This document shows positions 1-64,000 of a stretch of 64,000 nucleotides of DNA, piece by piece; positions within the stretch are counted from its first letter, which is position 1; the number at the start of each line of letters is the position of its first letter. The notes under the pieces were generated by a model. It was not told the origin of the DNA and searched no databases. It saw only the letters and a list, made by a program, of their open reading frames with translations. The translations under genes and the position numbers were made by a program. The DNA is from a virus. The stretch lies in the IMG/VR virus record IMGVR_UViG_3300045988_139196, one strand, 5' to 3'.

Positions 1-13
1 ATTTTTTTTGTTA

Positions 14-505
14 TTAATCGCACCACAATACTACTTGGTTTTGTTTTAGGCTTTTCTGCACATCAATAACTCTCTGATTGCTTGACCCTCGCCATTTTAA
101 TGTTATGTCACGTTTACTATCTTCGTATTGACCGTCAATGATTACATCAAGATACTCCATAATAGGCAAATCTTTAATTTCTTCCCACTTATAACCTGTA
201 TACAGCCATTGAGTTTTGGTAGGATGGCAATCTTTTATTAGTGCGGATATTGCACATACTATTTCACGATTATCGGGAAACAAAGGATCGCCGCCTGAAA
301 ATGTTATACCTGAAATATATGATTTGTCTAACTGGTTCCATATTTCAAAGATAGTATCAAGATCAAATGGTATACCACTATCTTTATTCCATGTCTGAGG
401 GTTTTGACAGTTTTTACAATGATGATTACAGCCTGATACCCAAAGGACAGTTCTAAGCCCGTCACCATTTAACATATCATCTTTGGTTATATTATGATAG
501 TTCAT
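14..505 (-). CDS. nrdG: anaerobic ribonucleotide reductase activating protein (radical SAM)
   Basis: 163-aa ORF with Cys cluster CNHHCKNCQN and a GGDPL motif. Its start overlaps the nrdD stop. Confidence 0.85.
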   Translation of the reverse strand: MNYHNITKDDMLNGDGLRTVLWVSGCNHHCKNCQNPQTWNKDSGIPFDLDTIFEIWNQLDKSYISGITFSGGDPLFPDNREIVCAISALIKDCHPTKTQWLYTGYKWEEIKDLPIMEYLDVIIDGQYEDSKRDITLKWRGSSNQRVIDVQKSLKQNQVVLWCD

Positions 506-1464
506 TACATACTCACCCTATCCTTTATCTCTGCAACCTTTGCGGCATTATATCTACTTTTACCATGTATTCTAGTAAAGCCTAAATAGCCATTCATTCG
601 ATCAATCTGAGTTATATTTTCCGACCCACACTTCGGGCATTTATCCATTTCTAGTTGTTCGTAACCACAATCCTCACAATATGATAATGCTAAATTTATA
701 CCCTCATAAAATCCGTAATCCATAGCACGTCTTACAAGTGTTTTTATAGCTTCCTTATTATACGATATAGGATAACGACAATACTGTATCTTTCCACCAT
801 TGAACAAATTCCAAAAACGCTTTTCAGTATCTTGTTTCTGAACTGGGGTAATATGTTCCCATACGCCACAATGGAATGAGTTGGAAACGTATGGTCTGTC
901 TGATACGCCCTCTATGATACCATACTTCTTGCGGAATTGTTCAACTTGAAGCCCACACAGGCTCTCAGCAGGAGTGCCGTAAATTGCGTATAGTATATGG
1001 TCTTGTTCTTTAAATTCATTTGTCTTGTCATTTATGTATTGCATTACTTCATAGGCAAAATCACTATCTTCTACAAGTGACTTACCATTATACAAATGCT
1101 GTAATTCGTTTAAAGCAGTGATACCAAAACTCATAGTCATAGCTGGAAGTATTGGTTTTATTTTATCATTAGGGTTGAGATTACCACCAAGAAAACCACC
1201 TTGAGTAAATCCCATTGGATTTGTTGATGCCTTTTTCTCTCCTAAAAATTCATATGTTCTTTTGTGCAGATTTCTTATAAGTTCGAGGTAATAATCAAGA
1301 ACTTCATAAAAATCTTTATTCTCCTGCCTTGCCTTTGCTAATATCATCGGTAAGTGTAATGATATTGCACCAAGATTAAATCTACCCTCAAAGACAGGGT
1401 AATCATTTTCGTCTTTTGGTTTCATGCCACCTTTTACAAACCATGGTGACAACGAAGCTCTACA
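505..1464 (-). CDS. nrdD: anaerobic ribonucleoside-triphosphate reductase, exon 3 (C-terminal part)
   Basis: Contains Zn-ribbon CEDCGYE..CPKCG and glycyl-radical-type motif RMNGYLGFTR. Joining to exon 2 restores ..SLMG|CRASLSPW. Junction placed by eye. Confidence 0.8.
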   Translation of the reverse strand, partial: CRASLSPWFVKGGMKPKDENDYPVFEGRFNLGAISLHLPMILAKARQENKDFYEVLDYYLELIRNLHKRTYEFLGEKKASTNPMGFTQGGFLGGNLNPNDKIKPILPAMTMSFGITALNELQHLYNGKSLVEDSDFAYEVMQYINDKTNEFKEQDHILYAIYGTPAESLCGLQVEQFRKKYGIIEGVSDRPYVSNSFHCGVWEHITPVQKQDTEKRFWNLFNGGKIQYCRYPISYNKEAIKTLVRRAMDYGFYEGINLALSYCEDCGYEQLEMDKCPKCGSENITQIDRMNGYLGFTRIHGKSRYNAAKVAEIKDRVSM

Positions 1465-2299
1465 CAATGGCATTATGCCATTGGACTATATCTTTACACA
1501 ACATTCTGTTACCAAATGTTGTGTACTTCGCTGTTCCACATAAGGAGTCGCACCTTATGTGTACTCTATTCACTTCTTCACACAAGTCTTTCACTTATGC
1601 TATGTTTTCGATAGTCTCTTGACGATTATCAAAATAACTAAAATAATAACCTAAATAATTTTTGGGAAGTTCCCCTTTTAAAACTCTTGCTATTTTATGT
1701 CTATCTAAGTTCAATACCCTACCACATTCTCTAATTGATGAAAAACTATCAACAATATTGTCGTCAAAATCAAATACAAACACCTTTGTTCTATTTTTGT
1801 GAATTCTGTTTCCACTGTGCCAACCATGCAGAACATTATATGAATTAGTACACCATTCCAAATTATCAATATTGTTGTTGGTTTTATTGCTATCAATATG
1901 ATTTATGTATTTATAATTATTAGGGTTTGGAATAAAACAATGTGCTATAATCACATGAACTCTATTATGATGTTGTTTATGATTTTCCATTCTATATTGA
2001 ACTTGCAAATATCCATCTGTACCGAGATATGGTTTTAATTTGCGCATAGTTCTTTTGCTGTATATGTTTAGTTCTTCGTCTACTAAGAAACCGTCATATT
2101 CTTTATATTCCTTCGTTTTGTCCTCTCCTTTTTGTCGGTTTATGTAAATTATTTAGTTATTTTGAATTTCGCACAGGATTTTTTTAGTCCCCTGTTAGCA
2201 CAATTCCTAATTATCATTTCCTATAATTCCTAAACGTGAATTGTACACCCTACATTTGTAGGTTTACGAAGTTTTAGATGAGCCGTAGTGTAATTTTTA
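1465..2299 (-). mobile_element. group I-like intron 1 in nrdD (carries an HNH ORF)
   Basis: About 835 nt separate two in-frame nrdD pieces. The 5' exon ends in GGT and the intron ends CATTG. Four collinear blocks are conserved with the dnaE intervening sequence. Boundaries are approximate. Confidence 0.65.
1595..2047 (-). CDS. HNH homing endonuclease (intron-encoded)
   Basis: Motif NHIDSNKTNNNIDNLEW..N (HNH_3 type), plus a C-terminal HTH-like IRECGRVLNLDRHKIARVL. Confidence 0.8.
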   Translation of the reverse strand: MRKLKPYLGTDGYLQVQYRMENHKQHHNRVHVIIAHCFIPNPNNYKYINHIDSNKTNNNIDNLEWCTNSYNVLHGWHSGNRIHKNRTKVFVFDFDDNIVDSFSSIRECGRVLNLDRHKIARVLKGELPKNYLGYYFSYFDNRQETIENIA

Positions 2300-2818
2300 A
2301 CCCATCAAACTAACAACTTTTCCATATTTCTTGTACATTTCAGGAATATAACCATCCCCTGTCAAAGATAAAAAATCTGGATACATTGCTTTACTGCTAC
2401 AATCAATGGCAACATCAAAAAGCCATTCCAACTTTTTACCTTTACCATGTAAATTTGCATCGTACAAAAACGTCAGCTTTGGAAATAGTACAGGTCTTTT
2501 AAAGCCCTCTTTTCCTTGTCCACCCATTCGTGTTTTTAATGCTACCTCGCTTGCCATGGTTTCCCACCTGCTTGTACCTATGCCAAAACTAATAGCGATG
2601 AAAGGATAATCGCCTCTTGACGATCCTACAGAATTAAATGCCATTTCCCATGATTGAAAGCCCTGTTCAAAATCCCGATAGACTTTTTTGGTTGCATATT
2701 CGTCGGCTTTATTCTTGTCACCGTTATCACATATGTTTAAATATTCGTCAACATATTTCTGATAACTTTTTTCGGCATATGGGGCTAAAAGAGTATCAAC
2801 TCTAGGTATTGTAAAACC
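2300..2818 (-). CDS. nrdD: anaerobic ribonucleotide reductase, exon 2 (middle part)
   Basis: ORF piece GFTIPRVDTLLAPY...KVVSLMG continues exon 1 (..QQYG|GFTIP) and exon 3. It has no start codon of its own except an artefactual TTG. Confidence 0.75.
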
Positions 2819-3686
2819 CAATGCAGATGTATATTTCTATACTGGATACCGCACTGCAACATATCTTCACAACCGCTAATTGTGCCTACTGTTTCAATTA
2901 TGTGCCAATCTCATAATCTACTCTACTCGATTACTTTCATAATAAAAGCTATAATATTATGATATTCTTTCGATGTCCTCTACACTCTCTAAATTCCATT
3001 TATATTAAATTCCATTGATAACCTTGAAGTAATAATTGCTTTTTATTGTTTGTATCTTGATAAAAGTCTTTACCTTTTAATCCAATATTTTTTCCCAATT
3101 CTTTTCTATCAAATGTTCCAACATAAATATTGTTTTTGTATAATTGATACATAAATCTTTTTGGCGATTTTTTATTTTTTAATGCTTTTCTCGTATTATT
3201 TTCTCTAGTTAATATTTGCAAATTTTCTATTGAATTATTTTGAGGATTTGCATCTATGTGATCGATCGTCAATTCCTGCGGAATATCCCCCATCAGTGTT
3301 TCATATACCAATCTATGTACTCGGTAATATTTCCTTATATGCCGATTATTTTCTATAAAAGAAAGGCATACTTCTAAATATCCATCTTTATCCACTTTAT
3401 AACAATGTTCTCTTGGTTGAAATATATTTATTCGCCCTTGTCCACCTTTAACTTTAGTAGTTATTACTTTGCCACTTTTGGTAACATAGTATCCGTCATA
3501 TTTAGTTTTATAAGCAATTTCATTTTCAAAAATTATTTCCTCCATAATTAAACCTCTCACTAATTTTCTTATGGAAATTAGATAGCACGGTATTACCATA
3601 TCAATTATGACTTAGGTTTCACCGTTAGCAACTTTCGTCACACCCTTTAGCAAGGTTAAGTAGGTTTTATTACGGCAATATTACTT
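2819..3686 (-). mobile_element. group I-like intron 2 in nrdD (carries an HNH ORF)
   Basis: About 868 nt lie between exons 1 and 2. The 5' exon ends GGT and the intron ends CATTG, as in intron 1. It contains GCTAACGGTG..CTAAGTC, similar to the other two introns. Confidence 0.6.
3000..3545 (-). CDS. HNH homing endonuclease (intron-encoded)
   Basis: Motif IDHIDANPQNNSIENLQILTRENN. The ATG at 3545 is preceded by GAGAGG. Confidence 0.8.
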   Translation of the reverse strand: MEEIIFENEIAYKTKYDGYYVTKSGKVITTKVKGGQGRINIFQPREHCYKVDKDGYLEVCLSFIENNRHIRKYYRVHRLVYETLMGDIPQELTIDHIDANPQNNSIENLQILTRENNTRKALKNKKSPKRFMYQLYKNNIYVGTFDRKELGKNIGLKGKDFYQDTNNKKQLLLQGYQWNLI

Positions 3687-4337
3687 ACCGTATTGTTGAC
3701 TAGCTGCCGACATTGTTACATCACTTATAACATCGAAGGCAACGTCAAGTGTCTTAGGCTCGTTATAATGAATATTACCCATTTCAAAGCCACCAGACAA
3801 AACATTTGCCATATCGAAAATACAACAGTTTATGCCGTCAAGTCTGTCTTTCTTATCATGAATATAGATATAACCGTCTCTAGCCGCCTGTCTTTCTTCA
3901 ACATTCAAGAAGAATTTATCATACAGGTTCTTGTTCAACTCACCATAAATCAAACTGCGCTGTGTGCTAGTCATAGTAGAATCAGTGTTGGCATTTGAAA
4001 CATCGCCAATATAACGAATACCTTGAGACTTGGTATATACATCGTCCATCATATGAACAAAATCTTTTTTATAATTTCTATACTGTCTATAACATTCACC
4101 TGATTTTGGATAAAGGTCAAGCAAAGTTCGTTCGACTATTGCGTGTATTGCCTCAACCGAAATACAATCATTTTCTAAATCTTCTTCCATTATGTAGTCC
4201 ATAACAGCGGAGCAAATTTTTTCATAATCTTTGTCCGAAAGATTTTCTAATGCCCTGCTAGCCGATTTACTACAGGCATTGATTATTTTTTGATAATCAA
4301 AATCTTCTAATGTTCCGTCCTTTTTTATTACTTTCAT
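3687..4337 (-). CDS. nrdD: anaerobic ribonucleotide reductase, exon 1 (ATP-cone and N-terminal part)
   Basis: Begins MKVIKKDGTLEDFDYQKI (ATP-cone-like) with SD AAGGAG upstream. The ORF stops 2 codons after the proposed 5' splice site. Confidence 0.8.
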
Positions 4338-4341
4338 TTTA

Positions 4342-5073
4342 TCACTCCTTGTTGTCACTTAAAACAAAATCTATTTTTTGTTCGCTTTCTATACTCTCTA
4401 TATTCTCTGGCTTTAAGTCTAATTCTATTTCTGTACCCATATCAGTTTTCATAATTATGTTAATTGCCTCATCAATATCATTCCAATTCCTACAACGATA
4501 TCTTTGGTGTAACATATGAGCGTTGTTTTCGTATGACTCAAACCCAAGTCTATTCCATGGATAATCAAATAAAATTTTATGATAATAGCCACCAACTAAA
4601 TTGTCTACGCAATCATCAATTAGAATATCAATATCTCCACTAAGCATTTGCTTGTTCTTTATAACTATTAGACTATCATACATATTTAAAAATGGGAGTT
4701 GTTCTTGTAACCACGTTGCTTTATTAGAAACATTCTGTGGGGCTGTAGCTGTTACTATGTAAATTTCACAACCCAAATCATGGTATTTCTTCAATGTAGC
4801 AACACAATTTTCAAGCACTTTTATGTTGTCCCATACCCTCTTATCCGTGAAATAGTCATAAAACTTGTCTTGAGATACATTTTTAAAGAACTGTCTCATA
4901 TTATAGGTAGTTATATTGGCAACGGACAAATTGTCATTATAGTCCTTATTATAAACATCAATAATGCTCTCTACTAAATTATTAATGACATTATCACAAT
5001 CCACACCAATACGCCACGGTCTAGGTCTTATCAGATTTGCTTTCAGTTCCATTGGCATTTTCCTCTTTATCAT
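4342..5073 (-). CDS. HAD-family 5'(3')-deoxyribonucleotidase-like protein
   Basis: Motifs IGVDCDNVINN (DxDxV), IVTA and LIDD. Confidence 0.6.
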   Translation of the reverse strand: MIKRKMPMELKANLIRPRPWRIGVDCDNVINNLVESIIDVYNKDYNDNLSVANITTYNMRQFFKNVSQDKFYDYFTDKRVWDNIKVLENCVATLKKYHDLGCEIYIVTATAPQNVSNKATWLQEQLPFLNMYDSLIVIKNKQMLSGDIDILIDDCVDNLVGGYYHKILFDYPWNRLGFESYENNAHMLHQRYRCRNWNDIDEAINIIMKTDMGTEIELDLKPENIESIESEQKIDFVLSDNKE

Positions 5074-5179
5074 TCTCGTTTAATTCATCAAGCATTTCGG
5101 TTACTGTTCTATAGGCTATTAGAAAACCAAGTACAAGCCCAACCAAAGCACCAATAATAAAATTAGCCATTCTTATCAT
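5021..5179 (-). CDS. small membrane protein (one TM helix, acidic tail)
   Basis: Internal start MIRMANFIIGALVGLVLGFLIAY. The longer listed ORF overlaps the upstream gene. Start is uncertain. Confidence 0.35.
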   Translation of the reverse strand: MIRMANFIIGALVGLVLGFLIAYRTVTEMLDELNENDKEENANGTESKSDKT

Positions 5180-5564
5180 GTTCCTTTCTGTATTTTTCGT
5201 ATTCATCTCTAATTTGCTCCAAAGTACAAATTTTATACGGTATATGTCTGTTGTCACAATACAAAACCTCCGTGCGACAGCCTTTAGAGGATTGCCAATC
5301 CTTTGAACAAATAATCATTTCATCTGCAAGTTCTTCAAGTAACAACAGGGTCATGTTCAACCCTTGCTCATAAGTGGTACAATCGTAAAGGTTGCCAAAC
5401 ATTGCACTAGGATTGAGATACAAATTCTCAGGGTGCATTATAGTTAATAGTTTTTGGCACTCATTTATTTTACTTAAATTTTCTTGCTTGCCACCATATG
5501 GGTGAGATAAGTAAACAATGCTATTATAATGTTCTTTGTTAATTATGTTCAGTTTCGGTATCAT
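5163..5564 (-). CDS. DUF1937 / nucleoside 2-deoxyribosyltransferase-like superfamily protein
   Basis: VYLSHPYGG near the N-terminus and DWQSSKGCRTE near the C-terminus match the family pattern from memory. Confidence 0.4.
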   Translation of the reverse strand: MIPKLNIINKEHYNSIVYLSHPYGGKQENLSKINECQKLLTIMHPENLYLNPSAMFGNLYDCTTYEQGLNMTLLLLEELADEMIICSKDWQSSKGCRTEVLYCDNRHIPYKICTLEQIRDEYEKYRKEHDKNG

Positions 5565-6138
5565 TATCTCCCTCCTGCTTGGCTATAATTCTTTTCACAT
5601 ATTTTTTTAGATTTTCATAAGCTGTGTTGATATTTTCATCATTATTGATAACGTAATCAACAGATGATTTGCAGTTTTTAAATTCTATCTTATCTTGTTC
5701 TGTACGTTTGCTGGTTTCTTTAAGTGCTTTATCAAAATTCTTGTACATTTTATGATAACGTCCAAACAAACGCTTGTACCGATTGATATACGAGCAATCT
5801 ATAAAAATAGAATAAATCTCTCTGTTGCCTTTGTACTTTTTGTGGAGTTCGTTAAGCCCTGTTTGGTCTACAACATACAAGTTATATGTATCATCGTCAA
5901 TTTGGCTTGCCGTTACTCCATAATGATTATCAAGATAATAGTTATATGCCACGATGTCATTAAGTGCCTTAAATTCTTTTTCTGAAACAAATGTATGTCC
6001 TTCTTCTCCTTTAAATCTAGGAGGACGTGTTGTATAAGATGGTATCTGCTTCATATTAAATTCTTTTTCAAGAATTTGTACAAGTGTTGATTTGCCACTT
6101 GCCGAAGCTCCAAGTATACAAAATAATGGTTTACTCAT
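5539..6138 (-). CDS. guanylate-kinase-like (d)NMP kinase
   Basis: P-loop GASASGKST and GMK-like signature TTRPPRFKGEEGHTFVS. Confidence 0.7.
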   Translation of the reverse strand: MSKPLFCILGASASGKSTLVQILEKEFNMKQIPSYTTRPPRFKGEEGHTFVSEKEFKALNDIVAYNYYLDNHYGVTASQIDDDTYNLYVVDQTGLNELHKKYKGNREIYSIFIDCSYINRYKRLFGRYHKMYKNFDKALKETSKRTEQDKIEFKNCKSSVDYVINNDENINTAYENLKKYVKRIIAKQEGDNDTETEHN

Positions 6139-7336
6139 CTGTGCCTCCTGTTATCAATTCTGAATATGGCAATGCCTTAATCCAATCACAAAAAGCTCTC
6201 CACTCATCAAGCTTATGGTTTTTACGAGACTTATAAATATTTGCCAGTACCTCGTAATTAAGCATGACCGTTGAACGTTGATTATAGCTTTCTGGTAGCA
6301 GTTGTAATATTGCGTACCATATTTGCTTTTTATTATCTTCATTATCACAACTAAGATAACTGTCACGCAATTCATTAAGAATATCGACAATAGGTCTTGC
6401 AACTTCTTCAAAAATATTTGTATTTTCGGCATATTTGTACTTGTCATTGATGATATTGATAATACAAGTATGAGATACACCATATTTTTTCGCTATTTCT
6501 CGTTTGCTTATTTTACCACTATCCCATAACAACTTAATTTCTTCACGCTGTTCTGCCGTGAATTTACCCTTGTATGTACCTGTACTTTTAGGCTGAAAAT
6601 CATTATTGTACGAGTGTCGAACATTTTCCTGTTGTGTTATCCATTCAAGGTTGTCAGCAGAATTATTCTGTTTGTTTCCATCTTTATGATTTACAACCTT
6701 ACTTTCTTCAAATCCGTCACAAAACACCAAGGCAACCAATCTATGTAATGGATACTGTTTCCCGTCAATGGTTGTAAACATATATCCGTCTTTGTGTAAA
6801 CTACCTGACAAAATCCTATTATATTTGTCATTTTTTATTCTTCCCAAATTGCTAACACTATAATGTGGATTTAAGGATTTCCACATCTCGTCTTTTTCAT
6901 CAAAATCAGGTTTGAATTGCTTAACCTCGTTTTTATATCCTGGCAACTTGTCAAAACTAAAGTCATTCATTTCAAAAGGCTTTGATAACAGTTTGTGCAT
7001 TTTTGAACAACTATTTCTAACTGTTCCAACCTTGTATGTATCATATTCAGCCCACCAATACAGTGGTGCTGTAATGTCAGCATACACCGTAATCATACGC
7101 ATAAACTTACGGTGGTCTGTACCAGATTTGACAAGCCTTTTCATAAGATCAAGATCATTATCCCCAATACAATATTTTTCTCTTAAATATTTATCGTTGG
7201 CAGCCGCTGGATTAGTCCCTGGTGCTCCTATTAAGTACCATTTGGTATCACTCTTATTCCAAGAGTTCATAGGATTACGCATACCTCTGATTGCTGCCTC
7301 CCAGCCCATTACTTTAACATTTTCAATTTTAATCAT
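6131..7336 (-). CDS. thyX: ThyX-like (flavin-dependent thymidylate synthase family) protein with in-frame HNH endonuclease insertion
   Basis: The N- and C-terminal parts look ThyX-like (GWEAAIRGMRNPMNSW, QRSTVMLNYEVLANIY..HKLDEW). The middle, about aa 150-305, carries NUMOD4-like YSVSNLGRIKN, HNH NHKDGNKQNNSADNLEW and an HTH ISKREIAKKYGVSHTCI. Confidence 0.55.
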   Translation of the reverse strand: MIKIENVKVMGWEAAIRGMRNPMNSWNKSDTKWYLIGAPGTNPAAANDKYLREKYCIGDNDLDLMKRLVKSGTDHRKFMRMITVYADITAPLYWWAEYDTYKVGTVRNSCSKMHKLLSKPFEMNDFSFDKLPGYKNEVKQFKPDFDEKDEMWKSLNPHYSVSNLGRIKNDKYNRILSGSLHKDGYMFTTIDGKQYPLHRLVALVFCDGFEESKVVNHKDGNKQNNSADNLEWITQQENVRHSYNNDFQPKSTGTYKGKFTAEQREEIKLLWDSGKISKREIAKKYGVSHTCIINIINDKYKYAENTNIFEEVARPIVDILNELRDSYLSCDNEDNKKQIWYAILQLLPESYNQRSTVMLNYEVLANIYKSRKNHKLDEWRAFCDWIKALPYSELITGGTDE

Positions 7337-7347
7337 CGTCTTTTCCT

Positions 7348-7596
7348 CTACTTTATAATAAATTCTGCGAACATTTCTTCTGCGTTCTTTTCGTGTTCTG
7401 TTGGCACAAACATTATTACCTCGTTTTCAAGGTCAAGTGCGAATATGCCCACTATACTGCTTGCATTTACGCAATAATGGCTCTGCTTCAGGTCTATAGT
7501 ATAGCCAACCATGTTCGCAAGTCTAATAAACTGCTGTACTTCTTTTACTGTAGTAAATCTAATTTTATATGCTGTATACTCCGTTACCATTTTCAT
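7348..7596 (-). CDS. HPr-like domain protein lacking the active-site His
   Basis: VNASSIVGIFALDL resembles the HPr VNAKSIMGxMSL motif. No His15-equivalent is visible. Confidence 0.45.
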   Translation of the reverse strand: MKMVTEYTAYKIRFTTVKEVQQFIRLANMVGYTIDLKQSHYCVNASSIVGIFALDLENEVIMFVPTEHEKNAEEMFAEFIIK

Positions 7597-7611
7597 CTGT
7601 CCTTTCTTTAT

Positions 7612-7827
7612 TTAATTTGTTGCCATAGCAATCATATAAGCTCTTTGTACGATTGCTTTATTCCTAGCTTTTGTTATCTTCTGTCTTTCTTTGGCTTGAA
7701 TGAGTTCGTCCTCACTCATAAAATATGTATCTAGTTCTCTACACTCTGACTTGTAACGTTTTAGCTGTCTGTTTTCCTCCTCTCTAGCTAAACGCTTTCT
7801 TTTTCCTGCTTTCTTGTCGTATGCCAA
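7612..7827 (-). CDS. hypothetical basic protein
   Basis: ORF only, packed in a same-strand operon. Confidence 0.5.
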   Translation of the reverse strand: MAYDKKAGKRKRLAREEENRQLKRYKSECRELDTYFMSEDELIQAKERQKITKARNKAIVQRAYMIAMATN

Positions 7828-7847
7828 TTTTTAAATTCACCTCTTTT

Positions 7848-8630
7848 CTAACTAAGTTTCTGAATTGATACAATGTTACCAGAATAATTGTCATAAGTAC
7901 CAATGTTGCCACTGCTCATAACATTAGGATCAAGTGCATATGTATCAACTATAAATTCAACCACGTTCTTAAAGCCGTTGCCTGTATCTCGATACTGATT
8001 ATTATAGTCAGTATGAATATCAGCTTTGCAATCGGCTAAAACAGCGGTGAATGAATTACCCATGTCGGTTGTAATTAGATAGCGTGTACCTATTTCTGTA
8101 CCGTAATAACTTCCTAAAGCAATACAAACATCATCACCTTGTCTGCGTATTCCTTGACTATCCGTCCAACAATTCAGTTGCAACTGATATTGCAGAGAAT
8201 TGATGTCCGTAATACAGGCATAATCCATATAGCCGTGAAATGAAGTATCACCTGCTGGGATATCGTAAGAAACAAGTTCTATTTCTGGCTCTGCTTCAGA
8301 CTTGGTAACTATCGTTGTAGTTTCAGTTACTTTATGGCTATACGGCTTTGTAGTTCTTGTTTCTTTAGTGGTTGTAGTAGATTTAGTATTTGTTTTTACT
8401 GTATTTTTTTTATTTTCTACCGATCTAGTTGTTGTGTTTTTAGTTATAGTGTTTGTGATAGTGGTAGTTGTATTAACTGTTGAATTATCGGCTTTGTTTC
8501 TTTCAAAATTGTGCTTGTAATCTTCGTTAATACCAATAACTTTTACAACTCCAAAACCGATAACTATTACGCAAATAGCAACTATAAGTTGTATTATTTG
8601 TTTTGTTGTCTCGTTTTTCTTTTTGTTCAT
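7848..8630 (-). CDS. membrane-anchored protein with Thr-rich linker and C-terminal globular domain (possible wall-binding or hydrolase fold)
   Basis: N-terminal TM helix IIQLIVAICVIVIGFGVV, a T-rich low-complexity linker, and a C-terminal domain of uncertain family. Confidence 0.55.
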   Translation of the reverse strand: MNKKKNETTKQIIQLIVAICVIVIGFGVVKVIGINEDYKHNFERNKADNSTVNTTTTITNTITKNTTTRSVENKKNTVKTNTKSTTTTKETRTTKPYSHKVTETTTIVTKSEAEPEIELVSYDIPAGDTSFHGYMDYACITDINSLQYQLQLNCWTDSQGIRRQGDDVCIALGSYYGTEIGTRYLITTDMGNSFTAVLADCKADIHTDYNNQYRDTGNGFKNVVEFIVDTYALDPNVMSSGNIGTYDNYSGNIVSIQKLS

Positions 8631-8636
8631 ATGTAT

Positions 8637-8948
8637 TTATTCCTCATCGTCACAATAGCAATGCTTGTTGTAATAATCTTCTCCGTCCATTTTTTCACAA
8701 GGAATATCATTGTATTCACACAAATCGTCAACGTCCATATTATGATTTGACAAATATTCAATAGCCTTTTCTCTGGCACATTCTTGGCAAAGTTCTTCCG
8801 AGTCATTGTCAATAATATAAAGCATATCAACCTCAGTTCCGCACTTATCACATATTAAAACACGATAATCTCGACCCATGTAACAATGACGGCAGGGAAG
8901 TCCAAGAGCAGTACAACCCACACAATCATTTCGTATCTCACTTGCCAT
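8637..8948 (-). CDS. Cys-rich (zinc-finger-like) acidic protein
   Basis: Several CxxC pairs (CVGC, CRHC, CDKC, CQEC). Confidence 0.55.
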   Translation of the reverse strand: MASEIRNDCVGCTALGLPCRHCYMGRDYRVLICDKCGTEVDMLYIIDNDSEELCQECAREKAIEYLSNHNMDVDDLCEYNDIPCEKMDGEDYYNKHCYCDDEE

Positions 8949-8957
8949 GTTTTTTAT

Positions 8958-9161
8958 TCACTCCTTTACTTCTTTGAATCTAGCGTAAAAGCTGTCATTA
9001 ATATCGTAAACATTGTCATATGTATTACAACTTTTTCTGCCATGACCGTCTATTAGTCTGCCATTTTTTACTTCGTATACTTTTCCTTCTTGAAAGTTAT
9101 GGGTGTCAAAGCAAGCCACCCATATACATTTCAAGAGAGTATTCCAAGCATTATTTAACAT
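8958..9161 (-). CDS. hypothetical protein
   Basis: ORF only. Confidence 0.45.
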   Translation of the reverse strand: MLNNAWNTLLKCIWVACFDTHNFQEGKVYEVKNGRLIDGHGRKSCNTYDNVYDINDSFYARFKEVKE

Positions 9162-10641
9162 TTTGTTTCCTTTCTAGTTTCAATATCAACCTCAAACAGC
9201 TTTCCAAATATGTAATAAAGTACATCAACCACAATAGAGTTACCTGCCTGTTTATAAAGTTGGCTGTCAGAACTAAAAGTTTGTGATCTATCAAATTGTT
9301 CATCAGTAAATCCCATAAGCCTATAACATTCTTTAGGAGTTAATTTACGAACTCTAAAGCTTTTGGCTTCGGGTTCAATTACAGCTTGGTTACAACTTGT
9401 AGTCAACGTTTGTACGCAACCCTTTCCGACCCTACCTCTTCTTGTCTTAGAATTAGGTTGCTCCAGATTTACACTGTCACCTTCATAATTTTCTGCATAG
9501 CCTTTCTTAGTTGCTTCTTTCACATAAGCTATTGGCTCTGCTATTTTAGGTTGCCTATTCCCACCTTGCATAATTTCCAATGCGGGAGAGCAGCCTCCTT
9601 TTGAATAAACTCTATTCATTTTATCATAATTATAATAATTTAAGCTACCAACTTGAATACAGCGATTAGTTTCAAGAATAGTATTATCAGTTGGAGCTAA
9701 AGCACTATTGGCTCTTAGGGTACTTGCTGTTCCATTAACATCTCTTGGTTTCCATATAGACCCTGTTCCTTTTGCAGTATGGCTCTCATTATGTTTAATA
9801 AAGCCTCGTATCATTGTATCTGTCAAATAATACTTTTCATCTACATTATCTTCAAGTACATCTTTAAGTCTGACTCCGTTATCAAAAGGTTGCGGAAATT
9901 CAAATTTTCCATCATCAATATCTTTGCGAATACTTATTGCGAACACTCTTTCTCTATTTTGAGGAACACCATAATCTTTAGCATTTAAAACTTTCCAATA
10001 TGTATTGTAACCAAGTTCATCAAACCAAGCCACCCATTCATCAAACTGTGGTTTAAACTTTTTACCCACAAGATTTTTGACATTTTCAAGCATTAGATAT
10101 TTTGGTAAAGCCAACATTTTGTCAGCTTTTCAAGTAGTCTTTGTACCTCATAGAGTAATCCCGAACGTGTTTTACCTTTTATAATACCTTCTTGCTTGCC
10201 ACTGACAGATACGCTCTGGCAAGGAAATGAATATGTCCAAAAATCAGCATAGTCAAGATGTTCGAGTTTACTAATGTCACCTAAATTCCTCGAAAGCTTA
10301 TTAGCGAGCCAATATTTTTCAAGCTCTTTTGATTTGCTATTTACAAATCTGTACCAATTATAAGGTTTATTTTTCTGAAAATCATATCCAAGATTAATTT
10401 CTGTAAGCTGTCTAGCCATTTCTTCTCTTGTAGGATATTCAGTATATGTATTTATAAGTTCTTCCGTAAGTCCACAATGAATAGACGCATATGCTAAAAC
10501 TGCATTATGATCTATGTCAGATGTATATTTAATTTCACGAGGTATTCCAAGCCTTTCTAATGCTGAAACTTGTGCGCCTATACCACTAAATAATTCGTTT
10601 ACTGTTATTTTTTCCGTTTTCACTATTTGTAAATCCTCCAA
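9155..10641 (-). pseudogene. dcm: DNA (cytosine-5) methyltransferase split by a frameshift near 10093-10117
   Basis: The upstream ORF has FSGIGAQ (motif I) and FPCQSVS (motif IV). The downstream ORF has ENVKNL, QNRERVF and GNSIVV. The frames overlap at ..CTGACAAAATGTTGG... The probable true start is GTG at 10623, after GGAGG. Confidence 0.8.
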
Positions 10642-10769
10642 TTTGTTCTTTATTGGAAGATAATTGCAATTATCATATTCACTCAGGTAGCTAATCTGAG
10701 CATTCCGTTTTGTTTTATCTCTTATTTTCTTAATAAAATGTTGGTTTTATTTATATGTATTTTTGTGCG

Positions 10770-11153
10770 TTACTTTACAAACTCTGCATTATCAGGTAAT
10801 CTATCTCGAAATTCTTTAGGTACTTCACCATTGTGCCATAAATTATTTGTTACGATAATTTCACCAGTATGTAATTTAATTTTAAATTCTCTACCACCAT
10901 ATCCCCTAAAAGGACTATCACTCATTGGGTGAGCTTTGTCTAAGTAATAACAAATGCCATTAATAATAACGTGTTCGTCCTTTTCTTTTATAATTTCAAG
11001 CCAGAACTTTTTATGGAAACATTCGCTACTATCACACACTTCGTCAAAAGGCTCTGCGTGACAGACTTTGTGGAACACTCGACCACAGATTTCACATTTT
11101 ATATTTTGAATATTACAATCCATTTGTTCGTCTCCTGCTTTTACATCAACCAC
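10770..11153 (-). CDS. Cys-rich hypothetical protein
   Basis: ORF with a CEICG..C..C cluster. Confidence 0.5.
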   Translation of the reverse strand: MVDVKAGDEQMDCNIQNIKCEICGRVFHKVCHAEPFDEVCDSSECFHKKFWLEIIKEKDEHVIINGICYYLDKAHPMSDSPFRGYGGREFKIKLHTGEIIVTNNLWHNGEVPKEFRDRLPDNAEFVK

Positions 11154-11458
11154 TTTCTATATTTTCTATCTTGCTTACGCTTAATCTTCTTTATGCGGTT
11201 GTATATATAGTTCTCATAATGCTCAAACTGCATAGCCTTTGCATAGCAATATAACCATACCACAAAAAAGGTTAAAACCACCATTACACTTACTATAGTT
11301 TTAGTATGATGTAAGCCGTATTCGTCATAGAAATGTGCCATAATTGGCATTGTTAAAACAAAAGCACAAAAAGAAATAATACAAATAATAGTATATATTG
11401 TCATTCGTGTTTTGCACCATTGTTTAGAATATTTCACTACTTTAATTTCTTTCATCAA
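11141..11458 (-). CDS. membrane protein (2 TM helices)
   Basis: Hydrophobic segments IYTIICIISFCAFVLTMPIM and IVSVMVVLTFFVVWLY. Confidence 0.5.
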   Translation of the reverse strand: MMKEIKVVKYSKQWCKTRMTIYTIICIISFCAFVLTMPIMAHFYDEYGLHHTKTIVSVMVVLTFFVVWLYCYAKAMQFEHYENYIYNRIKKIKRKQDRKYRKWLM

Positions 11459-11862
11459 TAAACCTCTTTATTGCCCTTTTGAGCATATTTCTCTATAACA
11501 AAAAGGTCAAATCCGTTTCTTACGAACTGTTTTGTAAGATCATGTTTTATGCTATTACCCAAATATGTATAGATATAACTCATTTGCTCCATTGTAAAAT
11601 TAGTTCCACAAATTTTATTGAAAGCATTAGTATTGTCTTGCCAATATCTCATAAGTCTTTTGTCTCGTGAATATCTTAACGCACAAGAGCAATCTCGACT
11701 TAGCCACTCACAAAGTTTTACCTTGAAATCTTCATTTGTTTTCACGTCGTCAAGCTGAATATAGACATTGAATTTTGGAATAAGAATAATCTCGTTATTT
11801 CGATTAATAAAGCTATTTGGGAAAACTTGCATTGCAAGTTTTATACTTTCCAGAAGTTTCAT
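11455..11862 (-). CDS. hypothetical protein
   Basis: ORF only, with start/stop overlap to its neighbour. Confidence 0.5.
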   Translation of the reverse strand: MKLLESIKLAMQVFPNSFINRNNEIILIPKFNVYIQLDDVKTNEDFKVKLCEWLSRDCSCALRYSRDKRLMRYWQDNTNAFNKICGTNFTMEQMSYIYTYLGNSIKHDLTKQFVRNGFDLFVIEKYAQKGNKEVY

Positions 11863-11873
11863 TCTGTCTCCTT

Positions 11874-12149
11874 TCAGCCAATTCCAATTCTTTCTTTGTA
11901 TTCGTCAAGTGTAATTTTGCCCATTTTATAATCTAAAAGTGATATAAATTCTTCTGTAGAAGTACTAAAGGGGAAATTGCAGTTGCGAAGTTCTTTTCTT
12001 ATCTTTTCTATCGCCTGCTCAAACGGAATATGCCACTTACTCTCGTTGACACAGATCTCCGAGATAATAAATTCCATATGTTGATATTGATTTATTAGGA
12101 ATATTAGTTGCTCTTTCGTAAGAGCGTTAAGAATTTTCTTTGAAATCAT
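11874..12149 (-). CDS. hypothetical protein
   Basis: ORF with GAGGTG upstream. Confidence 0.5.
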   Translation of the reverse strand: MISKKILNALTKEQLIFLINQYQHMEFIISEICVNESKWHIPFEQAIEKIRKELRNCNFPFSTSTEEFISLLDYKMGKITLDEYKERIGIG

Positions 12150-12316
12150 TTATGTCACCTCAGCCCTAAGTCATCAAGTGTTACAGGTGTGTAGTCATGC
12201 AACATACAACCTACATTTGCACACCTATAAGGGAAACCACGCTCTCTCATTTGTTTGGCATACTCATTAAAAGGTCTTGTATCTCTACCATTGTGAATAT
12301 GCCCATACAAATAAAA

Positions 12317-12913
12317 TTAAATCCACTCTATTGTTGGCAAGCCTTCATAATTATGTTCCCATACAAACCATGCAAAACACATAGTGCTTGCCCAAGGCTT
12401 CCCCTTTTCATCTACCTCACTACCATTACGCATTGGGTTTACTCTTTTAGAAAACACATAAATTGTTTTTATAGGAGTGTTTTCCCACATTTTCAATCTA
12501 TCTTGCCCTTCAAGAAGTTGGATTTTTGCAAACATAATAACTTTTTCATTTGCTAAATCCAATGATCGAAGAATAAATTCTTTTGCAAATTTGAACGGTG
12601 GATTGGTAATAATATTATCAAATTTGCGTTTGTAATTATATGTAAGAAAGTCAACGTTTGGAGTAATATCAATTCCAAAAGGACTATCTCTACTAACCAA
12701 ATCAGTAGATACAATTTCTGAATATGGATAAAATTCTTTGAGGACTTTTGATATATGCCCTTGACCAGCAGCAGGTTCGAGTATGCTACCAAATAATTTT
12801 TCTCTTTTTAAAATGGCTTCTGTCGCATTGAATGGTGTTGCGTAAAAATCATTAGTCACTCTTTCTCTTGTAGGAGACATTCCAGCTAGGCTTGTCCCCG
12901 TAAGTGTTTTCAT
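12317..12913 (-). CDS. small N6-adenine DNA methyltransferase (NPPF type)
   Basis: EPAAGQGHI (AdoMet motif) and NIITNPPF (catalytic motif). Confidence 0.75.
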   Translation of the reverse strand: MKTLTGTSLAGMSPTRERVTNDFYATPFNATEAILKREKLFGSILEPAAGQGHISKVLKEFYPYSEIVSTDLVSRDSPFGIDITPNVDFLTYNYKRKFDNIITNPPFKFAKEFILRSLDLANEKVIMFAKIQLLEGQDRLKMWENTPIKTIYVFSKRVNPMRNGSEVDEKGKPWASTMCFAWFVWEHNYEGLPTIEWI

Positions 12914-12928
12914 TAAATGTTGTCCTCC

Positions 12929-13765
12929 TCAATAGTTTGTAATCAAGACCTCTATATCTTTTGTCTTGTCTTTTTTCTGATAATTACAGTTTCCATAAGT
13001 AGTGTTTAAATAGTGGGTTTTATATCCATGACCTTCCGCCCAATCCTTTAACGTTAGGTTTGTTTTTAGGTTATTTGATAACGCCCATTTTACATTTGAA
13101 GTCGCAAGCATATCTCTTAAATCTTTCTCATCGGCATTAGTCCAACCGCCATTTTCATTATAGGTTGCCGTTGAATTAAAATACGGTGGATCGCAATACA
13201 GAAAATCATTTTCGCCAAACGCTACGCCGATGAACTCACGAAAATCAGCATTGGTGAACTTGCAGCCTTTATTGCTGATTGCTTCCGAAAATTCTATAAA
13301 CCTTTCTCTTAATGTAGGGTTAAAATATCTTTCTCCAAACGGCATATTAAATTCACCTTTTGAATTAAAACGCATCTGATTGTTAAAGGCGTAACAAATT
13401 AACACATATAAAATAACGGACTGTTTAGATTCCGACTCGTTAAAATAGCTGCGGAGTCTCAAATACCCATTCCTATTAATCTTTGATAGGTCATATTGCT
13501 TGATTATCTCATCTATTTCGTCAAGACTTTTATCGGTTCTATTTCTATGTATGTATTCGAGTATTTGGACTACAGGCAAATTCAAATCATTATAAACAAC
13601 CTCTTTCGCAGGAACATTAATTCCAACATTAAACCCACCGCCAAACAAGTCAATAAAAGTGTCAATATTTTTCGGAAACAATGGTAATATCTGCGGTAGA
13701 AGCTTGTATTTGCCACCTACATAATTGAGTGGCGATTTTATGTATTCTTGCTTTATCAGTATCAT
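12929..13765 (-). CDS. dam: Dam-family (D12 class) N6-adenine DNA methyltransferase
   Basis: NYVGGKYKLLPQI, DLFGGGFNVG and CDPPY motifs. Confidence 0.85.
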   Translation of the reverse strand: MILIKQEYIKSPLNYVGGKYKLLPQILPLFPKNIDTFIDLFGGGFNVGINVPAKEVVYNDLNLPVVQILEYIHRNRTDKSLDEIDEIIKQYDLSKINRNGYLRLRSYFNESESKQSVILYVLICYAFNNQMRFNSKGEFNMPFGERYFNPTLRERFIEFSEAISNKGCKFTNADFREFIGVAFGENDFLYCDPPYFNSTATYNENGGWTNADEKDLRDMLATSNVKWALSNNLKTNLTLKDWAEGHGYKTHYLNTTYGNCNYQKKDKTKDIEVLITNY

Positions 13766-13955
13766 CTCCTAAATAAAATTTCTCTTTTATTCAGATTTTA
13801 AGTGTCTAAAGGTGCGTATTTACGCTGTTTTAGGATATGCTAAAGTAGCGTATTTTCATTAATTTGCATTTTTAAATTAATTGCTTTATGCTTTCTTTTT
13901 TGCCTTTCCTTATAATAGACGTGTCCTTTGCTCCAACTACTGTTATACTCTCCAT

Positions 13956-14222
13956 TTATGTTTCGCATTTTATAACCCAAGATGGGTGTTCTTCATGAAT
14001 TATTCGTCTGGCTAAATCCCATTCTTCTGAGTTATATTGGAATGTAAGCCATAGCTGAAATAAGAGTCTGCCAGAACGCTTATACCGATACGACTCTTTC
14101 CAGTACTGAAAAGCCTTATAAATTCTATCATTTAAATTATCATAATAGCAATTACCAGTATTAAACATATCGGCTAAACTACGTTCTGAGATTTTTGATA
14201 TTATGTATTCTTCATTTGTCAT
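13956..14222 (-). CDS. hypothetical protein
   Basis: ORF only. Confidence 0.5.
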   Translation of the reverse strand: MTNEEYIISKISERSLADMFNTGNCYYDNLNDRIYKAFQYWKESYRYKRSGRLLFQLWLTFQYNSEEWDLARRIIHEEHPSWVIKCET

Positions 14223-14320
14223 GAATCATCTCTCTTTATGAACAAATAATCAGTTGAAATATCATCTATTACATTTTTAGCTGTCTCTTTAAACCATACA
14301 CTCAAATCTCTTTTAGTCAT
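14219..14320 (-). CDS. small ORF (33 aa) coupled at both ends
   Basis: Unlisted ORF MTKRDLSVWFKETAKNVIDDISTDYLFIKRDDS. It has ATGA-type overlaps with the YopX stop and with the next gene's start. Confidence 0.35.
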   Translation of the reverse strand: MTKRDLSVWFKETAKNVIDDISTDYLFIKRDDS

Positions 14321-14832
14321 TCGTGATCCTCCTCAATCTTTTCCATCATCTCAGGATTGTCATAAACGTTGCCAACGATAAAAGAGATACGTTCGCCATA
14401 GCAAGATTCGACTTCAAGTTCCGTAAGATCAATCGTATTAAAAAGATGATTCACTTTAAACGTTGGAGTGCCTACATCTGTCAGCTCCCAAGAAAGTGTT
14501 TCATCATTCCACCTTACATCCATAAATCTATCAGTGCCACAAGAAGTTACGTTAATTATATCTCCTTCAAAAATTTTCTTATCATACTTGTCTGTTAGCC
14601 CTGTGTATTGGCTGACGGTCTTAGGGTCTACTACATAAGAAATTAGCATTGTATCAACAAACTGCTTATAGTCATTGTCCTCAATCTCTATATTGTCGCA
14701 AATAATGTGTTCAAAATTAGCACCCTTGTCCTTGAAGTATGGGCGTTTCCTGACAACGTAATATCCACTTACCCATTTGCCATTGTCAGTGCGTTTGCCA
14801 CGAAATAATATTTTACGCATTGTCTTCATCAC
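14317..14832 (-). CDS. YopX-family phage protein
   Basis: FRGKRTDNGKWVSGYY near the N-terminus and IVGNVYDNPEMM near the C-terminus. Confidence 0.75.
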   Translation of the reverse strand: MMKTMRKILFRGKRTDNGKWVSGYYVVRKRPYFKDKGANFEHIICDNIEIEDNDYKQFVDTMLISYVVDPKTVSQYTGLTDKYDKKIFEGDIINVTSCGTDRFMDVRWNDETLSWELTDVGTPTFKVNHLFNTIDLTELEVESCYGERISFIVGNVYDNPEMMEKIEEDHE

Positions 14833-14849
14833 TCCTTGTTACCAAACTT

Positions 14850-15518
14850 TCAGTGCCATTTTCCAAGCACAAAACGCTCGTAAAACGTCCCCGTGTATAT
14901 CCTGTGATAGCGTTCTATCACCGCCCGATCAAGGGTCGGATTGTCCTCCAGCACGAAATGTCTGTAGATAAGCCGTTTTTCCTCCGCCTTGTCTATCCAC
15001 TCTTTCTTGAACCAGTGGTAAGGATTGTCAGGATTGCAGCTGAACCACAGCTTGCTCCCCGCCACTGAACACCTTGCCACAGCCTGCTCTATAAAGCTTC
15101 TGGGCATAAGTGCCGCCTCGTCAAGAAGCACCCCCGCAAGGGTCACGCCCTGGATAAGAGAGGGTGAGCCTTCGTCCCTGCCGCCAAAGTAGTAAAACCT
15201 GTTTTTCCTGCCGCAAAAGCTCACGTCCATATAGTTCTTTGAGGTGGCCTCCACAGCCGTCATGCCCATGGCTTTCATATACTCTCTGAGTGCAGGCAGG
15301 ATATTCCTTTTCAGCGACACGATAGTTTTTGAGCATAGCCCAAAAATGCACTCGTCAAAATTAGTCATCGCCCATGTCATAAAAGACGCCGACAAACAAA
15401 AGGTCTTGCCCGATCTGACCGCACCGTCACAGATTATCCCGTCGTAATCACTAAGCTCCCGTGCCGTCCACCATCTGAAAACAAACTTCTGATTTTCCGA
15501 CAACCTTGTTATTTTCAC
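14850..15518 (-). CDS. terminase large subunit, ATPase domain only (truncated, foreign GC)
   Basis: Walker A GAVRSGKT, Walker B LLDEAALM, and CNPDNPYHWF. It ends at ..FVLGKWH, where the nuclease domain should begin. GTG start overlaps the upstream stop (GTGA). Hand-counted 60-nt samples give about 50% GC. Confidence 0.7.
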   Translation of the reverse strand: MKITRLSENQKFVFRWWTARELSDYDGIICDGAVRSGKTFCLSASFMTWAMTNFDECIFGLCSKTIVSLKRNILPALREYMKAMGMTAVEATSKNYMDVSFCGRKNRFYYFGGRDEGSPSLIQGVTLAGVLLDEAALMPRSFIEQAVARCSVAGSKLWFSCNPDNPYHWFKKEWIDKAEEKRLIYRHFVLEDNPTLDRAVIERYHRIYTGTFYERFVLGKWH

Positions 15519-15856
15519 AAGCTATCACCGTCCATTCTTGCTCCGCAGTTAGGACAGTAATTATAGTAACAATGCCCACAATAATATGCCGTTTCAGTTA
15601 ATCCTTTGCATTCGGAACAAATCCATTGTTTATTGTCAATTGGGTCATTACCAAGTTTAAGCCACTTTCCACGCTTGACTTCCTGTACGTCTGTCACAGG
15701 TGCAGGCTTATTTTCTTTAAGGTAATGCATAACAGCTCCGTTTACCCCTGGCTCTACAGTGTGGCATTCCCCTTGCTCTTCAAGCGGACATCCTTTGCAA
15801 CTATGTGCTATGTAGCAATGTTCAAATGCCTTTATCGTTTCTTCTCTCGTCAGCAT
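15515..15856 (-). CDS. Cys-rich protein (N-terminal HC..C..CP module plus C-terminal zinc ribbon)
   Basis: CKGCP..C and CSEC..CGHC..CPNCG clusters. Translationally coupled to the terminase fragment. Confidence 0.55.
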   Translation of the reverse strand: MLTREETIKAFEHCYIAHSCKGCPLEEQGECHTVEPGVNGAVMHYLKENKPAPVTDVQEVKRGKWLKLGNDPIDNKQWICSECKGLTETAYYCGHCYYNYCPNCGARMDGDSL

Positions 15857-15983
15857 TTTTCTTCCTCCAATTCAAAACTATTCTTGTCTCTACTTATAAG
15901 TGCTTTAAGTGAACATGGTTTACAGTTGTATGTTATACAACATTTAGCCACATTTATGATATCTTCTTTTGTTAATTTCTTAT

Positions 15984-16502
15984 CTATTGCCGTTCTCCTT
16001 TGAAAAATTCTCTCGGTTCAAACCATTTATCTTTAATGATATTTCCTATTCCGACAACTAATCTATCTTCCTGTTTTACTCTAACATAATGACCTTTTAT
16101 ATCTTCCCATTTTGCAACGCCCACAACGTCCATAATTCTTGTAAGTGCTTCAAGTCCCTTTTCAGAACCTTCAAACGATGTTCCGTTGAAAAAAGCTAAG
16201 TTATAACCGCCAAAACTAGCTCCCCAGCCTAAGCCTTTAAGTGCTATAGAAAAGGTAAGGCAACAATGGTCGCCTATTTCCAGTGATACATCAGTTATTT
16301 TAGCGTTTTCATAAATAGTGTTAGTGTTGCTTTCTGCCGAAGATATATTTTTTATTACAGGTTTAGACTCATTTTCTTTTATGTAATTGGCGAAGCTAAG
16401 TTCACAATTTGTTTTATTAATACGAAACGGACAATTCTCACAAATACCTCCTGTTTCTACGCAGTGCTTTGCTGCTTCAAAAATCTCCTCTTTTGTCATC
16501 AT
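15984..16502 (-). CDS. hypothetical protein with the same N-terminal HC..C..CP module
   Basis: TKEEIFEAAKHCVETGGICENCPF parallels TREETIKAFEHCYIAHSCKGCPL in the neighbouring gene. Confidence 0.55.
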   Translation of the reverse strand: MMTKEEIFEAAKHCVETGGICENCPFRINKTNCELSFANYIKENESKPVIKNISSAESNTNTIYENAKITDVSLEIGDHCCLTFSIALKGLGWGASFGGYNLAFFNGTSFEGSEKGLEALTRIMDVVGVAKWEDIKGHYVRVKQEDRLVVGIGNIIKDKWFEPREFFKGERQ

Positions 16503-16612
16503 ATTCTACCTCTTTCTATAAATAAAACTAAATTTTTATTTATTACTGATTCATGTTTTTTCATATTCAGTATCTTTTGTATTATTTAATTTCCAGCTCA
16601 CAAAATCATTTC

Positions 16613-16828
16613 CTACAATTCAGCAAAATTAATAAGATTAAGTAAGTCCGTAACAGACATATCTTCCTCGTCTGCAACTTCTTTTAATTTCAGTAATGAT
16701 GTTTCAAAGCTATCTTCACAATCTATACAATCTATACCCTCACAGCCTTCAAAATTATCGTACCATTTGCAACATCTACATTTAAGTTTTCTTATCTCTT
16801 TATCCATTTCCATTTTACTCCTTATCAA
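16613..16828 (-). CDS. Cys-rich small protein
   Basis: ORF only; CRCC..C..C..C cluster. Confidence 0.45.
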   Translation of the reverse strand: MIRSKMEMDKEIRKLKCRCCKWYDNFEGCEGIDCIDCEDSFETSLLKLKEVADEEDMSVTDLLNLINFAEL

Positions 16829-16845
16829 GTATAAACTTTTTGTTA

Positions 16846-17133
16846 TTATTCTTGGTTTAGTATTTTCCTAGCATTTTTATATTTGTTATAGTCTTTAGTA
16901 ACTTCTCTGTTGCAATATTTATGTAGAATATCTTGCACAATAATTGTATCAGCTTGTGGAGGCGGCAAAGGGTCAACAATGTAGTAATCTTCGCCTAATA
17001 AATATTGACATAGCACATTTATTGCTAGTTGTGCATCTATTGCGGGTGCATATAAATTTTCCTTTGAATTATAAGAATCTAGCAACTTAAAATATTCTAT
17101 TTTAGTCTTTGTTAAAGTGTTGTTCTTTTTCAT
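16846..17133 (-). CDS. hypothetical protein
   Basis: ORF only. Confidence 0.5.
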   Translation of the reverse strand: MKKNNTLTKTKIEYFKLLDSYNSKENLYAPAIDAQLAINVLCQYLLGEDYYIVDPLPPPQADTIIVQDILHKYCNREVTKDYNKYKNARKILNQE

Positions 17134-17164
17134 TTGTTTACCTCAATAAAAGAAAACTTTTATA

Positions 17165-17593
17165 TTACTCATTCTTATCTTTCTTACCAAGTAGCCACTC
17201 AATCGAAGTTGGTTTTTCATCTTCCCAAGAACAAAGATTGTTTAAAATATTTGGGGATATTATGTTATCAACACAAAGAGAATTACCATCATGACTGTCC
17301 CATTTTTCCAAATCGTTTTTATAAGGAATTGTTGTATATACCCACAATGAATCTGAAATACTTAAATTTTTGTCACAAGCCAAGTATCTGTAACCAAGTA
17401 AATAAAGTCCTTCCAAAATAGTTTTCTGCTCGTCTGTTATCCTTGGTTTACCTAGTTTATTCGTCATATCGCCAATGATTGCACCTCTTACTGTAGGCTC
17501 ATCGGTTGTAAATTTTGGATTGGATATTCTTATGATAGTTTCGCCAGTCTTTCTTTCGGTCTCAATAGTGATTGTCTGCTTAAACTCTGACAT
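17165..17593 (-). CDS. hypothetical protein
   Basis: First ORF downstream of promoter copy A. Confidence 0.5.
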   Translation of the reverse strand: MSEFKQTITIETERKTGETIIRISNPKFTTDEPTVRGAIIGDMTNKLGKPRITDEQKTILEGLYLLGYRYLACDKNLSISDSLWVYTTIPYKNDLEKWDSHDGNSLCVDNIISPNILNNLCSWEDEKPTSIEWLLGKKDKNE

Positions 17594-17740
17594 ATGTATT
17601 TCCTTTCTGAATAAAGTAAAATCAACTTTTTATAAACTGTTTGCTTGTTATCTCTTGTACTTTACAAAGTCTTTTATTTTGTAAAACCATTTCTTAATCG
17701 CCTTTAGCACTCTTTAACCACCTTTCAGCATATTAATTTT

Positions 17741-17797
17741 ACTATGCTACTTTTGAGATTATATTTATAGTATACTACTACTTTTGAGATGTGTCAA
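17741..17797 (-). promoter_or_regulatory. conserved promoter/operator, copy A
   Basis: On the minus strand: TTGACA (17797-17792), 17 nt, TATACT (17774-17769). Two TCTCAAAAGTAG boxes sit 31 nt apart (17778-17789 and 17747-17758). Confidence 0.7.
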
Positions 17798-17821
17798 GTA
17801 TGCAAAATGTACAAATTTATA

Positions 17822-20053
17822 CTACGAAAACTGTACATTATTGTATAATAAACTTAACCAAGTGTTTCTTTGCGAAGCTTGTATTTTCAAACACCTTTGA
17901 AAAGCACTAGGCTCGGCAATCAACGCACATTTGGTTTTAGCTCTGGTAATCGCAGTATAAAGCATACAGCGGTCAAGCAGTTTGTAATGGGTATTGTCGA
18001 TCAGTACAATAACATTCTTAAAACCGCTACCTTGCGTTAAATGGCAAGTCAGACAGTAAGCCAACTCAATACTACTTAAATCATTTTGCAGGAAATCAAT
18101 TTCCTTGTCGGCAAATTTAATTGTAACAATATTCTGCTTCTTGCCGTCTTTAATTGTCTGTTCAATTTTTGTAATATAACCCATTTCTCCATTGAAAACA
18201 TTTCTATCATAGTCATTCGTTCTTTGAATAACTTTCGACCCAAGACGAAATGTCTTATTACCATACCTGATCTCAAGTGCAGTATCAGGTGGAATTATCA
18301 TATCTTGCAAGATAGAGTTGATTTCAAAAGAGCTATTTATCCTGTCCTTTTTACAAGGTGTCAAAATAATCGTTTCATCATAGCCGTCTTTCTTAGCTGC
18401 CATTGTATACAATTTAATAGCCAATTCACGCATACCTTCACGGCTTTCTCTGAACATATAGGTCATGTCTTGTAGCTCGCCAGTAACAACTTTTAGTTTT
18501 GGTTCAGGCAATGGGTTTTCTCCATTTCTAATTTTAACTGAGTCCGAAATAATACCTGACTTTTGAGCCTGTCTTAAAATCTTAGTCAGTTTACAACAAG
18601 TAAACACATTGCAATTAAGCAAATCATGAAAGATATTGCCACAGCCTATTGGCGGTAACTGACCGTCATCACCTACAATAATTACTTTTGCACCCTCTTT
18701 TATAGCAGAAACCAAGCTATAAAATAATGACGAATTAACCATTGAAGCTTCATCAAGTACGATAATATCGCTAGGCAATCTGTTGTCAGAGTTATAAACA
18801 AAACCTGTCTTGTTAAAACCAAGCAACCTATGAATTGTACTTGCGAATAAACCTGTTGCCTCGGTTATTCTAATCGCAGCTTTAGCAGACAAAGCACAAG
18901 CTGATATAGAATAGCTTTTATATATCTTTGTGAGTCCTCTTAAAATCGAGCTTTTACCTGTTCCTGCTCTACCTGTTATAAGCACTACAGGGCTGTTGCA
19001 AGCCTTATATATCTCTTGTTTTTGTTCGTCTGTATAGTAAAAACCTTGTTCTCTTTCTGCTTCTGAAATACCCTTTTCAATGTTAATCTTATAGTCTGTT
19101 TCTTGTTCATTGAGATTTTTTAGAATATTCAAAATAGATATTTCAGTTTTATATTGGCGTAATAGCCCTACCTTATTTTCTTCAAAATGTAGAAATATCT
19201 CATGTTGCTTTTGTGTGGATTTAAAGTTCTCGTACATTTCATAACAATCGTTTATATTATCTCTTACCGCATTATCCAATACTGACTCTAGCACATATGA
19301 ATGACCGTCATTATTTCCAGCACACTCAAGATAATACTTGATAAATGCCACAACTCTTTTGGTTGATATTCTGATATTTGGATTTAACTTTAATGCTAAA
19401 TCGTCCACTCTTTTAAAGCCTAAGCCATGAATTTCTGTCATAATATAAGGGTTATCAAGTAACTTTTCCTTCAATAATTGAGGGTTAGGTTCATTGGAAA
19501 TTAACTTACTTATCATGGCATACGTTACACCCAACGGCTGAAGCATAATAAGAATATCTGAAATAACATAGTTATTCAATATATTATCCTTTATCCTATT
19601 CCAACTCTTTTCGCCTATACCCTTGATTTTTGCGTAATCAATTTCTCTGTTATGAATAACATCATCAATTACATTTGGGTAGACAGCTAAGATGTTTTTT
19701 GCTTGCAGTTCTGTGACCTGAGTTTTCAAATATGCTATTTGTTGTTCTTCTGTCTTAGGCACATTTGCAGTAATAGAAATTGGTGTATACTGATACGAAT
19801 TATATTTGCTATTAAAGGAGCAAGTGACTTCGGCATTGTACTCGACACCGATTGTCAAGCGTTGCATTTTACCTGCCAATGTACTACCTTTTAACAGCCT
19901 TGGCTTGTCGCCAAAGGGATCGTCATAACAATCATAAAAATATGGAATGTCATCAGAAGTTGTTATAAAAGTATATACTCCCCAATTACTATTTTCATTA
20001 TAAAATCGCTCCTGTTGAGGAACGATTTTAAATTTATAGATTTTTTCTGCCAT
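17822..20053 (-). CDS. RecD-like SF1 DNA helicase
   Basis: GRAGTGKSS (Walker A), VLDEASMV, GDDGQLPPIG and a C-terminal LYTAITRAK. Start MAEKIYKF at 20053 follows AGGAAG. Confidence 0.8.
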   Translation of the reverse strand: MAEKIYKFKIVPQQERFYNENSNWGVYTFITTSDDIPYFYDCYDDPFGDKPRLLKGSTLAGKMQRLTIGVEYNAEVTCSFNSKYNSYQYTPISITANVPKTEEQQIAYLKTQVTELQAKNILAVYPNVIDDVIHNREIDYAKIKGIGEKSWNRIKDNILNNYVISDILIMLQPLGVTYAMISKLISNEPNPQLLKEKLLDNPYIMTEIHGLGFKRVDDLALKLNPNIRISTKRVVAFIKYYLECAGNNDGHSYVLESVLDNAVRDNINDCYEMYENFKSTQKQHEIFLHFEENKVGLLRQYKTEISILNILKNLNEQETDYKINIEKGISEAEREQGFYYTDEQKQEIYKACNSPVVLITGRAGTGKSSILRGLTKIYKSYSISACALSAKAAIRITEATGLFASTIHRLLGFNKTGFVYNSDNRLPSDIIVLDEASMVNSSLFYSLVSAIKEGAKVIIVGDDGQLPPIGCGNIFHDLLNCNVFTCCKLTKILRQAQKSGIISDSVKIRNGENPLPEPKLKVVTGELQDMTYMFRESREGMRELAIKLYTMAAKKDGYDETIILTPCKKDRINSSFEINSILQDMIIPPDTALEIRYGNKTFRLGSKVIQRTNDYDRNVFNGEMGYITKIEQTIKDGKKQNIVTIKFADKEIDFLQNDLSSIELAYCLTCHLTQGSGFKNVIVLIDNTHYKLLDRCMLYTAITRAKTKCALIAEPSAFQRCLKIQASQRNTWLSLLYNNVQFS

Positions 20054-22106
20054 GTCTTTTCTTCCTTTCTGAAAGCCACTCAGTATATGGTCGCATATCC
20101 TGTATTGTAACCTTATCTTCGTCTGTTTTTCTGCACTTAATAGCAACCTGAGAGCCTTTCTTAACCAAATCTTCATACTGTACAAGTTGACTATTCCAAA
20201 GAACACCCTCTATAATACCGAAAGTAGAGTAAATGTTCACAAAAGCAAATGGTTTTTTATTTCTGTCCTTTTTCTTTTGTACTCTGGAAATAACACCTAC
20301 AATAACGCAATCATTATCATTCTCAACGGCTTCAAATGCTGTTGTTAGATAGGGGAGTGCTTCTTCAAATGGATTATTGTGTATAAATATCTGTAATGCT
20401 TCAAACTCCCAAAAATCAGCGTTTTCAAGATATTTGTTATTGGTTGAAAGAAATTGTTTCAACCTATCTTCTTGCTGTAAATCAAACTTTTCTTTCTTTT
20501 TCTGATTTGCAAGAGTGAGTAACAAATCTTTGTCATAGTCATACTTGCCGTTACCGATACGATATTTTTCAATATCAATATCATAGTCAATAATAAGCTT
20601 GTTATATGTTGGCAACTTAGACAATTCTTTATACTCTAATGGTTTATACAATGACTTCAAATATTTTAACAAACAACTCTTTTTATCTTTCGTAGGTATT
20701 GCACCTGACTTCATTAAGTTAATAATTTGAGTTTTTGCCAGTGTTGTTCTTGACAGCAAGTCTTGAAGGTTTTTATACTTGCCGTTCTTCTCACGATCAG
20801 CAACAATCTCTTGGGCTATTCGTTCACCAATGCCTGTAATCGCAGAAAAACCAAACAGCACATTGTTATCGTAAATAGAAAAATCGACTTGCGATTTATT
20901 AATATGAGGTGGTAAAACAGTTACTCCAAACTGTTTAGAGTCTACAATGTATTTATTCACCATACCTGCCTTATCTTTGTTCAAATTAAATAGTGCTTTG
21001 AAAAAATAAACAGGATAATTTATTTTTAGATAAGCAGTTTGAAAGCATAGAACAGCGTAGCTATAACTATGCGATTTGTTGAACAGATAGCCACCTTTAG
21101 TTTTCAATTCTTCACTAATCGTTTTGGCAATTTCATGAGAATATCCATTGTCAATAATTTCTTGGTACAGTTTTTCTGACTCTTGCTTAACAAGTTCAAT
21201 ATTCTTTTTGCCTATCGCCTTGCGGAATAAGTCAGCTCCACCGTAGCTTCTGCCACCAAAAGTTCTTACAATATCCAAAAGTTGTTCCTGGTAGATTATG
21301 CAGCCGTAAGTGCTTTCCAAAATAGGCTTCATGTCGGGGTGTATATAGGTGACAAGTGAGGGGTCATGTTTACATTTAATAAACTCCTCCAAAGCTCCCA
21401 TTGAATCAGGTCTATACAATGCTAAAACAGCCGACAAATCTTCCATATTAGTTGCTTGTAGTCTGAGTAGTAAGTCTTTCATACCTGCACTTTCCACCTG
21501 AAACACACCATTCGTCAATGCTTTGTTTAACAGTTCAAATGGACTTCTATCATTTTCAAATTTGGGGTTGTTGATATTTATATCATATTCAGATAAGTGC
21601 AAGTCATTTTGAATTTCCTGTACCATTTTTAAGGTCTGAACACCAAGAATATCAAACTTAATAATGCCTATTTGTTCGACAAGCCTTTTATCAACTTGAA
21701 TGACGTGTTCTCCGTCAGAGCCTAGTTTCATTGCCATATAGTCGCTAATGTCAGTATCAACAATACCGACACCGCCTGCATGACAGCTAACTGTTTTAAC
21801 CCTACCACTTAATTTGCCTGCTATATCCAACAACTCACTGTATTCAGGGTGTTCGGATAAGTAGTTTATGTTGTTGTCAATACACTCTTGAAATGTATTG
21901 TACGAAAACTTTTTGGATAGTTTATCCCTTTCACCGTATTTAAAACCTAGTATCTTGCCAACATCTTTTATGGCAACAACAGGTGTTATATACGAGAAGT
22001 TTATAATTTGACAAACACGATTTTCACCATATTTGTCAATGAGATAATTTATTACTGTAGGTCTGTCTGAAACATCAATATCCAACTTTACTACCTTACA
22101 TTTCTG
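20034..22106 (-). CDS. dnaE: DNA polymerase III alpha-like, exon 2 (palm/fingers to C-terminus)
   Basis: KLDIDV, CHAGGVGI, FDILGVQTL, YRPDSMG, IYQEQ and FNKSHSYSYA motifs. The 5' boundary is approximate. Confidence 0.8.
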   Translation of the reverse strand, partial: QKCKVVKLDIDVSDRPTVINYLIDKYGENRVCQIINFSYITPVVAIKDVGKILGFKYGERDKLSKKFSYNTFQECIDNNINYLSEHPEYSELLDIAGKLSGRVKTVSCHAGGVGIVDTDISDYMAMKLGSDGEHVIQVDKRLVEQIGIIKFDILGVQTLKMVQEIQNDLHLSEYDININNPKFENDRSPFELLNKALTNGVFQVESAGMKDLLLRLQATNMEDLSAVLALYRPDSMGALEEFIKCKHDPSLVTYIHPDMKPILESTYGCIIYQEQLLDIVRTFGGRSYGGADLFRKAIGKKNIELVKQESEKLYQEIIDNGYSHEIAKTISEELKTKGGYLFNKSHSYSYAVLCFQTAYLKINYPVYFFKALFNLNKDKAGMVNKYIVDSKQFGVTVLPPHINKSQVDFSIYDNNVLFGFSAITGIGERIAQEIVADREKNGKYKNLQDLLSRTTLAKTQIINLMKSGAIPTKDKKSCLLKYLKSLYKPLEYKELSKLPTYNKLIIDYDIDIEKYRIGNGKYDYDKDLLLTLANQKKKEKFDLQQEDRLKQFLSTNNKYLENADFWEFEALQIFIHNNPFEEALPYLTTAFEAVENDNDCVIVGVISRVQKKKDRNKKPFAFVNIYSTFGIIEGVLWNSQLVQYEDLVKKGSQVAIKCRKTDEDKVTIQDMRPYTEWLSERKKRHGRKNL

Positions 22107-22854
22107 CAAGGAATAGACTATATCTTCACCATGCGTATTATAGTTTTAACAATACGTTTAGGTGTGTGGCACTTCGAGTCAAGAATTTCACTTAACCCTA
22201 CGCTCCTTTGAGCTAGTCGTTTGACGTTTTATATTTATGATTTAATAAGTGCTATACTTTTTATTAAATCATAAAATGTAACTTCGCACAGGATTGTCAT
22301 ATCGTCAGACAGAACGACTTAGACATTCCCTGTTAGCTAATTAACACACCGCCATTTCCTGCGGTTACAATTATAATAATTGTTTAATTAACACCCTATA
22401 TTTTATAGGTTCACCACACTTAACACATATGGTTTCCCATATGCTCGACCGAAAATCAATCTGGCATTGAAACTCTCTCAGGATTGAGGAACAATTTGTT
22501 ATTAACCATAGGCTCTTTATCCTATGCTCTGGAGGTTTCCCTCATTTTCATCTGTTGGTTACTTCCAACCCAGTTTAGACTATATTTTTCAAACTTCATT
22601 CATTTATTTAAAGTTTTTATTCCGTCTTCGTGGGAAATTATTGGCTCTAAAGTCTCATTTCCTAGTCGTTACACACTTTCTTTTATCACTAAAAGATTTG
22701 GCTCGGTATTCCCTTTATCTCACCTAGTTATAGGTTTAGGGTTTCTTAGTCAGCTTATTCGTCTATGGTCTTGTCTCATTATCGGTTTGCTCTCAATGAG
22801 AAGTCTTAGTTTGCTGATACCGAATTAACGGAATTTAACGAGTGCAACCTATCT
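22107..22854 (-). mobile_element. ORF-less group I-like intron in dnaE
   Basis: About 740 nt with no minus-strand ORF split dnaE inside the FER(F)LNPER region. It shares TTCGCACAGGATT, CCCTGTTAGC, CATTTCCT and an ACCCTA-loop-TAGGTT hairpin with nrdD intron 1. Boundaries are approximate. Confidence 0.6.
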
Positions 22855-24009
22855 ACGCTCAAAAATCAATCCATATTTAATAGGGTTAAGATCAGTTATA
22901 CCTATTGTATAACACACAAGGCTTCCTGCTCCAGAGCCACGTCCTGAACCTATTTTAACCCCATGAGTTTTCGAATAATTAATAAAGTCCCATACAATAA
23001 TGAAATAACCGTCAAAATTCATTTGATGAATAATGTTCATTTCATAGTCTAGTCGGTCTTTCATTATCTTCTGATCTTCTTTAGAAAGCTTGTCAAAATT
23101 TCTAGTTTTCCACCCCTCATTAATAAGGTGTAAAAGAAATTCATTATTAGACTTATATCCACTTGGTAAGGGGTATGTCGGTAACTGTGGGTCTTGAAAA
23201 GGCATATGTACTTCTTCTATCATATCAGCTAAAGCATTAGTCTGATTTAAACCTTTTGTAACATTATTTACCCCAATTTGTTTATCCATAGTTGTATGAA
23301 TTTCTTCTTCACTTTGCAGATAACAGCCCTCATAACTTTCTGACATTGTTTCAGTGTCATGTGCTATCTGAACGTGCCTACCCTGATAATATAAATCTTC
23401 CTTTGTGGCTGCGTGGCTATCTGTAGTAATTATGTATGGAGTGTTTGTTACCTCAGATAGTTTCAAAATCTTTTTATTGTAATTAGCCTGCTCCTCTGAT
23501 TTGTGAGATTGCATTTCCAAATAGAAATTAGGAAATGCCGATTTGTATTCTTCGATATACTTAACACAAATATTAAAATCACTTTCTTTAGCTAATTTTG
23601 AAGCCAAACAAGCAGAACAAATAATTAAATCTTCTGCATATGGAGTAATATCTGAAATCTGCACTCTAGGCTTAAAATAAAAATTTTCAAGATTTGACTT
23701 AGTGATAATTTTATTTAAAGCCTTTCTACCATTCTCATTTTTTGCAAGGGCAATAAGATGAAAATACTTGTTGTTTTTATCTTTTATAGCAGTATCGAAG
23801 CACTCGTACAGCTCTACGCCATATATCAACTTAATATCAGGATATTCTTTAGATAGCTGATCGAAATATATCCATGAATATTGGTTGCCATGTTCCGTAA
23901 CTGCGTATGCTTTAATACCGACTTTTCGGCATTGTTCAAGCATTTCTTTTGGTGTGCCATAGCCGTCCAACAATGAGTACATTGTATGGTCATGCAAAGA
24001 ACTGTACAT
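22855..24009 (-). CDS. dnaE: DNA polymerase III alpha-like, exon 1 (PHP domain)
   Basis: Begins MYSSLHDHTMYSLLDG (PHP) and ends ..GSGRGSGAGSLVCYTIGITDLNPIKYGLIFER. Confidence 0.85.
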
Positions 24010-25709
24010 TACCTTTCAACCTCCTCATATTTCAAAATAACTATTTGTGGGGTAATTACCCCCTTATATTCAGAAACATTTAATTGACATAGAGCATTAA
24101 TACACATTTCATCATCATATCCATTCAAAAAGTCTAATACTTTATCGTCACTAGGGTTGCAGAACTTGATAATTGCGATATTGTCATCGGTAATGAATTT
24201 CCATGTATCTTCATTTTTACCCATGACAACGCCTTGGCTATGCTCCAATACTATATTATTAATGACAAATAAAGGCTCTTTAATTCCTGTGCCGTAACAA
24301 TTCTCCAATGATGCAACATCAGAAATCATTCCAATATTAAATTCGTCATAATCAAAACAAAAATCTATTGGCAAAGGATTGTCTGAATCAATATTCTTAT
24401 TTAAAACTTTAATTGCTTCAGCCACGTTCTCAGCTTTTATCTCAAAACCGAAAGCATTTGCGTGACCTTGACACCAATTAAACAGACCTGTTTTAAGCAG
24501 ATCAGCCTTTAGGTCTAGTACATAGCTATTATCAAAGTTTCTAGCAGACCCTCTATATACATTATTTTCTTCGTCTTTGCGGAGTATCAAACAAGGTTTT
24601 TTCGCATAACTAGCCATTTTCATGGCTATTAATCCAGAAAATACACTTGGAATATTGTTGCCCTTTAAGAATAAAACTGTATTTTTGTCATTAGTTACGC
24701 TTTTCCTTAACGTAGGAAGTAACTTTTTCACTTGATTATCCTGTCTTGATTTAGCGTTTTTACAGAGTCTTACAACTCTTTGATAAATATTTTCTTTTGT
24801 AGTTTCACTTTCGCCACGTTTTTTATATTCAAATTCTTCGTCCTGCTCAATAAACGCTCTGAAAAGTAAGTCCTTTTCTTCCATATCACCGACTCTACAC
24901 ATGGCATTTATCAGGGAAGTAATGCAAAATGCAATAGTATGAGGATTAACCTTGCCTTTCATGGAATAATTTTGAGCATTAATAAATTCTTCAAAGCATT
25001 TATTTGTGACGTTATAAAGACCTTTATCAATTAGTCTTTTTGTTTCAAAAGAACGTAAATCCATGATATCCGATATATTAGCTAGTGCCACAAGGTCAAG
25101 GTAGTCATCGGCATAGTCGTTCCAATAATAATCATCAAGCGATTGTAGAAATTTATAGACTACTCCCGCACCGCACAATTCTTTATTAGAGTATTCTGAA
25201 CTACACTGATTGTTCACTATAACCGCATATGGGTTTGTTCTTTCAATATCATGGTGATCGAGAACAAGTATATCAATACCTTGTTCTGTCAACTGTTTGC
25301 ATTGTTCAGTATCATTGCTCCCTGCATCGGGAACAATCAACAATTTTGTGCTTTCAGGTATTTCTATCTCAGAAGAAATACCATGTTGCTTTCCAGAATG
25401 TATCAGATATGTAATATCAATTTCTTTGTTAAACCTTTTCAAATAAGAATACATCATAGCAGCACTGCACTGACCGTCAACATCGCAATCAACAATAATC
25501 GCCATTTTACTATTGCTTTTAATGTGTTTGTCAAGCATTTTAACAGCTTCATTAATGTTATCAAGATTATCGTAAGGGATTAGTACATCATCGGTTAAAT
25601 GAGTGTATTCACTAACGTTAGTTATTCCTCTATTAGTAAAAATAGATATTGGAATATGGTAATAATCATTATTGCCTATTATTTTATAATTCATGTTTTG
25701 TTGTTTCAC
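24009..25709 (-). CDS. DHH-family RecJ-like ssDNA exonuclease
   Basis: IVDCDVDGQCS (DHH motif I), PDAGSND and LDHHD motifs. Confidence 0.7.
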   Translation of the reverse strand: MKQQNMNYKIIGNNDYYHIPISIFTNRGITNVSEYTHLTDDVLIPYDNLDNINEAVKMLDKHIKSNSKMAIIVDCDVDGQCSAAMMYSYLKRFNKEIDITYLIHSGKQHGISSEIEIPESTKLLIVPDAGSNDTEQCKQLTEQGIDILVLDHHDIERTNPYAVIVNNQCSSEYSNKELCGAGVVYKFLQSLDDYYWNDYADDYLDLVALANISDIMDLRSFETKRLIDKGLYNVTNKCFEEFINAQNYSMKGKVNPHTIAFCITSLINAMCRVGDMEEKDLLFRAFIEQDEEFEYKKRGESETTKENIYQRVVRLCKNAKSRQDNQVKKLLPTLRKSVTNDKNTVLFLKGNNIPSVFSGLIAMKMASYAKKPCLILRKDEENNVYRGSARNFDNSYVLDLKADLLKTGLFNWCQGHANAFGFEIKAENVAEAIKVLNKNIDSDNPLPIDFCFDYDEFNIGMISDVASLENCYGTGIKEPLFVINNIVLEHSQGVVMGKNEDTWKFITDDNIAIIKFCNPSDDKVLDFLNGYDDEMCINALCQLNVSEYKGVITPQIVILKYEEVER

Positions 25710-26755
25710 TTCCCATTCTTTATAACTTGCGTGTATTTGGCAATCAACTGTTTAAACTTATCAGGATTATCTGTTGGACTTTCTTTTTCTTCTAGTAAAT
25801 TATCAGTGTCAACAATAGCACTTATCTGAATACAATCCAAAAATTTATCGGCTATATCGTTTAGTTCGTCTAAAGTTACGTCCTTGTCAAAACAAAATAT
25901 AATGTGAGAACTTAACCTTATCAGCATATTTATTTGATATTGGCTTATTTTTTTTCCACAAGTTGCTACACAATTCTTTATTCCCATGTTCCAAAGTTGC
26001 ATAACACCTTTTTCAGCTTCAACCACATAAACGTAGCCTGTCCGAGCTATATATTTTTCGGATAAATAAAGTCCATATAATAGTCTAGCTCTGTTACAAC
26101 GCTCCAAATATATATACTTAACTCTTTGCTCTTCTTCTGTCATTTCTTCTTGCTTTAAAAATAACCTACCCTTAACACCGACTAATGTTCCCATTTCATC
26201 TCTTACAGGAATTGTAATTCGATTGGAAACATCGTCATAACCTATTTCAAACAGCATTTGAGTATCATATGAGATATTATCTTTCAAAAAATAATCATTA
26301 ACGGCAGGGAAGTAGTATGATAGAACATTTTCCTTAATCGGCTTTAAAGGTTGCATTTCTTCGTAATTAGACTCATCATCTGCCATTTCAGAAATAAATT
26401 TCGTGAATTTTAGACTTTCAGGCAAATCGTCATACTCGTCTTTGTAATAGTCGATATTGCACCAACTACAAACTTTACGAATAGCTTCGTAAAACGTACA
26501 GTTACAAAAAAACTGCACAAGGTCAAAAATATCTATCTTATCCGAGCCTGTATTATTGTGTATTTCTCGTGTGTAGTCAACAGTTGAAAGACCTTCATTG
26601 AGATAAACAGTGATCGCCCCTTGATTATCTCCATCAGGATTGCCACACTGAACATAACCTGCTTTACAAGAAATATGGTGACAACCTATTTCGTCAAGTA
26701 TGACAGGAACATAATTGTTCTCTAGTATCGTTTCTTTGAGGACAGAGATATCCAT
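25706..26755 (-). CDS. DNA primase (zinc finger plus TOPRIM)
   Basis: CHHISCK..CGNPDGDN, then VVEAEKGVMQLW and CFDKD (TOPRIM acidic motifs). Confidence 0.7.
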   Translation of the reverse strand: MDISVLKETILENNYVPVILDEIGCHHISCKAGYVQCGNPDGDNQGAITVYLNEGLSTVDYTREIHNNTGSDKIDIFDLVQFFCNCTFYEAIRKVCSWCNIDYYKDEYDDLPESLKFTKFISEMADDESNYEEMQPLKPIKENVLSYYFPAVNDYFLKDNISYDTQMLFEIGYDDVSNRITIPVRDEMGTLVGVKGRLFLKQEEMTEEEQRVKYIYLERCNRARLLYGLYLSEKYIARTGYVYVVEAEKGVMQLWNMGIKNCVATCGKKISQYQINMLIRLSSHIIFCFDKDVTLDELNDIADKFLDCIQISAIVDTDNLLEEKESPTDNPDKFKQLIAKYTQVIKNGK

Positions 26756-26762
26756 TTTATCC

Positions 26763-28295
26763 TCACTTTCTTCTTAATTCTCCGACTTCATACCAAGTGT
26801 TCAAATCTAGGTCAACTTCAAATACAACTTTCTTTTTACAACCAAATCTGTTTTTGTCTACATTACCTACATAATACCTCTTACCAACTTTAAGTTCACA
26901 TTCAACATCTTTGCCCCATTCAGCATCATGCTGAACATAACGATATTTATGAAAATCGCCAACAGATATTTCTTTAAACAGTGTCATAGTCCATATAATA
27001 TGCTTTAACTGTTTTGCGTTAGCAATATTATTAGAATTTAATTCATCGGGTTTACAAAACTCCGTATCGTCTGTGAGCTGAATTGAAAGATACCCAAACA
27101 TATTTAACTGTTTTGCCAAGTCAGTGAGTTTTGTTACTGTTGCTTTTAAAGCTGCCCAATCCCCTGTGGCTTGCGTGTCTTGCTTGCAGGTATCGTAAAA
27201 GAAGTATTTTGCACCATGAGTTAAGTTCGCTTTTCGTATTTCAAACTCCAATGTCTTATCATCATAACCGCCAGCCATATCTTTAACGAGAATTAGCTCA
27301 TTAGTTTCAGCCTCAATCCATTCAGCAATTTTCATTATTTTGTTATATTCCTCTGAATTTTCAGCGACCCTTTGAATGTACTCTTGCAAAGTTTCTGTTG
27401 ACTCTCCCCAATCGTCTGTTTTCTGATATATGTATTCACCTGATTTATCCTTGTATAGACCAAGTGTTAATTCCTTTTCAGGCTTCTTTAATTTGATGCC
27501 GTGTAACTTTTGAAACTCAACATTGTTTATACACGTTGTAATTAAACACTTTCTGAGATCGTCCACACCCATTTCATTAAGCATAACAAAGACTCTTTCA
27601 TGTTTGACAAGTGTTAAATATGCAATGATTTTTGTCATAAATCGTGATTTTCCTGCGTTAGAAAGCATACCAATAGCCATTGTCGAGCCTAGTTTGCAAC
27701 CTCTAAATATGTCATTTAGAATAGGAAAGGGAAGTGACACACCCAAATCAGGCTTCTCCATACACGCAATAAGCGATTGCTTAATATGACTATTCAGAAT
27801 TTCGGCTTCTTGATTTGTCAAGATCACCGTATGTATTCTATCTGCTTTACCTCTAATTAATCTATAGATGTCTGAAGCCGTAAATTGTTCAAACTTTTTA
27901 TGTTGTACAATTTTTGTAATATCAAAGCCATTCCTTTGATATTCTCTCAACAAAGAATACTTTTTAATGATTTCCTGATACTTACCAATATCATCAGTTA
28001 TAGCAATTTTCATCCAACTGTCAAGAGTTTTCCAACCACCATATTTTTTGTACAAAGAAAGTCTTTCAGGCTCTTCTGAAAAATAAGTTAAAATAGTAGT
28101 TTTATTGAATGTTTGTGTCCTAGTTTTGTAGATTATTTCAGCCGAATCGTAAAAAAAACGAGTGACTTCATCTGAAAAATCGTATTTACTACGGATATAT
28201 TGTCCGTAATTTACAAGTAAATCAGGCTGTTTGTAAATGCAACCCACAAATAGAACTTCGGTAGGAACGTTTGTTATAATATCCATGTTTGTCAC
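26763..28295 (-). CDS. DnaB-like replicative helicase
   Basis: P-loop GMLSNAGKSRFM and a RecA-like C-terminal domain. Lies next to the primase. Confidence 0.65.
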   Translation of the reverse strand: MTNMDIITNVPTEVLFVGCIYKQPDLLVNYGQYIRSKYDFSDEVTRFFYDSAEIIYKTRTQTFNKTTILTYFSEEPERLSLYKKYGGWKTLDSWMKIAITDDIGKYQEIIKKYSLLREYQRNGFDITKIVQHKKFEQFTASDIYRLIRGKADRIHTVILTNQEAEILNSHIKQSLIACMEKPDLGVSLPFPILNDIFRGCKLGSTMAIGMLSNAGKSRFMTKIIAYLTLVKHERVFVMLNEMGVDDLRKCLITTCINNVEFQKLHGIKLKKPEKELTLGLYKDKSGEYIYQKTDDWGESTETLQEYIQRVAENSEEYNKIMKIAEWIEAETNELILVKDMAGGYDDKTLEFEIRKANLTHGAKYFFYDTCKQDTQATGDWAALKATVTKLTDLAKQLNMFGYLSIQLTDDTEFCKPDELNSNNIANAKQLKHIIWTMTLFKEISVGDFHKYRYVQHDAEWGKDVECELKVGKRYYVGNVDKNRFGCKKKVVFEVDLDLNTWYEVGELRRK

Positions 28296-28299
28296 CTAC

Positions 28300-28803
28300 C
28301 TAAATTTCATCAATAATGCTGTCAATATCAAGGCTATCATTATTGTTATCACGTTCTTTGGGAAATTTTGATGTTGCAATTTTTTCATAATCTATATTAA
28401 CTTGTTCTTCGCTTGTACCTGTTTTAGCCAATGCCTGTTCTTCTTTCCATTTCAAATAACCGTCATATTTAGACAATATAATAGCAAGGTCATATGTAAT
28501 TAACGCTGCACCTTCGATTTTTTTACCTTTACGAGTATTAAACTCATGTATCTTGCGGAGAAATGACATTTTCTTTCGCCACATATCCCATAAATCTTCG
28601 ACAGGAACAGGTTTATTCAAATTCTTATAAGTGCCTTTATACACCTTATCAAGATTTACAAAAAAATATTTTGGCAAGAATGAAATATCATATTGTTTAT
28701 ATAGCCAATCTGTAAATTGTATTCTTGTTTTTTTGTCCTGTTTGTCTTTCTCTATCTGTTCTTTTGTTCTTCTTTTTGCCAAGTATTTCACCGCCTTAAT
28801 CAA
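28300..28803 (-). CDS. hypothetical replication-module protein
   Basis: ORF only; sits between the ATPase and helicase genes. Confidence 0.5.
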   Translation of the reverse strand: MIKAVKYLAKRRTKEQIEKDKQDKKTRIQFTDWLYKQYDISFLPKYFFVNLDKVYKGTYKNLNKPVPVEDLWDMWRKKMSFLRKIHEFNTRKGKKIEGAALITYDLAIILSKYDGYLKWKEEQALAKTGTSEEQVNIDYEKIATSKFPKERDNNNDSLDIDSIIDEI

Positions 28804-28859
28804 AATAACTAAATAAAGGCAAGTGAGGGAATAACCCTCACTGCTTCATTTATAAAAAA

Positions 28860-30029
28860 TTAAATCTTAGAAATAACTTCAAGAACCCTTTCAAGAGTCT
28901 TAATATCTGTAATCTTCTTCATTTCTGTTGACTTAACAGGCAGACTTTCGGCAGAAAGAGCCTCCTTTGCCTTTGTCTTACCGACAGGATTAAGACTTTT
29001 CATAACGGCTGAAATCTTATCAAGAAGTTCTGTTGTCTGATTTTCGGCAGAGTTTTCATTTGTTTCAATACTATCAACTGGTTCTCCAACCTTGCCCATA
29101 ACTTCCTTTGTATAAATATCCTGCTCAATATCGACAGCCTTTGTGAGATCATTCTTAACAGAAAACTCTTTCTTGTCCTTTGTTCTATCAATAATCACCT
29201 GCCAATCAACAAGTGACAAATCTTCAACTGTTTCCTTGTCGTGGACACCTGTTCTGTCCTTGCTGATATACGCACAGAAATTGTTATCCTCATTAATGTA
29301 CATTCTTACAACAGTTTTAACATTATAGTTCATCTGCTTAAAGCCGTCAGGAATTTTTCTGCCTGTTGCAACACTTGTAATCTTGCCGTCATCACCCTTT
29401 ACTGAAACCTTTTCGTCTGTTTCTCTTGCGGTCACAATAAAGTGTGCGCCACAAGACATAAGATCAAGTATCAAGTCCTGTCCCTTAAAATTGATTGTCT
29501 GATAATCACGAAGTTCCAATCCTGCATTTTCAATGGCAACAAGTTTTTCATCACCAATAAGCTCTTTCTTCTTTGCCTTAACGCCATTTCTCTTTTTAGA
29601 CAGCTCCACGAGTGCCTGCTTAGTTGTTAGGTTAAGAATAGTTGTACCATCAACTACAATAGCATCAGCTCTGAATGGGTTACCATCTCCGTCAAGTACA
29701 ATTTCATCTGTTTCATTACCCTCGTCATCGAGAACGTGAAAATCTTCCTTGTTCTTAACTTTATTTATGTATTCTCTTGTTTCACCGAGAGACTGCGTGT
29801 ACACGATATAAATATTCTCAGTGTTAATGCCATCAGCTTCAAGTCCACCGATAAAATCATCAATAGAGCCGTTCTCATTATCTATGTAAAGAACTCTAAA
29901 CGGCTTGCCGTCAGGTCTTTTAAAATAAGCAAGCTGCAAGGCAAGCGTTGACTTGCCTGTACCTTCTTCTCCAAAAAGTATCATCTGAAGCTTACTCTGT
30001 GTCTGTGCTGCTTTTCTTGCTCTAGCCAT
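28860..30029 (-). CDS. Sak4-like / RecA-fold AAA ATPase
   Basis: Walker A GEEGTGKST and Walker B-like VVDGTT. Confidence 0.6.
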   Translation of the reverse strand: MARARKAAQTQSKLQMILFGEEGTGKSTLALQLAYFKRPDGKPFRVLYIDNENGSIDDFIGGLEADGINTENIYIVYTQSLGETREYINKVKNKEDFHVLDDEGNETDEIVLDGDGNPFRADAIVVDGTTILNLTTKQALVELSKKRNGVKAKKKELIGDEKLVAIENAGLELRDYQTINFKGQDLILDLMSCGAHFIVTARETDEKVSVKGDDGKITSVATGRKIPDGFKQMNYNVKTVVRMYINEDNNFCAYISKDRTGVHDKETVEDLSLVDWQVIIDRTKDKKEFSVKNDLTKAVDIEQDIYTKEVMGKVGEPVDSIETNENSAENQTTELLDKISAVMKSLNPVGKTKAKEALSAESLPVKSTEMKKITDIKTLERVLEVISKI

Positions 30030-30086
30030 ATTTTTATCTCCTTTTATTTTATCGTTTCGTTATCAATAATGGTTAGTAATAACAAT

Positions 30087-31130
30087 TTACCACTCATCGT
30101 CCTCGTCTGTCAGATCATTGTCTGAAACAGAACCCCAGTCATTATCATCAGAGCCAAAGTCCTTATTTGCATTTTCGGTAGCCTTTGTCTTTGCCACAGC
30201 CTTGTCAATTATCTCCTCCGAATATAGCTCTGTATCTACGCTATCCTTATCAGCTCCGGTAATCAGAAGTATTCTCTTTGTTGGATTGTTTACTCTATCC
30301 ATAGGGTTGCTTTCGCCCCAACCGTCATCATCATCTTCCTCAATTTCTTCAATATCATGTTCTATCACAATATCACCAAAGACCTTGAGGGCTGTATATG
30401 GCTTGAGCTTTCTTAGAGTGCTTGCAAACTTTGATTTACTCTTGTCAATAACGAACTCCGCATCTTCTATAAAATTGTAAGTTACAATCTTTGCAGATAC
30501 AGTGAAGTTACCCTCGTCATTCTTTTCAATGCCCATGAACACGATGACCTGCTCGAAATTGCCAATTACATTGAAGTCCTCTGCATCAAAATCTACGTCC
30601 TTGCAAAGTGAAATCTGTGACGGAACAAATCTGGTCTGGTGTCTATCCTGATAGGTGGAAAACTCATTCTTTCCTCTGACAAATACGGACATACCGTCCT
30701 TTGCATTATCTGCTATGTACTTACAAGCATCATATTCGACAAGTATTTTCTTATCATTTCCTTCCTTGCCCATTGAGTCAACCACCTTTGTCAAGCCAAG
30801 ATTAATTCCAATAGGTCTAAAGTCCTTTTTGTTAAATGTAAATCTGTCAGCCCACTTTACCTTTTCTGTTGTTGTCTTTCTATCCTTACCTTTGCCCTCG
30901 GTCTTAGAAAAATATACTACGTCTCTTTCCATACCATTAAGGTTTATGTATACAGACTTATTCTTATCAATTTCAACTCCTACATTAACCATTCTCATAG
31001 GCTTGCCTGTAGAGGTTGTCAACTCCGTATAGAACTTGTCCTTATCACAGCCTGTCAGCTTACCTCTGATCTGAAAACTGCCCTTTGTTTCCTGAAGTCC
31101 AAGACCCTTATTATTTTTCTTTTCAGCCAT
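30087..31130 (-). CDS. putative single-stranded DNA-binding protein
   Basis: Highly acidic C-terminal tail ..DNDLTDEDDEW, typical of SSB tips. Position in the replication module supports the call. Confidence 0.45.
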   Translation of the reverse strand: MAEKKNNKGLGLQETKGSFQIRGKLTGCDKDKFYTELTTSTGKPMRMVNVGVEIDKNKSVYINLNGMERDVVYFSKTEGKGKDRKTTTEKVKWADRFTFNKKDFRPIGINLGLTKVVDSMGKEGNDKKILVEYDACKYIADNAKDGMSVFVRGKNEFSTYQDRHQTRFVPSQISLCKDVDFDAEDFNVIGNFEQVIVFMGIEKNDEGNFTVSAKIVTYNFIEDAEFVIDKSKSKFASTLRKLKPYTALKVFGDIVIEHDIEEIEEDDDDGWGESNPMDRVNNPTKRILLITGADKDSVDTELYSEEIIDKAVAKTKATENANKDFGSDDNDWGSVSDNDLTDEDDEW

Positions 31131-31167
31131 ATTTTTATCTCCTTTTATTTATCAGATTTTGTTGTCA

Positions 31168-31195
31168 AATAAAATTATCATAATAAAATTATCAT
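31168..31195. repeat. perfect 14-nt tandem duplication AATAAAATTATCAT x2 upstream of the SSB-like gene
   Basis: Read directly at 31168-31181 and 31182-31195. Confidence 0.8.
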
Positions 31196-31249
31196 TTTGT
31201 GAACTCAAAATCACACCATCTTATCATGCCTTCTTTCTTATCGTTGATA

Positions 31250-31870
31250 CTACTTTGTGTTCATGTTGTCAAGTTCTTCATGTAACGCAATTCCGAAATT
31301 ATTCAGTGACTCTGCTACCCATGTATCAGCAATATCATATCTATGGATCAAATTATATATTGCCTTATTTACATCAGAGTGCGAAAACTGCTTATCGCAT
31401 CTATACTCAGATTTTTCTTTAGGGTTTATTTTAGTATCAAAAAAACGTATCTCTTTATTATCACAACTAGCGTTAGGAAAATATATTCTAGCCAAGGCAA
31501 GCAAAGCACCAATATATGCACTATATGTATCATCAGAACAACATTTTGAAGTGCCAACTCTTACTACCTTGCCGTATTCTTTCATTTTGGCAACCGTTGT
31601 CTTGTCGTGGAAAGTAATCTGAATTTCACGGTCAATATCAGACGATATTTTTTTTAGACAATTGGCAAAGTTACTATAAATATAAAACATACCATCGCCG
31701 CCACCACCATTTGGCTTAATTGTTTGGTATCTAATCATTCTCTTGTTGTTTACATACTCTATTGTTCTAATCCTTATTACGTTTCCAGTTTCGGTCATTC
31801 TATTACCGAAACTATCTAAACCAACCCGATAAAGTTCTCCAATCTTAAATTTTCTTTTGTTCATGCTCAT
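31250..31870 (-). CDS. hypothetical protein
   Basis: ORF with AAGGAG upstream. Confidence 0.55.
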   Translation of the reverse strand: MSMNKRKFKIGELYRVGLDSFGNRMTETGNVIRIRTIEYVNNKRMIRYQTIKPNGGGGDGMFYIYSNFANCLKKISSDIDREIQITFHDKTTVAKMKEYGKVVRVGTSKCCSDDTYSAYIGALLALARIYFPNASCDNKEIRFFDTKINPKEKSEYRCDKQFSHSDVNKAIYNLIHRYDIADTWVAESLNNFGIALHEELDNMNTK

Positions 31871-31993
31871 TAAACTCCTTTATTTTTTTCTATGATAAAA
31901 TGTGTATTTGAACGCTCTTTTTAGAGCGGAATTAAAAATAAAATCTATGTCAACAGCATGGCTGCTGGTTGCTGAAACATTGTAGTAAACACT

Positions 31994-32395
31994 CTAACGA
32001 AGAATGTGCCAAGGTAGATTATTCTTACTACAAAACAATAATTCATTCCATATTTGTTGTGATATTATCTCAATATCAGGATGTTTACGCATTTGCTCAA
32101 ATATTTCCTTTGTTTCTTCAACCGTAAATTTGCCATAAACATTCTGAAACCACTTTGCCAATGTTTTATTAGTATCTTTCGGAAATAAAAATTTAAGTTC
32201 ATCTGCTTTTAAAATGCTATATGTACCAAAGATATTGTAAAACATATTATGCTTTGAATTAAATCTAGCTACATCAGTTTCCCTTGTTCTAAGATTATCT
32301 GTCTTAACCGCACCAAATATCTCTGCAACTGCACATAACTCTTTATCAAAACGACCATAACTCGCACTACCACTATATTTATAATCCATACCCAT
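31994..32395 (-). CDS. hypothetical protein
   Basis: ORF only. Confidence 0.5.
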   Translation of the reverse strand: MGMDYKYSGSASYGRFDKELCAVAEIFGAVKTDNLRTRETDVARFNSKHNMFYNIFGTYSILKADELKFLFPKDTNKTLAKWFQNVYGKFTVEETKEIFEQMRKHPDIEIISQQIWNELLFCSKNNLPWHILR

Positions 32396-32403
32396 ATAAT
32401 CAC

Positions 32404-32898
32404 CTACTTTACAAGTTCAAAATATTTTACGAAATCTTCCCAAACAATGTTTATTGTACCGCCTAATATATTAGTTTCATATTTAGGTTTCCAAGCAATG
32501 GGGCGTAAAGCAACATAAATAATAGTTATATATTCATTAATGGGTATAATCTTTGTATATGAAAAGAGTATGTCAATAGTAAATTCAGTATTTGTTGGTA
32601 TTGTTTCTATAAAAGCACCCTCAAAAATAGAGTCATTAAAAATATAATCTTTAATACATCTATATTTTCTTCCTTTTATATATTTATTAACAACATTAAG
32701 ATAGTCATTCTTTTCGCCATATCTCTTTAATTCTCTATCTGTTGCCCATCTTCTTGTATTATCAGAAAGGTCTACAAGATAATTGTCATTTATATAATAA
32801 ACAACTTTACCTATCATAGGCTTGGTAAAAGAACTTACATATATTACTTTATCTCCTATATCATATCCACTAAATCTATCATATCCACTAAATCTCAT
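32404..32898 (-). CDS. hypothetical protein (starts MRFSGYDRFSGYD)
   Basis: The ATG at 32898 follows GGAGGG. An 18-nt perfect tandem duplication (32859-32894) encodes RFSGYD twice. Confidence 0.5.
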   Translation of the reverse strand: MRFSGYDRFSGYDIGDKVIYVSSFTKPMIGKVVYYINDNYLVDLSDNTRRWATDRELKRYGEKNDYLNVVNKYIKGRKYRCIKDYIFNDSIFEGAFIETIPTNTEFTIDILFSYTKIIPINEYITIIYVALRPIAWKPKYETNILGGTINIVWEDFVKYFELVK

Positions 32899-32900
32899 TT

Positions 32901-33371
32901 TTACCCTCCAAAATAAAGCCACCACTTAGAAGCTTTTGCATTTATCTGCTTTTCCTTCAACTCAGTTATCTTCTTATTATTATCTTGATACACCTTTATC
33001 TGTTTCTTTACGAGTTCATCTGATTTTAAATCAGGATAAAGGCTTACAAGAGTAATAGAACTTTCAGAAGAAGTCATTGCATATGTATCACTTTCATATT
33101 CTTGATACTGCTTTACAACTGTATCAATTTGTTCTTCAATTTGATTATTTTGTTGTTCGTACATAGTAATCATTTCTACTGTATATTTAGATTTTACAAC
33201 CGAAGCTGTAAATCCTAATGTTGCAAATAAACAAGTAATTGTTGTAAAACTGAACAGGATTAAAGAAGTAAACCAACCTGCTGTATCCTTTCCAGCTTCA
33301 TTACCTTTCTTATTAAATATTATAGAAATAATAAGCATAGTGATTGATATAATAAATAAAAGTATAATCAT
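32901..33371 (-). CDS. membrane protein (2 TM helices plus coiled-coil tail)
   Basis: Hydrophobic N-terminal segments. Confidence 0.55.
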   Translation of the reverse strand: MIILLFIISITMLIISIIFNKKGNEAGKDTAGWFTSLILFSFTTITCLFATLGFTASVVKSKYTVEMITMYEQQNNQIEEQIDTVVKQYQEYESDTYAMTSSESSITLVSLYPDLKSDELVKKQIKVYQDNNKKITELKEKQINAKASKWWLYFGG

Positions 33372-33458
33372 ATATAATTCTCCTCATATGTAAAATGTAA
33401 ACTAAGTGATAGTTTGTGTATAAATTGTGTATAAAAGATGAGATATGCGTTAATGGCG

Positions 33459-33487
33459 TTGACAAGTTAATTGACCCATGTTATAAT
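33459..33487 (+). promoter_or_regulatory. consensus sigma-A-type promoter with extended -10
   Basis: TTGACA (33459-33464), 17 nt, then TGtTATAAT (the -10 is 33482-33487). Confidence 0.75.
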
Positions 33488-33534
33488 AAAACAAAAAGGT
33501 AAACAACTTGAAGTAAACAAAAGGTGGTGAAAAT

Positions 33535-33696
33535 ATGTTAGAAATATTCAATAGTTTACTAAGTGTAATATTGTTTATAGGCAATATGTGTAAACAACTA
33601 ATAATCAACGTTCCATTCTTGGGATTTGTTCTTATTGCCCCGATCGTAACAGGTATCTTTAAATTTATAAACCACAAAGTCAATAAATACATCTAA
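33535..33696 (+). CDS. 53-aa hydrophobic peptide (type I toxin-like or small membrane protein)
   Basis: Unlisted ORF MLEIFNSLLSVILFIGNMCKQLIINVPFLGFVLIAPIVTGIFKFINHKVNKYI. SD AAAGGTGGTGA lies 5 nt upstream. It has its own promoter and terminator and runs opposite to all neighbours. Confidence 0.65.
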   Translation: MLEIFNSLLSVILFIGNMCKQLIINVPFLGFVLIAPIVTGIFKFINHKVNKYI

Positions 33697-33707
33697 TATT
33701 CATTCGT

Positions 33708-33738
33708 AAGCCACTCTTTTGAGTGGCTTATTTTTTTG
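33708..33738 (+). terminator. intrinsic terminator
   Basis: AAGCCACTC-TTTT-GAGTGGCTT followed by ATTTTTTTG. Confidence 0.75.
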
Positions 33739-33739
33739 T

Positions 33740-34009
33740 TTATTCATCGCCACAGACCCAATTTTTCAGTTCGTCTGCTGATTTCTCGCACGTTGGTTTC
33801 ATCTTAAAGAATTTCCAATGTGAACCATAGTCCACCATAAGTTCCATATCTTTAAACCAATAACGCCTATAGCGTTCTACATTACACAATGCGTTGTCTA
33901 TGATGTAATCATTAATAGCCTGATTACATTCTTGTGGAGTTTTGTAACTCCCTATAATCTTTTTGCTTATACTTTTCTCACCGTATTTCATCAAGTAAAG
34001 TTTAATCAT
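33740..34009 (-). CDS. hypothetical protein
   Basis: ORF only. Confidence 0.5.
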   Translation of the reverse strand: MIKLYLMKYGEKSISKKIIGSYKTPQECNQAINDYIIDNALCNVERYRRYWFKDMELMVDYGSHWKFFKMKPTCEKSADELKNWVCGDE

Positions 34010-34073
34010 TTTATCACCACCTTTGTTTTACGTTATTTTATATTTGTAACCTAAAATACGTTACAAAATATTT

Positions 34074-34149
34074 TGGTTGGACTAGCTGGATTCGAACCAG
34101 CGGAATGAGAGAGTCAAAGTCTCTTGCCTTACCACTTGGCTATAGTCCA
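34074..34149 (-). tRNA. tRNA-Gln (UUG), CCA encoded
   Basis: Hand-folded cloverleaf: acceptor TGGACTA/TAGTCCA, anticodon stem AGAGA/TCTCT, loop CTTTGAC, T-arm GGTTCGAATCC. Confidence 0.85.
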
Positions 34150-34262
34150 ATATTAGCACTGCTTTCACAGTGCTTTTTGTTCACCTGCCTTTACAAATCA
34201 GTTTGCAATTTGTAATCAACTAATCGATGAACCGTTATCGTTGTCGGCAACCGTAACCGACT

Positions 34263-34338
34263 TGGTGCAACTTAGGGGACTCGAACCCCTGACCCTTTGA
34301 TTAAAAGTCAAATGCTCTACCAACTGAGCTAAAGTTGC
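34263..34338 (-). tRNA. tRNA-Lys (UUU), CCA encoded
   Basis: Acceptor GCAACTT/AAGTTGC, D-arm AGCTCAGTTGGTAGAGC, loop CTTTTAA, T-arm GGTTCGAGTCC. Confidence 0.85.
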
Positions 34339-34429
34339 AAGTGCAGGTATCACACTACATTCCCTTATGGTGGGATAAGCTCTGTACCTGCTATGCCAAT
34401 TTGCTTTGTACGGCATTGGCAAACTGTAC

Positions 34430-34514
34430 TGGTGTCACTGACGAGACTCGAACTCGCATGGATTTTTCCGAGGAATTTTAAGTTCCTTGTGTATACCTAT
34501 TCCACCACAGTGAC
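34430..34514 (-). tRNA. tRNA-Leu (UAA), long variable arm, CCA encoded
   Basis: Acceptor GTCACTG/CAGTGAC, anticodon stem AGGAA/TTCCT, loop CTTAAAA, a 13-nt variable region, T-arm GAGTTCGAGTCTC. Confidence 0.8.
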
Positions 34515-34532
34515 ACGTCTTATGTTAATTCT

Positions 34533-34589
34533 ACCGTGCTACATTTGAGATTATGATTATAGTATACTACTACTTTTGAGATGTGTCAA
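34533..34589 (-). promoter_or_regulatory. conserved promoter/operator, copy B (drives the tRNA cluster)
   Basis: On the minus strand: TTGACA (34589-34584), 17 nt, TATACT (34566-34561). Boxes TCTCAAAAGTAG (34570-34581) and TCTCAAATGTAG (34539-34550). Confidence 0.7.
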
Positions 34590-34675
34590 CATGTATAGAC
34601 CAAAGTTTACAAAATATTAATAATTATAGATAATAAAAAAACGAGACCTTAACGATCTCGTTTCTGTGTTAAAAT

Positions 34676-35677
34676 TTAGATTTTTGATCTCTTAGAACAT
34701 TGCTCCAAATATATTTTATATTCTTGCACAATACCCTTACGAGTTAAATTATAATCAAAGAAATCTAATGCTTGACTCAAGTTCTTGCCATTCTTACCCC
34801 CAATATCTTCCGTTCTGTACACGTTTAATAAATATTTATTCGCTCTATAAAAGAAACCCGATTTACTGATAATATTTAATTTCAGGTAGATTTTTGGCAC
34901 AATAATTCTCCTAATACTATTAACAACATTAACCGAGCTAGTGCCACTGGATATAGGACGAAATAAATAATCATTTGTGTTATATGCTTTTGATATGTTA
35001 GTATTATTATATGTGGTTACATCTCTCGATTTACCACAGATATTTTGCGGTTCTTTCCCAAAATGCAATGAATAAATATTATTACATAACTCTTTATGCA
35101 GCATATTAGATACATCTGAAAAATATTCAGAGGTTAAATCTATTGTTTGCCTTTTCCCATTCTGCTGTTTTACCCATAGAACCTGCCTATCAATATCGTA
35201 GTCGCCTTTTTTTATTTTAGATAAAGCACTTTTTGGAACTCCAATCCATAATAAATGGCACATTAACTTGATGTAACAGGAATACGCACTTACCTCTACT
35301 GACCATATGTCTATATCAGGGTTATTCATCGCCTTGTCAATAGCATCATTCAGTTCTTCAATATCAGTGATAAAATTTACTTGAAATTGTATATCTTCAA
35401 TATCGCAATTTATATCTGCAAAACTGAGCCAACTCTTTAGCAGCATTTTACTGATCCTAAAACTACCAAGAGTCGAATTATCTTTTAAAAAGTTAGCAAT
35501 ATTATCATGAAGTGTCTTTTCTTCATTGTATTTTTTCAAAAAACTGTTCAAAGTTGATGCTTTTTTCTTTAACGTTGTATCGCTGGTAATATTCGCTTCC
35601 TTTTCGATATATTGATGTATCGAAAATTCCAACTCTTCTTTTGTCATAATAAAACCGTCCTTCCGAATATAATACAT
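34676..35677 (-). CDS. hypothetical 333-aa protein downstream of mazF-like gene
   Basis: ORF only. A faint integrase-like segment (LLWIGVPKSAL..IDR) has no catalytic motifs. Confidence 0.5.
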   Translation of the reverse strand: MYYIRKDGFIMTKEELEFSIHQYIEKEANITSDTTLKKKASTLNSFLKKYNEEKTLHDNIANFLKDNSTLGSFRISKMLLKSWLSFADINCDIEDIQFQVNFITDIEELNDAIDKAMNNPDIDIWSVEVSAYSCYIKLMCHLLWIGVPKSALSKIKKGDYDIDRQVLWVKQQNGKRQTIDLTSEYFSDVSNMLHKELCNNIYSLHFGKEPQNICGKSRDVTTYNNTNISKAYNTNDYLFRPISSGTSSVNVVNSIRRIIVPKIYLKLNIISKSGFFYRANKYLLNVYRTEDIGGKNGKNLSQALDFFDYNLTRKGIVQEYKIYLEQCSKRSKI

Positions 35678-35753
35678 ATAACAAAAAGCAATCTATTATA
35701 GGAAAATATTGTACTAATTATTATATGTATTATACCAAAAAAACGGTTAAAAG

Positions 35754-36179
35754 TCAAGCTAGTTTTTGGTTAGCACTAACATCGTGTGAAGTTAATGCAA
35801 GAGAAATGCAAATTGCTTGAGAGATTCTTCTCATTTCATTCGGAGTTAAGTGACCCAAATAATTAACTATCTTTGTCTTGCTAATCGTAGCAAGTTGTTC
35901 ACATAGAACGACGCTTGTTTTAGCCACTCCACTCGTTTTGTTAAGCAGGACATGAGTAGGGAAGTATGTTTTATTTTTTGAAACATTTGATGTTAGCGGT
36001 GCGACTATTAAACATGGTGAATATTTATTTCCAATGTTATTTTGCACAACTATTGCTGGACGCACCCCTGCCTGTACAGAACCTCCTACATCAGGAAAGC
36101 TTACCAAAATCAAATCTCCTCTTGTTATCTCTCTGTCACATATTTTTGTGTTATTTTCTTTAAAACAAATTTTTTCCAT
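35754..36179 (-). CDS. mazF: MazF/PemK-family endoribonuclease toxin-like protein
   Basis: GDLILVSFP..GVRPAIVVQNN..LIVAPLTS..THV..CEQLATISK pattern. The ATG at 36179 follows AGGAGG. Confidence 0.8.
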   Translation of the reverse strand: MEKICFKENNTKICDREITRGDLILVSFPDVGGSVQAGVRPAIVVQNNIGNKYSPCLIVAPLTSNVSKNKTYFPTHVLLNKTSGVAKTSVVLCEQLATISKTKIVNYLGHLTPNEMRRISQAICISLALTSHDVSANQKLA

Positions 36180-36305
36180 AAACAACGTCCTCCTTTCTTT
36201 TTATTTAACGTTTTGTTGTTGTCGTTGTTTATTTTTCTTCTTTTTCTATATTATAACCGTACAACTTTTAATATTCATTGTATTTTGATGAATATAATGT
36301 TAAAT

Positions 36306-37166
36306 CTATCTTAATATTTCCATTGAGCCTAAATCATTTCCAAACATAGAAATATTAAGCGTTGCTATCTTTTCTCTTTTCTCAAAAATATTACACAAAT
36401 TAATGATAATTGGCTCTATGTAGCTTTTCTTGTAAAACATATCTGCATTAAATTTGCTCAAGCATCTATTCTCTTGCAAACTCCACAAGCCAATAAAACA
36501 TTTCTTATGCAGCTTGTCATACATTATATAGGGTGTAGCGGCTCGATTATGGTCAACAGCCAAAGTTCCGCAATCGAGTATTTCGCATAGCTTATCTATA
36601 TTTAGCAATTCAAAATATAGATATTGCAAGTTACTGATCTGACTCTTATTAAGATTGCCTAGTGCATATGTGTCGATAAGTAATGTAATCTTATCATTCT
36701 CAACGCTTGACCTAGTTTCATCAATATAATCTTCTTTCAGTAATTCCGTAATTTCAACCCACTGCTTTTTCTCTAGCGGAAAGAGTGGCATAGAAGCCAC
36801 TAAACGTTCAGGAACGTATCGGCAGGAAATAGTTAAAGTGACATCATGTATTCCTATTATAATAGTATCTCTTGCAATGCTTATAATAGCTGATGAAAAG
36901 TCATATTCAAGCCGACCAATCGTCATGCAGTAATCAAGTAGAACTAAATCTTGTGTCCTGTCTAGCTCCAAGCATAGAAAACCATGATCTATCCCACAAA
37001 TATCTTGTAAATCCTCAAAACCACCCCTATATTCTTCTTTAATAATTGGATTGTCAGTTAGCTTCAGAGCTGTTCCGTATATTTTGTCATTATTTTTGTT
37101 GTTTGTAAGTATAAATTCGTTATAGCATTTATTGCATACTAATTTTATTAATTCTTGTAAGACCAT
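36306..37166 (-). CDS. hypothetical 286-aa protein (first gene of the mazF-containing cassette)
   Basis: ORF only. It has its own promoter with a palindromic operator. Confidence 0.55.
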   Translation of the reverse strand: MVLQELIKLVCNKCYNEFILTNNKNNDKIYGTALKLTDNPIIKEEYRGGFEDLQDICGIDHGFLCLELDRTQDLVLLDYCMTIGRLEYDFSSAIISIARDTIIIGIHDVTLTISCRYVPERLVASMPLFPLEKKQWVEITELLKEDYIDETRSSVENDKITLLIDTYALGNLNKSQISNLQYLYFELLNIDKLCEILDCGTLAVDHNRAATPYIMYDKLHKKCFIGLWSLQENRCLSKFNADMFYKKSYIEPIIINLCNIFEKREKIATLNISMFGNDLGSMEILR

Positions 37167-37201
37167 TTTTACAACTCCCTTTTAATTTTAATCTTTGTAA
37201 A

Positions 37202-37255
37202 AGAACATCTGTTCTAATATGCTTATACTATACTATAAAACAAATGTTCTGTCAA
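37202..37255 (-). promoter_or_regulatory. promoter with GAAC-N4-GTTC (Cheo/LexA-box-like) palindrome
   Basis: On the minus strand: TTGACA (37255-37250), 17 nt, TATAGT (37232-37227). The perfect palindrome AGAACATCTGTTCT (37202-37215) lies just downstream, and a half-site GAACATTTGTTT lies in the spacer. Confidence 0.6.
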
Positions 37256-37399
37256 GTGATTTATGTCCATTATTTTGTACAGTATATTTTACCACACAAT
37301 TAAGGTAAATATTAGTAAAACTAATTCCCACTGCCTTAATTTTATCACCATTCAATACTTAAATCAATGATAAATTATTCCCAAAAATAAATACACGAT

Positions 37400-37582
37400 T
37401 TAACAGCGACAATAGTTTCTTCGGAAGTTCCATACAATTCCGATATAAACTTCTTTTCGGGTTGATGGGAATGAAAAAGACTCTCCATTCTCATTTACCC
37501 ATATCTCATGCGACCCCTTACCTCTGCGTGAGTATGAAAACCCACGCTCGGCAAGCAGTCTTTTAAATTTGTTTATGTTCAT
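37400..37582 (-). CDS. hicA: HicA-like protein
   Basis: KRLLAERGFSYSRRGKGSHEIWVNENGESFSFP matches the HicA/YcfA pattern. Start MNINKF is at 37582. Confidence 0.65.
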   Translation of the reverse strand: MNINKFKRLLAERGFSYSRRGKGSHEIWVNENGESFSFPSTRKEVYIGIVWNFRRNYCRC

Positions 37583-37649
37583 TTTGTTGTTGTTCCTTTC
37601 TTTTCTAATTTTTGCAAGATTTGAAAACAAAACTTGCATTTTATTTACT

Positions 37650-38426
37650 TTAGTTTGTTGTATTACACTTTCTCAACATTCTAATAATTCCACTCTGACC
37701 CTTTGGCGTTACCATAGGAGTGAGTCCTATTCTGACTGCGCCATTCTGTATGTATGAGCTTTCTTTAAGCTGAAACCATGGCTGAGTGTCTATGTACCTT
37801 TGATAAGGCATATTCTTATGACCGTCCTTACAGCCTAACACTTTCTTTTCTCTCAAAAAATTAAATAGCCTTGTTCTGCCTATCTTTATTCCGTTCTTAG
37901 TTGCCAACTTTGCCATGTCGTTCATTGATATACAATCTTCAGAAGTTTGTATATGACTTGCAAAGTCCACAAGAGGTTTATCCTGCTCTATCTTATTATT
38001 AAGCTGTCTGATCGTTGATAGATTGAGCCTGAACAATTCTCTCGTCTGAGCATCGGCATTTGGCAGATAGGTGTTAATGAACATCTCGTCATTGGCTACA
38101 TAACCGCCTGTCTTGCGTATAGTCGGGAGAACTTCTGAAGTGACCCAACGTTTAAATGTTTTAGCCTTTGGTAGCTTACTTCCGAGAATAAGAGAATACA
38201 AGCCAGACTCATTAATGATAGTCATTGTTTGCTTTCCACCAAGGACGCCCTGAAATGGGGCGTCATTTTTATCATCATCATCAACGTGCCTTGCAATGGC
38301 ATTTCTTGCCTTTGTATACCCCAAAATCTCAGCCACATCTTTTCCGACAAACCAAGGCTCTCCGTCCTTAACTATTGTCCTCACTGTTCCAAATTCCTTG
38401 TTTGTGAATGTTTTAATTCCGTCCAT
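37650..38426 (-). CDS. BRO-N / KilAC-type phage antirepressor
   Basis: FTNKEFGTVRTIVKDGEPWFVGKDVAEILGY (Bro-N) and a C-terminal ..MNDMAKL..GRTRLFNFLREKKVL (KilAC-like). The ATG at 38426 follows AAAGGA. Confidence 0.8.
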   Translation of the reverse strand: MDGIKTFTNKEFGTVRTIVKDGEPWFVGKDVAEILGYTKARNAIARHVDDDDKNDAPFQGVLGGKQTMTIINESGLYSLILGSKLPKAKTFKRWVTSEVLPTIRKTGGYVANDEMFINTYLPNADAQTRELFRLNLSTIRQLNNKIEQDKPLVDFASHIQTSEDCISMNDMAKLATKNGIKIGRTRLFNFLREKKVLGCKDGHKNMPYQRYIDTQPWFQLKESSYIQNGAVRIGLTPMVTPKGQSGIIRMLRKCNTTN

Positions 38427-38517
38427 TTTCTTTGTCCTTTCTGTTCTTAATTTACATTGTTGTTTGAAATTTCCTGCTTGCAAGCATAAAAATACACTAT
38501 TGTCAAAGAAATAGTTC

Positions 38518-38546
38518 TTGACAGCAGTGTTTACTCATGATATAAT
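38518..38546 (+). promoter_or_regulatory. perfect consensus promoter for the antisense sRNA
   Basis: TTGACA (38518-38523), 17 nt, TATAAT (38541-38546). Confidence 0.75.
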
Positions 38547-38552
38547 ATATTT

Positions 38553-38661
38553 ACCAGAAGTAACACTTGTCAAAACACCATTACTATAAGTAATGTGCTT
38601 GTGTACTTTTGTTCACCTGACAACTCTGCTTGACTTTCCACGGACAGCAGAGTTGTTTTTT
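38553..38661 (+). ncRNA. candidate sRNA of about 110 nt, antisense to the RHH-antirepressor intercistronic region
   Basis: Runs from the consensus promoter to the terminator ACAACTCTGCT-loop-AGCAGAGTTGT plus T6 (38620-38661). Internal hairpin CATTACT-ATA-AGTAATG. No SD-preceded ORF. Confidence 0.6.
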
Positions 38662-38842
38662 ATTTGCCAACAATAGTTTTAGTTTCGTTTAGCCTTAGTA
38701 CCAATTCAAACTTGTCATCTACATACATTTTCATGAATGTTTCCAACAAATCGTTCATTTTAATGCCGTTAATAGCACATTTTGACTTGAACTGATTTTG
38801 AATTTCGCTGTCTATTGTTGTTGTGAACGGTTTTCTATCCAT
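38660..38842 (-). CDS. Arc/CopG-like ribbon-helix-helix protein
   Basis: 60 aa with a beta-alpha-alpha pattern: KPFTTTIDSEIQNQFKSKCAINGIKMNDLLETFMKMY. Confidence 0.6.
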   Translation of the reverse strand: MDRKPFTTTIDSEIQNQFKSKCAINGIKMNDLLETFMKMYVDDKFELVLRLNETKTIVGK

Positions 38843-38870
38843 TATTATTTTCTCACCTGCCTTTTATTAT

Positions 38871-38899
38871 AGTATAATTTATTTTTATATGTTTGTCAA
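38871..38899 (-). promoter_or_regulatory. promoter of the RHH-antirepressor operon
   Basis: On the minus strand: TTGACA (38899-38894), 17 nt, TATACT (38876-38871). Confidence 0.65.
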
Positions 38900-39076
38900 C
38901 CATATAAAAATAAAAATCTTTCACAAAATTCTAGCGTATTTTTTGTTGAAATACACAATTTTAGTTTCTGAGATATTACACTTAAACCCTAAATCTTGAT
39001 TTTCAGCCTAAAATATGCTAAAATTTTCTTATAAAAAGTAATTCTAATTAATCTTAGAAATTGGAGGAAATAAAAA

Positions 39077-39736
39077 ATGAGCAAAATAAAATTAATTCTT
39101 ATCGCACTCATGACAATATTAGCATTGTCCTCATGTAATAGTAAAACAACAAGTTCCATATCTGACAGTAATTTCACTACCACTACAACAATTACAACAA
39201 CCACCACTCCCACAACAACTTCTCATACTTTGACAACAACCAAACCATCAACTACCACAACCACTTCCAAATCATCAACTACTACCACAACGACTACAAC
39301 CACAACGACAACTACAACTACCACGCATGATTATAGTTCTGAAATAAGTGCTTTAGAGCAAGAAAATAATCGCCTACAGGGTGAAATCTCCACCTATCAG
39401 AACGAAATAAACAATGAGCAATCTGATATTTCCATCTATGAAATCTATAAATCGGATGCCGAAGATGATGTTGAGGAGGCTAAAATACAGCTTGAAAACG
39501 CCAATAAGAAAATGGTTAAAGTTTATGGTGATGGCGGTTGGACTACAGAAGTTGACTCAGAAGCAGTTTCAAAGGCTCAATCTCACTTAGACGATTGCCA
39601 AAGAGTTGTTGACGTGTACAATGAACTTATATCAGAAAGTCAAAGTAATATTGATTATTATAACACTTGTATATCCAATAATCAAAGTTCCATTGAAAGC
39701 AATAATAGTCTTATAAACGATTATCGTAGCAGATAA
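39077..39736 (+). CDS. lipoprotein with Thr-rich linker and coiled-coil domain
   Basis: Signal peptide with lipobox LALSSC, a poly-T/S linker, and heptad-like QNEINNEQ repeats. SD GGAGGA upstream. Confidence 0.75.
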   Translation: MSKIKLILIALMTILALSSCNSKTTSSISDSNFTTTTTITTTTTPTTTSHTLTTTKPSTTTTTSKSSTTTTTTTTTTTTTTTTHDYSSEISALEQENNRLQGEISTYQNEINNEQSDISIYEIYKSDAEDDVEEAKIQLENANKKMVKVYGDGGWTTEVDSEAVSKAQSHLDDCQRVVDVYNELISESQSNIDYYNTCISNNQSSIESNNSLINDYRSR

Positions 39737-39758
39737 TCATAAAACAGGAGGTAATACC

Positions 39759-40118
39759 ATGAAGAAAATTTGTTCCATTCTTGTGATTGCAATAGGAATA
39801 ACACTATTTGTGATAGGTTATACAACAAAAATTCCAAGCAAAAATTTAACCACATTTTCAATTTTGGAAGGTGACAAGTATAGTGCCATTGACGAATATG
39901 TTGGCGGTGACGCTTACAACTATATCATAGGAGCTTCACTTGTCAGCGGTAAAATAGCCGCTGCGAAAATTGAGAGAGTAATTTTCATATCCACTGGCTC
40001 ATTAATTTTCTCCATTGGCATAATTGGTTTTGCATTTTCATTTAAAACCAAAGAAAAGAAACCTAAAGAAAAAAAAGATGTTGGCGAGCAGGGTGACTTG
40101 TCACAAACTAACGAATAA
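39759..40118 (+). CDS. membrane protein (about 3 TM helices)
   Basis: Hydrophobic segments; SD AGGAGG upstream. Confidence 0.65.
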   Translation: MKKICSILVIAIGITLFVIGYTTKIPSKNLTTFSILEGDKYSAIDEYVGGDAYNYIIGASLVSGKIAAAKIERVIFISTGSLIFSIGIIGFAFSFKTKEKKPKEKKDVGEQGDLSQTNE

Positions 40119-40144
40119 AATTTACAAAGTTCCACAAAATAGTA

Positions 40145-40173
40145 TTGACAAAATGAGTATAGTATGCTATACT
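40145..40173 (+). promoter_or_regulatory. promoter of type III TA locus 1
   Basis: TTGACA, 17 nt, TATACT. Confidence 0.75.
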
Positions 40174-40202
40174 ATAAATGATGAAAGGTAGTTATTTACC
40201 AT

Positions 40203-40292
40203 TTCCGCTTACCAATATGCGGGATATAAATGGTTGGGTTGAAAGTTTTCCGCTTACCAATATGCGGGATATAAATGGTTGGGTTGAAAGTT
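40203..40292 (+). ncRNA. type III antitoxin-like RNA: two perfect 45-nt direct repeats
   Basis: TTCCGCTTACCAATATGCGGGATATAAATGGTTGGGTTGAAAGTT occurs at 40203-40247 and 40248-40292, plus a 2-nt partial third copy. Confidence 0.8.
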
Positions 40293-40294
40293 TT

Positions 40295-40327
40295 AAGCCT
40301 TGCCGTTGTGGCAGGGCTTTTAATTTT
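40295..40327 (+). terminator. intrinsic terminator between RNA repeats and toxin gene
   Basis: AAGCCTTGCC-GTTGT-GGCAGGGCTT followed by TTAATTTT. Confidence 0.75.
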
Positions 40328-40342
40328 GGAAGGTGAAAAATA

Positions 40343-40849
40343 ATGGTTGAACATGGCTTTTATATAATTGATGATTTATTCTTCAAGAAATTTAACGACC
40401 CTTTTCTAAAAGGAAATAAATCCGAAAATCGTCCTCATTACTATTGTTTTAAAGATACTAATGAAGGACTATATTGGATAATTCCTTTAAGCTCACGCAT
40501 TAACAAGTATCAAAAGATAATCAACCAACGCTTAAAAAATCATAAGCCATGTGATATATTACATATTTGTACTCTGAGCAATGGAAAACAAAGTGTATTT
40601 TTAATACAAGATATGTTTCCCATTACTCAAAAATATATCAAGCGTAAATATACCATTAATTCCAATCACCTCATTCTTAAAAATCAAAATGAAATACGAA
40701 TTATTAAACAAAAAGCTGAACGTATTCTTAATCAGATCAATCGAGGTCAACATTGTATTACAACTTGTGCCGATGTATTATCTATCAAAAAAGAACTGCT
40801 GTTAGAACTACAGATAGAAACTCAAACAGCGGACACTCTGACTTGTTGA
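40343..40849 (+). CDS. ToxN/AbiQ-family type III toxin (endoribonuclease-like), copy 1
   Basis: GFYIIDD..F, ENRPHYYCF, GLYWIIPLSSR and FLIQDMFPIT match the ToxN/AbiQ pattern. SD GGAAGGTGA upstream. Confidence 0.8.
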   Translation: MVEHGFYIIDDLFFKKFNDPFLKGNKSENRPHYYCFKDTNEGLYWIIPLSSRINKYQKIINQRLKNHKPCDILHICTLSNGKQSVFLIQDMFPITQKYIKRKYTINSNHLILKNQNEIRIIKQKAERILNQINRGQHCITTCADVLSIKKELLLELQIETQTADTLTC

Positions 40850-40901
40850 TTTGTGTTTTTTGAATTTGCATAAAATTCCATTCAAAACTTTTTGAAAAGC
40901 A

Positions 40902-40930
40902 TTGACAAATTGACAATAGTATGCTATACT
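40902..40930 (+). promoter_or_regulatory. promoter of type III TA locus 2
   Basis: TTGACA, 17 nt, TATACT. The 27 nt at 40918-40944 are identical to 40161-40187. Confidence 0.75.
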
Positions 40931-40962
40931 ATAAATGATGAAAGATTATCTCTATCATCTCT

Positions 40963-41087
40963 AATTTACGCTTCGCAATGTGCGACACAGAAACATTGTA
41001 GATACAATTACGTTTCACAATGTACGGCAAAGTAACATTGTAGTATTCAATTTACGCTTCGCAATGTGCGACACAGAAACATTGTAG
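40963..41087 (+). ncRNA. type III antitoxin-like RNA: about 2.9 copies of a 43-nt repeat
   Basis: Units start at 40963, 41006 and 41049. Units 1 and 3 are identical over 39 nt (AATTTACGCTTCGCAATGTGCGACACAGAAACATTGTAG). Unit 2 is diverged. Confidence 0.8.
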
Positions 41088-41089
41088 TG

Positions 41090-41132
41090 ATGCTGTCATT
41101 TTGGTTAATCTGAAGTGACAGCATATTTTTTT
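41090..41132 (+). terminator. intrinsic terminator between repeats and toxin gene
   Basis: ATGCTGTCA-17 nt-TGACAGCAT followed by ATTTTTTT. Confidence 0.7.
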
Positions 41133-41151
41133 GTATTAGGAGTGTCAAAAT

Positions 41152-41640
41152 ATGACGGAACATGGTATGTACTTTATTACACCCGACTATTATCAACTTA
41201 TTCGAGATGTAGGAGGAACTTGGAATGATTGCAAGGAAAGACCCATTGTTTGTTTGATTAAGTCCACCGAAAATTCCAAATTGTATTGGGCAATACCTGT
41301 AGGCAAAGTAAATCATCGTGACACTAAAGCTATTAATCGTATTTATTCCTATATAAACAAAGATCCAAGAAATATTGCTTCTTGCTTTTATCACATTGGC
41401 AAGACAACCACCAAATCTATTTTCTTTATTAGTGATGCTTTTCCTGTAACAGATGTCTACATAGACAGAATTTATGAGGGCTATGATAAACAACAATATG
41501 TCATTGAAAACAATAATCTTCTGTCTGCTCTGAAATATAAGCTCCAAAGAATTTTAAGTTATGAAAATGCTAATCCAAATTTCTTCCGTCAGCATATTAC
41601 CGATGTTAAAAGAAAACTATTAGACGAAATTAACAATTAA
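41152..41640 (+). CDS. ToxN/AbiQ-family type III toxin, copy 2 (diverged paralogue)
   Basis: GMYFITPDYY, KERPIVCLI, KLYWAIPVGK and FFISDAFPVT. SD AGGAG upstream. Confidence 0.75.
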   Translation: MTEHGMYFITPDYYQLIRDVGGTWNDCKERPIVCLIKSTENSKLYWAIPVGKVNHRDTKAINRIYSYINKDPRNIASCFYHIGKTTTKSIFFISDAFPVTDVYIDRIYEGYDKQQYVIENNNLLSALKYKLQRILSYENANPNFFRQHITDVKRKLLDEINN

Positions 41641-41657
41641 ACAAAAGAGGTATTCTT

Positions 41658-41990
41658 ATGTCCGAAATTAAATCAATAACAGACCAAGAAATATTATCAT
41701 ACTGGAACTCAATTAAATCCGTAAGAGGAGTTGCTATTAAACTCGGTATCTCGTGGCAAAGAGTTATGAAAAGTCTTTCTAGTTTAGGTATTATAGTTAA
41801 TAATACCCACGCCAAAATCACTCAATACCACAAAGAAGGGAAGTCGGCTAATGAGATTGCCAACTTAATGAATATGAACGTTAATGTTGTGAAAGCCTAT
41901 CTCCCACGCAACAGACCTCAATACAAGGTTAATCAATCTAAAAATGCTCTAGCAGTACAGAGGAGTAAAGAACGCCACAAGAAACGCTAA
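41658..41990 (+). CDS. DNA-binding protein with two HTH-like repeats
   Basis: VRGVAIKLGISWQRVMKSL and SANEIANLMNMNVNVVKAYL. Confidence 0.5.
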   Translation: MSEIKSITDQEILSYWNSIKSVRGVAIKLGISWQRVMKSLSSLGIIVNNTHAKITQYHKEGKSANEIANLMNMNVNVVKAYLPRNRPQYKVNQSKNALAVQRSKERHKKR

Positions 41991-42012
41991 AGGGACTTTT
42001 AAAAGTCCCTTT
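41989..42012. terminator. bidirectional hairpin terminator
   Basis: Palindrome AAAGGGACTTTT/AAAAGTCCCTTT between convergent genes, with a T-run on the plus side. Confidence 0.65.
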
Positions 42013-42873
42013 TTATTTTACATACTTATCCACAACTTCCTTGCCCACTTCCATTTTTAACATTTGCTCTTTTACGAGTCTGCTATCGCAGCCACTATAA
42101 TGTTGCTCAGTTATCCTCAAATCAGAATGTCCTAAGCTCTGACAGGCAATACGCAAATCTCTAATAACATCTTCACTGCCTTTTTGAATACAACTAATAT
42201 AAACGGAATGTGTCTGCCTAAAGCTGTGAGTGCTATATTTACCTTCTATGCCATGTTTGGCGGTTATATTCTTTAGAAATGTTGTAACGGAATTAAGTTC
42301 CATAGGAGCTATTCTGAGTAGTCTGCCGTTCCAATCATACTTCTCATTAGTATATATAATTTCTTCTTCTCCGTCCTCATTCAAGAAAATGTCCTCAATA
42401 TACTTCCTCTTACGTTCTCCACTCTGAAAAATATAATCTTCTGGGTCAAGTCCATAATACTTGATTATAAAACTCAGCATTTTCTTCACAGTATCACAAA
42501 GCCATGCCGTTCTCCATTTGTCCGTCTTGTCCTCTTGTAATGTCAAGTAATCTACAATTTTGCCGTTGTTATCGGTTAAATCCTTGACCCTCAAGGTCAT
42601 TATATCTCCGTAACGATAGCCTAAGTTACAAGCAAAAATTATAATATTTGCCTTGAAATATTTTTTGTTCTGAAACAAATCTTCCAAGAGAACATTCAGA
42701 TCATCGGGTCTGAACCAACTCGCAGACTTCTGCTTGCTTTCTTTATGCTTCGTAATAGCATTTCTGTGACCTTTTTTTCGTTTTGGCTGTTTTGTTATCT
42801 GTATTCCTGTCAGAAGTCTATCCGATAAATCGAAAATTTTGCAAGTTTGAGCTGTACTAATATTCATTTTCAT
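42013..42873 (-). CDS. tyrosine recombinase / phage integrase family
   Basis: GYRYGDI (Arg), HSFRQTH (HxxR) and LGHSDLRITEQHY (His..Tyr). Confidence 0.8.
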   Translation of the reverse strand: MKMNISTAQTCKIFDLSDRLLTGIQITKQPKRKKGHRNAITKHKESKQKSASWFRPDDLNVLLEDLFQNKKYFKANIIIFACNLGYRYGDIMTLRVKDLTDNNGKIVDYLTLQEDKTDKWRTAWLCDTVKKMLSFIIKYYGLDPEDYIFQSGERKRKYIEDIFLNEDGEEEIIYTNEKYDWNGRLLRIAPMELNSVTTFLKNITAKHGIEGKYSTHSFRQTHSVYISCIQKGSEDVIRDLRIACQSLGHSDLRITEQHYSGCDSRLVKEQMLKMEVGKEVVDKYVK

Positions 42874-42882
42874 TCACTCCCA

Positions 42883-43143
42883 TCATATACACAATGTAAA
42901 TATTATTCCTGCTATCAACATAACGCTTGTAAAGAGCAAGCCAAAACCACCATAGACAACGTTCTTCACTATCATTCTAACTTTTCTCTGGCGTTCTTCT
43001 CTGAGCCTTTGACGGCGTTTTGCTTTTAAATATGCCTTCCGCATATTATAATCTTGTTCTTCCTCTATCTTCCGTAGCTCTTCTTTACGATCGTTGTCTA
43101 GCATTTTCACAAAAAGTAATGTATTCGTATTTTCATTTTTCAT
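42883..43143 (-). CDS. tail-anchored membrane protein with basic coiled-coil
   Basis: Start MKNENTN follows AGGAGG. C-terminal TM segment GGFGLLFTSVMLIAGIIFTLCI. Confidence 0.55.
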   Translation of the reverse strand: MKNENTNTLLFVKMLDNDRKEELRKIEEEQDYNMRKAYLKAKRRQRLREERQRKVRMIVKNVVYGGFGLLFTSVMLIAGIIFTLCI

Positions 43144-43176
43144 ATTTATTCCTCCTATATTTATTCCTGCATAAAG

Positions 43177-43215
43177 AAATACTCCTATCAATCAATGTGA
43201 TTAATAGGAGTATTT
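43177..43215 (-). terminator. hairpin terminator (12-bp stem)
   Basis: AAATACTCCTAT-15 nt-ATAGGAGTATTT. The U-tract on the minus strand is weak. Confidence 0.45.
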
Positions 43216-43251
43216 ATATTTATTATATTAGTTTTATACACACAATCGCTT

Positions 43252-43806
43252 TCATATTGCAAGTAAACTGTCTATTTCTGCAAGTCTTTTAAGAAGCTTT
43301 TCACGCTCCACTTTTAAGCTTTCCACGTCTATATCAGATACGAGTTTAACGCCCTCGTGGTCTTTGATTTTGCTATAAATCGTTTCAGGAACACCTTTTA
43401 CACGAACGATTGTGTTCTTATCAGCCGCTATTCTAGGACTTTTGGCAGAGCCACCCGAAGTGGCAAAGCCACCGTTTATAAGCATTGCATTGTCGGAGAA
43501 AATAACCTCTCTGTCACGATAAAGTCTTTTCAGAACAACGATTGAGCCAACTCTGATTTCTCCGTCCTCGTAACCCTCAGTATAAGTGTCGAGGTCAAGA
43601 TCTACTGTGACAGTGCTAACCGCACCAAGTTCTCCGCATTCACCATAGCATTCGATGAGTAACGCCTTGACAGCTTCCTTGTTCTCCTCTGGGAAGACCC
43701 AGCAAGGGGCGTTCCACTTGCCCTGTATCTGCTTTGCCCCTGCGACAAAGCTCTTGTTATACGGACTGTTTACCTTGATTGTCTCGTTTTCAACTGTAAC
43801 TTTCAT
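43252..43806 (-). CDS. hypothetical protein, elevated GC
   Basis: ORF only. A hand-counted 60-nt sample (43441-43500) is about 50% GC. Confidence 0.55.
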   Translation of the reverse strand: MKVTVENETIKVNSPYNKSFVAGAKQIQGKWNAPCWVFPEENKEAVKALLIECYGECGELGAVSTVTVDLDLDTYTEGYEDGEIRVGSIVVLKRLYRDREVIFSDNAMLINGGFATSGGSAKSPRIAADKNTIVRVKGVPETIYSKIKDHEGVKLVSDIDVESLKVEREKLLKRLAEIDSLLAI

Positions 43807-43829
43807 GTTTTATCTCCTATTATATTATA

Positions 43830-44105
43830 TTACTTCTTATTGTCAGGGATCTTAGCCCACATTTTCTCTCGATAAGCCAACTCTTGGCTATAGGTTTCAT
43901 GCCATTGCTTATCCAGTTCTTTTCGTTCCTCAAGCGTAAGACTTCTACCCTCATCAATAGCCTTATAAAAGGCGTCATCATAAATCTTTTGAGCTTTGTC
44001 AAAAGCTCCAATTGGATTGTATTTTCTGTTAATTTCTCTCCGCTTATTTTCACTATGGTTCACACATAGATAAATAATAATCAAAATGATTGTTGCTAGT
44101 AACAA
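43830..44105 (-). CDS. membrane-anchored small protein
   Basis: N-terminal TM segment MLLATIILIIIYLCV. Confidence 0.5.
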   Translation of the reverse strand: MLLATIILIIIYLCVNHSENKRREINRKYNPIGAFDKAQKIYDDAFYKAIDEGRSLTLEERKELDKQWHETYSQELAYREKMWAKIPDNKK

Positions 44106-44185
44106 TGTTTATTCCTCCTCATTCAGCTCATGCTCGTTGTAAATTTCTTCATTATTTCTAATTAATTATACCACAAAATTCCTCA

Positions 44186-44398
44186 TTAGTCAACTAGAAT
44201 TTTGTCGAAAACGTCCATAAAATCGGACAGTATGGCTATTTTTATTAACCACGTTTTACACTCGTCATCAGTATAGCCGCTACACTTCATTTGTGCGATA
44301 TGTAATCTAATACGCTCATTCCGTTCCAATGATCTGATACGTTCCATAAGACGCTTATCAGGGTGCTGTATTACCATGTTATTCTGCTTTTCTATCAT
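44186..44398 (-). CDS. hypothetical protein
   Basis: Start MIEKQNN follows GGAGGA. The listed TTG start lies inside the SD. Confidence 0.5.
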   Translation of the reverse strand: MIEKQNNMVIQHPDKRLMERIRSLERNERIRLHIAQMKCSGYTDDECKTWLIKIAILSDFMDVFDKILVD

Positions 44399-44416
44399 AT
44401 AAAATTCCTCCAAAAA

Positions 44417-44503
44417 TTAATTATGGAAATGTTTAAAAGCTTCTTCTTTATCAGTACATATTGTTCCATTAGTAGTTATGAATGTGTGAATTTCTTTTAT
44501 CAT
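44417..44503 (-). CDS. 28-aa mini-paralogue of the two following genes
   Basis: Unlisted ORF MIKEIHTFITTNGTICTDKEEAFKHFHN after AGAGGAG. It matches the N-termini of the 44539 and 45076 gene products. Confidence 0.4.
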   Translation of the reverse strand: MIKEIHTFITTNGTICTDKEEAFKHFHN

Positions 44504-44538
44504 AAGTAATAATTCTCCTCTGTATAAACTTCTTTTAA

Positions 44539-45048
44539 TTAAATAAACCTATTCAAATTTTTCATCATATCCTCTAAGTTAGTTATTTTCTTCTTATAAT
44601 GGTCAAGTAAAATTATGTTATATTCTGTTGGTGGGCAAGTACTGTATTTAGACATAGTTTCATGCCAACTTGTTATAATGTCTTTCATATAATTCAATTG
44701 ATGGTTAGTACCGATTTCATACCAGCCCACACCCTTAAAGCTATTTGAATTAAAATAATATGCATCAATTTCATCATCTGTAAGATAAGCAAGCATTGCA
44801 ACAAAGTTAAAAGCATCTTTATTTTCGATATAAACATAATCTGCCTCATACCAAATATCTTTTGCAAGAGCTTTCAAGTTTTTGTCTTTAGGTATTTCCC
44901 AATAAGGTTCATCATCGTACTTATCATATCCAACAAGCTTAAACTTCATTACATCTTTATTTGTTTTAAGTTCATGTGTAAGAGCTTCTTCAGCACTCTT
45001 AAATTCCTTACCATCTGTTGTCTTAAAATATTCGATATGCTCAATCAT
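44539..45048 (-). CDS. hypothetical protein, paralogue family member
   Basis: MIEHIEYFKTTDGKEFKSAEEALTHE.., AFNFVAML and FKGVGWY are shared with the next gene. Confidence 0.6.
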   Translation of the reverse strand: MIEHIEYFKTTDGKEFKSAEEALTHELKTNKDVMKFKLVGYDKYDDEPYWEIPKDKNLKALAKDIWYEADYVYIENKDAFNFVAMLAYLTDDEIDAYYFNSNSFKGVGWYEIGTNHQLNYMKDIITSWHETMSKYSTCPPTEYNIILLDHYKKKITNLEDMMKNLNRFI

Positions 45049-45075
45049 TTATATTCTCCTTCAAGTTAAAAAAAA

Positions 45076-45624
45076 TTAAAAATGCTTATTGATATAACTA
45101 AATTCCGTAATTAAATCCGATAATACTTCTTTATCCTCTTCTAAAATATGGAGATTGATGTCAGTTTTATGCTTATTGTAGTTAGCTTCATCTACTTTTA
45201 CAGCAACTTCTAGTGTGTGTAAAACATCAATCATAAATTCAAATTTTTCTTCATAAAACATAGAGTATGCTCTATACCAACCAGTACCTTTAAATTTTGT
45301 ATAGCTTGCACACTTTTTATTATAATTAACCATATCTTCTGTGCTAGGTAAATAATAGACTAGATTACAAGCAAAATTAAAAGCTTCTTCATTTCCAAAA
45401 TAAATATATGTGGTTGTATTAGGATAAAATATACTTAGTGCAAGATGAAATAAATCTGTAAAGTCTATATCCACTTTATTATATCGGTCAGTCATAACAT
45501 TATAAGTTACAATTACAATGTCTTTAACTTTTTCATTTATTTCAAGTTCGTGATTAAAAGCCTCTTCTTTACTAGTAAAAGTTTTATTATCACTTGTTGT
45601 GAAACATTCTGTATGGGTAAACAT
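45076..45624 (-). CDS. hypothetical protein, paralogue family member
   Basis: MFTHTECFTTSDNKTFTSKEEAFNHE.., AFNFACNL and FKGTGWY. Confidence 0.6.
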   Translation of the reverse strand: MFTHTECFTTSDNKTFTSKEEAFNHELEINEKVKDIVIVTYNVMTDRYNKVDIDFTDLFHLALSIFYPNTTTYIYFGNEEAFNFACNLVYYLPSTEDMVNYNKKCASYTKFKGTGWYRAYSMFYEEKFEFMIDVLHTLEVAVKVDEANYNKHKTDINLHILEEDKEVLSDLITEFSYINKHF

Positions 45625-45646
45625 ATACTTATCCTTTCTATATCAG

Positions 45647-46061
45647 TTATAGCTTTATTACATTATCTTCTATAAATTTATTTAAGTTTCTATCAGCTTC
45701 ATAGAGTTTATCTAATTCCTTACGACAATCTTTAAGTAATGTTTCTTTTAAACTCTCTAAACAAGCATAATCACTTTTTTCAATATCTTCAATTATCTTT
45801 TTGAGATGTTTAATAATTTCAGAAAATAGGTATAGTCTGAATCATAACAAATGTGTTCTGCAAGGGTAATAAGGTCATTGAATTCCTTATCAACTTCCTG
45901 ACAACGCTTTTTGTAAATAGGGATATACCTTATAATTTTAAATAGTTTTGCCCAATCGTTTGTTTTAAGTTCCCATTCAAGAGCTTTCTTTATATCCGTA
46001 AATTTTCATTATCTGTTGTAATAATATAATCTCTGTTATCTTCATTAAAAATTGTAATCAT
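45647..46061 (-). pseudogene. gene broken by two frameshifts (or homopolymer sequencing errors)
   Basis: Three consecutive reading pieces lie in three frames: MITIFNEDNRDYIITTDNENLRI*, then ..KKALEWELKTNDW..LNISKR*, then ..IIEDIEKSDYACLESL..IEDNVIKL*. Only the first piece has a start and SD. Confidence 0.5.
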
Positions 46062-46075
46062 AAACTTTATCCTTA

Positions 46076-46441
46076 TTACATACACTCCCTATGTTCTCTG
46101 TTTAGATTATTATCCACAATATCATCAAACCATCTTCCACCAACTTCAAATCTTCTCCTAATAAGAGTATTAGCATTTTCAATATCTGAAAGCATAATAG
46201 AAACAATAGTGCAATCACTAGGATAAGCATTATCTTTAGTAAGACCATATTCATTATTCATTACTTTACCTTTGATAACATAAACATTCACATTATCTTC
46301 TGTCTTAGCTGTTTCATTTATCCAATCAAGAAAATCTGGAATTGATTCTTCGCAAAGTCCTTCAATAGTCAGAGCACTATCATTATAAAGCTTATCAAGC
46401 ATTTCCTTATCTGTAACTCTAATAGTATTATAATTAATCAT
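46076..46441 (-). CDS. hypothetical protein
   Basis: Start MINYNTI follows GGAGGA. Confidence 0.55.
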   Translation of the reverse strand: MINYNTIRVTDKEMLDKLYNDSALTIEGLCEESIPDFLDWINETAKTEDNVNVYVIKGKVMNNEYGLTKDNAYPSDCTIVSIMLSDIENANTLIRRRFEVGGRWFDDIVDNNLNREHRECM

Positions 46442-46465
46442 AATTAATTCCTCCAAAAAATATAT

Positions 46466-47047
46466 TTAGTTGTACTTCTTTGCTAGTTCTTCAAGGTCAT
46501 TCTGTATATCACAATTCTTAGCATATACACAACTTAGAACGTCCATAACCTTTGCAACACTGTTGGAAAGTTCATCATTATTATATTTATTTACAACTTT
46601 CAGCAATTCATCAAAAGCGTGTTTAACGTCTAAATCTAGGTCATTACCATAAACATATTCATCTTCCTTTATGTCAAGACCATTCAAATAGTCATTTAGT
46701 TCACGGAACTGTTTAAACTCAGAAGAAGCAAGTTTAGCTTCATAGTCTTTAACTCGATTACAAAGATAAGATGGATTTACAAATGCAAATATGTGATTAT
46801 CGTCCAGTTTATACTTAGCAAGTTCACCGAACAACTCATAAGATTTATTAAGTAGTTTGCCACTTGCTACATACACATCAGCTCCAGAACGCAAATTGGC
46901 AAATTTGTGTATCTCTTTCATAAACTTAGGCAAATCATCTTCTGAATTAAGTTCCATATATACAGATGCTTCACTATACATAAGACCGAACTTACAATCT
47001 ATATAGTCCATATCTTTTTCATCATCAAGTTTTATTATATTATACAT
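46466..47047 (-). CDS. hypothetical acidic protein
   Basis: ORF only. Confidence 0.55.
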   Translation of the reverse strand: MYNIIKLDDEKDMDYIDCKFGLMYSEASVYMELNSEDDLPKFMKEIHKFANLRSGADVYVASGKLLNKSYELFGELAKYKLDDNHIFAFVNPSYLCNRVKDYEAKLASSEFKQFRELNDYLNGLDIKEDEYVYGNDLDLDVKHAFDELLKVVNKYNNDELSNSVAKVMDVLSCVYAKNCDIQNDLEELAKKYN

Positions 47048-47067
47048 ATTTATTACCTCTAGCTTTC

Positions 47068-47376
47068 TTAATTATATTTATCTACCTCAGCCATTACTTC
47101 CTTGATAAAGTTAGTAATAATTTGCTTCTTACGTTCTTCATTCTTATAATAAAAGTTATCTGTGACATATGTAGTAACAAGAGTTACAAGTTTCTCTTTA
47201 GAACTGAATGTGTCTATAAAATCACAATGGGTATGAGGAATATTGTACATATCTTCCTCTGTATAAACATAGTTACTAGGATACAACTTATCATTGATTT
47301 CTTCTGTATCCAAACATATAATCAAATTCTTATCAACAGGGCTTGTATAATGTTCATAAAGCTTAAATGTTTTCAT
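47068..47376 (-). CDS. hypothetical protein
   Basis: Start MKTFKLY follows GGAGG. Confidence 0.55.
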   Translation of the reverse strand: MKTFKLYEHYTSPVDKNLIICLDTEEINDKLYPSNYVYTEEDMYNIPHTHCDFIDTFSSKEKLVTLVTTYVTDNFYYKNEERKKQIITNFIKEVMAEVDKYN

Positions 47377-47395
47377 GGTTAAAACCTCCAATTTA

Positions 47396-47605
47396 TCACC
47401 TTTTATAGCTATCTACGTTCCAAACATTTATGCTGAAAACGTCATTATAAATATCGTCAATACCTGACACTTCTGCACAGTTCATATCTTCTGGAATATC
47501 TCCATAATCTCCGTTATAAACCATTTTTTCTCCGTCGTCCGTCCATATCTGAATGTGCTGATTATCAGGGTCAAGAAATAGTTGCATAATATCACGAACT
47601 GTCAT
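47396..47605 (-). CDS. hypothetical acidic protein
   Basis: ORF only. Confidence 0.5.
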   Translation of the reverse strand: MTVRDIMQLFLDPDNQHIQIWTDDGEKMVYNGDYGDIPEDMNCAEVSGIDDIYNDVFSINVWNVDSYKR

Positions 47606-47607
47606 AG

Positions 47608-47943
47608 TTAGATTACCTCCTCTTTAATCTCGACAACTCCAAACGGATTATCTTTTCTGCCCTCAAAATAAGCGTAACACTCACTGATTATACAGCCATT
47701 TTGATATGAACTGAGATCATTCACGTTCATCTTCTCACCATTTGCATTAAATAGCTCATATCTATCTATATAATTGCTAGTGCCATAAAGAATAAAAGTA
47801 CACTTAGTTTCTGTTAATGGATCTAAAATACTATTGATCTCATCATCAGTGATATTTGGATTTTCTGCTTCCCAAATTTTCCGTAAACACTCAGTATCAT
47901 TAATAGTAAATGTCACCTTGCGTGTATTTCCGTATTTGTTCAT
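47608..47943 (-). CDS. hypothetical protein
   Basis: Start MNKYGNT follows GAGGAGG. Confidence 0.55.
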   Translation of the reverse strand: MNKYGNTRKVTFTINDTECLRKIWEAENPNITDDEINSILDPLTETKCTFILYGTSNYIDRYELFNANGEKMNVNDLSSYQNGCIISECYAYFEGRKDNPFGVVEIKEEVI

Positions 47944-47947
47944 TGTC

Positions 47948-48304
47948 TTATTCCTCCTCATCGTCATCTATATGTTCGAGTTCATCAGCGACTTTTAGCA
48001 AAAACTCCTTTATACTATCAGCATCATCAATTAATACTCTTATACTGTCAGGCACTCCGCTTTTCCCTCTTAAATCAACCCACATTGCAGCGTGTTCATC
48101 AGCATCAAAAATCATCGCCATTTCTCTAAATGCTCTTATAAAGTCTTTAGAAGTACCGTTGTAAAAAACAGTTTCAACAACATCTTCTCCAGCATCGGAA
48201 TAAAATTCTACCTCTTGAAAAAATTCATTATTATCAGCTTCATATTTCTCCGATAATTTAATCCTATTGTTTCCCAAAACCTTAGTAATCTTTTTGTTTA
48301 ACAT
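47948..48304 (-). CDS. hypothetical acidic protein
   Basis: Start MLNKKIT follows GGAGG. Confidence 0.55.
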   Translation of the reverse strand: MLNKKITKVLGNNRIKLSEKYEADNNEFFQEVEFYSDAGEDVVETVFYNGTSKDFIRAFREMAMIFDADEHAAMWVDLRGKSGVPDSIRVLIDDADSIKEFLLKVADELEHIDDDEEE

Positions 48305-48373
48305 AATAAGACCTCCGTTAATATATTTTTCCATTGCTATACATATAAATGAATGGTACTCTTTACAAGTATC

Positions 48374-48413
48374 TCCCTTGCTCCGAGTATATAAGAGGGG
48401 AATAATTCCCCTC
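48374..48413 (-). repeat. intergenic hairpin plus TATATAC element, copy D
   Basis: Minus-strand reading: GAGGGG-AATTATT-CCCCTC, then TTATATACTC, then AGAGTACCAT 22 nt further on. Confidence 0.55.
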
Positions 48414-48419
48414 AGAATG

Positions 48420-48602
48420 TTAAATCAATCCATTTTCTTTGAACTCTCTTATCAGCCCGTATTGTGTGCCAAGCTTTCTAAGTTTATTTTGTATTTCAGC
48501 TAATTCCGCATAGCTTATTGAGCTTTCTGACAAATCAGCTTGTAATTGTATTGCAAGTTCTCTTGTTCTTGCTTTTCCTCTTGTGTATTTATTAATATTC
48601 AT
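48420..48602 (-). CDS. hypothetical small protein
   Basis: ORF only. Confidence 0.45.
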   Translation of the reverse strand: MNINKYTRGKARTRELAIQLQADLSESSISYAELAEIQNKLRKLGTQYGLIREFKENGLI

Positions 48603-48620
48603 GATTAGACTATCTCCTCT

Positions 48621-48986
48621 TTAATAGTATTCATTGAGATACTTGCTTTCAAGTTTTTTAACTTTTTCCGTTATACTGCTTTTATCCTTGCAAATGTCTA
48701 TAAAGTCAGCAGTATTACACATATTCAAGAGTTTATAATACTTTTCTTCAACAGTATATTTATTCCAAAAGATTAAATATTCCTCTCTCTGTTGCTTTGC
48801 GGCTTGTTCAATCCTTTTCATATCCTCACATGGAATGTAGTCTGTAGATACGTACAATTTGATTATTCCATTTGCGCTTATATGTGCTATCTGCTTACAG
48901 TCTTTATGTTCCATTACGGCTTTATTACATACTGTAATGCCGTTTCCTAAACAGCACATAAATAATTCAAAGTTCCGTTTGCTCAT
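48621..48986 (-). CDS. hypothetical protein
   Basis: Start MSKRNFE follows GAGGAGG. Confidence 0.55.
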   Translation of the reverse strand: MSKRNFELFMCCLGNGITVCNKAVMEHKDCKQIAHISANGIIKLYVSTDYIPCEDMKRIEQAAKQQREEYLIFWNKYTVEEKYYKLLNMCNTADFIDICKDKSSITEKVKKLESKYLNEYY

Positions 48987-48990
48987 ATAA

Positions 48991-49212
48991 TCAAGCCTCC
49001 TCATCGTCAAGACCATCGTCTATAAGGTCATCAATCTCCAGCTCATAACATAGGTCATTCAAGACCGCTTCTTGAGCAACTATATAACGATAAACATCAC
49101 GCTTTTTAGTGTTCTTTTTATCATTGTTATATTCCTTGTCTGCATACTCAAGTGCTTCCACTGTCTCGTTATACATTTTTATAATAATCTTAATCATTTC
49201 TTCTCTTGTCAT
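48991..49212 (-). CDS. hypothetical acidic protein
   Basis: ORF only. Confidence 0.5.
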   Translation of the reverse strand: MTREEMIKIIIKMYNETVEALEYADKEYNNDKKNTKKRDVYRYIVAQEAVLNDLCYELEIDDLIDDGLDDEEA

Positions 49213-49239
49213 GGTTAACTCCTCCTCAAAACAGATATT

Positions 49240-49620
49240 TTATTTAGATTTGTTTTGCATCTCAAACTCTTCTAATTCCTCCCAATCAATTTCATCATAA
49301 TACGTTTCAGGGTATTGCCAATCAACGCCCTCATAAACGAAAACGGCTCTCCATTTAATATTGTCGCATAATTCCATGAAGTCAAGCTTTGTATACGTTG
49401 CTACATCTTCAAGCAAGCCGTTTTCATCGGTTTCGTCATAGTATTCAGGTATATAGCAGATCTCGTCATTTGCAAGTTCATCAAAGCTTTTGTCTGACTT
49501 ATACACATACCCTTGATCGGTGCAGAAAAAACCTATTTGATCTTCAAAATCACGTTTTTTAATACCTTGTTTAAGCAAGGTGTCTATTTTTTCTCTTGTT
49601 AAATATGGCTTATTACTCAT
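49240..49620 (-). CDS. hypothetical acidic protein
   Basis: ORF only. Confidence 0.5.
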   Translation of the reverse strand: MSNKPYLTREKIDTLLKQGIKKRDFEDQIGFFCTDQGYVYKSDKSFDELANDEICYIPEYYDETDENGLLEDVATYTKLDFMELCDNIKWRAVFVYEGVDWQYPETYYDEIDWEELEEFEMQNKSK

Positions 49621-49635
49621 GGTTTACCTCCTTGT

Positions 49636-50787
49636 TTATTTATACCATGTTGATTTTACGTCATTTAGATTTATCGGGCAAAGTAACATAAGCTGACTAT
49701 TATATTTATTTTCCTCAACATTTTTGAAGACTATAGGTTTCGATGCTCCACTATGGAACATTTTAATTCTGTCGCCCTCAAGATTTTTAATAGCATCCGT
49801 AAAGTATGTGAGATGATAGCCGCTAGTCTCAGAAATATTCAAGCCCTCAATATCAATGCTTCCATAAGGTGAGACAAGTCCATTATTCTTGATTGCAAAC
49901 ATATCCATAGTCTTTTTAACTCTAATCTCTTTAAAGTATTTCAAGTTTTCAAGCATATTCTTTTTCTCAAATTCAAATTCAGAGCTAAAACTACATGGAA
50001 TAGCTGCCTCCCATTTGAAATACTGCCCTTCAAGATTCCTGCTCAAGAGCGTAAAATCTTCCGACACAAGATTAAATGCTGTTATATCCTTAAACGATAT
50101 AATATCACATTCACCCTTTTTGAATTGCTTTAAAATTGAAAATGTGTTATTATTTATTGTAAACTCATTTTTAAAGCTCAAGCCGTTATCTTCCGTATCA
50201 GTGCTGATTGCAAGTCTATAGCCGTCAAGAGCTACCATTTTATTTGCCTTAAAATTAATACCTCTTAATATAGGCTTGAGATCGTCTTGTGTGTATATAG
50301 CATAGCTGATTGAATTACAACGCTCCATAAGCTTCTCAATCGTGTATGTATGTTGCTCAAGGATATTTGAATTATTTGAATTAATATTATCAATCCAAAC
50401 TTTTCCAAGATGTGCAAAAAGAGAATGTGCATCATTATCATTTACATCAGTTATTCCAGCTTTAAATGACTTTTTGCCGTCCTCAAAGTTGCACGCTTTA
50501 TCACTATCAAACGTGATAATTGTATCGCTGCCCTTGAAATATTTAAGAGCCTTTATAACTCTTTTCACGTCCTCAAGAGCAAACATGATCTTGTCATCGG
50601 TTATACAGCTTATAGTCTTACAGCCGATAACCTCCAGATTATTTGCGGAAATTTTCATTTTTCCGTCCTCAGCCTGGATAAACGCACTCCGCAAAAGATA
50701 GTCAGATGATTTTGTGTTAATGATCTTTTCCACCTGCTCGAGGGCTGCTACAAGGTTCTTTGTGTTTACTATAATTTTCGTGTTCAT
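49636..50787 (-). CDS. dnaN: DNA polymerase III beta sliding-clamp-like protein
   Basis: 383 aa. The N-terminus NTKNLVAALEQVEKIINTKSS.YLLRSAFIQAEDGKMKISANNLEV follows the DnaN pattern, and the length fits. Confidence 0.6.
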   Translation of the reverse strand: MNTKIIVNTKNLVAALEQVEKIINTKSSDYLLRSAFIQAEDGKMKISANNLEVIGCKTISCITDDKIMFALEDVKRVIKALKYFKGSDTIITFDSDKACNFEDGKKSFKAGITDVNDNDAHSLFAHLGKVWIDNINSNNSNILEQHTYTIEKLMERCNSISYAIYTQDDLKPILRGINFKANKMVALDGYRLAISTDTEDNGLSFKNEFTINNNTFSILKQFKKGECDIISFKDITAFNLVSEDFTLLSRNLEGQYFKWEAAIPCSFSSEFEFEKKNMLENLKYFKEIRVKKTMDMFAIKNNGLVSPYGSIDIEGLNISETSGYHLTYFTDAIKNLEGDRIKMFHSGASKPIVFKNVEENKYNSQLMLLCPINLNDVKSTWYK

Positions 50788-50810
50788 GATTTTTTACCTC
50801 CGTATTGTTA

Positions 50811-51194
50811 TTAGTATCTACATTTTACGATCTGAATTATTCCAGACTTAATGCACAAGTCGGCTAGTTCGTCTTGTTCTTTAACCTTGTTGATTTCAGC
50901 TTGGAATATCTCAGGATTTTTAATTGCATACTTTTCCACAAAATCATTTTTTCTGAGATTATAGAGAAAATAATAGTTCCCATCAACGGCTACAAGCCTA
51001 TTGTAAAAATCCATAACTTTGATATTTTTCTTTCTCAACTTATATGCAACTTCAAATAAAGTTCGAGGAGGCAATAAGTTATTAATAACATTACAATTCT
51101 TTATAACTCCTTTTGTCTTGCCGTTATCGCCCTTCACTGTAATTGACGTTTTGCCGATTTTTATTTCCTCTCCGTTGATTTTTGTAATTTCCAT
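50811..51194 (-). CDS. hypothetical protein
   Basis: ORF only. Confidence 0.5.
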   Translation of the reverse strand: MEITKINGEEIKIGKTSITVKGDNGKTKGVIKNCNVINNLLPPRTLFEVAYKLRKKNIKVMDFYNRLVAVDGNYYFLYNLRKNDFVEKYAIKNPEIFQAEINKVKEQDELADLCIKSGIIQIVKCRY

Positions 51195-51268
51195 AAAATT
51201 TGACCTCCGTATTTTAAAATAAATGTTTTATTCGCTTTTCAAGCGTGTTATATGGTACTCTCAACGAC

Positions 51269-51314
51269 TTCATGCGGTCATTTTGAGTATATAGGGCGGC
51301 TTGTGTAACCGCCC
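51269..51314 (-). repeat. intergenic hairpin plus TATATAC element, copy A
   Basis: Minus-strand reading: GGGCGG-loop-CCGCCC, then TATATACTC..CCGCATGAAG..AGAGTACCAT. Confidence 0.55.
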
Positions 51315-51328
51315 TCAGATCGTGTGTA

Positions 51329-51859
51329 TTATGCTTTTTCAGATCGCTCACATGGTATATCAGTGAGAACATAATCCCAGCTTGTACCCCAATGAGTGAC
51401 GCCCCACACATATAGATCTAAAGTTTCATTGTAGTATACTATTTCGTTAGTATATTCTTCAAGGATACTAGCACCTTGTTCAGAAATGATGAAGTATTGA
51501 AATATTTCTGAATACTGTTCACTGTTTTTAAGATCGTCAATTTCATTTTCCAATTCTGAAATTAATTCAAGATTGTCTTCTGCCTCTGCCTCCTCTAAGC
51601 GTTCTTGCAATTCTTCCAGTTTATCGGCGTATTCCTCATAATCAAGCGTATTGCCTTCTGAGTCCTCATAAGTTACATCAGAACCGCCAACCATGTCCCA
51701 GTAGCCGATCTCAGCCGTTGTTGATAAAATGTCATTGCACATAACAGCATCAAATGACTTTGCAAGCGTTGCATAGTCAACAAAACCATTTTGCTTACCA
51801 TAGTCTGAAATCTCGTTTCCACAAAAATGTGTGCCGAATATTGTTTGTGTTTTTGCCAT
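51329..51859 (-). CDS. highly acidic hypothetical protein (possible DNA mimic or anti-restriction; speculative)
   Basis: ORF with a long E/D-rich central helix. No diagnostic motif recognised. Confidence 0.5.
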   Translation of the reverse strand: MAKTQTIFGTHFCGNEISDYGKQNGFVDYATLAKSFDAVMCNDILSTTAEIGYWDMVGGSDVTYEDSEGNTLDYEEYADKLEELQERLEEAEAEDNLELISELENEIDDLKNSEQYSEIFQYFIISEQGASILEEYTNEIVYYNETLDLYVWGVTHWGTSWDYVLTDIPCERSEKA

Positions 51860-51921
51860 AAAAATTCCTCCTCAAATATGTATCATTTTGGTTTATCTAT
51901 GTTGTATGGTGTGTTTATTTT

Positions 51922-51964
51922 CCTCGTGCGGAAAATTCCCACATATACCGCCCTTTATGGGCGG
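51922..51964 (-). repeat. intergenic hairpin plus TATAT element, copy C
   Basis: Minus-strand reading: CCGCCC-ATAAA-GGGCGG, then TATATG..CCGCACGAGG. Confidence 0.5.
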
Positions 51965-51970
51965 TTGTCA

Positions 51971-52183
51971 CTAAATCATTTTAAATGTAAATTTCACATT
52001 ATGAATGTGATCTGAATTATATCCACCTCCAGCAATCGCCCTCAGATCATCTCTAATGTATGATTTAATGTGATCCATGCCATAGAAATGATCGGGGTTA
52101 ATGGTATATGTATCGCTGAATGTAAATATCTTGCCTGGATACCATTTAGGCACACTCTTAATATTTGGATGCTTCTCATCCAT
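51971..52183 (-). CDS. hypothetical protein
   Basis: ORF only. Confidence 0.45.
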   Translation of the reverse strand: MDEKHPNIKSVPKWYPGKIFTFSDTYTINPDHFYGMDHIKSYIRDDLRAIAGGGYNSDHIHNVKFTFKMI

Positions 52184-52298
52184 GGTGTACTTGATTTACG
52201 CAAAGATCTTAATTTTGCTACTCATAATAATTGACCTCCTCAAAGTCTTAAAGTTGTATGTTGTATAACGTGTAAATAATGGTTATGGTATCCGCTCC

Positions 52299-52340
52299 AC
52301 CTCATGCGGTTTTGTGGATATAAGGGCGTATAAACGCCCC
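52299..52340 (-). repeat. intergenic hairpin plus TATAT element, copy B
   Basis: Minus-strand reading: GGGCG-TTTATA-CGCCC, then TTATATCC..CCGCATGAGG. Confidence 0.5.
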
Positions 52341-52341
52341 T

Positions 52342-52611
52342 TTAAGCGTGTAAATACGCTTCTTTTTGGCTCATTTTTGTAACGCTATTGGCAGCGTGCA
52401 AAACGCTTTGCGGGATTCTATAGCCACAAATAACGTATTTGTCAAGGCGTGTGCTATAGCCTATTGAATAGTTCCAGCCGTAAACACCAGCGTTATAATA
52501 ATTAGTGCTATCGGTATAGGCATCAATGCTGCTATCATCAACAAGAATAAGGTCTTGACCGCTGATTATATTTTTTGCATCCATGTTTGTGATTTTTTTT
52601 GATGTATACAT
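52342..52611 (-). CDS. hypothetical protein (first gene of the leftward block)
   Basis: ORF with GGAGG upstream and a long A/C-rich leader. Confidence 0.5.
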   Translation of the reverse strand: MYTSKKITNMDAKNIISGQDLILVDDSSIDAYTDSTNYYNAGVYGWNYSIGYSTRLDKYVICGYRIPQSVLHAANSVTKMSQKEAYLHA

Positions 52612-52777
52612 AAAATTACCTCCATTTTTTTGGTTTACGTTTGTTTTTTTGTTTTTTTGTTTTGTCTGTTGTCTTATTTCTTTTGTTTTACTGTTCTACA
52701 CTTGACTTTTTATTTCTTTTGTGTTATCTTAAAATATGGTTGATTAAATTCAGATCATTGCACTGGATTCAATCGTA

Positions 52778-52798
52778 TAGCGGTTAAAATAACCGCTA
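52778..52798. repeat. perfect palindrome TAGCGGTTA-AAA-TAACCGCTA
   Basis: Read directly. GCGGTTA/GCGGTAA-like words recur at about 53072, 53266, 54045 and 54358. Confidence 0.7.
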
Positions 52799-53230
52799 AA
52801 AGTTTAGGTAAACTATTAGCAAGATCCCTTTTTTTATATCCCAGAAATTCGAAAAACTGGATTAAAAACATTTTGAGCCTATCGTTTTTAAGATTTTCAC
52901 CGCCTACATTTGACGTTGTTCAATTCGGTTTTAGCCGGTTCGTACGGTGAAATATTTGATTTTCAAGTTGCAAAAATTTATTACTAGCCGTCACATGACC
53001 TTGCAAAAGTCAACTAGATTTTTTGTTGTGCGGTTGTCAACTCTTTTCATTTTAGATTTTCCGCTTTTTAGTGCTAGCGGTAAACTTACTTGTATCTGGT
53101 AAAGGGTTTTGCTTTTTGGTTTTTGGTTTATTCCCTTCCCTTACTGTAATTATATTATAACACATGGCGTCATGTATTACAATTGACTTTTTGCACAAAC
53201 ATGGAGTCATGTATTTATATAACTTGCACA

Positions 53231-53737
53231 CACAATATATAGTGCATATTATTGTATTTTTGAATGATAACCGCTATATATAGTGATACTATGATTTATA
53301 AACGAAACTAAAATATTTGTAAGAAGTTACAAATATATAATTGAAATGAGGTTTAAAATTGGACAATATAAACAAAAAGAAGATAGAGTATAATGCTGCA
53401 TACACTGCCAAAAATTACAAAAAATTATCGGTTAATGTGAAGCCCACAGATTATGCGGCTATTGACAATTATTGTAAAAAATCAAATATTAGCAAAGCTA
53501 AATTTATTGTAAAATGTTGTAAACACTGTATAGATCATGATATTAGTTTTGATGATTAACTAGACCACAATATATAGTTGTTAATACAGTATTTATTACT
53601 TGTAATACACAATATACAGTATGCTTATATCTTGAGTTATAAGGCTACTAGCAAGCGTTATATACTGTTGTATATATGGGTGGTATGTTATACTTGATAG
53701 CCGTTAAAATGAATTTTAGAGCATACAATATATAGTG
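53231..53737. repeat. five dispersed copies of a 14-nt motif (consensus CACAATATATAGTG) flanking the RHH gene
   Basis: Copies at 53231-53244, 53272-53285 (CGCTATATATAGTG), 53566-53579, 53608-53621 and 53724-53737. Confidence 0.65.
53359..53559 (+). CDS. ribbon-helix-helix (CopG/Arc-like) protein
   Basis: 66 aa with a TTG start 7 nt after GAGG. YNAAYTAKNYKKLSVNVKPTDYAAIDNYCKKSNISKAKFIVKC fits the RHH pattern common in Firmicute plasmids and phages. Confidence 0.55.
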   Translation: MDNINKKKIEYNAAYTAKNYKKLSVNVKPTDYAAIDNYCKKSNISKAKFIVKCCKHCIDHDISFDD

Positions 53738-55537
53738 GTATTATAGTGTGTTATATATCGTGAGCTTGCAAGCGGTGATATTGCAAGGGATCTTGACGTG
53801 TATATGTTTGTATGTATATATGTATGTGTACAAATATTTGGACTGTTGTAAACGTGATTTTATTGAAATAAGTGTACGATTTTTTGGACTTATAAGGATC
53901 TTTGAATGATCCTTTACTAATGGTTGCTAGTCAATTTGCATAATTTTATTAGTTGATTTTGTGCAATTTGCTAGTTTAAAATAGGGATTGAGTATTGAAT
54001 TTAAAGTGTATTTTAGTGAGTATTTACCACTTTGGCGGTAAATATGGAGTGAAATAGGGAATTGATAGGTTAAAATATTAATATAAAATGTTCAAATTTT
54101 AAAGATGATGATTAAGGGCGTTCGGTATATCGAATAGTAACCACCGATAAATATATTTAGCAAAAATCAAATATTAATAATAAACAAATATACTAAAAGT
54201 CAATTATTAACTTAATCAATAATTGATAAAAATCAAATATTATAAAGTCAATTGAGCTTGTATGAAGTCGGTAGAAATTATATTAACATTCTATGAATTG
54301 TGATACAATTATTTATATATGTGTTTTTGGCAAAAAGGCATATAAACCACGCAAATAAGCGGTTTTATGAATATGGTAAAGTAATTAATTAAAAAGACTT
54401 GTAGGGGTATCTTTACATTTATGGGAACATATGGAAACAAGATTATCCCCTTAGTAGTTCCACTCTATCCACACGCCCCAAAACCAAATCTAAAATCAAA
54501 ATAGCACTTTTTAAAATTCCTGCACACTATCCCACTACCCCACCAAAAAACCAAATTTTCATTCGATAATGCGTTCGAGTAAACCTCGTATCTATGCCAT
54601 TTTTTAAACTTTTTCAAACCCAAAAATATACTTAAATACACCGAAACACACCAAAATTAACTTGTAAACATTATTTCTATACCATAAGAAAACAACCTAT
54701 CACTCCCAAAAAATACACTCCATTAAAGACTATAATAGGTCTTATTTTTTTGTCCTAAAATGGCTATAAATCTAGTTTTACACTTAAACAATCACTCATT
54801 TAAAATTCAATTTTAATTCACTGTCAACTTATTAAATTACACTTCAGAAATAATATACTATCACCGAAACATCTCAAAACAATAAAAAACCATCAAAAAA
54901 ATCATTTATAAAACTCATAAAATAACCTATTGTAAAAACGAAAAAACGTTTTTACGCCTTGATTTACAAGCAAAAACAACGAATATGCTATCGTAATTTT
55001 ACCGAACGCTCCGAAATAAAATGCTTAGACGAAAACAAAATGTTTAAGTAGTTGCCAGACAACTCATGCAAACAATAATCTTTCAACTGAAAAAATATCT
55101 GTGAAGATTAGCGTGACCGTAGGGAACGATAATCAAACAGGGAAGTTATATACGAGCGTAGCGAGAATATAACTGACTAGCTGTGCGCAGCACAATAATA
55201 AATACAAAGCTTCTTCAATAACATAATGTCAATACATTATCATTAATTATCATTATCGGTCATTATCGCTTTATTGCTCAATAGATATAACCACCTTAAT
55301 AGATGTAATCACAATGATCTTCATTTTATGTTAGTTAATTTCATGTAAGTCATTTAATGTTCTATCCTACATTATTTAATTTTTAATTTCACTTTCCCTG
55401 AACCTCTCTTATTTTCTGATTTTTAAATTTTATTTCACTTGCCTTGGCTTATAACCTCTAAAAATGCAATTGACTTAATTGCCTCAATGTAAACAACAAA
55501 TTAACACAAAAGTTACATATTTATGTTCAACTCACTA

Positions 55538-55588
55538 TTGACACATCTCAAAAGTAGTAGTATAATAACCGTAGTATCTCAAAAGTAG
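55538..55588 (+). promoter_or_regulatory. conserved promoter/operator, copy C (starts the rightward block)
   Basis: TTGACA (55538-55543), 17 nt, TATAAT (55561-55566). TCTCAAAAGTAG boxes at 55546-55557 and 55577-55588. Confidence 0.75.
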
Positions 55589-55751
55589 CATACTAAACTT
55601 ATGATATTAATATATCATATTGATTATTAGTTGTCAACAAGAAATTTATTCCTGTAAACAATTAATATTTAGAAGAAAAAACCTACACGCTTTAGCGGGT
55701 AGGAAGGATTCTCTTATTACTAAAGATATCTAATATTATTCTACTCTACAC

Positions 55752-55826
55752 TTTGACCTACACTTTTAGTATACAGATTGCACACTTTTTTGCATTTTGA
55801 CCTACACTTTTGGTATACAGATTGCA
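55752..55826 (+). repeat. two 31-nt direct repeats, period 44
   Basis: TTTGACCTACACTTTT(A/G)GTATACAGATTGCA at 55752-55782 and 55796-55826. Confidence 0.8.
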
Positions 55827-55904
55827 AAAATGGCGGACTAACAATAAATGGAAGACAGCAATAAAAGGTGGTGACAAATCATAACTGACAATTATTTTGT
55901 AAAA

Positions 55905-56654
55905 ATGCCCAAGAAATATATATACGCTGACTCAGCAGACAACTTTGAAATTTTATTGTATCGCTGTCTTAGTTACCTATATGAAACTAGAACAAGGACG
56001 GTAGGTACATCTATAAATGAAATTTTGGAATTGTGTCATTGTTCCATTTATAGTAAAGGTAACAGAGAAAATACTCATAGGATAAAAGCACTTTTCAATA
56101 TTTTTATTGCTAGGTCAGATTTGACTTGGGACAACCAATGTGACTATAAATCATCAAATAATGTCAATGCAAACGCTCATTTAAGATTCAAGGTCAACAA
56201 AGCGGTGTTTGATCCTCCAGATAATTTCGTAATATTATACGACACAGAATGGGACAAACTAATGTCTATTTCAAATAGGCTGTCTAAGTCAATACTTCTT
56301 CGTGTTTACTTATACATAAAGTCATGGAACTTTCAGAATACAGAAATTATAACAGAGAGTGTTTGTGGTTGTTACAAGAAAGAAACGATAATGGCAGAAG
56401 AATTACATATGTCGGTCAGACAGTTAGACAACTATTTAAAGGCATTATGTGATAATGGGCTAATAGTCAAGCATATTACAGGCTCTTATATAAAGAATGG
56501 CAAGGTCTATAATGCTCCTAACGTTTATGTGCTTAGTTCAGATCTGAACGTACAACAACATATCCGAGAAGCTGTTGACAGACTAAAGTACACCTATAAG
56601 GTAGATGAATTTCTACCAATGACACATAAGAACAAGAAAATTAGAAAGGATTGA
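55905..56654 (+). CDS. winged-helix DNA-binding protein (possible replication initiator or regulator)
   Basis: ETIMAEELHMSVRQLDNYLKALCDNGLIVKH resembles a wHTH. It is the first gene beside the repeat-rich noncoding region. Confidence 0.45.
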   Translation: MPKKYIYADSADNFEILLYRCLSYLYETRTRTVGTSINEILELCHCSIYSKGNRENTHRIKALFNIFIARSDLTWDNQCDYKSSNNVNANAHLRFKVNKAVFDPPDNFVILYDTEWDKLMSISNRLSKSILLRVYLYIKSWNFQNTEIITESVCGCYKKETIMAEELHMSVRQLDNYLKALCDNGLIVKHITGSYIKNGKVYNAPNVYVLSSDLNVQQHIREAVDRLKYTYKVDEFLPMTHKNKKIRKD

Positions 56655-57505
56655 TAAACGTGATAGATAATAAGATTATAGTATTTGAAAACGAGGACTT
56701 TGGAGAACTTAGAACGGTTGAGATTGACGGAGAAGTTTGGTTTGTAGGTAAGGACGTGGCAATGATATTGGGTTATGGAAATGGAAAAGTTAAAAGTAAG
56801 GCTTTAGCTAACGCTATAAAAGATCATGTAGATATTGAAGATAAAAGGTTCTTAAACTATGATGAACTTAAAGCGTACCAAAATGGTGACCTTAAAAATA
56901 TTAGCCACTATGGAATGACAATTATAAATGAAAGCGGTCTATATTCTCTTGTATTTGGAAGTAAATTGTCAACCGCAAAGAATTTCAAACACTGGGTAAC
57001 TTCTGAGGTTCTTCCTTCACTTCGTAAAACTGGTACATATAATACGCAGGCTTTTGAAGAATTAAAAGCAGAGGTAATAAATCTCAAAGAAGAATTAGAG
57101 AAAAACAAATTACCCAAGAAAACATATAGTCCATGGTTTGGTCGTATGCACCCTAAATATAAATTAATAGAAGATAGTCTTGGTATTACTAGGGGTGCAT
57201 TGTATAGAGAAATTCTTAAAGAGCTTGCTAACAGATACGGACTTGATACATACCAAATAGAACAAGACTATTTGTATGAAAATTGTTTGGATAAATGTTA
57301 TCCTCTTGACCCATATCAGTGTGTTCCGCAATATCGCAATATGATAGAAGATATTATTAATGAGTATTTAATCAGTAACAGTTTAGCTGATAAAAACGAT
57401 ATTATTGCAACTAAGAAATATAAGACAATTTTTTCAAAAACTAATTCTAAGACTGATTTTAATGAGTCTTACTTTAACACAGAGGACGGTGAAAACAATG
57501 AGTAG
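56651..57505 (+). CDS. BRO-N domain protein
   Basis: FENEDFGELRTVEIDGEVWFVGKDVAMILGY. An alternative GTG start at 60 is 56660. Confidence 0.75.
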   Translation: MINVIDNKIIVFENEDFGELRTVEIDGEVWFVGKDVAMILGYGNGKVKSKALANAIKDHVDIEDKRFLNYDELKAYQNGDLKNISHYGMTIINESGLYSLVFGSKLSTAKNFKHWVTSEVLPSLRKTGTYNTQAFEELKAEVINLKEELEKNKLPKKTYSPWFGRMHPKYKLIEDSLGITRGALYREILKELANRYGLDTYQIEQDYLYENCLDKCYPLDPYQCVPQYRNMIEDIINEYLISNSLADKNDIIATKKYKTIFSKTNSKTDFNESYFNTEDGENNE

Positions 57506-57668
57506 AAATCGCAAAACAACTTCTTTACAACAACTATTCCCTGAAGATTATATATACGAGGTTCAGGACAAGCCTTTAGACGACAATGAAGAATATTTAA
57601 GGTTTCGCAGTGAGTATTGGACTATGCTGGCTGAAACTGACGATACATACAAAGAAGATTATATGTAA
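57498..57668 (+). CDS. small hypothetical protein (56 aa)
   Basis: The ATG at 57498 overlaps the upstream gene's end. The listed longer ORF lies inside the upstream gene. Confidence 0.45.
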   Translation: MSRNRKTTSLQQLFPEDYIYEVQDKPLDDNEEYLRFRSEYWTMLAETDDTYKEDYM

Positions 57669-57691
57669 GATAAAATAAAGGAGACAACAAA

Positions 57692-58396
57692 ATGAACAAT
57701 TTGAAACTTGTAGAAACAGACATATTTAATGAAATCGCAACTTGTGACTTTTGGGGTAACGCCAACAATGAGTATCTTGTCACAAGAGAACAGATTGGTA
57801 GAGCATTGGGCTATAGTAATCCTGCAAATGCAATTAAAAATATCCATTTAAAGCATAAAGAAAGGTTAGATAAATTTTCAACTCAGCTCACTTCAAAACA
57901 AATTGAAGGAAATAGACAGATTGAGCGTAAAAGAACATTTTATAATTTACAAGGTGTTTTACTTATCATTCAATATTCACAAGTACCTGAGCAATTAAAA
58001 GAAAATTTATTGACAAAAATCAAAAGCAAAATGGGTAATAAGGAAATCGTTGTAATTACAGAACGCAAAGAATTGAATTTTATTAATGATTTGGAGGAGA
58101 TTTTGTCAGTTTTTCTGATTAAAGGAATCAGACAATTTCGCATAGGAAATAAATATAGAATCGACTATTACATTCCCACTATAAAAGTTGCCATTGAATA
58201 TGATGAAAATTCTCACAAGCTTTACAACCAAGATGAAGAAATAATGCGTGAAACTTTTATAAAAGAGCAATTAGGTTGTAAATTTATTAGGATATCAGAC
58301 GATTACAATAATAATAAAGGAATAGGTCTAGTCATAAAGAAATTAATAAATTGGGGTATTTTAAAATCAGGACTGGAGGTAATGAACAATGCCTAG
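57692..58396 (+). CDS. BRO-N domain protein fused to a PD-(D/E)XK-like (Vsr/DUF559-like) nuclease module
   Basis: N-terminal ..YLVTREQIGRALGYSNPANAI (Bro-N). C-terminal YRIDYYIPTIKVAIEYDENSH...LGCKFIRIS (D..E.D/E pattern). Confidence 0.55.
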   Translation: MNNLKLVETDIFNEIATCDFWGNANNEYLVTREQIGRALGYSNPANAIKNIHLKHKERLDKFSTQLTSKQIEGNRQIERKRTFYNLQGVLLIIQYSQVPEQLKENLLTKIKSKMGNKEIVVITERKELNFINDLEEILSVFLIKGIRQFRIGNKYRIDYYIPTIKVAIEYDENSHKLYNQDEEIMRETFIKEQLGCKFIRISDDYNNNKGIGLVIKKLINWGILKSGLEVMNNA

Positions 58397-58640
58397 ACTA
58401 ACAAAACTTACAGAGAGTGAGTATGCCAATGGTGTATTCGCAGAAGCCAAAAGAATAAACAATAACGAGACAATTCGTAAACAACCGCCTACAGAACAGC
58501 AAGTTAGATTGTGTCTTAGAGTGTTAAGAGATTTTCACATACATATAAACAAGGATAATATTCCTAGATTTAAAAGTGTTCAGGAATTAGAGCTTTGGCA
58601 AAAGAAAATGATACACAATAAATTATATGACAATAACTAA
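58389..58640 (+). CDS. hypothetical protein
   Basis: ORF only. Confidence 0.5.
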   Translation: MPRLTKLTESEYANGVFAEAKRINNNETIRKQPPTEQQVRLCLRVLRDFHIHINKDNIPRFKSVQELELWQKKMIHNKLYDNN

Positions 58641-58659
58641 AACGGAAAGGTAGATTAAA

Positions 58660-59697
58660 ATGACAGAAAACAACAAAACTATGGTAACAGTATTTGAGAG
58701 CAAAGATTTTGGCAAGGTAAGAACGGTAGATATTGATAACAAGATTTACTTTTGCGGTTCTGATGTGGCAAAGGCGTTGGGGTATTCAAGACCAGCGGAC
58801 GCAATAACATCTCATTGTAAAGGGGTCTGCGTTTTACCGACCCCTTCGGCTGGAGGTGTACAGAAAACAAAATTCATTTCAGAGGGTGACGTTTATCGTC
58901 TTATAGCACATAGTAAACTCCCTTCCGCAGAACGCTTTGAGAGTTGGATATTTGACGAGGTACTTCCAACTATACATAAAACAGGCAGTTATATTGCGGC
59001 AGGCTCGGAAAAAGACAATGAACTAAAACTATTGCAAGCTACGGTTACTCAGCTTCAGAATATGTTACTTGCATTATCGGCTAAGAAAATACCAAATGAA
59101 AAAGCTTTGAACATATGGAAGAAACAAATTAGCACTCCGCTTATAGTGAAGTTACAGGATAATGCTTTACGAACTACAGGTGAGGTTGTTGAGTTTGCAG
59201 ATATGCTACATAGAGTTTATACTCAAATGACTTCAATGTTTGGCTTTTGTACTGTTACGGCTCTTAGTGAGTTTACAGATAAGTACAATTGTGATTGTAC
59301 TACAATACAGCCAAGTATTATAAATGCTATTGCGGATAATCATGTATATCAGGCTTGGTTTACTCAGGCTTGTAATCAGCTTATGATTTGTGTAGGTAAT
59401 GGGGATAGGTTTACATCTGACGATGGTTGTACTTATAATGCTACACAGTTTACTTTAGAGGACAGCTTTGATTTTATTGCTTACACACTGGCAGAGGTTA
59501 TGAATGATAGATCGGCTCATCATGCACACACGCTGTCTATGGTTTATAAGAAGATAAACTCCACGAGAGGTTGGCATAATCAAATGACTAGGAAGAAGGC
59601 AAAGACTAAGAAAGATGTAATATTGTCTGATAGAAAACAGTTTACTAAATTTGTGTTAGCTAGCAATGAAATTATAAAGGAATTGAGAAGGAGTTAA
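58660..59697 (+). CDS. BRO-N domain protein
   Basis: FESKDFGKVRTVDIDNKIYFCGSDVAKALGYSRPADAI. Confidence 0.75.
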   Translation: MTENNKTMVTVFESKDFGKVRTVDIDNKIYFCGSDVAKALGYSRPADAITSHCKGVCVLPTPSAGGVQKTKFISEGDVYRLIAHSKLPSAERFESWIFDEVLPTIHKTGSYIAAGSEKDNELKLLQATVTQLQNMLLALSAKKIPNEKALNIWKKQISTPLIVKLQDNALRTTGEVVEFADMLHRVYTQMTSMFGFCTVTALSEFTDKYNCDCTTIQPSIINAIADNHVYQAWFTQACNQLMICVGNGDRFTSDDGCTYNATQFTLEDSFDFIAYTLAEVMNDRSAHHAHTLSMVYKKINSTRGWHNQMTRKKAKTKKDVILSDRKQFTKFVLASNEIIKELRRS

Positions 59698-59701
59698 ATT
59701 T

Positions 59702-60004
59702 ATGAGAACATATACGGTAACAAGCAAAGTAACCGCAGAGGAACGTGAGGTTACAATTAACATTTCATGCGAGAATGGCGAGTGGGTCGCTAATTTGTAT
59801 ACCTGCATTGAGAAGTATGCTAACAAATGTAAAAAGCAAGGCTGGAAACAGATTGATGAAACAAGACACACTGACGGTACGTTTATCGGAGCTACATTTA
59901 TTGCTCCTGCCAAAGCCATTAGTATTAGAAACGCTCACCCAACTAAAAGAGTTATCTCAGAAGAACATAAACAAAAGCTTTTAGCTGCGAGAAATAAAGA
60001 TTAG
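59702..60004 (+). CDS. hypothetical protein
   Basis: ORF only. Confidence 0.5.
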   Translation: MRTYTVTSKVTAEEREVTINISCENGEWVANLYTCIEKYANKCKKQGWKQIDETRHTDGTFIGATFIAPAKAISIRNAHPTKRVISEEHKQKLLAARNKD

Positions 60005-60013
60005 TTAAAATTG

Positions 60014-60105
60014 TACATTAATTGTGTTAATTTTACAGCTAAATTGTTTTGAGTATAATTTTACTTGTAAAGTATTACTCTTTAAAATTTAACACAATTA
60101 ATGTA
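60014..60105. repeat. 17-bp perfect inverted repeat flanking a 58-nt spacer, upstream of the RNAP-like gene
   Basis: TACATTAATTGTGTTAA (60014-60030) and TTAACACAATTAATGTA (60089-60105). The spacer contains GAGTATAAT. Confidence 0.75.
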
Positions 60106-60158
60106 TGTTCCTGACGGTAGAACGTAGATTATGATAGATATAAAGATAGGAGATATAA

Positions 60159-62834
60159 ATGGCATTAAATAAACTATATTATGTGTATGGACTTGACACA
60201 GCTTGTTTTTACACTGATAAAGAAAATGAGATTGAAAAGTATTTACTAAAGGCTAGGCGTGTTAAGAACAGATTTAAACAGAGGTACGTTGATAATAAAA
60301 ACAATCTTTCGCCAAAGAGACAAAAGCTCTATCAGCAATTAAATAAACTCGTTATAAGGCTAAAGTCTGAATTGAAAGAAGAATTACATAAAAACATAGG
60401 ACTAACTCGAAACGTGAGAATGGATAAGATCGTTGACAAAAACGGAGAGCCGTCTATTAGAAAGAGGGTTTCTATTTTTGATAGTTCTTTGACAAGATAT
60501 TTTGGCTTAAAGGAAAGAGAATTTAATACCGAGATACTTATAATTAAGGTCTATTTTTACGATGTAGCTGAGAGCATTGTTAAAAATGGTTTTTATATGA
60601 ATGGCTATAAATATAAATTTTTCTCGGCTTCAGCAGGGCAGATAAGAACAAAAAAACTTGTTGCGGTTAGAGAAGATTTGTTGCTTAAATATTGGAATGC
60701 CTTGACCGCTGGCTTAACCGTGGAGAAAATCAACAAGTTGGGCGGTATGAATATTAACAAATATTTAGCATATTTGGCTTTATGCAATTCTGCAACAGAC
60801 CTATGGGAAGATTTTAACATTGATCGTTGTATTGTTGTTGATGATTTTGAAAATGTAATTCATGATACGGTTGATTTTATAGACGATAAAACCTACGAGA
60901 TTACAAGAGTAACGAAAGATTTAGATTTTACACAAACTGATGGCTGTGGAATGATTTTACCATATCTAACTGATAGAAATTTTATGGTTAGACTACCGTG
61001 GATAAAGGGTTTATTGGCTAAATTTGATTTCGTAAAATTCATTAAGGATAACAATGCAACAGGAATCGTAAAAGATATTTATGGCACAACTCACAATATA
61101 ATTGATGAAAATATTCAGATAATTTTCACTAAGAGCCAGTTAAAAATGTGGAAATATTTTGACAGTTGGGAAGAGTATAAAAACAATTTTAAAAAATATG
61201 GCTGTACCGCAGGTATATGTAATCGTGAAGAAAGCGTAATATCAGACTCGGTTATAAATTATCAGATGATACAAACTCTAGCTGATATGACGGATAGCGA
61301 AATAAAAGAATTGGCAAAAAGTAACATAGAAGAAATAGATAAAATTGCCTCTGATGTACCAACAATGCTCAAAGTTTTTGGAGCTGATAAATCTAATTGT
61401 TATAAAACTGGTTTTCAAAAGTGCCTTGAAATTTATCCTGAATTGCTTTCTGACTTATATTGCAGGAGTATGTTAAAAGATATAAAAAAGAAAAAAGAGA
61501 AAGAATTATGGTCTGCACGTTTTGATATGGGTGGTAAATATAGCTTTGTCATACCAGATTTGTATGCGTTTTGTGAATGGCTGTTTTTGGGGATAAAAAA
61601 TCCAATGGGTCTTTTACAGAATGGTGAAGTATGTTGTAAGTTGTACAATGACAATGAAAAATTAGATTGTCTTAGAAGTCCCCACTTGTATATAGAACAC
61701 CCAATAAGAATAAATAAAACACAATTTGATTGGTTTGATACCAATGCTATTTACATAAGTTCTCATGACCTTATTTCAAGAATAGTACAATGCGATTTTG
61801 ATGGAGATAAATTGCTTGTGACAAATAATTCAACGTTGGTTAGCATAGCAGAAAGAAATATGAATGGTATTGTTCCTTTATTTTACAATATGCGTAAGGC
61901 AGCGGCAGAAGAAATATCAGTGAGTTCTTTATTTAAAGGCTTGTTACTAGCATATAATGGAGGCAATATTGGTACACCGAGTAACAATATTACAAAAATA
62001 TGGAATAGTGGCAAAATGAATAATGAAAAAATGCAAGCTGTTAAATGGTTAGTGGCAGAAGTAAATTATACTATAGACTATGCTAAAACGTTGTACAAAC
62101 CACAAAGACCTGAAAAGGTTGACAAAATTATCAAGCAATACACTAAAAACAAAATACCTTATTTTTTTATGTATGCCAAGGGCAAAAAGAAAGAACAGGT
62201 AAAACCATTGTCTTTATGCACTGTTGATAGAGTTAAAATGCTTTGTCCCAAAAGAAAAATCAACTTTAATTTTACAAACTCAAATATCGGCAAATTTGAT
62301 TATAAGGTTTTGATGAATAATCCAGATATAGAATTTAATCAAAACATTGCAGACAAATATAAAGAAATATCAAGTACGTTAAATTTTAAACATACAGATG
62401 ATAGCAAAATGAATAATTATCTTGCGGTGTTTGATGATGCAAAAAGCAAATTATTCAGTTTACCATATTCCAAAAACGTAATTATTGATAATATTATCAT
62501 TGATTTGTTCCACAATAGGCGTACCGCTTTAAAGAAAACATTTTGGCTCTTATTTGGTGACGAGGTGTACAATAACATAAAAAGAAATATTGGTAGTAAT
62601 TTTATACAATGCGAAAAATGTCATAAAAGATTTTATAAACATAGTTCCAATGAAAAATATTGCAATAAGTGCAAGGGTTATCAAAAAATTAAAACAAAAA
62701 CTTTGATCTGCTGTGATTGTGGTAAGGAGTTTGCGGTAGATAGTCAAAGTCGAAAAATTAGGTGTGAAGAATGCCACAAAAAAGAAAGAAGCAGGATAAA
62801 TAAAAACTATCGAGAAAAGACCAGTTCGTTTTAA
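60159..62834 (+). CDS. yonO: YonO-like single-subunit two-barrel RNA polymerase (RdRP/YonO family) with C-terminal zinc ribbons
   Basis: 891 aa. Catalytic-type QCDFDGDKLLV preceded by LRSPHLYIEHPIRI; upstream FFSASAGQIRTKK resembles the first-barrel motif. C-terminal CEKC..CNKC and CCDC..CEEC clusters. Confidence 0.6.
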   Translation: MALNKLYYVYGLDTACFYTDKENEIEKYLLKARRVKNRFKQRYVDNKNNLSPKRQKLYQQLNKLVIRLKSELKEELHKNIGLTRNVRMDKIVDKNGEPSIRKRVSIFDSSLTRYFGLKEREFNTEILIIKVYFYDVAESIVKNGFYMNGYKYKFFSASAGQIRTKKLVAVREDLLLKYWNALTAGLTVEKINKLGGMNINKYLAYLALCNSATDLWEDFNIDRCIVVDDFENVIHDTVDFIDDKTYEITRVTKDLDFTQTDGCGMILPYLTDRNFMVRLPWIKGLLAKFDFVKFIKDNNATGIVKDIYGTTHNIIDENIQIIFTKSQLKMWKYFDSWEEYKNNFKKYGCTAGICNREESVISDSVINYQMIQTLADMTDSEIKELAKSNIEEIDKIASDVPTMLKVFGADKSNCYKTGFQKCLEIYPELLSDLYCRSMLKDIKKKKEKELWSARFDMGGKYSFVIPDLYAFCEWLFLGIKNPMGLLQNGEVCCKLYNDNEKLDCLRSPHLYIEHPIRINKTQFDWFDTNAIYISSHDLISRIVQCDFDGDKLLVTNNSTLVSIAERNMNGIVPLFYNMRKAAAEEISVSSLFKGLLLAYNGGNIGTPSNNITKIWNSGKMNNEKMQAVKWLVAEVNYTIDYAKTLYKPQRPEKVDKIIKQYTKNKIPYFFMYAKGKKKEQVKPLSLCTVDRVKMLCPKRKINFNFTNSNIGKFDYKVLMNNPDIEFNQNIADKYKEISSTLNFKHTDDSKMNNYLAVFDDAKSKLFSLPYSKNVIIDNIIIDLFHNRRTALKKTFWLLFGDEVYNNIKRNIGSNFIQCEKCHKRFYKHSSNEKYCNKCKGYQKIKTKTLICCDCGKEFAVDSQSRKIRCEECHKKERSRINKNYREKTSSF

Positions 62835-62848
62835 ATAGAAAATGGACA

Positions 62849-62887
62849 AATACCTCGCAAATACGTTGTTTGCGAGGTATTTTTTTG
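62849..62887 (+). terminator. intrinsic terminator
   Basis: AATACCTCGCAAA-loop-TTTGCGAGGTAT followed by TTTTTTTG. Confidence 0.8.
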
Positions 62888-63073
62888 TCTAAAATGCTTA
62901 AAAATCGCTACCCATATGGAAAGAGTATTTTGCTAATTTACAAATCTAAAGAGTAATTTTTTCTTTTTAAGCAAATAAACATACTAATCCATAATATATT
63001 ATAACACGCACAAAGTCAATATTCAATAGGCATTGTGTACAAAATTAAAATTGAAAAGGTGGTTATTTTACAC

Positions 63074-63241
63074 ATGATTTTCGTCACAAAGGACGAGGCG
63101 GATTATCTTCGTCAGAACATTAAGAACGTTAAGATTTTCAAAACGTGCCGTCTGAAAAACAATGGCTCTAATCGTGGTAAGAGATACGCAGAGGAAACAT
63201 CTGCGGTTGTTAATCTGCTTGCCAAGTACAGAGCTGATTAA
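63074..63241 (+). CDS. small hypothetical protein (55 aa)
   Basis: Start MIFVTKDEADYL follows AAGGTGG. Confidence 0.45.
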   Translation: MIFVTKDEADYLRQNIKNVKIFKTCRLKNNGSNRGKRYAEETSAVVNLLAKYRAD

Positions 63242-63314
63242 AAAAATATCTTACAGTACGTCTGTAAGGGTGGGTATATCCCACTAACTTATTTAGAAAA
63301 GGAATTTATTTTTT

Positions 63315-63938
63315 ATGACAGTAACAGAAGAACTTCCAATTTCCATTGTAGATAGTTTGGATAAGAGAACATATCCTACGCCTGAAGAGTATAACTATTG
63401 GAAATCGAGAGAAAACAGAACATTTTTTATTGATTACGAGGTAGATGAGTTTTATAACCTCATTGAATTAAGCAAAGTTATTATTCAGATGAACATGGAA
63501 GAAAGAGAAATTAAAAATCCAAAGCCAATCTTTATTTTCATTCATAGTTATGGTGGAGATATAGAACAGGCAAATTATTTTTGTGACCTGATACAGAGTA
63601 GTCATATTCCTATCGTTACTATTGGAATGGGTGTTGCTATGAGTGCAGGCTTTCTTATTTTTCTTGCTGGCAAGCGTAGATATGCGTTTGAACATTGCCA
63701 AATGCTCGTTCATCAAGGCTCTACTGCTTTTCAGGGTAGTGCTGCTGAAATTGAGGAAGCTCAGAAAAATTATAAGAAACAGCTTGAGGGCATGAAGTCA
63801 TATATCCTCGCAAGGACGGACATTGATGAAAAGACTTTTAATAAAAATAGAAATAAAGATTGGTATTTATCTCGTGATGAACTTGTGAAGTACAAAGTGG
63901 TCGATAAGATTGTCACATCGTTTGATGAAATTAATTAG
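63315..63938 (+). CDS. ClpP-family serine protease (likely prohead protease)
   Basis: IHSYGGDIEQA, GVAMSAGFLIFLAG (Ser) and MLVHQG (His). Confidence 0.8.
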   Translation: MTVTEELPISIVDSLDKRTYPTPEEYNYWKSRENRTFFIDYEVDEFYNLIELSKVIIQMNMEEREIKNPKPIFIFIHSYGGDIEQANYFCDLIQSSHIPIVTIGMGVAMSAGFLIFLAGKRRYAFEHCQMLVHQGSTAFQGSAAEIEEAQKNYKKQLEGMKSYILARTDIDEKTFNKNRNKDWYLSRDELVKYKVVDKIVTSFDEIN

Positions 63939-63949
63939 GCGGTGTTATC

Positions 63950-64000
63950 ATGGGCAAGAAAAATAATAATACAATAACCTCGTATGATAACCCACCTGAG
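63950..64000 (+). CDS. 5' end of a further ORF (partial)
   Basis: ATG after AGGCGG; the ORF runs off the window. Confidence 0.3.
   Translation, partial: MGKKNNNTITSYDNPPE

Follow-up and report, generated by a model that had tools for sequence, protein, structure and literature searches.

On the plus strand of a 64,000-nt stretch of viral DNA (the window) lie, in order, a promoter, an array of three tandem repeat units, an intrinsic terminator and a gene for a 162-aa protein (Table 1). This locus, here locus 2, shares the window with a related locus 1, a canonical cptIN. An initial annotation had described the order promoter, repeats, terminator, toxin as a complete type III toxin–antitoxin (TA) unit, and the arrangement was borne out, with promoter, array, terminator, ribosome-binding site and open reading frame (ORF) each located: tandem direct repeats with their own promoter stand 5' of the toxin gene, and a Rho-independent terminator separates the two. 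In a promoter scan the promoter agrees with the consensus at 11 of 12 positions, with a TG extension, and would start transcription at about 40937-40939, as deduced from the position of the -10 element alone. It is contained in a 50-nt segment (40895-40944) that is a direct copy, at 90% identity, of the promoter/leader of locus 1 (40138-40187).

Table 1. Features of locus 2, with positions in the window
Feature	Position	Strand	Detail and basis
Sigma-70-type promoter	40902-40930	+	TTGACA 40902-40907, 17-nt spacer, TG-extended -10 TATACT 40925-40930
Leader, inferred transcription start to unit 1	40938-40962	+	~25 nt; predicted from sequence
RF02920 Fusobacteriales-1 RNA, three hairpins	40964-41085	+	88.7 bits; gathering score 52.1
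Antitoxin unit 1, type A	40963-41005	+	Tandem Repeats Finder, Rfam match, pseudoknot pairs
Unit 1 S1	40969-40971, 40982-40984	+	CGC, GCG; L1 UUC 40972-40974
Unit 1 S2	40975-40981, 40993-40999	+	GCAAUGU, ACAUUGU
Unit 1 A-rich loop	40985-40992	+	ACACAGAA
Unit 1 tail	41000-41005	+	AGAUAC
Antitoxin unit 2, type B	41006-41048	+	Sequence, covariation, conserved core
Unit 2 S1	41011-41013, 41024-41026	+	CGU, ACG; L1 UUC 41014-41016
Unit 2 S2	41017-41023, 41035-41041	+	ACAAUGU, ACAUUGU
Unit 2 loop	41027-41034	+	GCAAAGUA
Unit 2 tail	41042-41048	+	AGUAUUC
Antitoxin unit 3, type A	41049-41088	+	Same as unit 1 over 39 nt; Tandem Repeats Finder, 39-nt repeat
Unit 3 S1a, S1b	41055-41057, 41068-41070	+	
Unit 3 S2a, S2b	41061-41067, 41079-41085	+	
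Unit 3 repeat end	41086-41088	+	Repeat ends after AGU
Intrinsic terminator, between array and toxin gene	41090-41132	+	15-pair stem 41090-41124, then T-run
Ribosome-binding site	41138-41142	+	AGGAG, 9 nt 5' of ATG
CptN-like toxin gene	41152-41640	+	162 aa; ORF and homology

Tandem Repeats Finder delimits the array at 40963-41088 (period 44, 2.9 copies, 80% matches, score 189), which confirms the 2.9 copies of a ~43-nt repeat and the unit starts at 40963, 41006 (41005/41006) and 41049. The description of the units given earlier also proved accurate. A 39-nt string common to units 1 and 3, AATTTACGCTTCGCAATGTGCGACACAGAAACATTGTAG, occurs exactly twice, at 40963-41001 and 41049-41087 (0 of 100 shuffles). 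Unit 2 carries substitutions and an indel, its 5' tail being shorter by 1 nt; it shows 79% identity to units 1 and 3 when aligned ungapped and 82% over the core.

The window is part of a phage genome, with PHROGs assignments that include a DNA polymerase, a RecJ-like exonuclease, a DnaB-like helicase, exonuclease V and an anti-repressor, and a plus-strand island at 39077-41990 sits among minus-strand genes. A blastn search of the locus 2 DNA against the phage collection gave no match. The helix-turn-helix gene at 41658-41990 was considered as a third component and ruled out, as it is not found beside the toxin gene outside near-identical phages. A 166-aa minus-strand ORF (41047-41547) runs antisense to the conserved toxin ORF, and the 665 homologues of the toxin explain its conservation.

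The toxin and its active-site loop

The protein had been taken for a diverged ToxN-like toxin. All four strings cited in that assignment (FITPDYY, RPIVCLI, LYWAIPVGK and SDAFPVT) are present in the 162 residues, and the protein is indeed a diverged relative of the locus 1 toxin (BLASTP, 30% identity, E 6e-17); the family, however, is CptN instead. No Pfam family matches at E<=0.1, ToxN_toxin (PF13958) included, nor does any PADLOC or NCBIfam TenpIN model. At 57.7 bits, the toxin missed the cut-off of 90 of NCBIfam CptIN (NF047359; 168.9 bits for the locus 1 toxin), but aligns with that profile end to end, at E 1.2e-15. A phmmer search of the PDB returned a sole entry, CptN from Eubacterium rectale (4RMO), at E 1.1e-4, the corresponding value for the locus 1 toxin being 6e-51. 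Comparison of the family profiles of the locus 1 and locus 2 toxins (hhalign) gave a probability of 98.8% and E 8e-17. An AlphaFold2 model built from 22 homologues reached a pLDDT of 91.8, and its top Foldseek match is 4RMO_A (E 1.3e-9, TM 0.76/0.79), followed by MazF/Kid/CcdB and AbiQ. On the basis of the profile, phmmer, hhalign and Foldseek results, the toxin is CptN-like rather than ToxN-like, and the structure model predicts that it has the CptN fold.

The family to which the toxin belongs comprises 665 clusters at 90% identity, with 53 representatives at E<=1e-30 among 50%-identity clusters, and has 44 invariant columns, G51, H55 and R56 among them. The exact protein of the window occurs on at least 1000 contigs. 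All public names that we have seen, including that of Fusobacterium WP_005887821.1, are "hypothetical protein" or "uncharacterised protein"; the present analysis marks this large family out as CptN-like toxins. Loci encoding relatives of the toxin (n=140) were fetched, from hosts that include Clostridia, Fusobacterium, Enterococcus, Lysinibacillus, Phascolarctobacterium and many phage contigs; the one at 99% identity (L001) is from Hominimerdicola aceti.

The active site of E. rectale CptN consists of a Ser-Ser-Arg motif together with Asp81, Ser85 and Tyr104 (PMC4627078), and S50 and S51 are invariant in canonical CptN. When the two families are aligned (hhalign, MAFFT), IPLSS-R of CptN corresponds to IPVG[N/K]xxHR, both serines being replaced by Gly followed by Asn or Lys, and the toxin of the window has the loop G51-K52-V-N-H55-R56 in place of S-S-R. 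The insertion that brings in the invariant His is three residues long (7 by BLASTP/MAFFT). The Arg of the motif (Arg53) is retained, as are the equivalents of Ser85 (S89) and Tyr104 (Y108, which is Y or H across the family), whereas an equivalent of Asp81 is absent from the alignment, which leaves the CptN active site incomplete at the level of aligned residues. Deeper relatives have IPTS[D/N]xSHR, that is, Thr-Ser is kept and the His-Arg insertion is present as well. With two serines replaced and a His-containing insertion, ribonuclease activity is not to be assumed from the canonical CptN site, and the altered loop offers a concrete target for learning how such putative RNases would work.

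Pseudoknot structure of the repeat units

Covariation assigns to each unit an H-type pseudoknot with an S1 stem CGC:GCG, an S2 stem CAAUGU:ACAUUG and an A-rich loop of 8 nt. The S1 stem is made by three nucleotides lying 3 nt 5' of S2, which pair with the first three nucleotides of the loop, and S2a abuts S1b. In an alignment of 40 diverse arrays (alignment A2), 91.9% of cells are paired, compared with 20-52% when the partners are slid; two-sided changes occur in 23 of 32 pairs, and none of 500 shuffles matches the observed values. The core S1 pairs, three per unit, are ~100% paired in these 40 arrays and swap between CG, UA, GC and AU. An alignment-free check on 199 distinct units, with S1 read in fixed register to S2, found 86% of S1 positions paired versus 16-69% in shifted registers. 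Minimum free energy folding of the whole transcript, a method that cannot model pseudoknots, yielded non-local pairings (z -2.9) and was of no help. Judged by covariation, the repeat RNA folds as a pseudoknot, as the RNA of a type III TA system should.

Non-identical units within one array

The diverged internal unit had been regarded as unusual and degenerate. The comparison of loci contradicts this, as identical units are found in just 5 of 47 distinct three-unit arrays and the S1 changes are compensatory. Where units of one array differ in S1, the difference is two-sided in 86 of 98 cases, with both versions paired. Units also differ in how well they are conserved, the mean identity between loci being highest for unit 3 (0.85) and lowest for unit 1 (0.72). 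The idea that arrays follow an A-B-A rule fails in that form: sorted by whole-unit identity, 16 are ABA, 16 ABB, 8 ABC and 5 AAA. By stem pattern (S1+S2), x-y-x is seen 11 times against 3 for x-x-y plus x-y-y, and by S1 alone 16 times against 5, an excess that yields no clean statistic because the arrays are related and not independent. Keeping the units different may avoid misfolding between neighbours, may avoid loss by recombination, or may supply two RNA species. A far-reaching version of this idea would make the group a distinct and widespread CptIN sister family, with catalysis by the His-Arg loop and a selected, position-specific array (CGU:ACG in the middle unit versus CGC:GCG in the last); we regard it as conceivable, though rather doubtful.

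Loss of units does occur. One locus with an identical toxin (L089) retains a single unit, units 1-2 having been lost, the outcome that recombination of unit 1 with unit 3 would produce, and single-unit arrays are also found at several Fusobacterium loci. The single unit of L089 beside an identical toxin parallels E. rectale CptI, of which one repeat gives full antitoxicity (PMC4627078).

It had been suggested earlier that unit 2 of the window is a degenerate copy, whose RNA would be non-inhibitory or of other specificity. Four of the 8 nucleotides in its A-rich loop differ from those in units 1 and 3 (GCAAAGUA versus ACACAGAA), single changes in the same loop of E. rectale CptI (A29U, U30 deletion) abolish antitoxicity (PMC4627078), and PMC12283969 raises the same question for the non-identical repeats of tenpI. 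Nevertheless, when unit 2 was aligned with units 1 and 3 on the structure, the check that the initial annotation had called for, the changes turned out to preserve both stems: C>U at 41013 is compensated in S1 by G>A at 41024, and the outer pair of S2 changes from G.U to A-U through G>A at 41017. Of the two loop versions, that of unit 2 is, moreover, the nearer to the family consensus GCAAAGAA. The core of unit 2 shares 94-97% identity with the middle units of four distant loci (L065, L050, L048 and L028), the toxins of which are only 53-56% identical to that of the window. Of 32 near-identical phage loci, 30 have unit 2 unaltered, one (L081) has a single L1 substitution and one (L089) has lost the unit. 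Such conservation of a middle unit at distant loci is not expected of a decaying copy and disfavours a non-inhibitory RNA, so that we consider degeneracy unlikely. As far as can be judged from comparison of the units, unit 2 is a conserved, structurally compensated positional variant and not a decayed copy.

Among type III systems, toxI and cptI repeats are reported to be nearly identical, and only tenpI repeats to be non-identical, with their function left open, in a 2025 survey (PMC12283969). There, TenpIN likewise has tandem units, whose divergence reaches tens of percent while each can form a pseudoknot; unlike locus 2, it has another toxin family and two units per array, and the passages of that source considered here report neither covariation nor position-specific conservation. 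To the question of whether non-identical repeats are functional, as posed for tenpIN, the arrays compared here provide a comparative answer in the form of compensatory divergence and conservation by position.

The array and the toxin gene as a module

The array of the window is a full-length member of the Rfam family RF02920 (E 5.8e-12, model positions 1-113 of 113, score above the gathering threshold), in which each of the modelled hairpins corresponds to the S2 stem of one unit. The Fusobacteriales-1 RNA motif that this family represents reportedly stems from the 2017 screen of Weinberg et al. The name is absent from the main text of PMC5737381, a literature search found no paper naming Fusobacteriales-1 and none linking RF02920 to type III systems, and in a preprint on the mining of non-coding elements type III loci serve as training data only. 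Of 20 diverse loci scanned with Rfam models, 18 have RF02920 above the gathering score, each time directly 5' of the toxin gene, and a search with an HMM of the unit (nhmmer) placed units 5' of the toxin in 100 of 109 distinct loci, with 4 matches elsewhere in ~800 kb. This linkage indicates that the RF02920 motif and the toxin gene constitute one module. The range of the motif here extends well beyond Fusobacteriales, to Clostridia, Bacilli, Negativicutes and phage contigs.

Rfam classes RF02920 as "Cis-reg" and models hairpins only, whereas at the loci examined the motif goes with a CptN-like toxin gene, and a pseudoknot stem, S1, covaries in it. The Rfam type, the constant position of the array 5' of the same gene and a terminator that sets the ratio of read-through would all agree with a cis-regulatory leader, either an attenuator or a protein-binding site, that tunes the downstream gene and is not a trans-acting antitoxin. 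We consider this very unlikely: the protein encoded downstream is homologous to CptN and is modelled with its fold, the array, having its own terminator, would build up as a separate RNA, and the unit has the pseudoknot layout, repeat length and copy number of CptI, its 43/44 nt and 2.9 copies falling within the range of cptIN repeats (40-48 nt and 1.9-3.4 copies; Table 2 of PMC3401426). As a type III antitoxin, with a pseudoknot missing from the Rfam model, the orphan motif RF02920 would gain a function.

The reading that we favour, and in which we place considerable confidence, is that locus 2 is a self-contained CptIN-type TA system, which a Hominimerdicola aceti phage carries in an accessory island, with unit 2 as a functional positional variant. 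What bears on it directly is the anatomy of the locus, the homology and fold of the toxin, the RF02920 identity of the array and its near-obligate linkage to the toxin gene, the pseudoknot seen in covariation, and the conservation of unit 2. We conclude that this type III TA module is real and probably functional, and that it represents a divergent CptIN variant, from a large unannotated sister group, rather than a new kind of system. CptIN of E. rectale (4RMO, PMC4627078; PMC3401426) has the same order of promoter, tandem repeats, terminator and toxin, the same fold, and likewise a pseudoknot with a short L1, S2a joined to S1b without a loop and an A-rich L2 (PMC4627078), with a linker of ~11 nt. 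The locus 2 family differs in that its toxin is ~21-30% identical and lies under the NCBIfam CptIN cut-off, in having three mostly non-identical units, and in the change of the active-site Ser-Ser to Gly-Asn/Lys with a His insertion. ToxIN (ToxN/AbiQ, PF13958) shares the general type III design and a Kid/MazF-like toxin core, but AbiQ ranks 48th by structure against the toxin model, with a TM of ~0.6. Its repeats are shorter, typically 31-36 nt, and the ToxIN complex is a heterohexamer.

Fusobacterium strains, F. vincentii ATCC 49256 for example, have been listed with one cptIN locus each (Table 1 of PMC3401426, Blower et al. 2012), and this same strain is the source of one of the loci that carry the locus 2 toxin family (L038). 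The TA nature of such Fusobacterium loci was probably recognised in 2012, the link being a match at the level of the strain.

A mechanism modelled on CptIN would run as follows. In the accessory island of the ~100-kb gut phage of H. aceti, a strong promoter would drive transcription of the three tandem units of 43/44 nt, with most transcripts ending at the terminator and a minority reading through, from which the 162-aa toxin would be translated. Each unit would fold into an H-type pseudoknot with a 3-bp S1, an L1 of 2-3 nt (UUC), an S2 of 6-7 bp and the A-rich 8-nt loop, and the toxin, as a CptN-fold endoribonuclease, would cut the linkers of 11-13 nt by analogy with 4RMO (PMC4627078). The cut would probably fall after a conserved A, 3-5 nt 3' of S2, so that the sites in the window would be AGA^U, AGUA^U and AGUGA^U. 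Linkers share the consensus YUUAUNCAAAYA, and 3' of unit 3 the likeness fades at position ~4-5; cleavage behind the conserved A, like that of CptI (UUGA^), would agree with this. The processed pseudoknots would then hold the toxin inactive in a closed protein–RNA ring. From the same analogy we infer the antitoxicity of the RNA, the toxicity of the protein, the cleavage of RNA and its site, the stoichiometry, and any role against phages or in addiction. Neither of the two CptIN systems assayed in E. coli conferred resistance to phages (PMC3401426).

Scarcely probable, finally, is the view that the toxin has no ribonuclease activity, its S50 and S51, invariant in canonical CptN, being G and N/K, and that locus 2 is an inactive or repurposed relic riding with an active locus 1, given that the family is large and clearly constrained (665 clusters, 44 invariant columns), that locus 2 stands without locus 1 in ~2/3 of related phages and in all other lineages, that the locus 2 RNA is conserved more than its protein, and that deeper relatives hold both Thr-Ser and the His-Arg insertion.

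The repeats of the two loci, for their part, had been called unrelated, a statement that does not hold: their units align ungapped at 60-62% identity, with TTT.CGCTT..CAAT.TGCG in common and the same stem layout. The locus 1 repeat, if cut UUGA^AAGU, fits the published CptI numbering (G44-A45 end, A27-G35 loop, U30; PMC4627078). Together, the fit to this numbering and the ungapped alignment identify the two arrays as diverged relatives. Locus 1 is present in ~10 of 32 near-identical phage loci, where it is bounded by the duplicated promoter/leader (40138-40187 and 40895-40944), and its presence or absence exactly at this common 50-nt segment shows how such cassettes get swapped.

Variation in the canonical module and in repeat number

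Among 32 near-identical phage loci, only about 10 carry the canonical cptIN locus 1 (40138–40849), which lies upstream of the CptIN-like locus 2. A 50-nt promoter/leader is duplicated here, the second copy (40895–40944) being 90% identical to the first and 757 nt apart from it. Since the boundary of locus 1 presence and absence among these phages falls exactly at this duplicated segment, the pattern fits gain or loss of the locus 1 cassette through recombination at the 50-nt repeat. When cut as UUGA^AAGU, the locus 1 CptI repeat (array at 40202–40294) matches the numbering published for Eubacterium rectale CptI (PMC4627078), and its ungapped alignment with the locus 2 unit (array at 40963–41087) gives 60–62% identity.

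The number of repeat units also varies. In L089, a locus of a related phage (IMGVR_UViG_3300045988_131965) whose toxin is 100% identical to that of locus 2, there is one unit, at approximately 2900–3000, which would be the expected product of recombination between the identical units 1 and 3. The arrays of three Fusobacterium loci (L042, L131 and L132) likewise consist of one unit; downstream of its first copy, L042 carries a truncated second copy (approximately 3776–4184), comprising two more repeat units and a toxin fragment of 30 residues.

Deeper relatives of the toxin

Five deeper relatives of the locus 2 toxin (P0254, P0259, P0260, P0266 and P0274) contain the motif IPTS[D/N]xSHR. Because this motif combines the Thr-Ser of ToxN/CptN-type sites with the His-Arg insertion, these proteins look like intermediates between canonical CptN and the locus 2 toxin family. 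Some homologues (P0267 and P0269) are 230–332 aa long with C-terminal extensions. The toxins of loci L133/L134 and L136–L138, which are more distant relatives, are 36–37% identical and are preceded by different repeats, which gave no match with RF02920 or the unit HMM; that of L136 is a 40-nt unit present in 2.2 copies, with S1-like pairing AGACU:AGUCU of 5 bp.

Surroundings of the modules

Features flanking the two modules, and a promoter-like site within locus 2
Feature	Position	Strand	Remarks
Thr-rich protein, 219 aa	39077–39736	+	signal-peptide-like N-terminus, long Thr-rich run
Membrane protein, 119 aa	39759–40118		next after the 219-aa protein gene
Promoter-like site	41148–41120	-	TTGACA-17-TATGCT, 10/12 matches
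Helix-turn-helix ORF, 110 aa	41658–41990	+	starts 17 nt past the toxin stop
Bidirectional terminator	41989–42012		after the helix-turn-helix ORF
Tyrosine recombinase, 286 aa	42013–42873	-	Pfam Phage_integrase, E 1.3e-10

Upstream of locus 1, the Thr-rich run is encoded by ACN repeats (39233–39321), and a copy of the membrane protein gene occurs in about 26 of 33 near-identical loci, being missing in some related phages. The promoter-like site lies between the locus 2 terminator and the toxin start and is directed antisense over the array; as the promoter scan found 18 sites against 11 expected, it may be a chance match. Between the locus 2 toxin gene and the helix-turn-helix ORF there is no terminator. 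The ORF weakly resembles Cbp1, a protein that binds CRISPR repeats, in a match (E 5.6e-7) that falls far short of the cut-off; it was not found beside the toxin in other lineages. The recombinase gene adjoins the toxin–antitoxin island on its downstream side in convergent orientation.

Two other Rfam RNAs were observed near related modules: a HEARO RNA (L114, 660–862; 137 bits), which precedes the module by about 2 kb, and a skipping-rope RNA (L021, 3493–3570; 55 bits), directly 3' of the toxin gene.
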